Source: Kondoa subrosea (taxonomy: Eukaryota). From it: DNA of 64,000 nucleotides. Below are positions 1-64,000 of this stretch, piece by piece; position 1 is the stretch's first letter; each line of letters opens with the position of its first letter. The stretch covers positions 310,001 through 374,000 of the forward strand of contig BCIN01000009.1 in the NCBI GenBank assembly GCA_039545335.1. Reading direction: 5' to 3'. The notes below the pieces were generated by a model. It had not been told where the DNA came from and ran no database searches. It saw only the letters and a list, made by a program, of their open reading frames with translations. A program made the translations under genes and the position numbers.

Positions 1-1422
1 AAGCTGACGCTAGTGCTGAGTTTTCCCACTCGACTTGAACCCTGAAAAGGCATCACTAGCTTCAGTCGGTATGAGACTAGTGTTCATGCGAGAGATCAGC
101 AACTGCGGTAATGATGAAAAGGTGTGACTTACTAGAAGAATGGAAAGATTCGAACGAAGGAGTGAAAGTGCCACTAAGTTCCATTGACCAGCAGTACACC
201 TTCTCCCATCTGCCTTTACTAGAACCATAGCTATGACCGTGAGGTTTCCAAATGGGTTCGCTGGACCATTCAGACATGTCTTCTTCCAGCACTGGCCAGC
301 TTCGCTCGATAGTGTGAGAATGAAGATGGGCGGTGTGTGCATGATGACTTTGTAACACCTGCAATGATGCCCGCTACAATACCTTATGAGTTGGGAATCG
401 AAAAGACACAACCCGACAATAACGAACTTTGATATCTGGAGCAGGCATGCCAGAAGGCCTTCTAGACTTTCTCACCAAAGGGCTTTGCACGCTGACAACG
501 ATGACGATAGGAGTCGCTGCATCGCTATTGAAGACCCTTGAATGAGGCATACATAGAGCGATTTGAGCAGTAGTGGAAGAGAAGATATTTCCAGCTAGCT
601 TCAAGCGTGTGACTTGACTCTTCCATTCAGGTCCAAGATCTGTCAGCAACTATCAGCTTCTCTGTTCTCTTCGGTTCCAAATCGACAAGCTCACAAGGTG
701 GACCTGTTGACAAATCTGGTGTGTCCGGTGTAGGAAATGATGAAACGTGCTTGTCTTTCGGCACGAAGAGAAAAGGCGCCAGAGCTTGCGAGATCATGCC
801 TCGACCACCTTCTGCTGTCGCAATACACTGCAGGCAGGTGAGCATGATGCGTGTCAACACAGTATACTGAGCTCACAACATATGAGATCTTCGCGTTTGC
901 GTCTCTGCTACCAATCTCGAAGCTAGGCGGTAGCGAAGATCCAGCACTTGTAAAACAATGATTTCAGCAGAATCATCAAGCAACATAATCTGAAGACAAA
1001 CCCAGGCAATTTAAAGGAGAACTCAAAGCATGTAGGCGCAGAAGTTGAGTCTTGGGAGTGGTACAGATTGGTCATGAGATGCAAGAAGACATGGGACTGA
1101 GCCTTGTGTTGAGAAGATGATCTGAATCTAGTGCAGCAGAATAAGCCACCTCTTCAGTTGGAAAAGAGTTTATGAAGTACCGACTAGAAGACGCGACGAG
1201 CTCAACCTTTACCGAGCGAACGTCGCTGGCATAACCTTCAGCTAATTGTACGCTGCCGTAGACCCTCTGATCATGGGTGAAAAGCTTTTCATGAATCGAA
1301 ATAGATACCAGTCCTGATTGCGGGTTGCAGGTGCGAGTTGTGGATTGTCTGATCAAGGGAGGAAAAGACGGAATGTTCTCGATCACAGAAGTAATACTAG
1401 GAAGGGGTTGCTTAACTGCCAT
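1..1422 (-). CDS. Arrestin-fold (alpha-arrestin-like) protein; multi-exon, 3' end runs off the window
   Basis: ATG at 1422 (MAVKQPLP). Exons give VYGSVQL..VKVEL, FEFSFKLPG and SLPPSFEIGSRDANAKISYVV (arrestin-N pattern), then PSFESFHSSISYRLKLV (arrestin-C pattern). Confidence 0.6.
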
Positions 1423-2015
1423 AGCGGACGAGAGCGAGAGAGGGTGGGACTGGCTTTTATAGAGGTTTCTGGATAAGCTCACGCAATAAGAGTAAGCAGC
1501 TGACAGAGAACAAGAAAAGTATCGATTGCTGCATGATAGCGGACCGGAATAGGCATACCCCGTCACTACCCCGTTCGAACAGAGTCCAGAAGATCAAGAA
1601 TCAACGGAATAGAAGATATAGATAGCAAACGTTTTTGAACATGCAGGCAACGTTCAGACGCCTTATAATAGCGTAACTCATGCAGCAGAACGTTTGCGCC
1701 TGCATCTTTGCTAGTCGTCGAATGGGTATTGAGTGGAAATATGCACGCGCTGCGGGTTAGCATTCGCGCATGCAGGCATCGCGTGAGAGAGCTAGAGAAG
1801 CAGTCATTCTTAAGCACAACGTTTACCGAGATGCACCCGAGCTCGCAGCTATCAAATCCGCGACCTTCTTCTAGCGGAAGGACTGCAACGACCAGACAAC
1901 TTCAGGCAGCAACAACGACGGGCAGTGCAAATGAGAGTGGTAAAGGTCCTCTACAGGCACTGGACCTGGAAGCTGGGACACTCGCCCTGGAAGTTTGGAA
2001 ACAAGCCACGAACAA

Positions 2016-2630
2016 ATGAACGAATTCACTTATAACAAGCGCAAAGACAGCTACACTGTAGATAAGGTCGTCATAGCAGGAGCTGCCATCAGAGCAGAAT
2101 ACGCACAGGCAAGGGACAGAGCAGCTAGAATGCGGCAACGATGGCAGGAATGTCGTGACGGTAGCGAACATCCTCTCACACAGTACAAGGTCAGTCCAGT
2201 CCCTTTGCAGGCGAATACCCGGACTCATCTTCTGCTGCAGTGGCTTGCTTATGGCTGTCCGTTTCGTCCGATCATATCCATTCTCCAGTCCTGACTACCC
2301 CGCATCCAGTGATGTTATATTTCATGATACATAGAGGATCAAGGTGGAAGGTAAGCTGCAAGATCCAATTTGCTGTCTCTCTTTGTCTTGACACTGCAGA
2401 TCTCGTAGAAATCATTACCTTACGCCAAGATATTCGATCAGCAGATGCTAAATCTGGCGACGCTGGAGTCCAATGGCGTCTCGTCTTTCAGAATCGATTT
2501 TGGACCTGGTATAACACTCGTAGCTGAAGTCTTGCGGCTGAAAGACGGGTGAGGATGAATTGCTTGTCGCACCCGCTGGCTGAATGTTGGTAGCAGGGCC
2601 AGTATCAATCCGCCTGCCTATGTACCTTGA
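2016..2630 (+). CDS. Small hypothetical spliced protein; start uncertain
   Basis: Frame stays open across four GT-AG introns (about 2190-2240, 2266-2309, 2351-2408, 2549-2596) to TGA at 2628. No recognised motif. Confidence 0.4.
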
Positions 2631-2959
2631 ACACCGTGTCTACTAGCTCAAATTTCTGTACTTGTAATGCATCTAGGTTGTATTTTTAGTTCCAATCGCA
2701 AACTCAGTGGACAAAGAAAACAGTGCTCGCAACCTCCTCTTTGCATAGACTTTATACCATACTTCAGGTTAATCTTTGCATGTCATCGTTTGCGATCGTT
2801 TGAGCAACGCTGACAGTGAACCAGCTTGCAGCGCGATCAGTAAGAAATCTTTGCACCTTCGAGACGCTGGACACCTAAAGAACCTAAAGAATGTGCTTTT
2901 CAACCAGATACGACTGCTTCCTATATACAATGTTTCTCTTGTACTGGCTCTATAGATCT

Positions 2960-5900
2960 CTATCTGATCGCTACCCTGAGATATGGGATCTAGAGACAAA
3001 AGTCAGCCATGTAAACAAGAGACACTCGCGACGCACCTCAACATCCTCGCCCTCCTCATCGTTGACCATCATCTCGAAGACTGAAGTTGATGTGAGCAAG
3101 AACGTAAAGAAAGTACATGAAACTTACCCAGGAACTTTGAATGTGGTGGGATAGCTTTCTTGCTGACAGTTTCGACCAAGACAGACAATCTGGGTGATCC
3201 TTAGCAACATTCGTGCTATCAGCAAGTGCAACTCACGGCATCTTCAGCCTTTCTTCTTGCTTCTTCTTTGGCATAAACCCAGAGTAGAGCATTGAAACAC
3301 CACTACTGAGCATTGAAATCTCCAGTCTCTTCTCTTTCTGGAAGTAGTTGATCAATTCTTGCAATGTAATGTCACCTTCAATATCGAAGCGAGACCAGAG
3401 TGTCCATTCTTGATCGTAGTACTTATTCTTTGGTGCTAGAATGGGTTCACTGAAACCGAAGAAAGGTAGAGCTAAGTTGACGAAACCGTTCTTGTATTGC
3501 TCGACATCGGTTTTGCCATCAATGATCTACAATCTCCTACTCAGCAATGATGTACTTTTGATTTTCTAAACTACTTACCTTATACAACTCCAGACAGACA
3601 AGACCAGTTGCCAGCGATGTTGTAGTTGCGATAGCGGGAATAATTTTGCCAGCTATCAGCTTCGTCTGATGCCTGTTCGCTGTAGCGATACTGTAATTCA
3701 GAGCCCGCAGATTTGAAGCAGCAGTGATGAAAGCGATGTGGAAGTTGGTGTCATCGTCTTTCTCGAATTCGACAGGCGTTAATCTGAAGCCAGCCAAAGT
3801 GGAAGGTTCCGGCAAACTCGCTACTAATGCGCTCAAATCTTCTTCTGCTAGATATATGAGCAAAAGACAGCTAGCTACAGAGCCTCTCATACCTTCTTGC
3901 GTTTGACCGCCAGCCGCTGGCTCATCATCCTTGATTTGTACGCTCACGCCACTTCGAGGTGTGAAAGGAGCGATCTTGACTTGAGTGACCTTCTTCTTGA
4001 AGTATTCTGGATCGGAATTGCCCTTCAGACCATAATTGAATGCGCGAAGATTGGCCGCAGCGATAACGTAATCCAGGTGTTCACACTGTCAAAGAAAACG
4101 ATAGAAAAAAGTCAGCTTCCATTCTAAGACACCTCAACCTCACTGACGTTATCTGCATCGAATTCGAGCGGTTTCGGTGCTCGCTTTGGGCCAGACCAGA
4201 AAGGTACGCCTTCCTTTGTCATCTGTCAAGTCGTTTCAGTGCATCAGCAGATCTGAAATGCGCCTATAACGACTACTGACCAAATCCGGAGGTAAACTGT
4301 AAAGCAATTGCTTGATCTCATTTGCGTAGTCCTCTTCGAACTGTTTCCTCGCCCAAGCAATGCACTCGTCGAAAGTTAGCGGCCGTCCATTCAGATTGGT
4401 AGAAATGGATTTGATCTGATCCGCTTGCAGACCAGCTGCTTTTGCAGATTCGATGAAATCAGGTTGCGAGAGATAGGTGTTGATCGAGGTTGCTGGTTCT
4501 ACAAAGTACGAGTCGAAGTGTTCGCGAGCCCACTATACGAAGTAGTCGTCAGCATGATTGTGAACTTCGGAACAGGCAACAGACCTGAATTGTATGTTGG
4601 ATGATGTTAGGGAATCTGTACGCCACTCCTATCTGACTAATTATTCTAGCAAGTGAAGTTGCAGACGTACGATTTGACAGTACACATTGGATGTGACTTT
4701 TCTGGAGGATCTTGAGAAGAAGAATAGGATTCGGTGATGTTTGGCAAGACGACTTGAACGTTTGCTTTTGTTCCCAAAGTACCCGACTCAAGTAGAGGTT
4801 TGCCGTAGTACACACATCGGCGATCCATGTATTGACCTGAGCTAACATGAGCCAGAAGATTAGGCAGGAAATACAGCCAACGAACGAGCTGCGACATTGT
4901 CCAAGGCGTTCGTGACACAGTCCAGCTGAGTGAAGAATTCATCACCGTAGACATCTGTGCGAAGAAGCAAAACAATCATCAGCCTAAGCCAATCTGGTAA
5001 TGATCTCACGCACTTTCAGTAGTCTCGCCAACAGCCAATTGTTTGCTCGTAATCTTCCCTTGCAGATCAGGGTTCATCTCCGCGACCGCACTCGCCGCCG
5101 CATCTGACTTGAATCCACCCAAATCTTTCGGTCTAAACAAGAACTGTCTGTTCAAGTTTGATTTCTCAATCGAGTCCATATCCGTCACTGTAATGCTTCC
5201 GTTCGGACCTGTCCCTAATCCCATCATGGACCAATTCTTGAGCATCTCACAACCGATAGCACCTGACCCAACGAGGAATTGGCGATAGTTTTGGATTTTA
5301 TCTTGGAAAGTTTTGCCAAAGACTGCAATTTGTCGATCATATCTGGAATTTAGAGGAGCGCATTCTGCTTCCGTCAGAGCAGCTTTGTTGGAAGGTAAAG
5401 CTTCAATAGCATCGAAGTAGAGGTGTTGAACAGTAGGATGGAATTTGCCGGAACAAGCTTTGAGAACTTCTTGAGCGACGAAACCACCAGTCACAGCAAT
5501 AATAGGTGAAAGCTCGCCAGTAGCTTGGTATGAGAGTTCTCGAATGGTTTCTTCTTGCACATCCGCATCAATTTCTTTCGCTAGCTTGACCACTTGAGTT
5601 GCATCTGCTTCATTCCGCGGCGCAGGCAATCTGTTGTTCTGTTCTTTGAACTTTGAAAGAGCTTGGAAACCAGCATGAAGTGTTGAAGGAGCTTCGAACT
5701 TGGCAAAGTCAGAAATGAGGTATTCAGGCGAGGTCAGTGATTCGCGAAGGGGTTTCTGTGGAAGAATAGAGGTGACATCAGCGTCAACGCGATACCACCT
5801 TCGTAATCCTCACGAAATCAATGAGCTTTGGGATCTTCACTTGCTGGAACAGACCTCCAGCTTTGTAATCCGGGAAACCAGTCGTATCGCCAATAGTGAA

Positions 5901-7128
5901 AGTGTAAGGGCCTGTGAAACACCGTGCCTCCCAATCAGATTCATCCTGAAGGCATAGGCAAGGTCTCACCTTTGACTGTAACCTTTCGCGGGTCACAGCC
6001 GTTGAGATCTTCCATGCCCTTGATCTCTGAGAAAGTAACATAATCTCCATCTTCAAGGTTATGCCTCGATTCATCCAAAGTAGTAACAAGACCTTCCGCG
6101 CTCTGTGCAGTTGTATATTATCTGAGCTCGATTGAGGGCAGCAGAAAGCTTCGACGCACCTTTTCTACTTCCACTACCATTCCTTGAACAGGTGCTTCTC
6201 CGTTAGGATCAATGCAAGGGAATTGAGGACCGAAATCGCAGAAGACAGAACTGAATAACCCTCGTACATCAGTCGAAATGAACTTGATCCCGTTTACGTG
6301 GGTGAAGTCATTAATTTCTAGTTGTTGTGTGATACTTGTGTCGGTAAGTACGACCACCTGTCAACCCAAGAGAGATTCAGTCAAACAAGATGACTGGATA
6401 TCTACCGAAGGCTCACCTGGAAAGATGCTATTGTATCCTTTGATAATTCGCCTTTCAGCGCATTGACTGGAACGTAGCGATTCAATTCTGCTAGTCGAGG
6501 TACGGTAGTATCGTCTCTCGGTTTCCCAACGTCGTCAGGCCGTAAGAAGAACTGTTACATGCCACGACAAACATAAGCTATCTTTCCAGCACAAGCTTGA
6601 CAGAGCTGACCTGGGTTCCAAGATCTGCTATTTCGACTAGTGCTGGATCATAAATGGTGACTGATTTGACACCAGCTAGACAGACGTTCTTGGCTATTCT
6701 ACAATCAGTAGAGCTCCTCCGTTTTCAGAACAAGCACTAACCGATTTCTACACCAAGACCTTTCATTCCCACAATGAGGACATTGGAAGCTGCCATTCTC
6801 TGTCCACACGGAACCTTCCTGAGCTATGATTCAGCCAGTGCAGTCTTCATACGGACTTTCATAGCATCGTGTCCCAAGACGTAACTATTCTTGAAACTTG
6901 AGCATGATCGCCTCTGACAGAGCGAGCGGCCTTACAGCTGACGAGAGTAGAGCGATTCATCGATAGCTGTCTCCTGTTCGGATGTGCTCTGCCTTGAGAA
7001 CACAGCGTTCAAATAGCTCGAGTTTGACGAACCTCGCTTGTCGGGTTTACGTGATCAATCTGAGCTTATTGGAATCAGTACAAGTGCTGTAGAGCTGTGT
7101 TTCAAGCACAGACCTGCATAGCTGTCAT
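2960..7128 (-). CDS. UBA1: Ubiquitin-activating enzyme E1
   Basis: [54 protein letters not shown] (catalytic Cys), [22 protein letters not shown]; ends IPYLRVAIR*. Confidence 0.97.
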
Positions 7129-7344
7129 CTTTGCAAGTCGTCGACAGTCGTAGATGAGAAGAAGAGAACTTCGCGAAAGTGAATTCTGTCATGCATTTGA
7201 AGCAGCCACATTAAAGCTCTCAAAAGACTTTTACAGATGATACAACAAGTTACTATACACTCTAGTAATGATCTTCTTCTATTTCTAAACTGCACTTCAC
7301 CAATAACAGGTTTCCCTTTGTCACAATCAATCGAGTTGTATTGC

Positions 7345-8241
7345 TCAAGTCGACTTCATTTGCTGTGCTGATGTATAAGCTACTTCTCTTTGCACTTCTT
7401 CTTTCTCTTCAGACGTTGTATCGACAGGTACTTCCAGCCAATCGGATGGAACGAGAAAAGGTAGAGAGGCGCCGACGCTATGAGAAATACTTGAGCCACA
7501 TACATGAGGTATTGTAGCAGCTGAAGCTAACCTGGCTGCTCGATTGACCCACGTGGGATTTCTTTTCCCAGTTAAACGAAATGACAATTCGTCCTGTAGA
7601 TCTCCCATGAGCAACATGACAGACTTCAAGAACGGGACAGAAGACGTACCGTAAAAGCATTACAATTGTTCTTGAGTAAATCATAACTCATTCCTTGCCA
7701 TTCCTTTTCCGTTTTCATCTCCTCTATCAAATTCAATATCCTCGAAACGGTTTCATCCCGACTTTCTTCCATCGTGACTAGGATTTGATCTTGTTTCGGT
7801 GGGAAAGCGAACCCTAGGGATAAAGCTTGTTTGAACCGGATATGAGGTATCAGTGAAGTTGTTCCATCCTCCGGCACTGTTCAGTTCCTTACTCAGTCAA
7901 TCGATATCATTGGTAAGGTAGAAGAAGGAACACGCACTGGGTAAGACAAAGACTCCTGTACCTGGTTTGGTACTATGACCAAAATTCCATTCCAATTGCA
8001 GTTCAGGTATTCTTGTAGCGGTATGATAGAGTCCTGTCATAGTACACATCAGTCTGATTCAGTACAGCGATCGAGAGCGTAGATACCTACACCGCTGAAC
8101 CAGCCTAGAGATGAAACAAGTCCGGCGAATCCATCTGCTGGCAATAGATCCTGTATGTATGAATGAGATAGAGGAAAGAAACAGCACAGAAGGCACACTT
8201 ACATAGACTATGAGCTGGATTTCAATAGGAAAGGCCGGCAT
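7345..8241 (-). CDS. PPPDE/DeSI family deubiquitinating/desumoylating peptidase
   Basis: IVYDL, GLYHT (catalytic His), EWNFG, YDLLKNNCNAF (catalytic Cys), PTWVNRAA. Confidence 0.88.
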
Positions 8242-9051
8242 TGTAACGCAGCGACTTCGGACAGGAGAAGAGATTGAGTAGGACAGCAAGGAAAGTCCAG
8301 TTGAGAGCAAGCTCGGAGGTTCAGCGCAATAGCGAGCCTATCTTAGATCAAAGCTGAGCAAAGAGAACAAGACCGTTCGAGAGCAAGATCCGATGACACA
8401 AGACCGAAACTGCCTTGACCTGTAGCGGCCGACTAGTACTGCAAGAAGCCATTCGCTTCGCATCAGGCTGTAGCTTACTATGCTTGGCTCTCGCTCTGGC
8501 TCATTTCTGTCATCGTCAAGCGTACTATTCAGTGATGAGCCATTCGAAGCTCGATTGGACAAGTGATATTCGAGCAGATCTGCTTCTCTTCCTTTTCTCG
8601 GCTTGATTGTTCAATTGTCTCATAATATCATCTCCTTTTCGCTCTGTCTTCTCTTTCCTCCGTGACTTTGTGTTCGCAAGCGATGCAACACTCTTGAGCC
8701 ATGTGCTTGAATTTCTGCCTATAAATACCAGATGACTCCGTCTGCACTGGAGTGGAAGGAAGGTCCGATCTCTTACAAACCTAAAGACCTGCGTTCATGT
8801 GCTTTCGTAGATCCCTAGCTCGCAGCATCTGCATGTTTGTGCTTCAATAGCTGCCGGCTTTCCCTCTCGGGCTCATTCTGACTGACTCTGGACTGGTGAA
8901 CGATTTGATCGCTGGCAGAATGTGCAGCAAGCTATTTGCTATGGCTCAAGATGCATGAATCTGCCTACCTAAGCTCAATTCCGGTTTCAACAGACTAATG
9001 GATGCATTTATTAGCTAGTAGGCGGACGAGTTAAGTATGACTTCGCCATGA

Positions 9052-9070
9052 CAGTCACATGACAGTCACA
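9052..9070 (+). promoter_or_regulatory. Tandem Homol-D-like boxes (CAGTCACA x2)
   Basis: CAGTCACA at 9052-9059 and 9063-9070, about 210 bp upstream of the Stm1-like ATG. Confidence 0.6.
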
Positions 9071-9274
9071 TGGTATGTCTCTACATGCGCATTCAGGTTT
9101 TCAGTCGCATAAGCATGAGTAGCGAAAATAAATCGTTTCTGCAGCTTTTGTGCCCTTTCAGCAAAGCAAGGACTTCGTCTTCAGCCATATAAGCTACCTT
9201 GTGCACCTCGACCATTTTAAGCGAAATTGAGTTTCGCCAACTTTTTCTCAATTTTAGGTGCTTGACCTGAGACC

Positions 9275-10492
9275 ATGTCGAACCCTTTCGCTGCGCTCTC
9301 CTTAGAGGGCGAAGACCCAAGTGACAATGTTCCAGCTCCTACACCTGCCAAAGCAGCTGAACCTACTCCCGCTGCTGCTCGACCTCAGCGAACTCAGCAA
9401 ACTTCTCAGCAACCTCGCAACAACAACCGTGGTGCTAACGCTGGACCAAGGAGAACCAACGGTGGTGACAGAACTCCTGCTGGAACTGATGCGGTCGAAT
9501 CTGATCTGTCGAGAGATGTGAGAAGCGAACGCACTGCTGGTCGTAAATTTCCCATTTTCTCTCCATTTTGTTTGCTGTGTCTTGATATATGATGGCTGTT
9601 AGAACGAGGCGGTCGTGGTTCAGGTAATCGTGGACCAAGAGGTGGAAGAGGTGGTAGAGGATCTGGAGGAAACCGTCCAATGGACAGACACTCTATGACT
9701 GACCGAGTGTAGGTCGTTCAGTTGGCTGTTAAGCATGTAGCTTATTCTCGCTTGTTGAAAATCTACAGTGACTCACACAAGCAAGAACATCAAGCATGGG
9801 GAGGTGATGAAGGCAAACGTGAACTCAACGATGAAAATGCTGGTGAACAAGATGCTCAAGCCGCCGTTTCTGGCGTTGCTACTCCCGTTGATGATGGTAC
9901 TTCTACCCCTACTACTGGCGCTGCTCCCGTTTCAGCTCAAGTTGAAGCTGAACCTGAAGACAACACTAAAACTTACCAAGAATGGCTCGCTGAACAGAAA
10001 AAGGAGAACATTGGAGGCAACTTGCCTGAAGCTCGCAAAGCCAACGAAGGTGCCGATGATTCTCAATGGAAAGATGCTGTTGCTCTCAAAAAGGAAGAGG
10101 ATGATGAAGTCCTTTTCGCTCAGACGAAGGTAAGCCTTGTCCATTATTGCCAATTCCAGTGCTCACTGGTGACCCAAACCTTACAGGAAGGCAAAGCTCG
10201 CAAGCAAAAGGAGAAGAAGGAAAAGACTTACATCGAATTCGAGCCTCAATATCCTAGACCTGGAGGAAATGACAGAGGTCGCGGTGGACGAGGACGCGGA
10301 GAAGGTCGAGGACGTGGAGGAGACAGAGGTTCTGGAAGAGGCCGTGGATCTCAAAGAGGTGCTCCTCGCTCAAAGTTTGTTATTTGACATGGCACCTTTC
10401 GATGATTTATTGACTTTTCTTGCTATAGTGGCCCTCGCTCAGCACCGCCAGTCGACACTTCAGATGCTTCGGCTTTCCCAAGTCTATCATAA
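9275..10492 (+). CDS. STM1: Stm1/SERBP1 (HABP4_PAI-RBP1) ribosome-associated RGG protein
   Basis: MSNPFAAL start, DRHS motif, AWG, KTYQEWLAE, RKANEG, RGG boxes, C-terminal SAFPSLS*. Confidence 0.85.
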
Positions 10493-10640
10493 GATCTTGG
10501 CGCGAAACAAAAAAAGATTTTGGTTTTATGGGACAGTTCAGTTTGTTTTTGGCTTGCTGATCTCAAGGGATGAATCTTTTTAGGGCAATCACATACTCCA
10601 CAGAGAAAGAAGGGAGAGCTGCAGATACGAGAAATTGCTT

Positions 10641-11724
10641 TTACTCATTTTCGAGCAGTTCCGAAGGCTTATCTTTGGGTACAGTCATGACGTGACGGTT
10701 TGTCTTACATTTGCTCTTTTCTTTTGCTGCTTCTTCTGCTTCTCGCTCCTTTACCTGGTCAAAGTTGATGGCAAGTCGCTCGAATTGTTGGTGCGAAATT
10801 CACAGAGGTAAACGAGTCTTTCTAGAAACTACCACTGGTTTCTTATGTCTGCGTGCGGTATTCGTCGAGCTCTTCTGTCTACCGGCTTGGTATTGACTAT
10901 TGGACGGATTCTAGTTCTCCCAACATCTATGCTTTCCTATCCGATTTTCCCTACATACGAACGCGGTTCACGGGCTGCGTTATCGGATTCCATCCGCGCG
11001 GCTGCTGCACGTAGCAATGTTCTTCCGGAATTTGAGCGATCCGGGCTGCCACAGCTTTTGTCAGCTTGTTCCAATTGGCTTCCTGGCTTCGTACGGCTTA
11101 CGATATCTCGCATCGTTTCCAACGATCTGTCTAACATGATGCTGCTCTCCTTCCTGTTTAAAGAATGCTTGTTGTTCCATTTTGTAGCGATTATATTCGT
11201 CTTTCTTTCCAGCGATCCGGCACGCATTCGCTTCGGCTCTCATCCACTGCAATCCCATGCCATGCAGAATTTGGTTAGCCACATTCATGATTTCAGTCAA
11301 GTGGGCTCGATTGTTCGCCTTTGGATAAGCCGCCAATCGATTCAGATGGGCGCCATCAGAAGTATCTGAGACCGGAAAGAAGGAAGCGACAGCATCGACG
11401 CATCCATTAGCTTCTAGAAGAACAAGGCATAGCGGTTCTTTAAAGCTTTTTGGCTTCATCCTGCCGTAATCGTGCAGGTGGTCGTAAGGAACTCCTGCGA
11501 GACTCAAGACGGTGCCCATGCTGATACCGTGTCTATCAATGGCGGCCTTTTCGAGCTCGCTCTCGAGATTCTTGAAGAAGGTTTTGCGTTCGTCTTGCTT
11601 TGGGACTGACTCGGTAGCAATGGTAATAAGATGGTAAGTGACTGACATATCTGGTGGTTCGCGAGAAAACGAGAGGAAGAAACGAATGCTCGATCCAATT
11701 GGAAGTGGTCCCTTTGTGCTTCAC
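10641..11724 (-). CDS. Hypothetical protein, possible divergent GNAT fold; 5' end uncertain
   Basis: Long exon inside ORF 11061-11648, then a GTAAGC..CTGAC..GCAG intron. Further exons end near PSELLENE*. Confidence 0.45.
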
Positions 11725-12087
11725 TTTATGCTGATGGCTTCAATGTTAGATGACTCCGAGCCAAAAGCAAGTCACATCTAGGGCAATTAGGAGTTGACGA
11801 ACGAAATCAAGATACGGATATCAAGAAGATGAACTCGAATGTATAATGCTTTAATACTGCAAATATTCATCTCTGGAAGAGCATATCCAAGAAACGAAAA
11901 GCTTCTGCTGGAGCCTGGGGGTCTCATCCTGTTCTGAGGACTGAACGGTTTCAGGTCAATAAGCGATTTCTTCGCGGAGAATGACATGTCAAGAAATATA
12001 TAGGAATGTTTAAAATCTCATGCTATGGTATTCTATGCGGTATAATCATATAAAAAAGTCCGCTGAAGGACCCCCTGAAGGACCCCC

Positions 12088-14121
12088 TTATGTCAATTCT
12101 GGAGACCGCATTCCGACAGGCGATTCCACAATCAAGTGGTCCAGTGAGACAGACCGCGAATGCGCGAGACCGCCAGTAGCGTTCTCACCTACATACAGCG
12201 ATCCTGTGAGTGATCTTCGCAATGACCTTCGCATCAGCGTCGAAGAAGAAGGTTCTGTAGGTGTTAGAGGGGATTCAGGTGAATGTTGGGAAGATGTACT
12301 GGAAGTCATTGCTGATCGGTATAAGTCTGGATTTGAAGTAGCTGATGGTAATCCGGTCGAGTAGTTACGTTTCTTCCGGAATCTACTGCTGTCTTGAGGT
12401 CGAATCGCAAAGCCTGTCGAATGATCTTAGCTCGAATAATCATTGACATATGGTCGCACTCACCTGGCGATGATGCCCCGATACCTATACTGAATCCTCT
12501 TGGTCTGGCTTCCGTAAATATCCGCTTCATGGCTGAAAGACCTCGAGTTTGTCTTCCGCCCATTTCATCATCTTCATCACTGCTATCACCAAAGCCGATG
12601 TCATCCGACGGCTCGTTCATGAGAGGTGTGCGTTCTGAAGTACCAAGGCCCATCTTGTCGGATTCATCGGTAGTTTTGAGCGACACGATCCAAACGCCGA
12701 CGAAGAGAATGACTATGCCCAAGTTCATGAAAGTAATTTGGAGAGGTGCGAGAAGACGCCATTGATCGTAGTAGACTGTCAACGAAGAACACGAACTCAG
12801 CTGATACACAGCTAGTCAATGCCCCCACTGACCTAGCCCATTCAGGATAGAGCTGAGGTTATAAAAGCAGAAAGCCAAAGGGCAGACCAGAGTCGGTCCG
12901 AGCATGCGTAGTGCTCTATTGAGGTACCAAAGCTGACCTATACTTCAGCAAGATCAAACCACGCAAGATTACGAGGCTGACCTGCGCGACCCCGGCGAAA
13001 GCCAATATGATCACTATAAGCCAGCTTTGCCATCTGTTGAACTGATTGTCGCCAAAGACAGTAAGTAGCAGTAATTCCGTCCCGGTTTTGGCGAAGAGAA
13101 GACATCTAGTTTACTCTAAGCTATATTCCCGATAGAATAACAATTCGACTCACAATCCGCTAAGAGTTCCACTTGCACCTCCGTAAGCAATACCAATAAA
13201 GACTGTCTTCCTTTCAGCAGCAGCCAAATCCGCAACGCTTCCCATTCCATCTTCCGCATCTCTCGGACTTTGAACTTCTTCACCAGAATGCATTTTCCCT
13301 ATTTCATCCTCTTCCAAAGGTTCTGACCATCTCCTTCTTAATCTAATAGTAGCTTCACCAGGAATTTGATTCCCATTCTCCCCTCCTTTCCCTAATGTAG
13401 AAGCATACATTGCTAATCTCTGAGCTTTGTTTCTTAAAATTGAATATTCCAATAAATGTGCCGTAAGAAGAGTGATGAAGATTGCAAAAGTTAAAACAGT
13501 GAACCAAGCGATGAAAGCGGGTCGATTGTATAAACTGATTAATTCATCTAACGAATGAGTTGGTTCTTCAACTGTACCGAAAACGGCTATGAAGACTGCT
13601 CCGGCTGCGATAAGAAGTGTTCCTAGGATAAGGTAGCGAGAGAAGGAGTCGCCTAGGATGAATTTGGCGAAGAGAGCGTTCCAACACAAGGAAACTCCTC
13701 CGAGCGGAGCTAGAATGACTATAGGTAGAGCAGAGAGTTGAAAGACCTAGAGAAACAATTAGTGCTGCAGCCTGACATGGGAGAAAGACGCACGCTGCCA
13801 AGTGAGTTCGACAAGATGAAGATCAGCGATCCTACGATCCATAGCCTGCAGACGATACTCAGTTTACATGACCAATCTCGCAGCGCATCCAACTCACGGA
13901 CGCTTCCATTCTTTCCGCTTGCTTTGCTCTGGCTGAATATCGTTCTCAACATGAGATTTCCTTGTCAGTGTTAGACCTGTTCATACGGTTCATTCACTGG
14001 AGTCATGAGCTGACTACAGTGATACAACAGACGAACCGAAAGATTGAGCAAAGGAAGCCAAGAGCGAGACCAGAATCGCCAAAGCAACAGACACTTGCGG
14101 ATGCGCAGGATCTTCTGTCAT
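12088..14121 (-). CDS. NIPA-family (Mg2+ transporter/DMT) membrane protein
   Basis: LASFAQSFG, LWIVG, ILAPLGGVSLCWNALFAKFILG, LWYLNRAL, PTLVCPLAFCFYNLS; multiple TM helices. Confidence 0.88.
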
Positions 14122-14378
14122 GCTTGCCTTCTAGTTTAATGCAGCTTGAACGCGTATTGTTCGGCCAGAGTGGTATACATTCAATATAGGCGCTTGGAAA
14201 GGTATAGATCGTCGAGGCAAGTCAAACAAGATTGAAGCGCGTTTCAAGCATATACAAAGTTAATGGCATAGCAACGTGTTAAATCAAAGCGTATGGAAGC
14301 AAAGTAAGAAGAGGGTACATAAACACTATAAAATTCCTCGAGAGAGATATGAAAACCTGCAACCTGAAAGAGACATGC

Positions 14379-15581
14379 CTAGCAAGCGCAATCCTGCTTC
14401 TTGCCATCTTGAGCATCTTGACCTAGTTGGACTCGACCATTGCTGCCAGCTTGTCCTGCAGCTGAAGAAGAAGCGTTTCGACCTGCTGCACCTCGACCTG
14501 TTGTACCGCGACCTTGACTGAGGATATCGGAAATAGGAATCTTGTGAGCTGTTCGTGTTGACCAGGTGGAAATCAGCTATATGCTGAATCCTACTTCTCA
14601 AGACGAACCAATCTCTGTAAAGACCTCAACGATTCCTTCGCCCGTCTTGGCTGAAGTCTCAAAGAAAAGCAAGTTGGATTCTTGAGCATAAGCAGCAACT
14701 TCTTCTTTTGAGACTTGACGATCTTTAGCTGCTCCTCCGGTACTCTGTTTGTTCGATGGTGTAGCTGTAGCATCATCTGCTTCTGAATCATCGGAATCTT
14801 CAGATGGTGTGGGTTGAATGGTATTGCTTGAGTCGTCGGCTTCTGAAGCGGAAGAAGAAGGTTGAACTAGATCGACTTTGTTACCGACTATCATGTAGTG
14901 TCAATATAGTCACTTCGACCAGAAGGAAGAACATACTGAATGCAATGACAATGTTTGGGTTGGCCTGTCGTTGCAGTTCCTTGACCCATGACTTGGCTTT
15001 CTCAAGGGAAGACTGTAGGTAATCAGTCAATCTTAGCTCGTTGGTCATAGCCTGACATCACCTACAGAGCTCGTCACATCATACACGACCACAGCTGCCG
15101 CCGCATTCCCTGAGTGCCAAGATTAGCTCTAACGATATACTTAGCCGTTGCAGACTGACTGTAGTACATAGGAGCCAGTCTGTGGACGACATCAGCCTAG
15201 CCAATTGGTTGTGTAATAACACGCACGAATGAAAGCGTTCTTGCCCTGCCGTGTCCCAGATCTCAAACTTGATAGTCTTGTCATCGAGCTTGCATTTCTG
15301 AGTCAGACTGTACAATAGAAGGATACTCATGAGTTGAAGAATACTATTGAGGACAGCGCAAAGCACAAAGCAGCGCCAATAGTCGGCTCCTTGTTCTCTT
15401 GGAAGTCATTCTGCACGAATCGCAACACCACAGAACTCTTGCCGACTGCAGCCTCGCCTACAGCACAATAGCCATCTCAGTACATTGTCCTCAAAGTCCC
15501 CCTTGGAAATGCCGTGGACATACCCAATAAAACGAGCTTGACCTGAATTGGCGACGTTGTTACAGCTCCTTGCTCACTCAT
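14379..15581 (-). CDS. VPS21: Rab5-family GTPase (Vps21/Ypt5-like)
   Basis: [43 protein letters not shown]-terminal CXC (QDCAC*). Confidence 0.93.
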
Positions 15582-15876
15582 TTTGCGTATTTGAGTGTTT
15601 TCCTAGTCCTATGCAGTGCGTTTTGGACCTATTACGTGTCTCGAGACCGAGAAATTGCTGGTCTTGGACGAAAAGAGAAATGCGCAACTCGACGCTGAGT
15701 CGGTTTGTGGCTGTATTGTAAAAAAGCTGGAAGACTGCTAGGGCGGCTCTTCCTGTCTACTGCTCGAGTGATATTGACCTGGTTGGGCGACTCAAGATGC
15801 TCTCGTTTTCTTCAAGTTGGTGTCTTCTAATGATTGACGTACCGAATACAGCGTATACGTGCTGTGTTCTGCCATC

Positions 15877-18104
15877 ATGCCGTCCTCTTGCTTCTCTTTC
15901 GCTCTTCGTTGTAGCTTAATTATGTTTGCATCTCTGATTAGCTGTTTTCCAAGGCTTCATCCACTCATTCAGTTGGATTTACCTGATCATTGCAATGCTC
16001 CTGATCTCTATGACGCTACGATAACACAGCTTCAAGAAGGACTCTCGCTGGGTCACTTCACTTCTGTCGAATTAGTACACGTCAATCGCAGATCAGCTTA
16101 TTTTTATTGATGCGTTCGTACTGATGATCCCAGTAGACGTATCAAAAGCGAATGCAAGAAGTAGAACACCTCAACGCGATCATCCAAGTCTCACCTTATG
16201 CATCACGAGAAGCTCAGCGGCTCGATATTTTAAGGAAGCAAGGCAAAATACTCGGTCCTCTACATGGAATTCCTCTGCTGGTCAAAGATAACATAGCTAC
16301 AGCTGGACTAAGTACTTCAGCTGGTTCCTTCGCATTGATTGGTGCGGAGCACAAGGATGCGAGAATAATAGAGAAGCTCAAAGCTGCTGGAGCAATTGTG
16401 CTAGCCAAGACCAATATGAATGAGTGGTGCGAATAATCGTGATCTAACGCGCTTAGAGGTCTGACTGATCCGACAGGTCCTCGTTTCGGGATTTCACTAC
16501 AATCCCGGACGGCTTTTCTCCACTAGGTAAGCGCTCATGCTGTCCGTACGAGAAGTATTCTGAGGGTTTTACAAAGGAGGACAGGGTACTAGCGTAGACA
16601 TGCAGTCTCTATTCCCATCTAGCAGCTCTGATACTTTGTCTTAGCCATATCATCCCAATGGCAGCTCGTATGGTTCTTCTGGTGGATCTTCTGTTGGTGT
16701 TTGCTTGGGTCTAGGTCCGGCAGGACTAGGCACATCTACAGATGGATCACTTGAAAGACCAGCTTCCGCGCAGAATCTGGTCGGGCTACGTCCTACAGTG
16801 AATACCGTTTCACAGAAAGGCAGTGAGTTCATAAAGAAATCTGCAGCAAGTCTCAAGACCTGATGATCTACTCTAGTCATACCTATCAGTCACTGGAACG
16901 ATACAGCAGGACCAATCACGAAGACTGTTTGGGATGCTGCTTTACTATCGAACTTTCTTTCCGAAACGGAAGAAGATTACACTCGTTATCTCAGCACAAC
17001 AGCTCTTCGTGGCAAACGTATCGGTATAGTTCGCAATATCGAATGGAATCCTCTTTTTCTCAAAGGCGAATACCAACCTCCCAAAATAACACATTCATCA
17101 TTGGATCAAGTCTCTGCCACTCTCATGAATCTGGGTGCCACAGTTGTCGAAAATGCCAATTTCATTGGTCTGGAACAGATAGATTTTGACCCTATCAATC
17201 GTGAGTAGTTGTATATCGCTTTGCAGACGAGCGTGTGAGCAGAACAACCGCAGTATGGGCTGTTGACTTTAAAACGGACTTGGCAAAATATCTTTCTGGC
17301 TTAATGTGAGTTCTCCTGCCTGGGTTTGATTACTGACATCTTACTGGCTTGCAGATCGAACCCGAACTCAATACATTCAGTATCAGACCTGATCGATTTT
17401 GAGCTTTCCAATGAGCGCGAGCAAGTCCCAACGTATGAAAGCGTATCTTGGCAGGAAAAGACAGCAGTTGCTGGCGATGCGTCAGATCCAGCTCACTTGG
17501 ACAGAGTTAAACACTGTCAAAAGGTTGCACGGAAGATCATGGATGATACACTTGAGGCTCACAGAGTTGAAGCTCTTGTTTTTCTGTCCCCTTACACGAC
17601 TCTTTCGGCCTTTTCTGGTGCGTAGCTCTCCCGTAAGAAAAGCACGTCTGACCGCTTGTATTAGGCTATCCCCTAGTAACTGTACCTGCCTTCTTTCTTC
17701 CACCTAATGTACAGCCACATATCGTACAGGAAGAGGTGTGTCATCCGGTCGAGTGTGCTCTGGTACTTGGTCAGATTAAAGCATGTGATTGATAATTTTC
17801 CAGGTTGCTGGATGTCTTTCCTGGTATGCCTTACGGAATCTCGTTGTAAGCCTTGTCCCGAGGGCTGCGCTATACTAGGCTCAGCCTCAAAAATGAACTC
17901 AGTGCTGGACCTGCGTGAGTTCCGACAACCCTTCCTCTCTCGTTTCAACTGATTTGTATTTGTAGACACTCGGACGCTCGGCTCTTAGGCTTCGCGTATG
18001 CCTATGAAGCGGCTACGCAAATCAGGTTGATCAGGCGAACTTATGACGCAGCTAGACCGAAAACACAATTACAAGGATATGCAGAGGTAGAGAAGACTCA
18101 GTGA
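15877..18104 (+). CDS. Amidase signature family enzyme
   Basis: GPLHGIPLLVKDN, GAIVLAKTNMNEW, GSSGGS, GTSTDGS, LLGFAYAYE. Confidence 0.92.
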
Positions 18105-18230
18105 GAGTCCGAGGCGCAGCTTAGAGACAACATAAGTGACGCATTGCAGTAATAGTGCAGTAATTAGAGTATAACTTTGGTTCTTCACTGCATACGAAGC
18201 ATCCGTCAACTACTCTGACAACAACCGACA

Positions 18231-19784
18231 ATGGCGGCCACTCACAAAGAGCGTAAAATGGAGCCTGATATAGCTAAATGGAAAGCGCTGCTGATTATGG
18301 GACGTGTACCGTTTTGTTTGGAAGTGAGTGATGCATGAGCGAATTGCATAAGCACAAAACTCAAGCAGGTCAAGGGCTTTCTGAGATCTGGTTTGGTCGG
18401 CAGTTTGGCTTACGCTTTCGACAATAACACAAAGCTCTGCCTCTCGCGCGCAGTTCTTGTATGTTTACAGCTGAAGTGATTCACTGTCAGCTTATTATTT
18501 TCGTCCCCAGAGTGGAACTACTGCTGCATTGGTCAATATTGGCCTAAAGTCAGTCTCGTCTCGCGCTGAATCGGTGAGATCTAATTGCTGGACTGGCAGC
18601 TACCTGAATGACTACATGGATTTGCCTGGAGATCTGGTGGGCGAGATAATTTACGACGCGCTGCATGCTCAACGAAAGCAATAGTATGAATTCAAGAAGG
18701 CCGAAGCAGCCGCGAAAGCAAACGGTGACAAGACAACATTGCCCGCAAAAGGCTCAGGTATTCTCGTTCGAGGCATCTTACCTCGCTGGACAGCACTCGC
18801 AGCTGCTATTGCAGTGTGGGCTCTCGATATCGCTATCATGCTCGTACATCGAAATCTTTATCCCTCCACAACACCGTTTCAAGGACAAGTTCTAGCTGCA
18901 ACTTTGCTGGCCATGTTTGTTTCGTTCTCTTACAATCTACCACCTTTCGAAACTGCGTATACACCTGCTTGCGAATTGACATCCCTTTCCACATTATGCT
19001 TTGGGTAAGTAAGTTTCTAATTCTGGGTATAAGTCCCTCATCTGCGGATCAGTTCTTTCCTGTGTGGCTACAACTTTCAAGCGATGGAAGGTGGGCACCT
19101 ACTGAAGTTCCCTACTGCCACGATGTGCGTACGACTAAGGAATTACCTGAACCTGATACTCACGAAAGATCAGGCCCTTGCTAATACTGGACGTGTTGTT
19201 GGAAGCGCCTAGACTTGTGAGTGTCATGCTACTGCCATCACTCATCATGCTCTGGCTGATTTCATTTGCCTGTCTACCTAGCTGACGATGAACATCGTTG
19301 ACGTGGGTCGAATTTCTTTCATTCGCTTTCTTGCTTATGCTTGTACAACAGATTGAAGCTGATCTTTCAATAAAGAAAGTAACCTTAGCTGGTATTCTGG
19401 GTCGGTTCCTTCATCTGCTCATGCAAAGCTAGCGGCATCACTTGATACTCTTCAATCAGGCTACTCGAGATCTGCGAAAGTCTACAAGATGGGTATGTGG
19501 CTGTTTGCCATGGCAGCTGTAGGTCTGGAAATTCAGCTTGACTCTTGCTGATCAGGAGATTGCAGGCTGGCCTTGCTCTATCTCGCGGCGATCAATACAT
19601 CACCACAATCACTCTCGTCTCTGCTCTTCTAGTCGTGCCGCAAATGTCTATGGTCTCGAAACAATTGGAACGATTAGCAGAAGGGAAGCAGCTGAAAACA
19701 GATCATCCAGATATCTGGGTGAGTATATTGGAGATCCAATTGCTGGTTGTATACATTGGAATGCTCTGGTGGGGCACGAGGTAG
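18231..19784 (+). CDS. UbiA-superfamily prenyltransferase, MenA/UBIAD1-like
   Basis: Spliced motifs NYLNDYMD, GSGILVRGIL, YNLPP..AY...EL and MNIVDIEADLSIKKVTLAGILG; hydrophobic helices. Confidence 0.8.
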
Positions 19785-19918
19785 AGAAACAAGGACAGTT
19801 AAAGACAAGGACAATCAGAAATCATGCACAGTCTAGAATAATCTCATGCCCAAAAATTCAGCTTGCCATAGCAAATACGAGCATCATCTAGATGTAATAT
19901 ACATGCACAAGAAATCCA

Positions 19919-20923
19919 TCACAACTTTGATGACGCTTGTGTTGTTATCTCGTTCTCGCCTAAGCCTTCTTCTTGACCTCCTTCTTCGATCAGGTCGAAT
20001 GACCAATTGCGCTCTTCTCCGTTTTTCAAGAATGAGCAATCGCCATTCTCTTCGAGCCCTGGATTTACAGATCAGCTGTGCATTCGCAGAGAACAAGAGA
20101 GCAACACTGACTCCAAGTGCCTAAGCTTCCGTCTCCATGTGTAACATATCGCGACAGCGAACAACAACCAACATTGATATCTTGTGAGTGATCTCCAAGC
20201 AGTTGGTGACCCATCGCAATGATCGGCGCACTGAACTCATGGTCTTAGACATAGCTTTCATAATGTTGATAAGGACGTACGCATGAGCTACTATCAGTAT
20301 CGTATCCGGCCCATCCGTCTCTTCATTGAGTTGCACGATCAAAGCCTTCAACGTATTTCCTATCCGTTTGTACAATTCTTCGATCGTCTCTCCCGCTCTT
20401 GATGGAAAGACTAAAGGTCTATGACCTTTTGGATCTATTCTAGGAAAGAGTTTGACGAGTTCTGAAGGATCTTGAGGGAAGGGATGTCTTCCAGTTCCAG
20501 GAATAACGGATTGATAGTATTCCGCAAAGCCTGGTTCAACAAGAAGAGGTAGATCTGCTAGATTCGCAAAGGGTGTAGCTGTCTGTAGACATCTTCATTC
20601 GCATATACTAGAAGGCTTCAGTTTGGCCGAGCGCTTTCCTTTCCCATAAGAGGATGACTGACCGGTAGTAAGGAGAAGTGTAGATTCGGTCTACCTTTGG
20701 AGAATAGGATTGGAGATGTGTAGCCAATTCCTCGGCTTGCTGAACACCATAATGCGTGAGAGCAACATCTCTAGGTGTTATTGTCGGTGCTGTAGAGCCA
20801 GGTCAATTGATATGGCAACAGCAACAGATTTGACGTACGTGGTCCCATCCCTTGCGGAAATCGTCCTGTAGGACCCCAGCTGGTTCGAAAGCCATGCCTT
20901 GCTATAAGAATTGTCTTGACCAT
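19919..20923 (-). CDS. Histidine phosphatase (PGM superfamily, Tfc7-like) with C-terminal SKL
   Basis: ILIARHG, SPYYRCLQTA, EPGFAE, LIVAHA, NGDCSFLKNGEERNWSF; ends QASSKL*. Confidence 0.88.
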
Positions 20924-21137
20924 GTGAATTGGCAGTGAGAGAGCAGGCAACGAGGATCGCTCGGTAGACAATAGCAAGTGTATCTGGCTGAGTAAGGTAT
21001 GCTTTCAGTCAGGTATTGATGTTTTACTTCGCAGTTCCAGCGCAAGCATCATCGAGCGAAAAATTAAGCAAGAGGTTTTGGTCCCAGACAGCGATATCCA
21101 GCTATGTTCTTGCGTGTCTTGGGGTCTTCTCAATAGT

Positions 21138-22482
<1,345 letters not shown>

Positions 22483-22563
22483 TAGACGGGGAAAGAGGTG
22501 ATTAAATCTGTACAGGTATCAATATATGCATTTTCTTGTGTCTGATCTGTTTTCCCATGAGGT

Positions 22564-23998
22564 CTAATCTTCCTCTTCCGCATTTCCGTTACTGGGACCA
22601 GTGACTAGAGCGCCGTCCTCGATGAATCTCCATTCTTGATATTCGCCAGGGATGGGAGCAGCAGGTAAGATTTTGGACTCAGAAGGGATATCAAGCTTCT
22701 TGGTAGCGACAGAACTTTCGATGAAGCTGTTTAAATTTCGCGAGTATGTCTGCGATTGATAGATTAGTATCGAAAACGAGACCTGTGATGGAGCTCACCT
22801 GGTTGATATTGATCTCATTCCTATCAACCTTGTCTGCAACCAAATCCATCCAGAATTTATGTGATTCAGCAACTGTGTACTCGGTATACGAGGTGTTTTG
22901 ATATGTTTCGCCGACAATAGGGATTACATCGTCACCGCGAGCGACTTTGTAGTACTGTTGCACTCTGTTTGGTAAGACGCACATGAGAAAATCAACCAAT
23001 GACTAACAGTCCACCATTCCCTGAATGCCTCAGCCATACCTGGTCGAAATTTCTGTAGATCACCGACAGCTGAGAAGTACGCATCAGCAAGCAGTATGAA
23101 ATGTGGAACAAATTTAGAATCACAATTAACGAAAGGTGCCAATGGATCAGCGACATCGATGCACATCATCTTCCAATCCGTTTCATCGCCATCATTGACT
23201 GCAAGTCCTCCTAAAAGCTTGCATTGCTTGATTTGTCCAATGTAGCCGGGACTAAGTACGTCGGCATTAGCATGGATAATATTGGATTGGAATCCGTTAA
23301 GCTCACTCTTGCCCAACATCGAAAACATCCATAGGATCTTGACGTATATGAGACACTCTGATTCAAATTTGAGGATAGGCGTACTGACCGTTATCTCCAA
23401 CGAAACCTGTGAACTCATGCTCGAAGTTTGGCTAAAGCAGATCATAATCATGAGAATAAACGAGATTAGAACAAGTCTCGTAAGACTGACCGATTCCCAA
23501 GTTTGAGGCAAGCTTCCATATAAGAAAGGATATGATTTATGGGGCCAAACATTCTCTACGAATCTAGGTTTATCTTTCCTCGTATCGTGGAAGATAGGGT
23601 TCAGAGGTTCTTCTCTATTCGTCTCGATCTTTCCTACATACACAGATGAGACCAAGAAAAGCGCGGAAAATAAGGGAGAGGATTTTACCATTTGTCCATC
23701 TTGGAATCTCAACTACCATATGAACGATTGACTGATTCTTGGGATCTGGGTAAAGTGGAACATCATGCCAGAAGGAGATTGGGTTCCCATCTTTTTCTAA
23801 CCAAATTCTCCAATCCTGTATACATTACGTAAGCGGAAGATTCAGGAAACAGAAAAGCTATAACCTTACTTCTTTGTTTCGAGCTCCTACTTCTCGTAAA
23901 CTATATCCATCTTTGCTATCGTTGTTTCTGATACTGATAGGGGAAGCCAAAAGTAGCGCAGGAAGGGAAGTGAGCAAGAATTGGGCAGAAAATCTCAT
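22564..23998 (-). CDS. Family I inorganic pyrophosphatase with N-terminal signal peptide
   Basis: MRFSAQFLLTSLPALLLASP start; SFWHDVP, VEIPRW, YGSLPQTWE, GDNDPMD, DGDETDWK. Confidence 0.9.
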
Positions 23999-24328
23999 CG
24001 CGATGTCTGTTAGAAAGAAAAAGTTTCAATCGCTTGGTTTGAATCTGATGATTCGCATAAGCACACGTTTGTACACTTACCAGACATCGATTTTGCCGAC
24101 TTGAGAGAATGCCAAGTAGATCTTAGATAAACGTGCCGACTCTGATCAAGTGGGCAAATGAAAGAGACAAGCGCGCAATGAAGCGATGAGAGAAGAAGGC
24201 AAACAGAGAAATAGACATAGAGAACAGCGATAGGGATGCAACAGAGGGATCAGTTTTCGGGTAAAGGAAATCAAATAAAGGAAATAGTTACATATGCATA
24301 CATTGACCTTTCGTTTGATATCAGAAGT

Positions 24329-25006
24329 TTACAGTGTCAGGCGATTGCCAGCTTTTATTATAGTAACGAAGCACATGATGTTGCCTGACAGTATAAATCA
24401 GCTTAGTTTTACTTGTGAGCAATGCAAAGCACCAGTCCACCAAGCAAGTGTTCTGAACCAGCTGTATTTGAGTGTCGTGACATTCAAGTAGAGGTAGTGA
24501 TATGCAACGCGGCTTAGTAGATAGAAGAAGGCTAATTTGTTCAAGTAGGTAGCTGGAAGTTTGGCTTGATTGCCTAGGATCTGTCGGAATAGTAGATGCT
24601 CGTTAAAGACACAGTAAAGAAGAATAGACGACATGAACGTACCACGCTAACACAGTATAGAGGGAAGTGTTCGATTGCATTGTAATGGGCACCAAAGGCT
24701 CTCTTCAAGCGAGAGAGATCTTCCGGCTTGAGCTTCCCAGACTTCTCAGCCCAGGCGACAACCTCTCTGCGGAATAGGGCAAGTCAGAGTATGACTTCAC
24801 ATGTATTGACTACCGCTTACCTAGGCGCTACATTATTGTCAACACCCAACCTGTGCATCAAACCTCTTGTAGAGCCCTGAAGTATGCATGAGAGACGTTT
24901 CCTCCGCGCCTTTCATCATTATCTCACTCACGAGGACATGCGAGTAGATGAAAGCAGCGACAATAGAGTGAACAGAATAGTTCGAGGTAACTCCAAGGAA
25001 CGACAT
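24329..25006 (-). CDS. MAPEG-family membrane protein
   Basis: NVAPR, RAFGAHYNAIEHFP, YLLSRVAYHYLY, SWFRTLAW. Confidence 0.85.
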
Positions 25007-25162
25007 GACAGCAGATATGTGTAGAGCTTCAGATGTCAATGAATGAGTCGCGGTGCAGGAAGGAGCAGAGAGCAACGAAATTGTTTGTTTCTTCAATTCT
25101 TGGACATATTCAACCTCGTGATCAAACGCTGTGATTGAGGTCTCTAACCCTCTTAAGTCTGG

Positions 25163-27709
<2,547 letters not shown>

Positions 27710-28548
27710 CAAATCGTCTTTCTAGAACAGCAATATGGACCCAATAATGGAAGGTTCTTGATCCGAGGTAAGGAAGCCGTAAACTTCCCTTTCAATTTCA
27801 AATTCTAACTTATCGTGCCGCTCAGGACGGATACTTGAAGCACTCGCGGAGCGGTACCTGAACTTTAGCGCCAGGCATAGACTAGATCATAAACTCTTTT
27901 AGCTGACTGTATGCATTAGGATATATTCTTGTGCTCGTATTTTTTCGGAGCGCGTCCCCCAAATTTTCAGCTTATGCACACTTTGTGCGATAGTGCTGCA
28001 AACCAGAGTGAAAATTGGCTCAGCGCTTCTTTGGTAAGCTCGTTTCGGACCACGAATCGCGGAATGCGTACTAGTGCATTGCCCTAAGCACTAGGTCGAT
28101 GATACTAAGGCTTCGACCTGGACAACGAGTACTACCCTGCGATCACTGATATCCCTGTCGCGAACTTCGACACAACACAAAGAGGAATCACACGCTCGCT
28201 AAACCAGTCGGAAATTAATCTATCGACAGTCTGACCTCCTTCATCTCGTTGCAGTGGCTCTACTGTACACGCTGATCACCGCACTGTGACGAATTACTTC
28301 GACTTCCCAAGTTTCAAGCGCGATTCTTTTAGCGCGGTTTCTATTGAAACTGGCTCGACTGTCCCTTGCTTACTTGGATTCGACTTCTATTACTCAGACG
28401 ACCAGCGTCAAGACTGTGCTCCAGAACACGAGGCCGTAATTAGTGGAACAGGCGGAAGCTGTGTTGGAGAGTAAATTTGGGCACAGCAAACATTCAGCCT
28501 TTTCTCAAGCGCATCAAGATCTCTGGCTTCCCTATCGGCTAGAAGACA

Positions 28549-31500
28549 ATGACAGAAGTCCTTACAGTCTTACCCACCAACAATAGCTCGAATACTTATC
28601 CTTACGCAGCAAGCAAACGCACAAGATCTGTTTCAGCCGATTCTACTCACAGCTTCATTGCAGACTTGCAGAATCAACACGATATCCCTCATTACAAAGT
28701 AGCTCTTGAGCCTTCAGTCACAAAAGCAATACCATATCCATTTTATCCGAAAACCGCAGCAAGCTCTATCGTTTCCGCTTCCTCTGACAACTCTGGCTCG
28801 AGCGCCTCCACAGTAGTCTATCAGGAAGAGGATCAAGATATGGCTGCCGCAATTCCACCTCCGCCACGCTTTGAACAAGCTCAAGATCGCGTCCAGGCAG
28901 CTGGTTCCCCTATGCAGTCGCAGCAACAAGATTCCACATCTGCTGCATCACCGCAGTGTGCAAAGGAGAATGGTAAAGCCAAGCAAACCCAATACACCAC
29001 CCAGGTTGTGGATATGCCAAATGTCGCTCCTCGATCATACACGATTTTGAAAGAAGTCGGAGATGGCTCATTCGGAACTGTTTGGCTGGCGGATTGGCAC
29101 TCTCCCTTAGAGTGAGTCTTCCTGTGGCCATGATTGTATAGTTTGACATTCTCATCTTTGTTTGCTTTTCTTTCATTTAGATTACCGCCTGGTACAGCAC
29201 CGCCAGGCCCTAGTTCAAGACCTGAATATAAAGGCAAAAAGCTCGTTGCGATCAAACGAATGAAGAAGGCCTTCGAAGGTGGTTGGGAAGAAGCCATGAA
29301 GCTGAAAGAGCTAAAAGTGTGTTTGATCAATTCTACCCCTCACTTGTGTTGACATCATACAATAGTCACTGAAAACAATACCGATGCATCCTTTCATCAT
29401 CCCACTATACGACGCCTTCCTGTTACCGACGACGAAAGAGCTCTACTTTGTTTTTGAATGCATGGAAGGCAACCTGTACCAACTTACCAAATCTCGACGC
29501 GGTCGGCCTCTAGCAAACGGTCTGATCGTCTCTATCTTCTATCAAATGCTTCTCGGTCTACATCACGTCCATTCTTCAGGCTTTTTTCACCGAGATATGA
29601 AGCCAGAGAATCTTCTTATTACTACAACTGGTCTGGCCGATTACCCTGCTTCTTCGCTATTTGCTTCACCAGATGCACCAACAGAAAAAGATGTCATGTG
29701 TGTGGTCAAACTGGCCGATTTTGGTCTAGCAAGAGAATTTGATAGCAAACCTCCTTACACGGAATACGTTTCTACAAGATGGTATCGAGCACCTGAAGTA
29801 CTATTAAGATCTAGAGATTATTCAGGTCCTGTGGATATGTGGGCTTTAGGAACGATTTTGGCCGAAATGGTCAATCTCAAACCGCTTTTCCCCGGTCAGA
29901 GCGAAGTGGATCAAGTATTGAAGATTTCTGAAGTCCTTGGTGATCCTGCTACGGATTTTGGTGTTGATAGCAGAGGTCGAGTGAGGGGTGGTGGACTTTG
30001 GGAAAGAGGTGTAAAGATGGCTAAAGCGGTTCACTTCAATTGGCCAAAAGTAAATTTTGCCCTTCCATTGCAGGAATTTTTGAGTTGACCTATCGCGTGC
30101 AGGTCCCTCCGGTCAGCTTTGGATCACTGTTTGACCCGATGATGGCTCCTCCGCAGCTCATTGACTGCATCATGGGTTTGCTGCGGTACGACCCAAACCT
30201 TCGACTTACGACAACGCAATGCATCGAACATGACTATTTCGCTGAAGTAGCCCCTCGATTCGCTCCTATAACTCCACCTGGTCAGCACCAACTGCCCGAT
30301 TGCCCTTACCCTTACAACTCTTATTCTCCTTCCCTTTCAATGGCTTCTCCATCTCAATCACCCTATGGATCACCCGCACTAACTCAAGAAGCCCTCTATC
30401 GGCAAATGCGCTTGCAAGATAGACATGCTTCGCTCGCCAACTCTGTTCAATCGATGCCGGAAAGCATTCGATCGGATGGCGCTGATACTGGACCAGTATG
30501 GCATCAGAGGCAAGTGTCTGGCAATCGTTTGGTACCTCTGAACAGAACTTCTACTGGTGCTTCATCTATCGAGTTCTACGATGGTTCCATCTTCGAAGGT
30601 GTTGCGCCCAATCGAGAAGAATCCATTCGAAGTTTCGCTTTGGCTCCAGATTCGGCTCGATCTGCAGTACCACCTCCATTCTTTGGTAATCAGAGATCAG
30701 TCTATGATGATCAGCTTTCTTTGCAATTGGAACAGCAGAGAAGAATGCAACCACCTCCTCAACCTGTCCATCAACCTTCACCTTCTGCAGCTCAAACACC
30801 AGCACCTTCCAAATCTTCTCGATGGCTTTCTTCGGTCTTCAATTCCTCTGACTCCAAATCAACAAATCAGCAGCAGCATCTGGCAAGCAGCTCTTCAAGT
30901 CTACCTACTCAGCAAATACATGCTAGCACGAGCAGTGTCAGTTTGAAGCGCTCACCTTCGCAACGGTCAACGCATCAACCTGGAATAGATAGTTCACCTC
31001 CAGCCGTCAGCGGAGATCCGAAAAAGGCAAAGAAAGAGGCAGAGAAAGCAGCTAAGGAAGCAGAAAAGGCGAAACGAGAAGCCGCGCAACAAGCTGCAAG
31101 GGAAAGAGCTCGTGCAGTCATGCTCAAGCGACAACAACTCAATAACCAAGCTGATTATTGGGGAGCACATCCAAATACTCAAATTCGAGCTAAAGAACAA
31201 GCTGCAGCTCAGAAAGGGAAACAAAGAGCACCTTCGGCTTCACCTTTACCGAATATCTCGGAGAGCTCTCAATTACGTCCTCCTGATCTTCGATCCAAAG
31301 CAAGACGAAGGGATGACGATGATGATGTGCATTCCATCTCCAGCAATGAGACGCGCAACAGCTCAGAACGACGCCTATCATTTGCATCCTACAACACTAT
31401 GGATAGCGATCCTGGTCCAGCTCGACCGAATTGGACCGCTCAAAGCACTAGTCGGTCTGCAACAGCTTCGTCTTATGGTTCTTTCGGCTCCGGTCCACCG

Positions 31501-32013
31501 AACAGTGGCCGAAGACATGGTTTGTTGGGGACAGTGTATGATATGCATCCGCCCGGATCGAGTTCTTCAAGTGTTGACGGTCAACTCGTGCGTATATCGT
31601 TTACTGTCATGATTGATTTCACTAATGAATGCATGCAGGCTCGGAATTTCCAAGGACTCTCTGCTGCGGACGGTCAATGGAGTCAACCGAATTACGATTT
31701 ATCGGCAGACGACAAGCAATTCAATCTCTTCACTTCTGCTTCCTTCCAACACCCACAAGCTCAATTTAATTCGATACAACATCCAGGAACGACAGATCCC
31801 TATGCTGGTCATGTTCGATCTGATTCTCGACAGTCCACCCAAAGCTATCATTCTCTGCCTGCAGAATTGGGCGACAATCGCTCAGCTTTATCACTTCCTT
31901 TCTTACCACAAATGTTGAGCAATGCTCCACCTTCGCAAGATGCTGGTTCACCTGCGTTGTACAAGTTATCAGCTCGACCTACACCTTCTCCTGATCATCA
32001 TGATAGACATTAA
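28549..32013 (+). CDS. Ime2/MAK/Crk1-type protein kinase with long disordered C-terminus
   Basis: [43 protein letters not shown]. Confidence 0.92.
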
Positions 32014-32184
32014 TTTCGTTTTCACTGGGTTCTCATCATCGTTTTTATATGATGCTTTTGTATGTAATATTTCGGGGGACCATTTTTTTAGCGCAGAATA
32101 TTACGCATGCAGTTGTGGCATTTTCGTTCACTGTGATTTCCCCATGTTTTTGAGCGAAGGTAAACCTGCAACAAGACCTTGGCT

Positions 32185-34535
32185 ATGTTGAACTGGTTAT
32201 TCTGTCGCCCACCAGAAGTGGAAGCACCTAGAGCGATTCTAGCTCGTCCGATTACTAGCGAGAAGCAATCCCTGCAGAGAGCTGTGTCGGCTGATGCACA
32301 AGAATTGGAGCTACCTGCCTACTCTTCCGCTCGGTTCGGACAGCATGAGACTACTGCAACGTGTGCTATCAAGCGCCTCTTTGTCTTTTGTGGAAGCAAG
32401 CTGAAGTGTTTGATTACAGCATTGAGGACAAGATTGATTCGCTCAATAAAGAACTTCGAGCTTTCAGTCTAGACATGCATGATCATGTTCGTCTTTCTTA
32501 CTTCTGTGTTTCCTAACATCTTTCGCTCACGTTTGCTTCAGCCCGAAATCGCTTGGGAGGAACACCGAACTCATGATATCTTGGTCAAGTTTATGAAAGA
32601 GCATGGCTTTAAGGTTACTCCACATGCTTATGGAATAGGTATACATTTACGCTCACAGAGGGACTCTTTGGTTGCTGATTCTTTGTGTTAAGAAACGGCT
32701 TGGGAAGCTACTTATCAACACAAGCAAGGTGGAAGGACGATAGGCTTCAATTCTGAGGAAGACGCTCTGCCGAGTAAGCAGGAGCTCAGCATATCACTAA
32801 GTGATTGGTCTCAGCTCCTGTCTACAGAAGTAGGACATGCGTAAGTTGCTGCGGGCATATTTGATTTGATAGCTGCTTGACCTCCGGCTTCCTTACAGAT
32901 GTGGCCATAATCTCATCGCTATTGGCGGGATAGCCGCTGCGCTATCATGTGCAGAAGCTTTGAAGAAGGTACGATATCAGCACTTTGAGTCACGTTTTGG
33001 CCTAAGTGGGTATGGAATAGCACGATATTCCCGGCAAGATTGTTCTTCTGGGCACGCCAGCTGAGGAAAGAGGAGGAGGCAAGATCAAGCTAGTGAGTAC
33101 TTGTCAAATCATCCGCATTGGGATGTATGCCTCACCCGGGACGTCACAGATCGAGAAAGGAGCATACAAACAGGTCAGTATCGGATCTTGAAGCATTCCA
33201 GAACGCTATCCAACTCCAAACCCCTGACAGATGGATCTTTGCTTGATGATTCACCCTACACCTTTATCAGGCTTGATACCTATGCTTGCAGTCTCAGAAG
33301 TGATAGTGGAGTTCTTTGGGCAGTATGTTCAATCTTCCCTACCCTAGTGTCCGAGCTGATCAGCCTGCAGTGGTGCTCACGCAGCTATGGCACCTCACGA
33401 AGGTATAAACGCGCTCGACGCTGCTGTCGTAAGCCCACAAACCCTCTTCGCAGCACTGTTGCTTACTCAAGCTTGTGTCTTGACAGACAACGTATAACGC
33501 TATCTCGGTCATGCGACAACAATTACTTCCTTCAGATCGAGCCCATGCCATTATTTTGATGAATGAGAATGCGCCGGTAAACAGTACGTCCTTCTATCTT
33601 TGCGCTGTACAGCAGCTGGATGATAAGTTTGTGATGTACAGTCATTCCGGATTATTGTAAGATGAAATGTGCAGTCCGGGTTTGTTAATCTGAAGTATTG
33701 CTCCTTCGAAGCTAAATGCTCAGATCGACGAACAGTCCTTCGAATATAAACGTCTGGTCGATCTGCAAAAACGGCTCGAGAACTGTATACAAGCAGGAAC
33801 CGTTTCCTCTGGTTGCAAAGTGAAGATGGAATGGGATTACGTGCGTCTATCTGGTGTTGCTTTGCAATCTCGATTGCTTAAAACAGCGGATATACGTACA
33901 GACCTATAAGGATCTTCGAAACAATTCTGCTTTGGGTCAAGAATATATCGAATATATGAAGACGCTTGGAGTGGACGTACCTATCACGCATGATGCATTA
34001 GGTAGTACAGATTTCGCGCGTCTGCATACTTATTCGCAACAAGGGGGAAACTGATATGGATTTCTGTAGGGTAATGTCTCTTATGAAGTTCCAGCTTTGC
34101 ATCCAATGTTTTCGGTCAGTCGTCTCTTACCTGAAGGCAATAATGTCTTAGCTTGGTTTGCGGCGTTGACAGATCCCAACTGGTGGACCTGGAAATGGTA
34201 TAAATCTAGCTCTTGCCACTAATGCTCCCTGTACTGACACAACCGTATTCTAGGTAATCATACACCTGGATTTACTGATGCTGCAAGAACGAAAGCTGCA
34301 CATGAAGAAGCTATCAAATCTGCTAAAGGAATGGCTGTAGCTGGGTTCAGAGCTTTCATCGTAAGTCGATCGAACGCGAGAACGTGTAATGCGAGAACCT
34401 GATACATTATCCATGACAGGATGAAGATTATTACAAGAAGGTATGTCAAATAATTCTGCATCAAATACGGCTAAAACTACTCCCTATTAGGTGAAAGAGG
34501 CGTTTGAACAGGACAAGAAAGAGAGATCCAAATGA
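32185..34535 (+). CDS. Peptidase M20 family amidohydrolase (PM20D2/ACY1L2-like); many small exons
   Basis: HPEIAWEE, DALP..GHACGHN, GTPAEE.GGGK, GINALDA, GSTDFGNVSY, GNHT. Confidence 0.9.
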
Positions 34536-35116
34536 TTCTTTTCCGCCGGACAATAACTGTAAAACAATGCAATGTAATCAGTACTTTTTCCTTGCAACTG
34601 CTTTTAATGGAAAGAGCAAGCAAGGAGTCTCAGCTTCGCCTTTGATCTGCATTCTGACCCTAAAAAGCGCATTCTGTCTTTTTCAAAGACAAATTGCTGG
34701 GGATCACGTATAGAGACCGGGTTAGTTTAGCTTACATAGACTATCATCAAGGAAAAGATATATGTAGAAAGAAGCAAGAAGAAAGTGGTACTCACATTGG
34801 AAATGAGAAAAGTTGCGTGTAGATTGATGAAAATGTTGAAGTAACCAGGTCATCGCCATAGCATGCCCTTGCGATGCAGAGTCCTACCTCAAGACAAACG
34901 CGGGAAACCCTCAGAGCAATGGTTTTTAGGACTTCTCTACAAAAAGACATGAAGCCCTTGTAGGAATATTTGATCTTGGACAAGTTGTCTGGACACAGGA
35001 AACGTGTACGCCTGTAAACTCTCGAGCATGACAGAATAAGGCGCAGAGTGCCTCATGTGTAATTTCACGTCCTTGTAAGAAGAAAAGAGAGAGCTCGCCA
35101 GAAATTGAAATTTTTC

Positions 35117-35123
35117 TGAGTCA
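35117..35123. promoter_or_regulatory. Gcn4/Cpc1-type site TGAGTCA upstream of homocitrate synthase
   Basis: Exact TGA(C/G)TCA about 190 bp upstream of ATG 35311. Confidence 0.5.
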
Positions 35124-35310
35124 CTTCGCGACCACCGATAACTCCTGACCTCGACTGTGCTTTCTTCTACGACGGGACTATACTCGATTTCTACTGCTGA
35201 AGAATCGCGTTCCACTTGCTGCTTGATTTATCGCTTTCCGCCTTTAAACTCCACTAAAAAGGACTCAATACCAAGCCTTTACTCTCTTCTTCTGCAACCA
35301 ATTCAACACT

Positions 35311-37341
<2,031 letters not shown>

Positions 37342-37661
37342 ATCTCTGAATAGACAAGTCATGGTTTTTGTATTCTTTCCTTTGGTAAAAGAGTTATAAT
37401 GTAGTTAGTTTGCTTCTTGCTTCTTGCTCCTTTGCGACTCTCCTACTACTGTATGATACTTCGGCATCATGGTCTTACTCTTTCCGCATTGTCGCTACAT
37501 TGCATCGCCGCTCTAACCGTTCTGTGATTTTTTGTAGTTGACAAAAAGCGTGAAGCGTGTGCCCATACGAGAAGTTTACGAAGCAGAATTGCGGATTTTA
37601 TCATCTCACGGCATGCATTTCGCTACTCTCGTTGTACGGAACCCGCTTAATAGTAATGATC

Positions 37662-37911
37662 CTACTTCTTAGCATAAGCACCATTGTTACTACCCCGAGC
37701 TTGACCCTGAGCACCATAAGCATTGCCAGTGTTTGCGTTTCTGTCGCCAGCGGCTTGAGCACGAGCTGCAAAACCGGAGTAAGACATGTCTTTTCCACCT
37801 TGAGCCTGTTCAAAAAAGCTTCATTGAGCGATAGGACTGATGTAAGGAAAGAAGACTTACTTGACCGCTTTGAATGCGAGAAGCATCGGACTGGGACATC
37901 TTGCCTGACAT
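37662..37911 (-). CDS. Small SMP/LEA-like stress protein
   Basis: MSQSDASRIQSGQ|AQGGKDMSYSGFAARAQAAGDRNAN, one intron; minus-strand TATAAAA near 38071-38077. Confidence 0.75.
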
Positions 37912-38173
37912 TGTATGTTGTGGGCTGTAGCGAGAGATGAGTCCCCAGAGATCAAGGTTCAGTTTCGCAAGCTGACTTTGGGATTTGGTAGTTGAAGTTA
38001 AGATAGTTTGAGGAGACCTGGTATGATGATTTTTTTTGGTGAGAAAAGAAGAAGAGAGGGAGAAGACGTCTTTTATAGGCTGAAAACAAATCAAGCCGCA
38101 GCAAATTCGAGCGCAAAAGCGCAAAGACATGTGACGATAGCGCAAAAGAGAAAAGTAGAAGATAAAGGATATC

Positions 38174-38198
38174 GATACGTATACGTATACGTATACGT
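38174..38198. repeat. (ATACGT)n microsatellite, self-complementary
   Basis: gatacgtatacgtatacgtatacgta read directly. Confidence 0.8.
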
Positions 38199-38438
38199 AA
38201 TTAGCGTTCTGATGGCTACTAAGAAGCTGAATGATGGCATTGAGCGCTTTCCAAAAGCAATGATGCCGAACAAAAGCAAATAACGTATAATCTGCGTCTA
38301 GAGCCCTATGGCTTCATGAGTATTCTCACGGTGAGGAGCGCGCCAGAATACTCACATTGAACGTTTTCGACAGCTTGTTTGCGCCCGTATTCGAAACATC
38401 GCTGTTCTCTGAACTTTACACCTTTGCCTCAAATGGAA

Positions 38439-39092
38439 CTATTGCAAGGCTCGCTTGACTGCCAAAGCAACATCTTTCCCTTCGGCTTTGCCTTCTGCCA
38501 ATCGCATGACTTCTTTCACTACTGGTCCCATGTTCTTTCCTTGTGTTTCGATTGCTTTCTGTATTAAGGCGGCCAGATCTGAAGCTAACATTCGACTAGG
38601 TTCGACCCCTTTCAAGAACTCATTGAGTACAGTGATTTCAGACTTGTAACTATCTGCTAAATCTTGTCTAGGTGGATTGAGTGCTGATCAATGTCTTAGA
38701 GCTGAGTTACACTGAATGATTGGGAGCTCACTGAGAAAGGCCTCAATGCCTTCTTTTCGCTTCGCTACTGCTTTCTGAATGACTTTGAGAGCTGAAGGCG
38801 CTGAAGGTAGTTTGGAAGCGGTTTGCACATCTCCCAGAACGCTCTGTTGTGATCATAAGCAGCCAAATTGGGGTCGGCTAGATAGAGCTGACTAACCTTT
38901 ATAATACCCGTCCGCACTGTGTCCCTAGCTCTCATACTATCCTGCGAAGACGTCAGCCTAGAAATGCACGCAGCACAAAGACGGGCTCACCTTTAAAGCT
39001 TGCCTCAAGAGCGTCTCCACGTCCGGCCCTCCAGTAGAATAGCTTCGTCGCAATGGTATCATCGCTGCTCTGCGCAGTATCAAGGTATTCAT
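38439..39092 (-). CDS. AIM41: GatB/YqeY-domain mitochondrial protein (Aim41-like)
   Basis: Arg-rich presequence ending RRSYS; LK.SMRARD, KRKEGIEAF, RQDLADSYKSEITVL, MGPVVK. Confidence 0.8.
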
Positions 39093-39452
39093 CTTGGCCG
39101 AGAAAGTGCAAGCATCTCAAAATTCAAGCAAGCTTTGTCCCGCTTTCTTGATGTCTCTTGATATCGTCTGCTCGCTGTCTTGTCTTGAAGTAACCCCGTC
39201 TCGCTGTCCCAGAACGGGTTTCTTTTGAAAAGTGATTTTGCCTTGCATTTGCTGTATCTGTCTCTGCCTTGGTCTCTCTTGGTTAGCCATGCTACACTCC
39301 AGGCTCGTCTGATTTCTATTTAAGTTCAGCGAGGCTAGACGTATCGTTCTACAACCTCTGGTTTCCCTTTGATAGAGCTTGGCATCTCCTTTTGACTCAT
39401 CTTTTGCTCTTGACTCTCAACCTGGTAGATTTCTATATTCTTTAGCGTCCTC

Positions 39453-40333
39453 ATGTCATCTCTACATCGAACAGAAATGCCTGCTGGTGAGCGCACTCGT
39501 TCAGAATTGCGAATCCTTGACTTTATCTTCTTCGACAGTAACTGTACATGTTGGCAATTACCAGACTGCCACAGATTCTGGACTACATTACATACCGGCT
39601 GGTTCTCATCCGTGGAAAGCTCATAAGGCTCCTGTGGTCATCAAACCGCAAAACGGAACCGTTCATCTGTTCTCTTCCGACAAGACAAGGGAGCAAGAAG
39701 AATTACAGGATGCAAAGCGACGTGAGATCTCGACCGTACAAAATTGGCTTGACAGCTGATTGCTACAACACAGACAAATGCGTTGACTTCTGGCCCGCAG
39801 CCCATACGGCAAAGAATTGCGTTCAATACGCTTATATCGACTACGATCTAGCTGCAATGATTCAAGAATGGGCGCATGCTTATCGCTCTCACGACCAGGC
39901 CGTGCTTGCTGGCGCTGATACCGTCTACCAATGGTGTCGATTTGTCTACGAAGCACTGCTATCGAAGCACTCACTAAGTGGTAGCACGATTGGTAGCATT
40001 CCGACCTCTGCAGCGGTCGTGGACAAAATGTTTGAGGTACACGGATCGGAAGCTATTCAGTATGCCCAAATCAAGCGACACACTGCTGAAGAGAAGGGCT
40101 ACAACGCGATACAGGTCCAAGCACTAATCCTCCCTAGCTCGACAATCCAGCGGTCGAAACAGCCCACTGGGCTCGGACAAGGCTTCGTGCTTGTCGACTT
40201 CAAAAAGATGAAAAGAGGTAGGAGAAAAATCGTGCTTCCGCAAATCATGGCTGAAGTATTTCTTCTGACAGCCGAGTGCTTTTTCATCGATAATGAGGGC
40301 AAAGTCATCGATAACCCGAAGTCTGGTCAGTGA
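39453..40333 (+). CDS. Hypothetical protein, two introns
   Basis: ATG 39453; GTGAGC..CAG and GTGAGA..CAG introns join ORFs 39379 and 39548 in frame. Confidence 0.55.
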
Positions 40334-40781
40334 TGAGGACTTTTGCAAGCTTGCGAAGCGTTCCAGAACTAGTTCACTAAGCCTCATTTGTACTGGCGTC
40401 TATTGTACACATTTACTATGCAACCGTACCCGGTGACATTTAGCTTGATGATTAGTCAGCACAGTGGGACTTTCAAGAAATTCAAGGCTTGTTTCTGTAC
40501 CGTTGCTGACACCAGCCCAACAACAATGTACCTGCACCGCTCTGCGCAGCTACGAATGGACACTGCTACGATGTCCGAGATAGGAGTCAAGTCACGCTTG
40601 AGCAGTTCTGTTTTCTTTTGCATTTCTTTCTCGACTGTTGCGCTTGCCCTGCACTATGACCTTGTGATACTGGAGCTTTTGGACGCTATTCCGCTGGTGT
40701 ACGGTCAGAAAGATCTGGATTTTGATACCCCTGCACCGTTCCGACATACGCGCTTCCCATAGTCAACTTTGATCTTGACGA

Positions 40782-43254
40782 ATGCCTACCTGTCCGCATC
40801 ATGAAACTCCGGAAGATCCAAGACCACTATTCTACGATGGGTCGGTCGTAGCTTCAACGTCAAAATGCAGCTGATCATCTGCTGCAGAGAGCTTGATCTC
40901 AAAGCTCATCAAGTCGGCTTCATCGTGACTGGAATCTTCTGCATCATAGCTTGCTCTGCAAATGGATGGTTGATCTCGAAGCATCTAGCATTGTCAGCAT
41001 TTCATCAGTCTGACTGAAACCAACTGAGTATATTCACAGCTATACCAACAAAAGGCAACAGAGGCAGATTGTCAGGATCTTATTCATGATACCTTGTTAC
41101 AGTATCGTTTCATGGCTGTCGTACTACTTCTGGCAACAGGTATATGACTCGTTCCTTTAGTTAAGCCAAATCTTACTTCCTTTCAGGCCTTATACTTCCA
41201 ACTTGTCCGAGATTGCTACGAAGCCTTCGTTCTCACTAGCTTCTTCTATCTCCTCTTGGCATACCTGGGAGATACGCCGGCTGAACAGAAACAAGCTTTC
41301 AAGAGGATCAAGTTAGAGAAATGGATGTTTCCCCTTGGAAGATGGAGATATAGACCATCTTCTGGCTTACACTTTGTTTGGCTTTGCAAGTGGTTCATTC
41401 TGCAGTATGTGGTTCTCCGACGTGAGTGACGACAATCGGCCGAAAACCTTCAGACTGATCAAAGGATGCAGCTTTGTGCACTCTGGCCGCATGCATCTCC
41501 AATGCTCTGGGCTATTACTGTGCTCTGAGTTGGTCTCCGCTCTTTGTACATGTAAGCTTTACCAGATACAGCCGATGTAGCTTTTGACTTGAAAGCGCAA
41601 CAGGTCTGGACTACGGGCATCATCACTATATCAGTCACATTTGCTCTATATATCGTTCTACAGTTCACTGTTGTCCTTAAATCAGAATTAGAAGAGTTCA
41701 AACCAATGCTAAAGTTCTTTGTTGTCAAAGGACTGGTCTTTCTGATATTGTAAGCATATCCCGCCGAATTGAATACAACGTTTCTGATCGCCCGACAGCT
41801 GGCAATACGTTTTGTTGGCTGTCCTGATGTACTTCAACGTGATTCGAGAGACAAAGTATTGGTCTCAGGAAGAAGTCGGCGTAGGCTATGAAGCTCTCTT
41901 GATTACCTTTGAAATGGTCATTTTCGCCTTTCTACATATCAAAGCCTTCTCTTACCTACCATACCGTCCACCTGGATTCGATGCGGATGCAAGAAAAGCT
42001 CTACAAACGAATAGATGGAAGGCTTTTTGTAATGTGATTGACTACCGTGATGTTGGCCGGGAACTAGGAGAAGGAACCATCTACATGGGACAAAAGGTCA
42101 AGGGAAAGGCAGAAGTAGATCGAAGAGCTGATATGGAAGCTATCTTTGAGAAAGTCAGGGAAGAGTCAGCTGAAGTGATTTGCGAAAAGAAGGGAAAAAA
42201 GAATAGACAACAAGAGATGAGTGAGATTGAGAAAGAACTGCAAAGAGTCAAAGCCATGGGAACAGAAGAGCAGCCTAGACCATCATTCGCTGCAAGTGGA
42301 CAGGACTTATTACCCGAGTCACCTCGAACATCAAGAGACCTGGATTCTGATCGCATGCTGCAAGAATCGGATGACATTCGCTATCCATCGGAACTTGCTT
42401 ACGACTCTCTATATTCTGATCCTTTTGAATGCTACGATCGCATAGCACCAATTCGGACGACCAGTTCTGCTCCCAAAACACAGTCAAATGGTAAGTATAC
42501 AGCGCTTGGTCTACAAGAGGACTTGGATGAGAAAGCTCCTGTCCATTCCGCAACAGATGACAGGCAGCCTCACAGCAAGAAAGAAGGTTTAGGCTACGAG
42601 AATCGCAGACCCAAGAAGTCAGATCGCTCATGGTGGCCAAGCTTACGGAACAAGAAAGAGCCTGTTCCTATTCCAAATGTCCAAGATGCTCAACTCCGCG
42701 CATCTGATCTATGGCTTGGAGGTGTTCCATCAGTACAACCCGCTCAAGCAATATCGACTCGTCCAGCCGAAAGAAAAGCCCTGCCAGTTCAGCAACGCTA
42801 CTCTTCAGCTCTTTCTGAACCTCAATCTCAAGCTCGACAACTAGTCATGCCATCTCCATTATCACCTTCTCGATATCCTTCCATGCCCTCTGCCAATATA
42901 CAACCATCTCGTTCTTCTTTTGCGCCTTCAAACCGATCGACTTCCTACGTGCAGTCGCGCAGGCTGTCGCTCGACGGTCGATATCCTCTTCCACAAGCAC
43001 CTCGCCCTACTCGGCAGGTCACAGCGCCAGAGATGCAATTTTCTCGTTCACATAGGCCGACTAGCTATCCCGCCGTTTCGTTTGCATCAAGTTCTCGTTC
43101 GATTAAGATTGTTCCTTCTCGACCTCATCAAACAAGAATGGTGAGTACGTCAGCGAATGACAAGGGTCTAACGGAGTTTGGCCAATGGTCAGACAGACCT
43201 CGAATAGGAGCTAAGGGATCTCCTAATTCGCCGTTCCTTTTCGAAGAATGCTAG
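40782..43254 (+). CDS. OSTalpha/TMEM184 family organic solute transporter
   Basis: QRQIVRILFMIP.Y, RDCYEAFV, KFFVVK, LITFEMVIFAFLH.KAFSY. Confidence 0.9.
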
Positions 43255-43319
43255 TAATATAGAGTGTTGTTTGTACATTGTGATTTTGTGCATAGAGGTT
43301 TTCGTTAGATACATGGTTT

Positions 43320-44843
43320 TTACCAGGATCTTACTTCCACATCCAAACACTTGTGCAGACCAGCTGCTTCCTCTTCTACTTTCCTCAACTCTGCTTGCTT
43401 AAAGTATGGTAGAACAGCTACTTTCAATGTATTCTCAAAGAGTCGGTCGATGACTCCTGATAATCGATCGCCGGTTTGAGCAAAGTCGGGACAAGCGTTG
43501 ATCTCGAGAAGATAAGGTTGCAGAGCATCGCTGACAAGATCGAGTCAGTCAGGTAGGTCAATGAATCCCGGAGCAGAACTGACTCGAGCAAGAAATCGAC
43601 ACCATAAAGCTCAAAAGCATTGGGTAAGGGCTACGTAGTAGATCAGTTTGTAGATTCCTCTGCTATAGGTGAATTCGCACCTGGAATTGACTACCTGATC
43701 CCAGAGCAGCTTTCCAAGCCTCTGCTAAGAGATCACTGATTTGCGCAAACACCCTGTCCACATCTTCGTTCTCCAATTCTTTCTCTCCAGCTGCGAGCTT
43801 TGCCCGGCAGCCAACAAGATCATCGAAGAGATGAACATTCGGATTGTCTTGTGAAGGCAGATCCTGTAAGCAGGTATTCGTCAGATGACTTGCGAGGTCG
43901 TAGAGGTCGGTCCCTTGGTCTACAGCTTCTTGTGGAGGGAATTGGTAAGCCGAATCAGCGAATAAGGCCAGGATATCTTGCGAGACATATAACCTAGTCT
44001 TCAGAGTCAAAGTGGTCAATCGAGCAATTTCCATCAGAACACACCTTAGTGCACCGACAGCGAGTACATATACTCTCAAATGGAACTTGCGAAAGGTGTT
44101 TGAGTCTTTTGGCCTGACCAACAGTGGATTCGATATATACGCCTGCCGATGTGTCAGAAATCGATATGTATGATAGGGCGAGCTCACCTGTACTACCCAG
44201 TATCTCATTTGCCCTAGTGACATCTCTTTACCTTCTTCGCTGTCGGACTCTTCTTCGCTATCATCTTCATGCCCTTCCAGTATCCGCATCAGATCTTCTT
44301 GAGACTGGAACAGCTGTATCCCTTGGCCGCGATCAGCCATTGCTGGTTTCAGTATCCACCATTTCTTCGACTCAGGATCATCGAAAGCTTCCTTCAGCTC
44401 GTAGAGATCATCGAGCAGTAAGTCCTCCAATTCATCGGCGAAAGATATTTGGAAAGTGTATGTTTCTGGTACACCTGCTTTGAGCGATGATTCGGGATGC
44501 TTTGCGAGGTATTGTGCCACTGTGGTAGGGAAATGATGCTTCCTTATCAAAGCCTGCATTACATTTTTTGTCAAGATACCACCGACTGGCTCTTGGGATG
44601 TCAAGTCACCTTTCGTATCACGTATGCGTTCAACAGACAGCGGTCTTCCATTCCCCAATCCCAGACCAGTGCATCATAATCAGAAAATTGAAGAACAGCA
44701 CCAGACGAGGGAAATGAGTCCAGGGAAGTGACTAGGCTCCAGTCTGCAAGGACTTTAGCTGCTGCTTGTCGAATGGCATCTCTGGTATAGTCTGCGCCGG
44801 CTGGGTAGTCGACCAGAATTGTGCCTTGAGAGGAATTGGCCAT
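43320..44843 (-). CDS. Tubulin-tyrosine ligase family ATP-grasp protein (Pby1-like C-terminal domain)
   Basis: WILKPAMADRGQGI, RKFHLRVYVL, HLTNTCLQ, FELYGVDFL, LLEINACPDF. Confidence 0.88.
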
Positions 44844-45270
44844 TGAATGAAGAAAGCGAAAAAACAAGAGCGTTGTTCATTGGGCCCAAGCTGTTCTGGA
44901 TGTCCTGGACCACTGCGTGTGCTGAACTGCGGAATATCAACGCGAAGCCTTTGGTCATGCTTCTTTTGCTCGAATCTAAATCATCTGATAGGCATCTGCC
45001 AGCTAGGAAGTACTTTGGCGTCTTGTATAAGTGTTCTGCTTCTATGTACATGTAGGTATCCTGTTGCATGCTGCTGAAGCCTCCTACAAGCCTTTGCATG
45101 CGTCTTCAGCGCGAATTGCAATATGAACTACTGATTCCTCGAAAAGCCATCCTTGATTCTCAAGCGTGCCTTCAAGTACACAAGCCTCACATAGAGCAAG
45201 CCTGCTATCATGATTCTTCACAAATGGATCAAGATGTCTTCTCTTGCTCTCATTCACATATCAGATCAGA

Positions 45271-46853
45271 ATGGTTTACACAATTGCCATTGCTTGCCTT
45301 GTCGCCGCTCGTGCTCTAGCCTTGCCCATCTCTCTACCAGCTCCTCATGCTTTTGATGATGTTCAACCTCTTCTATTTGGAGCAGGAGGAGCAGTCATGA
45401 TATCTAGTACAGAAGATCTGCAAACTCCCGCTTTCACATCGCAAGAAGCTCAATCCACAACGAGTTCTGGACAATTACCCACATCCACATCGACCGCGGA
45501 ATTGATCTTGCCAACAATCACATCGATTGCAGAATCGCTGCAGCCTATCACCTCATCCAGTGCCGATGCTCTATCTATCTTGGTTCTGCCAGCGCCGAGC
45601 ACCGAGACCACTACTTCCTTCGCCAGCGCAACACCTACTCAGCCTTTGAGCACCTCAACCTCGTCAGTACAGCCATCAGTAGCTTCGTCATCCGGATCAT
45701 CAAGCTCCTGGGCTCTCAATCCAGCTTTCACAGACATTCAAGATGGTTTCGGCGTTACGAAACTCACTTGGGGCTCCACTCTCGCTAGCGTTATTCCAGC
45801 TGTTCCTTCGACCGCATGGGCCACCGCGTCAGCTTCACCATCTATGATAGCGCCTGATTCTTCACCTGTTCCTGCACCTGCAGCACCAACTGGCAATGTC
45901 TTGCAAGTCAAATATCCAAAAGGAAGCATCAATCCCGATCCATCACATACTGGAGGAGTTGGTTTCTATGCTACACCAGCCGATATCACTCAAGCCAACA
46001 ACATTTCTCTGTCGTACAGCATCTTCTTTCCTGCTGATTTCGAGTTCAATAAGGGCGGGAAATTACCAGGCATGGATGGTGGTCATGGAGGTTGCTCAGG
46101 CGGCAAGAATGCCGACGACTGTTTCTCTACAAGGTTGATGTGGAGACAAGATGGATTGGGAGAGCTTTACTTGTATGGTAAGCCTGCTCTGCACGATTCG
46201 CTCGAACTAAAGCTGATTATTCCTTTCTTTCTGCAACAGCTCCTCACAAACAACCTCAATCTTTATGCAGTCTCGGACCTAAAACTTATTGCGACACTGC
46301 TTATGGTGCTTCTATCGGTCGAGGTGCTTGGACATGGGCTAGAGGCAATTGGACTCACGTTCGAACGGATGTTTGGCTCAACACACCTGGTCTACCTGAT
46401 GGAGGTTTCAACATCTGGGTCAACAATGAGCTGGTCTTACATTCCGATACTGTTCTCTATCGAAATGCTGTCGACGCTTCATCAACTTTCACATCCGCTT
46501 CGTCTACTCCAAAAGTCAAGTTAACTCAAATTCTGCCAACTGTTGTCCCGACTGCCAGCAATCTCATCGGCGATGTCCTAGGCGGCGGTCTAGTCCTAGA
46601 TCGTCTCTTACTTGCTGGATCTACTTCTACTATAACCTCGGATTCGGATTCAGATTCAGATGTTCAAGATCTCTCAACTGAACCAGTGGATGAAGATCTG
46701 AGTAACTCAGCTCAAGTTCTAGCTAGCAAGAAGCCAATCGGCTTCAAATCGATCATGTTTCAAACTTTCTTTGGCGGACATGAAAGTCAATGGGCATCTC
46801 CAAAGGATCAGTACAGTTACTTTGCAGATGTCAAGCTGGCAGTGAACAGCTAA
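45271..46853 (+). CDS. Secreted polysaccharide lyase family 14 protein
   Basis: Signal peptide, S/T-rich linker, YPKGSINP, FNKGGKLPG, CFSTRLMWR, FQTFFGG..WASP. Confidence 0.88.
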
Positions 46854-47083
46854 GAAGGAGAAGAGCAGAATGGTCGAGCACAAAGCATCAATGTAGTTAC
46901 TTCGCGGATTCCGACTTCATGAACAGACGAGCAAATGATTCTGGGTTTTCATTAGGGTTGTTAGGATGTAAGGTATCTTGTATATATCGGAGGCTGTGGA
47001 AACAATGCGATGTGACTTTAACAAATTTTGACTTTGCGATTGACTTTCAATTGCATCTTCACCCTCTTTCTTTCGCATCCATT

Positions 47084-47396
47084 ATGTCACGCTCGAAATT
47101 GACCAAGACTGCTCCCGTAGCTCTAAAGAAGTCTAAGACCACTAAAGCTACAGCAGTCAAGCCAGAGAAAGCTCCCAAAAAGCGCGCAGCGAAAAAGTCG
47201 AAAACGAATGACCGAGATTTGATGGATACTCTGGATTTGGATATGACTAGTGCGAGAGGTGATCTGATCAGTGTAAGCGATATTGAGATGGAAGTTTGTG
47301 TGAGCCTGATGATGGAGATCAAAGAAACCTAAACCTCTTGCAAAGCCTATTACTAGCGCTGGCCTGGAACTGTCTTTGGAGAATGCAACGCTATAG
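47084..47396 (+). CDS. Small Lys-rich hypothetical protein
   Basis: ATG 47084; a GTAAGC..AAG intron continues the frame to ENATL*. Confidence 0.45.
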
Positions 47397-47924
47397 AAGG
47401 GTTGAGCAGTCTCTATGGCAGACTTTAGTAGTCGCAAGTGAGTTTCGGTCGCAAGTATTCTGCGGCAGACCAGGTGAGCTTTACACTGATTTCCTTTTGA
47501 AAGCAATTGCTGACGTTCGAGCTCACAGAACTGTGGTTATATTGCCTGAAGTAAATCTCTTCAGCTTAGTCTCTTGGTATTATCAGTAAGGACATTGTTC
47601 TTGGATCTCGGCGTCAGCTGATCCTCGGGAACTGTCTCTTACAGCCACTATCCGGCATGGCACAAAGCCAGTTGTGTATCACTTACGCCGTTAGTACCAT
47701 CGGTCTATCAGGAGGAAGTAGCAAGCTATCTGTATCAGGCTGATCTTGTACAATTCCGTCTACAGTTGCTCAGCATCGTGTAATATTTAGTAGCAGAATC
47801 ATCCTGCGTCGTTGTAGACCGCCAGAGGCGTATTGTAATGCATAGGTGCTTATATCACATGTTTCGCTCATCACATCTCTCCTCTGCGATCAACATCTCT
47901 CTCTCTTGTTCTGCGATCCTTTTC

Positions 47925-49106
47925 TCATGCGAATAACCTACTGAACGGCATCTCTTTCGTTGGCTGAAGCCTGCTGTACACATAAGCTTGGGTTGGAGAT
48001 CTTTGAACACATATGCCCCACCAATTCTTTTCATCGTATCTTGTGCTCGCCTCGATCATGTGGACTATTCAATCATCAACAACTAATTCGCAGAGGTGAT
48101 TGTAAGCTCACAAGTATAGATGAATCTTGACTTGTCGCTGTGATTCTGCTCGCTCTGCTTGTGATGTCAGCCTTATTCCAAGCAGAGCACAAGTCAAACT
48201 CACTCGATGAATGACCGCTCCATTGATGATCACCAAACTTCCAGCTTCGCATTCTTCCACTCTCCAATCCCCTTCTTGATCCCAATCTATCTCAGGCTGG
48301 TGAACAGTTTCGACCTTTTCAAAGCCCGTTCCACCTCCTTCTAACCTTACAAATCGTTTAGCTATCTTGTTCCTCTTGTGACTTGTACGGGCGAAAGAGA
48401 GACATCCATTCGATTTAGTACAGTCTTCTAGAGCGAACCAGAAGCCAATTGCTGAAGGTGGATTGGTGTAAAGGAATCTAATGCAAATCTGTCTGTAAGA
48501 GTTTGACTCGAATAGAGGAAGATTATACGTACGTTGAATCATCATGTACAGGCACTTTTCCTCCAATACTCGGTTGTTTGCAAATGATCATAGATTGAAG
48601 CACGAGAGGATCAACATGATAACTGAGATCTCTCGCCAACGTCTTCAAATCAGGATTCTCCAAAGTGAAATCTCGATAGATTGGATTGAGTTCATGAATT
48701 GCATGACCTATTTTATTGACTGCTTGTTCTTTGGGTCGTGTTAATTGTCCTTGAGGATCAAAAGCTCCTTCTTCAAAAAAAGCTCGAATCTTGTCGCCTG
48801 AAGTGAGGAAGAAGTCATCCCCTACGTGTTTGTCGGAGTCCTGAGTACACTAATGAGTGACATGCATGGAATTGTTGTGAAGCAGAACTTGCGCCTGTTG
48901 TGAATTTGGTCAGAGAAGAGTTAGGGTCATCCACTGCAACTTGAACGAGTCTCTTGGCTTCAAGCAACAGCTCTTGAGCTTTCTCTTTGCTGAAAAAACT
49001 GGGGATGACGAGATAACCATCTTCGTAAAACTGGAGTCCGGCTTTGGATGGATCTCCTTTGATAGTGCTCTAGACTTACTTGAGCTTTCTGCTGTGCGCT
49101 TAGCAT
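47925..49106 (-). CDS. Phytanoyl-CoA dioxygenase family protein (PHYHD1-like)
   Basis: FYEDGYLV, FLTSGDKIR.FFE, NKIGHA, ICKQP.IGG.VP.HDD (HxD), GFWFALED...NGCL. Confidence 0.92.
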
Positions 49107-49544
49107 CTGTATTGATTGATGCCGAATTTCAGCCACTTGGCACCTTCGAAGTTCGGGGATGATCGACATTTTGTTATTTGCCTTCAAGCACTTGGAAAGC
49201 CCAGAAGTAGGCTGGATACCCACAGTAGATACAGATATACCTCTATTCCTATCTATAGCTTCTGCGGATCTCTATTTGGTTTCTCCGAGCTAAACAAAAT
49301 CGTCTGCCAAGTCTCTGGACAGCATTGCCTTTTCGCTGCGCACAAAGCGATCCTTGAACAGAAACTTCTACTTCACAGTCATCGACTTGCTTTGTCACCC
49401 TTGCTACTAGGCTAGACTCCTTCTACCGTTCTTTTTCTGCAAGAATTGCCCTTTCCAGCCCTTTCTCAACTTAGTCATCGAGCCACGCCTCTTTGGTCGG
49501 CTTTTACACATTCTCTGCTTGAACATCAGTAACACACCAACACA

Positions 49545-51515
49545 ATGATCAATCCACTCCTTTTGGCATTACTCTGTACAAGTGCGGCGAGTGCTTTAGA
49601 TGTCATACCGCCAACAGGTACTTCTTATGTCGGTGTATGGTCAGTCTCCATCTTCGGTTGATAAAGAAGTGTAGTAGCTGAGTAGACTGCCGATCAGGCC
49701 GGATTTGAGTACTGGCGATACTCCTGCTGCTTTCAATCGAAGACTTGGATTTGATGCACCTTTGTTTCAACTTGGTCAATCGATACCTCTGCCAGCGTAT
49801 AATTACGTTACAGGAGCAGTGAGTTTTCTTCTCTCCTTGAATACAGTTTGCTTGTTCTGATCGTGTGCATTTAGGGCGGAGAAGCTCTCTTTACAACAGT
49901 CGACGCTAGTAATACAGACGCAGGCTATTACCTTACAGTCTATCCTGATTCGGGTCTTAACCTGGTCACGGATGCCGATATCGTTTCACTAGCAACCCAA
50001 ATCTTATCATATCAAACAAAAGGCCGAACCGTTTTTCTTAGATGGGCACCAGAAATGAATGGGATATGGAACTCAGGATGGGGTTTGCAACCGACTTTAT
50101 ACAAGTCAATGTGGATCAGGATGTATACGATTATCAAGCAAATCGCACCGGAAACGTATGTCTTTAATCGTGACAATTTAATTGCTCGCTCATCCACCAT
50201 CTAGAATTATCGTCTGGTCGCCGAACTCTAGTTATGGATATCCTTCTGGAGCAACTTTGGACAATGTAGTAGCGGCGGAAGATAAGCTAGCGCTAGATAC
50301 GAATGGGGATGGAGTACTATCAGGAGCAGATGTGAGCTCTATCCCAACCATTCCCGAAAAGCAAGTTGAATCAACCAACAGGACGCCTATAGTCCTTACT
50401 TCCCTGGTACACAATACGTCGACTGGGCAGGTGTATCACTGTAAGTAACAGAAGGGTCTTTGCATTATCATATGCTTAATGCCCTCCTGTAACTACAGAT
50501 ATTACAAAGGTCCAGGGTTCCAGAATCTTAATCAAGCACAACCCGGCGGCTACTGTGCAAATCTTTTGGTTGGCAATGATCCATTCTACGCGGCAACTTA
50601 TACACCTTTCTACGCTACTTATTGTGGAAGTGACAGACCATGCATGATCTCAGAATCGGTATGCCTCTTTCTTCTCGTGTTTTGTTTTTGGACTTATTCT
50701 ATTTTTATTAGGGAGCTGCATATCATGTTAATGTGATTGGTGGAGCATCACAACTTGATTTACAAAGAGCATGGTGGCAGGAGTATGTTCCCTTGTCTCT
50801 TCCATCGGACGTCTTGAGCTAATTGTATATGCAGTTGCATCACCAATACTACTTTCCATGCTCTGTTCCCTGATATGAGAGCAATTTTCATGTTTGAGCA
50901 TGCAAAGGTCGGCCTTGATCTGATCAACATTTATCGTCGTGCTCATTATTGCTCGAATCAGATTGAATACGATGGAGGAGTTGCTGATCTTCGCGATTTT
51001 CGAATCACCAACGACACTACTATCGCAGCTGCTTTCGCTGCTGATCTAGCAACAATGAACAGCTCTTTCACATGGTCAGTCTATATCATGTCTAATCTAT
51101 TTGTGGTCAAAGCTGATTAGGCGATATAGGGCTACTGATCTGGCGCCGCTGGTACAAGTAGCTACTACAGCTCCAGCATCACCAGGTAAGTTCGTCTAGG
51201 TGAGATACAGAATTTTCACGCTAAATGACTATTTCAGTGCCGACTGCGACTACAACGATGACAACCATTATATCGAGCTTAATAGAAGAAGTCACCTATA
51301 CCTACACTGGATTCTCTACACCACTAGTAGATGGAGAAGTTTCTGAACCAACAGCGACAAACCTTGTACCCTCGTCAGGCGGAGTAGCAGCTGCAACCCT
51401 CTTACCTGGTCCGGCAAGTATACCAGGAGCTATTCAGGCAGCTAGGATGTCTTCTGCTTCTTCGATATCAGCAACAGGATTGGTGTTGCTGCTTGTAGTT
51501 TTGGCTGTATTATGA
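49545..51515 (+). CDS. GH26-like glycoside hydrolase, secreted, probable GPI anchor
   Basis: Signal peptide; FLRWAPEMNG, VWSPN, YFPG..YVDWAG, MISES; S/T-rich stalk and hydrophobic C-terminal tail. Confidence 0.82.
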
Positions 51516-51690
51516 ATGTGAAGAAGAAAAAGGGTCATCTGAAAGAACGCGGACAATTCTTTTGATATTTCATAGGTGTAGATAGTGCATCATTCGTTCT
51601 GTTATGCATTTAGCATTGTTTATGACTCGCTTTGCATGGAGTTTTTATATATTGTCTCTCCGCGTAAAACGATCGAGTCGTGACTCGTGA

Positions 51691-55656
<3,966 letters not shown>

Positions 55657-55726
55657 AGGAAGCGTAATAAATAATGATCAAATGCATGAAATTTTATAGT
55701 TCACAGCCAAGATCGTAGAAGGTCCC

Positions 55727-55738
55727 AAAAAAAAAAAA
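55727..55738 (-). terminator. Pol III terminator (T12) downstream of the tRNA
   Basis: Twelve A on the plus strand, separated by 2 nt from the discriminator base. Confidence 0.8.
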
Positions 55739-55740
55739 CT

Positions 55741-55869
55741 AGATCTCAGCGATGGTCGAAATCGCGATCTTCAGCTCTCTCAGGCCGGAAACTGACTGCT
55801 ATGCAACTCAACTGATGTCACACAAGGCGCGGACATCCACGTACCGCCGTACCACTTGGCCATGAGACC
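55741..55869 (-). tRNA. tRNA-Arg(CCG) interrupted by a 49-nt GT-AG intron (55844-55796) and an 8-nt 37/38 intron (55784-55777)
   Basis: Spliced sequence: GGTCTCA TG GCCAAGTGGTACGGC G TCAGT TTCCGGA GCTGA AGATC GCGAT TTCGACC ATCGC TGAGATC T. All four stems pair; A-box TGGCCAAGTGG. Confidence 0.85.
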
Positions 55870-56347
55870 GATTTGCCACAGAAACGTCTGGCGAGACGTC
55901 ATGTCATATATAAAACTTGTAGCCAAATTTTGTAAGACAAATTAACAGCTTGAGCTCTGGGCGCCAGACTGGGTGCGCCAAAAGGGCGCGGTGATGGGCG
56001 CGGAGCGAGGGTTACTCTTGTATAGTAACAGTCGGCTGCAGCTGACTGTGAAGCTTATTGAGAACCTCATATCATCATTTCATCGTTGTGCAATGCGGAT
56101 TGGACTGTGAGAGCTGCAGTAGCTAGCCTAATGCAGTGAATCAGTAACCGTTATTTCAGCGCGCATGACCTAATTTGGTTGCACCGCGGTCAGTGCGAGA
56201 TTTTTGGCGACCAATGTTTTGAAACTCAAGAGCCATTCAGCGACTCCGGAATTGTGTGGACACATACAGTCTGGATACCCTTTGATAAGGCTGCTATTGC
56301 AGACTCTGTGCTCTGCCGCATTCTTAATTCTTCGGGCGAAATCCACA

Positions 56348-59317
56348 ATGCTCGAAAATCCTATCAAGGCAATGGAGCCTCCTGCACATATGGGCTGGTA
56401 CAGATCAGAGGACAGGAGGAGGGACAGAGCGCTGGCCAGAACCTTTACGCGTCCCGGCACGTCGAGAGCACAAGATCACATTGATTCTTCGACAAATCAA
56501 GAGCGGATATGGGCTGGCTGTCCCCTGTAGACATCGGTTTGATTCACGGATACTTCTTGAAGAAGCAAGGCGTGGATTCTTTCGCTTCGAAAGATTACGA
56601 TCAAGCATTGAGCTGGTATCGGAAAGCTATCAAGAAGATCTTGGGCTCAGATCAAGCTTCGCCAGTCGGATACGAAGGCATTCAGAAGTACACGAAGCTC
56701 GACTATACCCAGACAGTGGATACAATGGCTTTGATGAACAACATAGCTCTTATTTTCGCTGGGCAAGGCAATCTCGAAGAAGCTTTGCGGTATTATATAG
56801 AAAGTGAAGTCATCTTTGAAGCTGCCGGGCATAAATCAGCAAATGCGAAAACTCACGGGTGGGCGGAAGTAAATATCACTGTTCGTCAGAGTCTTTACGA
56901 ATAAAGCCGCTTAGTGAGTGTGCATACAGGTGGTTAAAATTCCAGTCATGAGAATCAAAGCGAGACTAAGAAAGGCAAAGATCTATAACCAGCTGAACAG
57001 TGCGTTTTTGCGGCATATCTCGAACCATTTGACCGAGCCCCAAAAACAGACACGGGACAAGTATCGCAAGAACTGAGGTACTTTTTGGCTCTCTGTATCG
57101 GCTGTTACTAAATGGACCTCAATGCTCAAAGATGTGCCGTGAGCAATTCGAATCTTGGACAGAGTACCTGTGCTGAAAGCGTGTTTCCAATGGAAAGCTT
57201 CATGCTGGAAACATTTCAGGAGATCTTCAAACTTTCCCTGAGGTCTCTAAGCTCATCAATGAAGCATATAAAGCCATCAAACCTGTGTGGTCAGTCAAAC
57301 ATCCGGTTCATTAGCAAGCACCTGTAAAAGGCGATTTTCTAACTCTGGTGATATGGACGTTGGCAGTGCAGATAAGCTGCACCAGATTGTCGATTCTGAA
57401 TTCCAAGTCAGAGGCAGTTAGAAGCGCATAAGACCAGCAAATTCTATCAGAAGCCGTTTCGGACAGTGTGCATTCATATGGAGATCACGCTTATACGTCC
57501 TTGGTGGAGAAACAATCGATAAGGAAGGCGAGACAGTCCGGCTAAAGGTAATTTTCCAGACGAGAATGGTTTCCATTAGCTGATTGCTCGCCAGGATTTC
57601 TGGTATCTCGCCTTGAAAACAATGGAGTCTTGGAAACAGTTGCCTGACGCACCGTTCTTCCGCTTAAGCAATTGGCAAAGTCTGAAACGCTCAACGCGAC
57701 ACGGAGCTTTCAAGGTCTTTGTGTATCAGAATTCTGCTTATTTTTTCTCCGGCTGTAAAGACCTACTACGATTCGATCTTGATAAGCAGACTTGGACATT
57801 AGCAAAAACAACCTGTGCCACTGTTTGGCCATACCACCTGAACTTGCGCCGCGCAGCTTCTGCCATGCATAAGAACCAGCTATATGTCTTCGCAGGGAGC
57901 ACAGCCAAGATTACTCTGGGAAACAATGTCTTGATGAGATTGAATTGTGATCCTATGGTGTGGCAGCATCTTACTGGAACTCCCGAGCCTTCAGCACGAT
58001 ACGGGAAGGAACCCTCTTTACGGACAGGTAAGCTTCGCATATCGTATTTCTCACGATGCCTTACATGATATGACCTGTAACGCGCAGGCGTGGATTGATC
58101 CCCATACTGAGAGATTTTTCATCTATTCGGGAGCGGTAAGTCATATCAGGAGTAGAAGTTTTCATAATTGATGGTTATCCAGGCGATACGTATCTATGAT
58201 GATCTCTTTCCAGTGCGTTGGCTATCTATAGAGGTAAAAACCGCCTGATGTGTCTGAACAGGCTCACGAGGATTCGATGTTTCAAGACTTATGGGCGTAC
58301 GATGTGTCTACAAACGAATGGCAACAGCAGACGCTACTTGGAAATATCCCTGCTAGCAGAACAGAGTATTCTGGAACGTCAGTATACCATTGAATGATAG
58401 AAATGCTTGCGACTGATCGCCAATTCAGGTACAATCCAAAGCTCGACCTGGCCATTATTGGCGGTGGTTACAATGGTTCTCTGAAGTTGGCTATCCTCAA
58501 ATGCTGACTTGCACCGGTCTGACAACAGTTATAGTTCCGCGTACAGTGAACATACGAACATGGCATACGCCTATTCGTATTTCTCTGATTTCCCCATCTA
58601 TGAGCCTGGCACGGGAAGGTGGAAGCAAATCATGTCACCTGGATTTCCAGTTCATCGAGGTTTGCAGCGAATTCGTGCGCTTTTTCTCTACTTACGGATT
58701 CGACGTAGCCGAAGCTTCCATGGGTACTGATCCGGATACTGGCGCAATCTACTACTTGGCTGGTTACTGTAATGCTGAGTACAGTAAGCGCAATGCGAAC
58801 AAACGTGTATTGTATATCAAGTTCATCTGTGACACTCAGTCGCAAGGGAAGCGAAAGGCTACATCAAGACTTACAACGACCTCTGGCAACTAGTTATAGA
58901 TGTACCAGGCGGTGGATTGTGAGCGATTTATGCTTCAGAAGAAGATCGCGGTCTGATCAGCTCGAAACAGCGAGGAAGTAGATTTGGCTGAAGAAGCCAG
59001 AGTTGCAAAGCTAGGGACTAATTTCCGTTGCTTCAACTGCGCGGCTGTTGGGTGAGAGCCTCTTTCAATGCGTATATATGATTTGCTTATGCTCCTCCCA
59101 ATAATCAGCGAGAAAGAAAAGGTTTGCGCTCTTTTGCTCTGAGGATATCTGGAAGCTGAAATCAATTGTGCAGTTTCAAAAATGCACAGGAACTTGCGGT
59201 GGCAAGATCGTTGTTTGCAGCAGGAATTGCTTTGCGGAGTCATGGAAAGAGCACGTTAAAATACATCATTGCAAAAAAGAAATAGCATATACAAGCTACT
59301 TACGTATACCGAAGTAA
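56348..59317 (+). pseudogene. TPR + Kelch-repeat + MYND zinc-finger gene with an in-frame TAG and a probable broken splice acceptor
   Basis: TPR (KKQG..F..KDYDQALSWYRKA), Kelch repeats (RLYVLGG, LYVFAG, DLWAYD), MYND (CFNC..KCTGTC...CSRNC...WKEH...HC); FQVRGS*KR at 57419. Confidence 0.65.
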
Positions 59318-59412
59318 TAATACAGCGTCAACCATGTACACCAGAACTAAGCATTACTATCCCCTTGCCTTCAATAGAGCTGACATTGTTTGGTCTATGC
59401 TTGGTCATCAGA

Positions 59413-60072
59413 CTATTGTACAAAAGCGGAGGCGAGGTAAAGCTTACAGAGAAAGCGTCCATCAAGGTCGTTCAGACTCTTTTGAGCTCCATTTGGGCAG
59501 AGTCCATATAGCTCTTCATCATCGACAGCAAAGGGACTTGAGAGTTCAGATTCTGAGATGTAGCTGGAAGAGTTGGAATATAATGTGCGATACGAGAAAG
59601 TGCGTTGTAAGGGACGATGAAGAGGTGTGAAAGCTAGTCGTTCTGAGGCATCATAAGGTGCTGGAGTTGAAGGAGCAGGTGCATCTTTGGTCACAGAGCT
59701 GTGCACTGGCTGTTTGATGGTCTTAGAGGGTGCATAGCGACAATGACTCGAACTCACAAAGCAGTAAGGTGTAGAAGGAGGTGCACATAATCCAGCACTT
59801 TCAACAGGCGATAAACCTGGGGTTGTGCATTCGTCCATCTCAACATCAGAATCTTCTTCTTCATCGCTTGACACTACAGATGGCATCGCTTCTTTGAGAT
59901 GGTCGCTCTTATCGGACATAGTGTGAAGTGAAGTGGCAGAAGAAGGAGCCAAACTTGTGTCAGAATCAATTGACGAAGTTGTATCAATCGAAGACAGAGA
60001 GAAGAAACTGTTGTTTCTACTGCGAGTGCGCCGAGAGCTAGACAAATCAAGTGAAAAGCCGGGGTTGCGCAT
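59413..60072 (-). CDS. Ser-rich hypothetical protein, apparently intronless
   Basis: Open frame from ATG 60072 (MRNPGFSLDL) with low-complexity S/T/D composition. Confidence 0.55.
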   Translation of the reverse strand: MRNPGFSLDLSSSRRTRSRNNSFFSLSSIDTTSSIDSDTSLAPSSATSLHTMSDKSDHLKEAMPSVVSSDEEEDSDVEMDECTTPGLSPVESAGLCAPPSTPYCFVSSSHCRYAPSKTIKQPVHSSVTKDAPAPSTPAPYDASERLAFTPLHRPLQRTFSYRTLYSNSSSYISESELSSPFAVDDEELYGLCPNGAQKSLNDLDGRFLCKLYLASAFVQ

Positions 60073-61195
60073 AGCTGGAGTTTTAATTGAATCGGGAGTG
60101 CGGATTTGATCGAGGGGGTAGTCGTGTGGAAAGAAGAGGTGAAGTGAAAGTGAGCCACTCGAGAAGGCGATGAAAGGGAAATGTGAATGTGACGATTGTG
60201 TCATCCGGAATGCTGAACAGAACGCACACACCAAACATTCATTTAGTCATTTCGCTCATTATCGTAATGAGGAACACACTCAAGCAATGAGAATCACGAA
60301 GGATTGTGTTCAAGACGGTGGTTTGACTCTCGAGGCTGGTAAACTGGGCTTGCACTATGTCTGGCGTCAGCATTCCGACTAGTATTGCTCTCAGCCGAAG
60401 AGCTAGGTATAGAGCGAGTACTGTACTGCACACTTTGGAGGACGTTGAGCATTTCGAGAACAGGTAGCGGACGATTTTAAGTGGAATATAAGCAACTTGC
60501 GGAAACTTGTCTCTGATGGGCAAGTTTCAAGCTTTATTGATATTGCCGGAAGCATAATCCTGTCTTCACCAAAGACTCAAAATGCTACGGGCATAGTTGT
60601 ATGCAGACGGTGGGATTCTTCCAGTAGAGCACAAAAGACAAGCGGGAGACGAGTCATGCGGAGCCCGAACAGGAGAAGCTCGAGGATGCATAGAGCTCAA
60701 GTGACATCTGCAACAAGTGTGCTGCAGCCAAACGAGACGAGACAACATGTACCAATTTCGCGCACTGTCAACTTCGAACGAAATTCCAAAGATTGATACC
60801 AGGCAACGGCATACACAGAAAGCAATCGCGAGAGGCAACAGGAATAGAAAGAAAAGGGTCCTATAAGGCTAAGACAAGAAGCCGTCGCTGTTCGGCTATT
60901 TTGTACACATTTGGAAGGCACAGATCGGGGTCTGCGTTTTCTAACCGAGGCATGTGAGCCTTTCTCCTGCTCTATTTCTTGCTTCTTTCCAACCACGCAA
61001 CAATTTCGTATGATGCAGAATTCGGGTGGTGCATTGTTTCGACAGCGCCCTCTAGCGGTCAACACGTCAAACACCTGCGCGTGTCGGACCGCTTCTATTG
61101 TGGTCTGCATGATCTGCAAGAGACCGTGTCAGATCGTAGGTTTAATAGCCTGATCCTTTCGAGAGCTATGTCTGAAGTCTTATATCTAAAGCGAT

Positions 61196-64000
61196 ATGAA
61201 TCAAAGCAATATAGCAGGCAGTAATCAGTACCCTGGCAATGCTTACAATTATGGCTACGATGCAACGAATCAGCCTAGCTCGATGCCCTTCACTTCGCAA
61301 GCCATGGCAGGACCGTCTTATCGCACTGCAAGTCCATTTCAGCCGAATCATCAGAACCCTACCCAGGCAGGATCGCCCTACGGATACCACACAACGTCTA
61401 GACCAGCCTCTGCTATGAGTAATCCTGCTTATACTGCTCAGCAAGGCTATCCTAGTCAAAGTCCTGTGAATCAGCAAGATATGCAACAGCAGGTGTTTCA
61501 ACAGCAGTATCCCGTTCAATCAGCATATTCCGGTCAACAGCAACAAAGTTGGCAGCAAGACAATGCTCGTAGTCATCCTCGGCAAACTTCTGGCAGCTTT
61601 CCTGCTTCTATGGCTGCTTCCCCAGCTCTGGCCAATAGCCCTTATAATCCATCTACTGGTATACCAGCTCGCCCGCCTAGTGTGGCGAGATCAGAGAAGT
61701 CTTATTCCTCGCCTGCTTTACCTCATTCTGCTTTACCTCCAAGAGTTCAGCAACAGCAAATGAACGGTTACGCTCCTCAACAAGCCTACACTCAGCCGAA
61801 TTATCAAATGCAACAACAGCAACAGCTTAGGCAGTATCAAATGCAGCAACAGAGTGTCTACCAGAACCAGCAAATGATGCCTCCTCAGGCTCAACCAGTT
61901 TACCATAATCAAAATCAACAGAGTCCACCGAAGAGACAAGCTAGCCTTCCTCAAAGTGCACCGAACAATGCGGCTGCTCAACCTCGACTGCCTGACGAAC
62001 AAGTCGTTCAAGCATTACAACACTTCCTTCAGCAGGCAAATATTCAAATGACTTCTTTGCCTGCTGTCGAAGGCCATCAAGTCGATATTGTGCTGCTATA
62101 CAAGCTTGTTCAATTCCATGGAGGAGGACAGATGGTCTCCAACAAGCATCTTTGGGACACGGTAATCAATCAGATGCGAATTTTTCCCGACAGCGGACCC
62201 AACTCGCAGGAGCGTCTGAATGCCGTTGTACAAGTGTGTTGCATGTGACAGTCGCCTTTAAGATTACTGACTGCTACTAGATCTACCGAACCTATCTGCT
62301 TCAATTCGAGCACTACGTTCGGCAGCGTCTGATGAACCAAGCTTCAATTGGGCAAGGCGGACAACAGCCACAAATGCAACAGCAGCAGCCGCAACAAGTC
62401 AGGCCTCAGATTCAGCAGAATACACCAAACAATCCAGCTTACACTCAACCACCTCCTCCTGCTTTAGCTCAAGCTGCAACACCCATTGCTCCGCCTATAC
62501 AATCGCCTCATGTTCGTGTACCTTCACAAACTCAGCAGCAGCAGCAACAACAACAACAAAGACCTGCCTCTGCTACCAATCAAGTTCTCACCGAACCTTC
62601 AGCGACTTCACAGATGCCTGAACCTACTATGGCCGTACCTTTGATGCCAGCTCAACGACAAGTTTCACCTCCTGCTCCTTCTCCTGTCAGGTCACCTCTT
62701 CGAACGAACGGTGTAGCATCACCAGCTAAAGAAGAACCAGTGGAAGAGAAATTTGAAGAAGAAGATGAGGAAGAGGACGATAGTGTAGCTACAAACTATA
62801 TAAATGGTTTGGTCGCTTCTGTAAGTCAAGATTTGCCTTCGCCTAAAAGAGAAGAACCAGTAGCATCTACTTCGAAACTGAAGCCGGAAGAAGAGGGTGT
62901 AAAGCGGCGGAAGCAAAAGATTATATATCAACCGTTGAAGAGGAAGATTGACACCTACGGTGGATTGGCACCAACGGAGATTGATGAAGCAGTGCGATAT
63001 GTGGAATCGAAAAAGCGGAAACGTACAAAGAATGATATTGGTGAGTTGCGCCTATACAAATGAAGCTCAAGCTCATGGGTAAATTAGGGACTCTCGATGT
63101 CAACGCTACTATTCTATCGCTCCAATCCGGTTTACCGACTGAAGTCACTTATGCTCTCAATTCCTTGTCTATCGTTTCAGAAGCCTGCAGAACGGCTGAA
63201 TCACCAAATGGCTGCAAGTTCCCTCTAGCTGAATGTGGAGAGCTTCTCGACACACTGTTTAATCTGGTAGAAGAGGCAGCTTTTCCCGCTACAATTCAAG
63301 AAGTACCATCTGCGAATCAATCCAAGTCAAGTACGGCAGCGCAACCTTCATCTTACCGGGAACTCTACCTATTTGCTATGGCTGACAACAAGCTTCGTCA
63401 ACGCAATAGAAGACAACAAGTTGCAGCTCTTCCTCGCTCGCACATTCTTCTAAATATCCTTTGCACGCTTCGAAATTTCGCGGCATCTCTGGACAACTCG
63501 GGTACCATCTATGCTCACCCTCGTTTTATTGGCCTCCTGCTACGACTTATCAGCTCTTCGGCCCCTCTTTCACCTTCAACGGATCTAGATTGGTCCGATA
63601 TCCTCACAATTAAGAAAGATGTGCTGGTCATGCTAGCTGATGTTGGTGCAGAGCAAGACCTAGGTTGCAATTTTACCCCAGCCCAAGTGAGCGACCTTTG
63701 GCAGTTCCTCCACTTCTTTCTGGGGGAGCATTCAGCATACGATGATCCGCTACAAACCAATTCCAGCAATTCTATGGCTATCACTATTGGACATATTGGC
63801 ATATACGCAGATCTGGCACTGTCCATCCTCATCAAACTCGGTGCAGCCGATCAGAATCGAACAGTTTTGGCAGCTACTTTACCTCGAGCGGAAATTCTGG
63901 TCGATATTTACGACACACTTTTACGACTTTTACCCAGCACAGCCGATGATCTCGCGATGCTCCAAACACCTTATGATAATTTAGGCGTTACTTTGGAAAG
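61196..64000 (+). CDS. SWI1: SWI/SNF subunit Swi1/Sol1-like ARID protein, 3' partial
   Basis: Q/P-rich N-terminus, ARID (VDIVLLYKLVQFHGG..VS..HLW), YQPLKRKIDTYGG, LSLQSGLPTEVTYALN. Confidence 0.82.

Follow-up and report, generated by a model that had tools for sequence, protein, structure and literature searches.

According to the available text of PMC12530127, the intron types of eukaryotes are unrelated to one another, spliceosomal introns being found in RNA polymerase II transcripts and tRNA introns being cut by a protein endonuclease. Spliceosomal introns have also been described in genes for non-coding RNAs; fungal U6 genes carry up to four introns, which have canonical signals and are otherwise unconserved, and introns also occur in U1, U2, U5 and rRNA genes, with the U1, U2 and U5 genes of Rhodotorula hasegawae all carrying spliceosomal introns (PMC5855946, partial text). 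The same partial text describes the determinants of intron insertion into non-coding RNAs as unclear and calls for experimental validation (PMC5855946), while U3 and U6 are named in the available part of PMC5832005 as the sole small structured RNAs in which introns are known to be frequent. In the literature searched (most subscription journals lay outside the search), no paper was found on a spliceosomal intron in a tRNA gene or on a pre-tRNA as a substrate of the spliceosome, in agreement with an earlier note on this DNA, made from the sequence, which knew of no described case.

A tRNA-Arg(CCG) gene of 129 nt, running from tRNA position 1 to discriminator 73 and interrupted at two places, was identified by sequence reading and ARAGORN at positions 55741-55869 on the minus strand of the analysed DNA (64,000 nucleotides in total, referred to below as the window). 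Exon 1 (55845-55869; tRNA positions 1-26, assigned from the sequence and ARAGORN) is 25 nt long, position 17 being absent on reading of the sequence, and comprises a 7-nt acceptor 5' strand, U8, a D-arm with A14, G18, G19 and A21, and a final G26. It is followed by an insert of 49 nt (55796-55844), of spliceosomal type by its sequence and motif score, which lies between tRNA positions 26 and 27. The earlier note had read G26, these 49 nt and then TCAGT on the minus strand, and the sequence reads exactly in this way. The parts downstream were placed with ARAGORN. Exon 2a (55785-55795; positions 27-37) consists of TCAGT, the 5' strand of the anticodon stem, and the loop sequence TTCCGG with the anticodon CCG, and is separated from exon 2b by a canonical tRNA intron of 8 nt, CCTGAGAG (55777-55784), between positions 37 and 38. 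Exon 2b (55741-55776; positions 38-73) contains A38, the anticodon stem 3' strand GCTGA, a 5-nt variable loop (AGATC), the T-arm GCGAT/TTCGACC/ATCGC, the acceptor 3' strand and a discriminator T.

When both inserts were removed, a 72-nt tRNA-Arg(CCG) was returned at default ARAGORN settings, with an acceptor stem of 7 bp (one G-U pair included) and a T-stem of 5 bp; the conserved bases U8, A14, G18, G19, A21, U33, G37, T54, T55, C56 and A58 are all present. Exon 1 contains an A-box-like sequence, TGGCCAAGTGG, which fits the A-box consensus at 11 of 11 positions, whereas the B box agrees with its own consensus at only 7 of 11 and retains the TTCGA core. G53-C61 is almost invariant in tRNAs and forms part of the B box. 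The T-stem of this gene is unusual in the ARAGORN fold, with U53-A61 where that pair is usual and A52-U62 beside it; both partners of the U53-A61 pair have changed in a compensating way, and this suggests continued selection on the structure.

A run of 12 T (55727-55738, minus strand) begins 3 nt after the discriminator and is a predicted RNA polymerase III terminator, and no run of four T was found within the interrupted gene (55741-55869), the 49-nt insert included. A TATA-like element, TATATAT (55906-55912, minus strand), is located 37-43 nt 5' of tRNA position 1; in certain plants and fungi, an upstream TATA box is important when tRNA genes are transcribed (PMC3978253, partial text). By these features, the gene that surrounds the 49-nt insert is a well-formed tRNA gene of predicted RNA polymerase III type. 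The neighbouring C1-tetrahydrofolate synthase gene has CGG at 2 of its 43 Arg codons, so that a CGG-reading tRNA is needed, and the anticodon predicts that this tRNA would read CGG.

The earlier note stated that excision of the 49 nt at GT...CAG joins the D-arm to the anticodon stem with correct spacing. The cut does join G26 to TCAGT as it described, but for a normal tRNA the 8-nt CCTGAGAG, which had been overlooked, must also be removed. In the tRNA-finder comparison with and without the 49 nt which that note proposed (performed here with ARAGORN), the native sequence gave no tRNA and removal of the 49 nt gave an abnormal one, Arg(CCG) being obtained when both inserts were out. With only the 49 nt removed, ARAGORN offered two odd readings, a Leu(GAG) tRNA with a 6-nt intron at 31/32 and a tRNA having an anticodon loop of 8 nt and an extra arm; both were rejected as less canonical than Arg(CCG) with an intron at 37/38. 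Removal of CCTGAGAG shrinks the anticodon loop from 15 nt to the 7-nt TTCCGGA. In canonical tRNA introns a pyrimidine at position 32 can pair with a purine 3 nt before the 3' cut; U32 could form this pair here with the G at position 6 of the 8-nt intron. Given the 8-nt insert at 37/38, maturation of this tRNA would need two different splicing systems.

A C1-tetrahydrofolate synthase gene was placed at 51802-55653 on the plus strand by spliced protein-to-DNA alignment. Its introns were mapped with three basidiomycete homologues, and an identical set of 18 was obtained with each of the three reference proteins (one proposed 19th intron near the 5' end was left out); the spliced product is 962 residues long and contains no stop. 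With 18 introns in approximately 2.9 kb of coding sequence, or roughly one per 160 nt, the organism is very intron-dense. The tRNA-Arg locus falls in a gap of approximately 500 nt between the coding end of this gene (around 55653) and a plus-strand TPR/kelch gene (after approximately 56140). Elsewhere in the window, at positions 41812-46524 and 61196-63998, Pfam matches showed genes that are ordinary for a fungus. They encode an organic solute transporter-like fragment, a minus-strand member of the tubulin-tyrosine ligase family, a domain of polysaccharide lyase family 14 and a chromatin protein of the ARID/BAF250 kind.

The 18 mapped introns are 46-77 nt long, with 10 of the 18 in the range 46-50 nt, and the insert measures 49 nt. 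Their donors consist of GT, two variable bases (A at position 3 in 7/18, C at position 4 in 3/18), G at position 5 in 14/18 and T at position 6 in 12/18, and their acceptors are CAG (14/18) or TAG (4/18). A YTGAN box was observed in the mapped introns, often 11-13 nt from the 3' end.

On the minus strand the insert starts with GTACGTGG and finishes with GCATAGCAG, preceded by G26 and followed by TCAGT. Its ends can be drawn in two registers which give one and the same product, G/GTACG...CAG/T or /GGTAC...GCA/GT (slashes mark the cuts), and only the first of these is GT-AG. The donor GTACGT (55839-55844), with an exonic G just before it, was compared with the 18 mapped introns; the same hexamer also opens the mRNA intron at 53974. 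By intron comparison the best candidate for a branch box is TTGAG (55807-55811), the A of which is 12 nt from the 3' end of the insert; this is a minority box, chosen in 1 of 15 training introns. A weaker alternative, GTGAC (55817-55821; A 22 nt from the 3' end), was picked up in a relaxed NTGAN scan. The 3' end carries tandem acceptors, TAG then CAG (55796-55801; from the sequence and intron comparison), and the correct tRNA arises only with the distal CAG, as use of the TAG 3 nt upstream would leave 3 extra nucleotides. All four features are on the minus strand. The donor, both branch candidates and a YAG acceptor had been listed in the earlier note together with a likeness to local mRNA introns in length and style, which was borne out with the 18 mapped introns.

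A position-weight motif score (donor, acceptor and best branch box) was built from the 18 introns, with 15 introns used in training the branch box. The insert scored 17.1 bits compared to 12.6-20.7 for the mapped introns, 8/18 of which scored lower and 10/18 higher, and only 14 of the 127,904 49-mers of the window (true introns included) reach the score of the insert. Under a simple set of criteria, which was drawn up after the insert had been viewed, 16 of 127,904 window 49-mers passed versus 25 of 639,520 shuffled ones. The G+C content of the insert (53%) is higher than that of all 18 mapped introns (38-52%). By its sequence the insert is indistinguishable from the local mRNA introns, whether in length, in donor and acceptor or in the branch box and the spacing of that box from the 3' end, and it is probably spliceosomal in kind.

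The insert echoes both of its flanks. At 55838-55853 on the minus strand, GGTACGGC ends exon 1 and is directly followed by GGTACGTG, which spans the donor, the two forming a tandem 8-mer with 6 of 8 bases identical; on the other side, TCAGTT at 55810-55815 is repeated as the start of exon 2 at 55790-55795 (minus strand), 20 nt downstream. These echoes could be a trace of the origin of the insert or a source of alternative pairings. In suboptimal folds, exon GUAC was observed to pair with intron GUAC across the donor.

The native 64-kb window gave no tRNA with default ARAGORN, with or without anticodon-loop introns allowed, and no Rfam match either at gathering score or at E up to 1; the suggestion of the earlier note that standard tRNA scanners could miss such genes held for both programs at default settings. 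ARAGORN was then applied to all 27,831 possible GT...AG deletions (35-90 nt, both strands, whole window) and any tRNA was called in 3, all at the 55741-55869 locus. With the 8-nt intron already removed, 1,148 deletion variants around the insert were also tested, and 159 of them were still called tRNA, ARAGORN being lenient on the D-arm. When the threshold was raised, 42 of the 1,148 were left, the proposed variant among them; the last to survive, which had the top score, retains two extra bases and has a 6-bp anticodon stem, and is a non-canonical tRNA. The ARAGORN score was dropped as an arbiter of boundaries, with 159/1,148 variants accepted and a non-canonical one preferred; a call from a tRNA finder is consequently, when taken alone, weak evidence for exact intron boundaries in the D-arm.

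Due to this leniency, both a strict and a lenient estimate of chance are given. In a null simulation, 20,000 random 49-mers from the window were inserted at 26/27. With canonical boundaries, 5/20,000 were as intron-like as the real insert, and when any ARAGORN-accepted deletion was allowed the figure was 152/20,000 (0.76%). The chance explanation accordingly stands at about 0.03% to 0.8%, the value being set by the strictness of the definition of a proper tRNA.

Other types of insert were also considered. A bulge-helix-bulge consists of two 3-nt bulges that contain the cut sites, with a 4-bp helix between them, and none could be drawn at 26/27: whichever orientation and register was taken, no more than 2 of the 4 pairs of the central helix could form, and the cut sites were never found in paired bulges, either in folds with the acceptor, D and T stems enforced or in suboptimal folds of the insert and flanking sequence. 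Folded freely, the precursor was no more stable than shuffled sequence (z-score 0.04). As a test for introner-like elements, a second copy of the 49-nt insert was looked for, and none was present within the 64-kb window, where the best other match was 11 nt. The catalytic core of self-splicing group I and group II introns takes up a few hundred nucleotides; an intron of either group was rejected, the insert having only 49 nt and the window giving no Rfam match at E up to 1. A small RNA hosted in the insert was also rejected, with no credible box C/D pattern present; a local Rfam search gave a single match to a box C/D family (E = 8.2), which was taken as noise.

The C1-tetrahydrofolate synthase protein was used to place the organism. 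Among the hits it was most similar to two unnamed metagenome proteins (76% identity), followed by those of Microbotryomycetes (72-75%). A quick tree of 34 rows, from this one gene and with the careful search unfinished, placed the window inside a 12-row Pucciniomycotina clade with a support of 100; its 33 reference rows, of which 28 are named species and 5 are close hits without a name, were hand-picked from 120 hits, and 87 hits were omitted. The window and the two metagenome proteins formed a branch of their own outside the rust and Microbotryomycetes groups, and the organism may belong to a poorly sampled class. A metagenome scan with a 19-nt query from exon 1 returned 29 loci, all of them bacterial coding sequence, and 0/29 were tRNA by ARAGORN. 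The U6 gene of Rhodotorula hasegawae reportedly has a spliceosomal intron, as do its other snRNA genes mentioned above. This species is Erythrobasidium hasegawianum in the NCBI taxonomy (Cystobasidiomycetes, Pucciniomycotina), and by analogy the occurrence of snRNA introns in the same subphylum counts for a spliceosomal reading of the insert.

The interpretation that we favour, with a rough probability of 45%, is that this is a live nuclear tRNA-Arg(CCG) gene, from the transcript of which the spliceosome would remove the 49 nt at 26/27 and the tRNA endonuclease would then remove the 8 nt at 37/38. Transcription by RNA polymerase III would depend on the internal A box, the weakened B box and the upstream TATA-like element and would end at the T12 run, giving a precursor that holds two introns of different kinds. 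The spliceosome would excise the 49 nt with G/GUACGU as donor, UUGAG (12 nt from the end) as branch box and CAG as acceptor, and the 8-nt intron would be left to the endonuclease and ligase of tRNA splicing. The 49 nt are located at the hinge of the D-arm and anticodon arm, and since the endonuclease measures its cut from the folded tRNA body, the spliceosomal step would probably come first. The 5' exon of 25 nt, with a short leader, would be uncapped, which counts against spliceosomal maturation, as do the minority form of the branch box and the possible pairing of exon GUAC with intron GUAC across the donor. The likely origin of the insert is a spliceosomal intron that was reverse-spliced into the gene, as proposed for U6 and other snRNA genes; reverse splicing has been suggested as a way in which the spliceosome might move introns to new sites, with the displaced DNA strand of R-loops as a possible target (PMC11146597, partial text).

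A dead or dying copy is possible, though in our view somewhat less likely: a tRNA-Arg(CCG) gene would have received an insertion, either a spliceosomal intron that was reverse-spliced in (or arrived by a similar route) or unrelated intron-like DNA, which is not usefully removed, and an intact gene elsewhere would read CGG. The change from G53-C61 to U53-A61 weakens the B box and would suit such a copy, but decay should leave uncompensated damage, and this sole unusual pair is compensated. Also against a dead copy, nothing needed for function has been lost: all four stems and the conserved bases of the loops are intact, as are the terminator, the splice signals (donor, branch and acceptor) and, after removal of the 8 nt, the anticodon loop. 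With regard to the insert itself, the rival TAG acceptor 3 nt upstream of the CAG and a G+C content above that of every mapped intron favour a dead copy, and the repeats GGTACG and TCAGTT, present in the flanks and inside the insert, might mark a repair or duplication accident. The two chance estimates point in different directions, the lenient 152/20,000 being in favour of a dead copy and the 5/20,000 at canonical boundaries against it. The lack of a precedent for spliceosomal introns in tRNAs in the literature searched also weighs in favour of a dead copy.

It is improbable, in our view, that the 49 nt are instead the intron of an overlapping minus-strand RNA polymerase II transcript, such as a non-coding RNA that starts divergently at the promoter of the gene that follows, with the tRNA-like sequence either matured from that transcript or lying inside it as a relic. 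The locus does sit in the gap of approximately 500 nt beside the start region of the plus-strand TPR/kelch gene, and the spliceosome normally acts on polymerase II transcripts (PMC12530127, partial text); however, the exact fit of the boundaries to tRNA positions 26/27 would be unexplained, and the T12 run right after the discriminator, together with the internal A box, points to RNA polymerase III. That the 49 nt form a non-canonical tRNA intron, cut by the tRNA splicing endonuclease or another protein nuclease and with GT-AG ends that are incidental, is very unlikely: multiple and off-position tRNA introns do exist in Archaea, the red alga Cyanidioschyzon merolae and algal nucleomorphs (PMC3978253, partial text) and this gene already has an endonuclease-type intron at 37/38, but neither a strict nor a relaxed bulge-helix-bulge was found at either register, the match to local mRNA introns would be left unexplained and, in the same partial text, the eukaryal enzyme is tied to 37/38 via recognition of the mature domain and eukaryotic off-position introns are reported only from algae and nucleomorphs.

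If the insert is indeed removed from a live tRNA by the spliceosome, a spliceosomal intron would be known from a tRNA for the first time and would join the known mRNA-type introns of small non-coding RNA genes. A single precursor with both intron types would break the division drawn in the available text of PMC12530127. [quoted passage not shown] Standard finders would also be under-counting tRNA genes in intron-rich fungi; a gene of this type is invisible to default ARAGORN and Rfam, and a CGG decoder that seems to be absent from a fungal genome could therefore have escaped annotation.

Compared to known systems, the locus resembles the snRNA genes with introns (U6 of S. pombe; U6, U1, U2 and U5 of E. 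hasegawianum), which like tRNA-Arg are small structured non-coding RNA genes with short canonical introns, and U6 is an RNA polymerase III transcript, as the tRNA would be. Intron gain by reverse splicing is usually explained by the position of the snRNAs within the catalytic centre of the spliceosome or close to it, a position which the tRNA does not have, and the tRNA, unlike an snRNA, has a dedicated splicing pathway, which the tRNA-Arg gene appears to use at 37/38 too. The rRNA genes depend on RNA polymerase I for transcription, and fungal U3 is a polymerase II transcript. Spliceosomal introns in rRNA genes (PMC5855946, partial text, citing Bhattacharya et al. 2000) are also mRNA-type introns in a non-coding RNA gene, and differ from the present case in RNA class and polymerase. 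The introns of fungal U3 snoRNA are likewise spliceosomal, occur in a small structured RNA and are widespread in Basidiomycota; unlike the tRNA-Arg insert, they are clustered in one stem-loop and common to large groups of species (PMC5832005, partial text). The tRNAs of Archaea, C. merolae and nucleomorphs are also interrupted outside 37/38, including in the D-arm and anticodon arm, sometimes by several introns per gene, and are missed by standard finders (PMC3978253, partial text). Those introns are described there as having a strict or relaxed bulge-helix-bulge and as being cut by the endonuclease, whereas the tRNA-Arg insert lacks the motif and carries spliceosomal signals in its place.

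Follow-up and report, generated by a model that had tools for sequence, protein, structure and literature searches.

The minus strand of the window (the whole 64,000-nucleotide stretch of DNA that was analysed) carries a tRNA-like gene of 129 nt, delimited by reading of the sequence, in which a 5′, a middle and a 3′ exon are separated by an insert of 49 nt and by a second piece of 8 nt (Table 1). The insert opens with GTACGTGG and closes with GCATAGCAG, its 3′ end reading CATAGCAG, and the 3′ end of the tRNA is followed by AG and then by the T12 run. The neighbouring gene, located on the plus strand at ~51.9-55.65 kb, encodes C1-tetrahydrofolate synthase; its protein model shares 77% identity with one protein and ~75% with two proteins from Microbotryomycetes (Pucciniomycotina), and the host appears to be a basidiomycete-like fungus; among named organisms, Pucciniomycotina hold the nearest relatives of this gene. 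The 5′ flank of the tRNA is intergenic up to the next plus-strand gene (~56.5 kb), and a coding-exon reading of the locus was rejected, as no minus-strand ORF of more than 53 codons crosses it. The locus is unique in the 64-kb window, where no second copy was found. Two DNA runs of one sample, which is possibly the source itself, were identical to the sequence at the locus, which is not independent support, and these two runs contained neither variants nor a joined (spliced-out) form.

Table 1. Features of the interrupted tRNA-like gene and its flanks, in window coordinates
Feature	Position	Strand	Remarks
TATATAT element	55906..55912	-	37-43 nt 5′ of the tRNA start; possible TBP/TFIIIB site, a role judged from the letters
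tRNA-like gene, 129 nt	55869..55741	-	
5′ exon, tRNA positions 1-26, 25 nt	55845..55869	-	GGTCTCA acceptor 5′ strand, U8, D arm, G26 (ARAGORN drawing); layout GGTCTCA-TG-GCC-AAGTGGTAC-GGC-G
A box, TGGCCAAGTGG	55862..55852	-	inside the 5′ exon; matches the pattern TRGCNNA(N1-2)GG
49-nt GT..AG insert, positions 26/27	55796..55844	-	GTACGT donor, tandem TAG-CAG acceptor
Middle exon, 11 nt, TCAGTTTCCGG	55785..55795	-	TCAGT anticodon-stem 5′ strand, U32, U33, CCG, G37
Anticodon CCG	55788..55786	-	
8-nt piece, CCTGAGAG, between G37 and A38	55777..55784	-	candidate canonical tRNA intron
3′ exon, positions 38-73, 36 nt	55741..55776	-	A38, GCTGA anticodon-stem 3′ strand, variable loop AGATC, T arm, TGAGATC acceptor 3′ strand, U73
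T arm, GCGAT-TTCGACC-ATCGC	55765..55749	-	carries U53-A61
T12 run	55727..55738	-	starts 3 nt past the tRNA end; Pol III terminator-like

ARAGORN found no tRNA gene in the native 64-kb window, with or without its intron mode, and the native window gave no Rfam match at the gathering threshold; a search of the locus, or of its 3′ part alone, gave no Rfam tRNA match at E values up to 10. For the surroundings of the locus and for its 3′ part, Rfam gave only snoRNA and miRNA matches (E 6.9-8.3), which were dismissed as chance. A cytoplasmic class-I cloverleaf was obtained only once both the 49 nt and the 8 nt were removed, whereupon ARAGORN called a tRNA-Arg(CCG) of 72 nt, class I, with a score of 108.7 and stems pairing at 7/7, 3/4, 5/5 and 5/5 positions. 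In this edited tRNA the acceptor stem has 7 bp and the anticodon and T stems have 5 bp each, while the anticodon loop counts 7 nt and the variable loop 5 nt; apart from the G53-C61 pair, the conserved bases are in place (U8, A14, G18-G19, G26, U33, G37, T54-T55-C56 and A58, with a G15/C48 pair).

The call was set against two controls for chance. In the first, all 42,431 segments of 35-120 nt with GT..AG borders, taken from both strands of the window, were deleted one at a time and every product was submitted to ARAGORN; three variants were called as tRNAs, all of them from the tRNA-Arg(CCG) locus. In the second, 705,692 double deletions per locus were made at 12 random loci and at the tRNA locus, and ARAGORN called 19,643 of the 705,692 at the tRNA locus and 0 of 705,692 at each of the 12 random loci. 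Chance is thus ruled out as the source of the call, and the assignment of the locus as a tRNA gene is solid. The borders of the two pieces are less firm than the tRNA nature of the locus. Other deletion pairs reached scores of 112-113 and, because such rivals gain from extra pairs that the program rewards, ARAGORN scores cannot fix the borders. What sets the 49 + 8 nt solution apart is its canonical geometry, in which position 26 is a single nucleotide, the anticodon stem has 5 bp, and the anticodon and variable loops have 7 and 5 nt; this solution exists in two equivalent registers because a G stands before both junctions.

Three features of the tRNA are odd: U53-A61 stands where G53-C61 is expected, the base at 73 is U (U73), and A13.C22 is a mismatch. 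G53-C61 is nearly invariant among cytoplasmic tRNAs. The U53-A61 pair is a two-sided change that keeps the pairing, which argues for constraint on the RNA; as a non-canonical pair it may also mean that the gene is a dead copy. Outside the window, a scan of a prokaryote genome collection with the 25-nt 5′ exon gave 0 matches, and a metagenome scan with a 22-mer from the variable loop and T arm gave a single match, in GC-rich, coding-like bacterial DNA lacking tRNA features, which was set aside as chance. The DNA around that match contains a Walker A motif, as judged by eye.

The letters around the anticodon are those given in the initial annotation, with TT-CCG-G-CCTGAGAG at 55790..55777 followed by A-GCTGA at 55776..55771 (minus strand), and the spacing of 11 nt that it gave between the GT..AG acceptor and the 8-nt piece equals the length of the exon at 55795..55785. 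Its placement of the 8 nt at 37/38 was also borne out, as they fall exactly between G37 and A38 in the sole parse that yields a canonical class-I cloverleaf, the 72-nt tRNA-Arg(CCG). The label of a minimal intron did not survive comparison with other tRNA genes. According to PMC4090602, predicted canonical tRNA introns of eukaryotes span 6-133 nt and 132 of the 143 tRNA genes of the basidiomycete yeast Cryptococcus neoformans contain a canonical intron, so that 8 nt is unremarkable. The piece thus has both the position (37/38) and a length (within 6-133 nt) of a canonical tRNA intron.

Structure prediction proved neutral on excision of the 8 nt. An anticodon-intron helix can be drawn, with U32.G(-3), U33-A and C34-G pairs and a 3-nt bulge (A-G-A38) at the 3′ site, at a predicted -19.5 kcal/mol; RNAfold favours a lengthened anticodon stem (U32-A38, U33.G) at -22.3 kcal/mol, and the open loop is predicted at -18.6 kcal/mol. 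The piece resembles canonical introns removed by the tRNA splicing endonuclease (TSEN) in its 37/38 site, its length, and the drawable U32.G(-3) pair and 3-nt bulge at the 3′ site, whereas it differs from them in that a more stable predicted fold hides the 3′ site and in that its host gene has a second, unrelated interruption. Judged by its position and length, it is most likely an ordinary, if short, canonical tRNA intron of a tRNA-Arg(CCG) gene or of the relic of one.

The unusual part of the locus is the 49-nt insert, which is statistically intron-like; the 8-nt piece would be ordinary on its own. Local introns were defined by spliced alignment of two homologues (P0008 and P0031) to the neighbouring gene, which gave 17 introns common to both. 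These introns are 46-65 nt long (46-50 nt in 10 of the 17); G occupies position -1 in 13/17 and position +5 in 13/17, the 3′ end is CAG in 13 and TAG in 4, and a CTGAN motif lies 8-25 nt before the 3′ end in 11/17. The insert, with its 49 nt and its borders G|GTACGT...GCAG|T, shares these splice-site, length and branch features, with a weaker branch motif: its GTACG start is also found in 2 of the 17 local introns, and its branch-like motifs TTGAG and GTGAC, 12 and 22 nt before the end, belong to a weaker class (TTGAN/GTGAN) found in 4 of the 17. Its removal between GT and AG borders restores the host sequence and leaves G26 as the one nucleotide that separates the D stem from the anticodon stem.

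A crude intron score, the sum of donor, acceptor and branch components with leave-one-out scoring for the 17 real introns, placed the insert at or above 6 of the 17. Among the 127,902 49-mers of the window, 537 had GT..AG borders and 31 scored as high as the insert, a conservative count that includes real introns of other genes; when all GT..AG segments of 46-65 nt were considered, 370 of 10,067 scored as high. A random insertion would rarely look so intron-like, even with several borders being acceptable. The likeness to the 17 local introns, the GT..AG borders and the 31 of 127,902 49-mers that score as well lend support to the initial annotation of the insert as a spliceosomal-type GT-AG intron.

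The tandem TAGCAG acceptor was likewise present as had been described, and with the TCAG beyond it three AGs stand in series (TAG, CAG, TCAG). Because of these three successive AGs, precise choice of the acceptor would be critical, imprecise splicing being expected to damage the tRNA. The initial annotation had held that use of the first AG would add 3 nt and break the spacing of the cloverleaf; the 3 nt were indeed added and the D arm was distorted, but the product was still called a tRNA (75 nt), with a score of 105.1 relative to 108.7 for the CAG acceptor.

In its promoter and terminator features the gene looks to be of the Pol III type, having an A box, a T arm and a terminator-like T12. 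This T12 is the sole A/T homopolymer of at least 9 bases in the 64-kb window, and of the 4 T arms found there (5-bp stem, TTCRANN loop) only the one at the tRNA locus has a run of at least four T within 40 nt downstream. The B box keeps TTCGA and C56 and lacks G53 and C61. No T4 run is present inside the 129-nt gene, insert included, whereas 4 of the 17 local introns have one.

The reading that we tentatively favour, from sequence features, is a live Pol III-type tRNA-Arg(CCG) gene that is interrupted twice, by an 8-nt TSEN intron and by a 49-nt U2-type GT-AG intron, the type that abounds in the protein genes of this genome, with a separate splicing machinery acting on each. That the gene yields a functional nuclear tRNA which depends on the spliceosome, acting on a Pol III transcript at 26/27, as well as on the tRNA splicing endonuclease at 37/38, seems less likely than not. 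In the proposed pathway Pol III would produce a precursor of ~140 nt, and the nuclear spliceosome would excise the 49 nt with CAG as the acceptor, so that the hinge formed by the D stem, G26 and the anticodon stem is restored. End processing and export of the tRNA would follow, and TSEN, which measures from the folded tRNA body, would then remove the 8 nt and the tRNA ligase rejoin the halves. Features that speak against a live gene of this kind are the weaker-class branch motifs, the three AGs, and the predicted preference for the anticodon-stem extension (-22.3 vs -19.5 kcal/mol).

The 49 nt would probably have been gained by reverse splicing or a related insertion, as has been proposed for fungal U6 genes. 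No direct repeats of at least 8 nt were found in the locus. The hexamers GGTACG and TCAGTT each occur in 2 copies there at differing offsets, and ~2 repeated 6-mers are expected by chance in 129 nt by our own estimate.

Purely by inference, the spliceosome would act first and TSEN second. The argument from the TSEN ruler is a reasonable one, given that the insert lies where the D stem and the anticodon stem meet, and the premise of the initial annotation that the enzyme measures from the tRNA body is textbook knowledge (PMC4090602). Predicted folding does not itself force this order, because the precursor can keep its cloverleaf: with all cloverleaf helices imposed, the full 129 nt fold at -39.1 kcal/mol relative to a minimum free energy of -40.4 kcal/mol, the insert forming hairpins of its own. 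The fold of the native 129 nt is otherwise ordinary (z-score 0.04). The spliceosome is a nuclear machinery. In budding yeast, the endonuclease is located on the mitochondrial surface and tRNA splicing is cytoplasmic (PMC4090602). This difference in compartment would argue for that order independently of the ruler: should TSEN of this fungus be cytoplasmic like that of budding yeast, compartment and not folding would decide which piece is removed first.

Quite possible, if short of probable, is that the locus is a dead or dying tRNA-Arg(CCG) copy which kept the 8-nt intron of its family and was struck by a 49-nt insertion where its D and anticodon stems meet, the insertion being derived from an intron or only resembling one; a transcript, if there is any, would not be matured, and CGG would be read by another CCG copy or by a UCG tRNA. 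The replacement of G53-C61 by U53-A61, with the weak B box it leaves, is consistent with decay of this kind, as are U73 and the A13.C22 mismatch, the moderate ARAGORN score (108.7) obtained even after editing, and the lack of an Rfam match for the native sequence. Loss of such a gene might also be tolerated: CGG accounts for 1 of the 42 Arg codons in the neighbouring gene, and because the codon is so rare there a CCG tRNA copy could be dispensable. According to PMC4090602, insertions in the D and T arms of eukaryotic tRNA genes are for the most part seen as marks of pseudogenes, and the locus resembles these in having an insertion beside the D arm and in departing from G53-C61. No spliceosomal (mRNA-type) intron in a tRNA gene was found in the literature, in a search that most subscription journals lay outside and that is no proof of absence.

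The locus differs from tRNA pseudogenes in that its stems all pair, its promoter and terminator signals are intact, and the precise GT..AG borders of the insert restore canonical geometry on removal. Decay is further opposed by the compensated nature of U53-A61, by the intact A box, TATA element and terminator, and by the lack of a T4 run in the insert. A random 49-mer would resemble a local intron so closely in only ~2.4 of 10,000 cases and, if the insert came from reverse splicing, it would have been spliceable on arrival. Were the gene dead, the locus would be a curiosity, a tRNA pseudogene with an intron-like insertion.

An improbable alternative is that the tRNA is embedded in a Pol II transcript, for example a non-coding RNA from a divergent promoter region at ~55.9-56.5 kb, with the 49 nt spliced co-transcriptionally; RNase P and RNase Z would then free the tRNA, which TSEN would complete. 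Such a transcript would account for the match of the insert to introns of Pol II genes and would fit the normal tie of spliceosomal splicing to Pol II RNAs, as stated in the introductory part of PMC8527467, and the intergenic 5′ flank of the tRNA, up to ~56.5 kb, would leave room for it. It is opposed by the Pol III signature at the gene itself, with its A box and T arm and a T12 lying 3 nt downstream that is the sole run of its kind in 64 kb, and nothing found at the locus, a minus-strand ORF included, points to a Pol II gene.

Very improbable is a reading in which one machinery removes both pieces, the 49 nt being a non-canonical tRNA intron cut by the tRNA splicing endonuclease. Fungal tRNA splicing endonucleases are described as ruler-type enzymes acting at 37/38, which speaks against their cutting at 26/27. 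No bulge-helix-bulge (BHB) was found at the insert, its central 4-bp helix having 1/4 pairs, or 2/4 in a register shifted by 1 nt, and both the GT..AG borders and the likeness to local introns would have to be coincidence. Precedent comes from a red alga and from nucleomorphs, in which some tRNA genes carry two or three introns of the endonuclease type away from the canonical site (PMC4090602, PMC3728597). The tRNA genes of Cyanidioschyzon merolae and of cryptophyte and chlorarachniophyte nucleomorphs, as covered in PMC4090602, resemble the present gene in having two interruptions, one of them away from 37/38; they differ in that their introns, of 3-24 nt or similar, are BHB-dependent substrates of the endonuclease, whereas the insert here is without a BHB and looks spliceosomal.

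Barely credible is a different parse in which the 8 nt are not an intron, the product being either an RNA of 80 nt, whose loop counts 8 nt and whose variable region is lengthened, or, after removal of TCCGGC (6 nt) at 31/32, a tRNA with a GAG anticodon. With the 49 nt alone removed, ARAGORN did call a tRNA-?(tccg) of 80 nt (score 100.5) and in intron mode preferred a Leu(GAG) with a 6-nt intron at 31/32 (score 101.3), and explicit removal of the 6 nt scored up to 112.8. Leu tRNAs of the cytoplasm belong, as a rule, to class II and have a long variable arm, so that a Leu tRNA with a variable loop of 5 nt is implausible; 31/32 is not known as a site of eukaryotic tRNA introns, and Arg(CCG) alone combines canonical geometry with a canonical intron position, the G37 beside CCG fitting an Arg-CCG tRNA.

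If the twice-interrupted gene is live, two unrelated splicing systems would act on the same small RNA, and tRNAs would join the short list of non-Pol II genes with spliceosomal introns (U6, other snRNAs, rRNA). The 49-nt insert would then mark the first report of a spliceosomal intron from a tRNA gene, and the gene would offer a natural test both of spliceosome action on a Pol III tRNA precursor and of the order of nuclear and possibly cytoplasmic steps. Finders of eukaryotic tRNA genes take no account of interruptions of this kind; such genes would be missed by tRNAscan-SE because that program seeks non-canonical introns only in archaea (PMC8450103). Isoacceptors that appear to be missing in intron-rich fungi could be genes interrupted in this way, and more of them are perhaps hidden in Pucciniomycotina-like fungi.

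The closest known systems are other small structured RNA genes. PMC5855946 describes the single U6 gene of Schizosaccharomyces pombe, transcribed by Pol III, whose intron is removed by the spliceosome, and reports spliceosomal introns in many fungal U6 genes, in rRNA genes, and in U1, U2 and U5 of Rhodotorula hasegawae. Rhodotorula hasegawae belongs to Pucciniomycotina. The present locus resembles the fungal U6 and R. hasegawae snRNA genes in having a short putative GT..AG intron, with canonical 5′, branch and 3′ sequences, in a small structured RNA gene with Pol III features, in a Pucciniomycotina-like lineage. [quoted passage not shown] A further comparison is provided by the rRNA genes of lichen-forming ascomycetes: a 57-nt spliceosomal intron from lichen rDNA was spliced from Pol I transcripts in budding yeast, as reported in PMC8527467. 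The two cases are alike in placing a spliceosomal-type intron in a non-Pol II gene, and they differ in the polymerase, the host RNA and the fungal phylum.

The boundaries of the 49-nt insert in the putative tRNA-Arg(CCG) gene are not the only ones compatible with a GT start and an AG end, as these also fit the entire 68-nt stretch made up of the insert, the 11-nt middle exon and the 8-nt candidate canonical tRNA intron (49 + 11 + 8 nt). Together with an additional AG located 4 nt inside the middle exon (TCAG), this places several candidate cryptic acceptors within 30 nt, as read from the sequence. Any of these acceptors, if used, would result in nucleotides of the anticodon arm being lost or gained.

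The hexamer GGTACG is present twice, with one copy occupying D-loop/D-stem positions 18-23 and the other spanning the 5′ junction of the insert, and TCAGTT is likewise present twice, with one copy inside the insert and the other at the beginning of the middle exon. Repeats this short are expected by chance and the offsets of the two pairs are unequal; therefore, these repeats at the tRNA locus are not evidence for a duplication as the origin of the insert.

The tRNA gene is convergent with a C1-tetrahydrofolate synthase gene containing 17-18 very short introns (46-77 nt), and approximately 74 nt separate the stop codon of the latter from the A12/T12 run. Due to this spacing and the convergent orientation, antisense overlap between the 3′ UTR of the synthase gene and the tRNA gene is probable. 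Across the 64-kb window, there is just one run of at least 8 bases for each of A and T.

Features at and around the tRNA locus (window coordinates)
Feature	Position	Strand	Remark
C1-tetrahydrofolate synthase gene	51874-55653	+	938-aa model
A/T homopolymer run (A12/T12)	55727-55738		sole A/T run of at least 9 bases in the 64-kb window
GT..AG stretch	55777-55844	-	68 nt
GGTACG copies	55845-55852 and 55840-55845	-	8 nt apart
Glutamine-rich ORF	61196-62248	+	350 aa listed

The sole metagenome match of a 22-mer query covering the variable loop and T arm (L001, positions 501-522) is unrelated to the tRNA. It lies in GC-rich, bacterial-looking coding sequence, in which a Walker A-like motif (GENGAGKST) was read by eye. 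Elsewhere in the window, the long glutamine-rich ORF is of low complexity.
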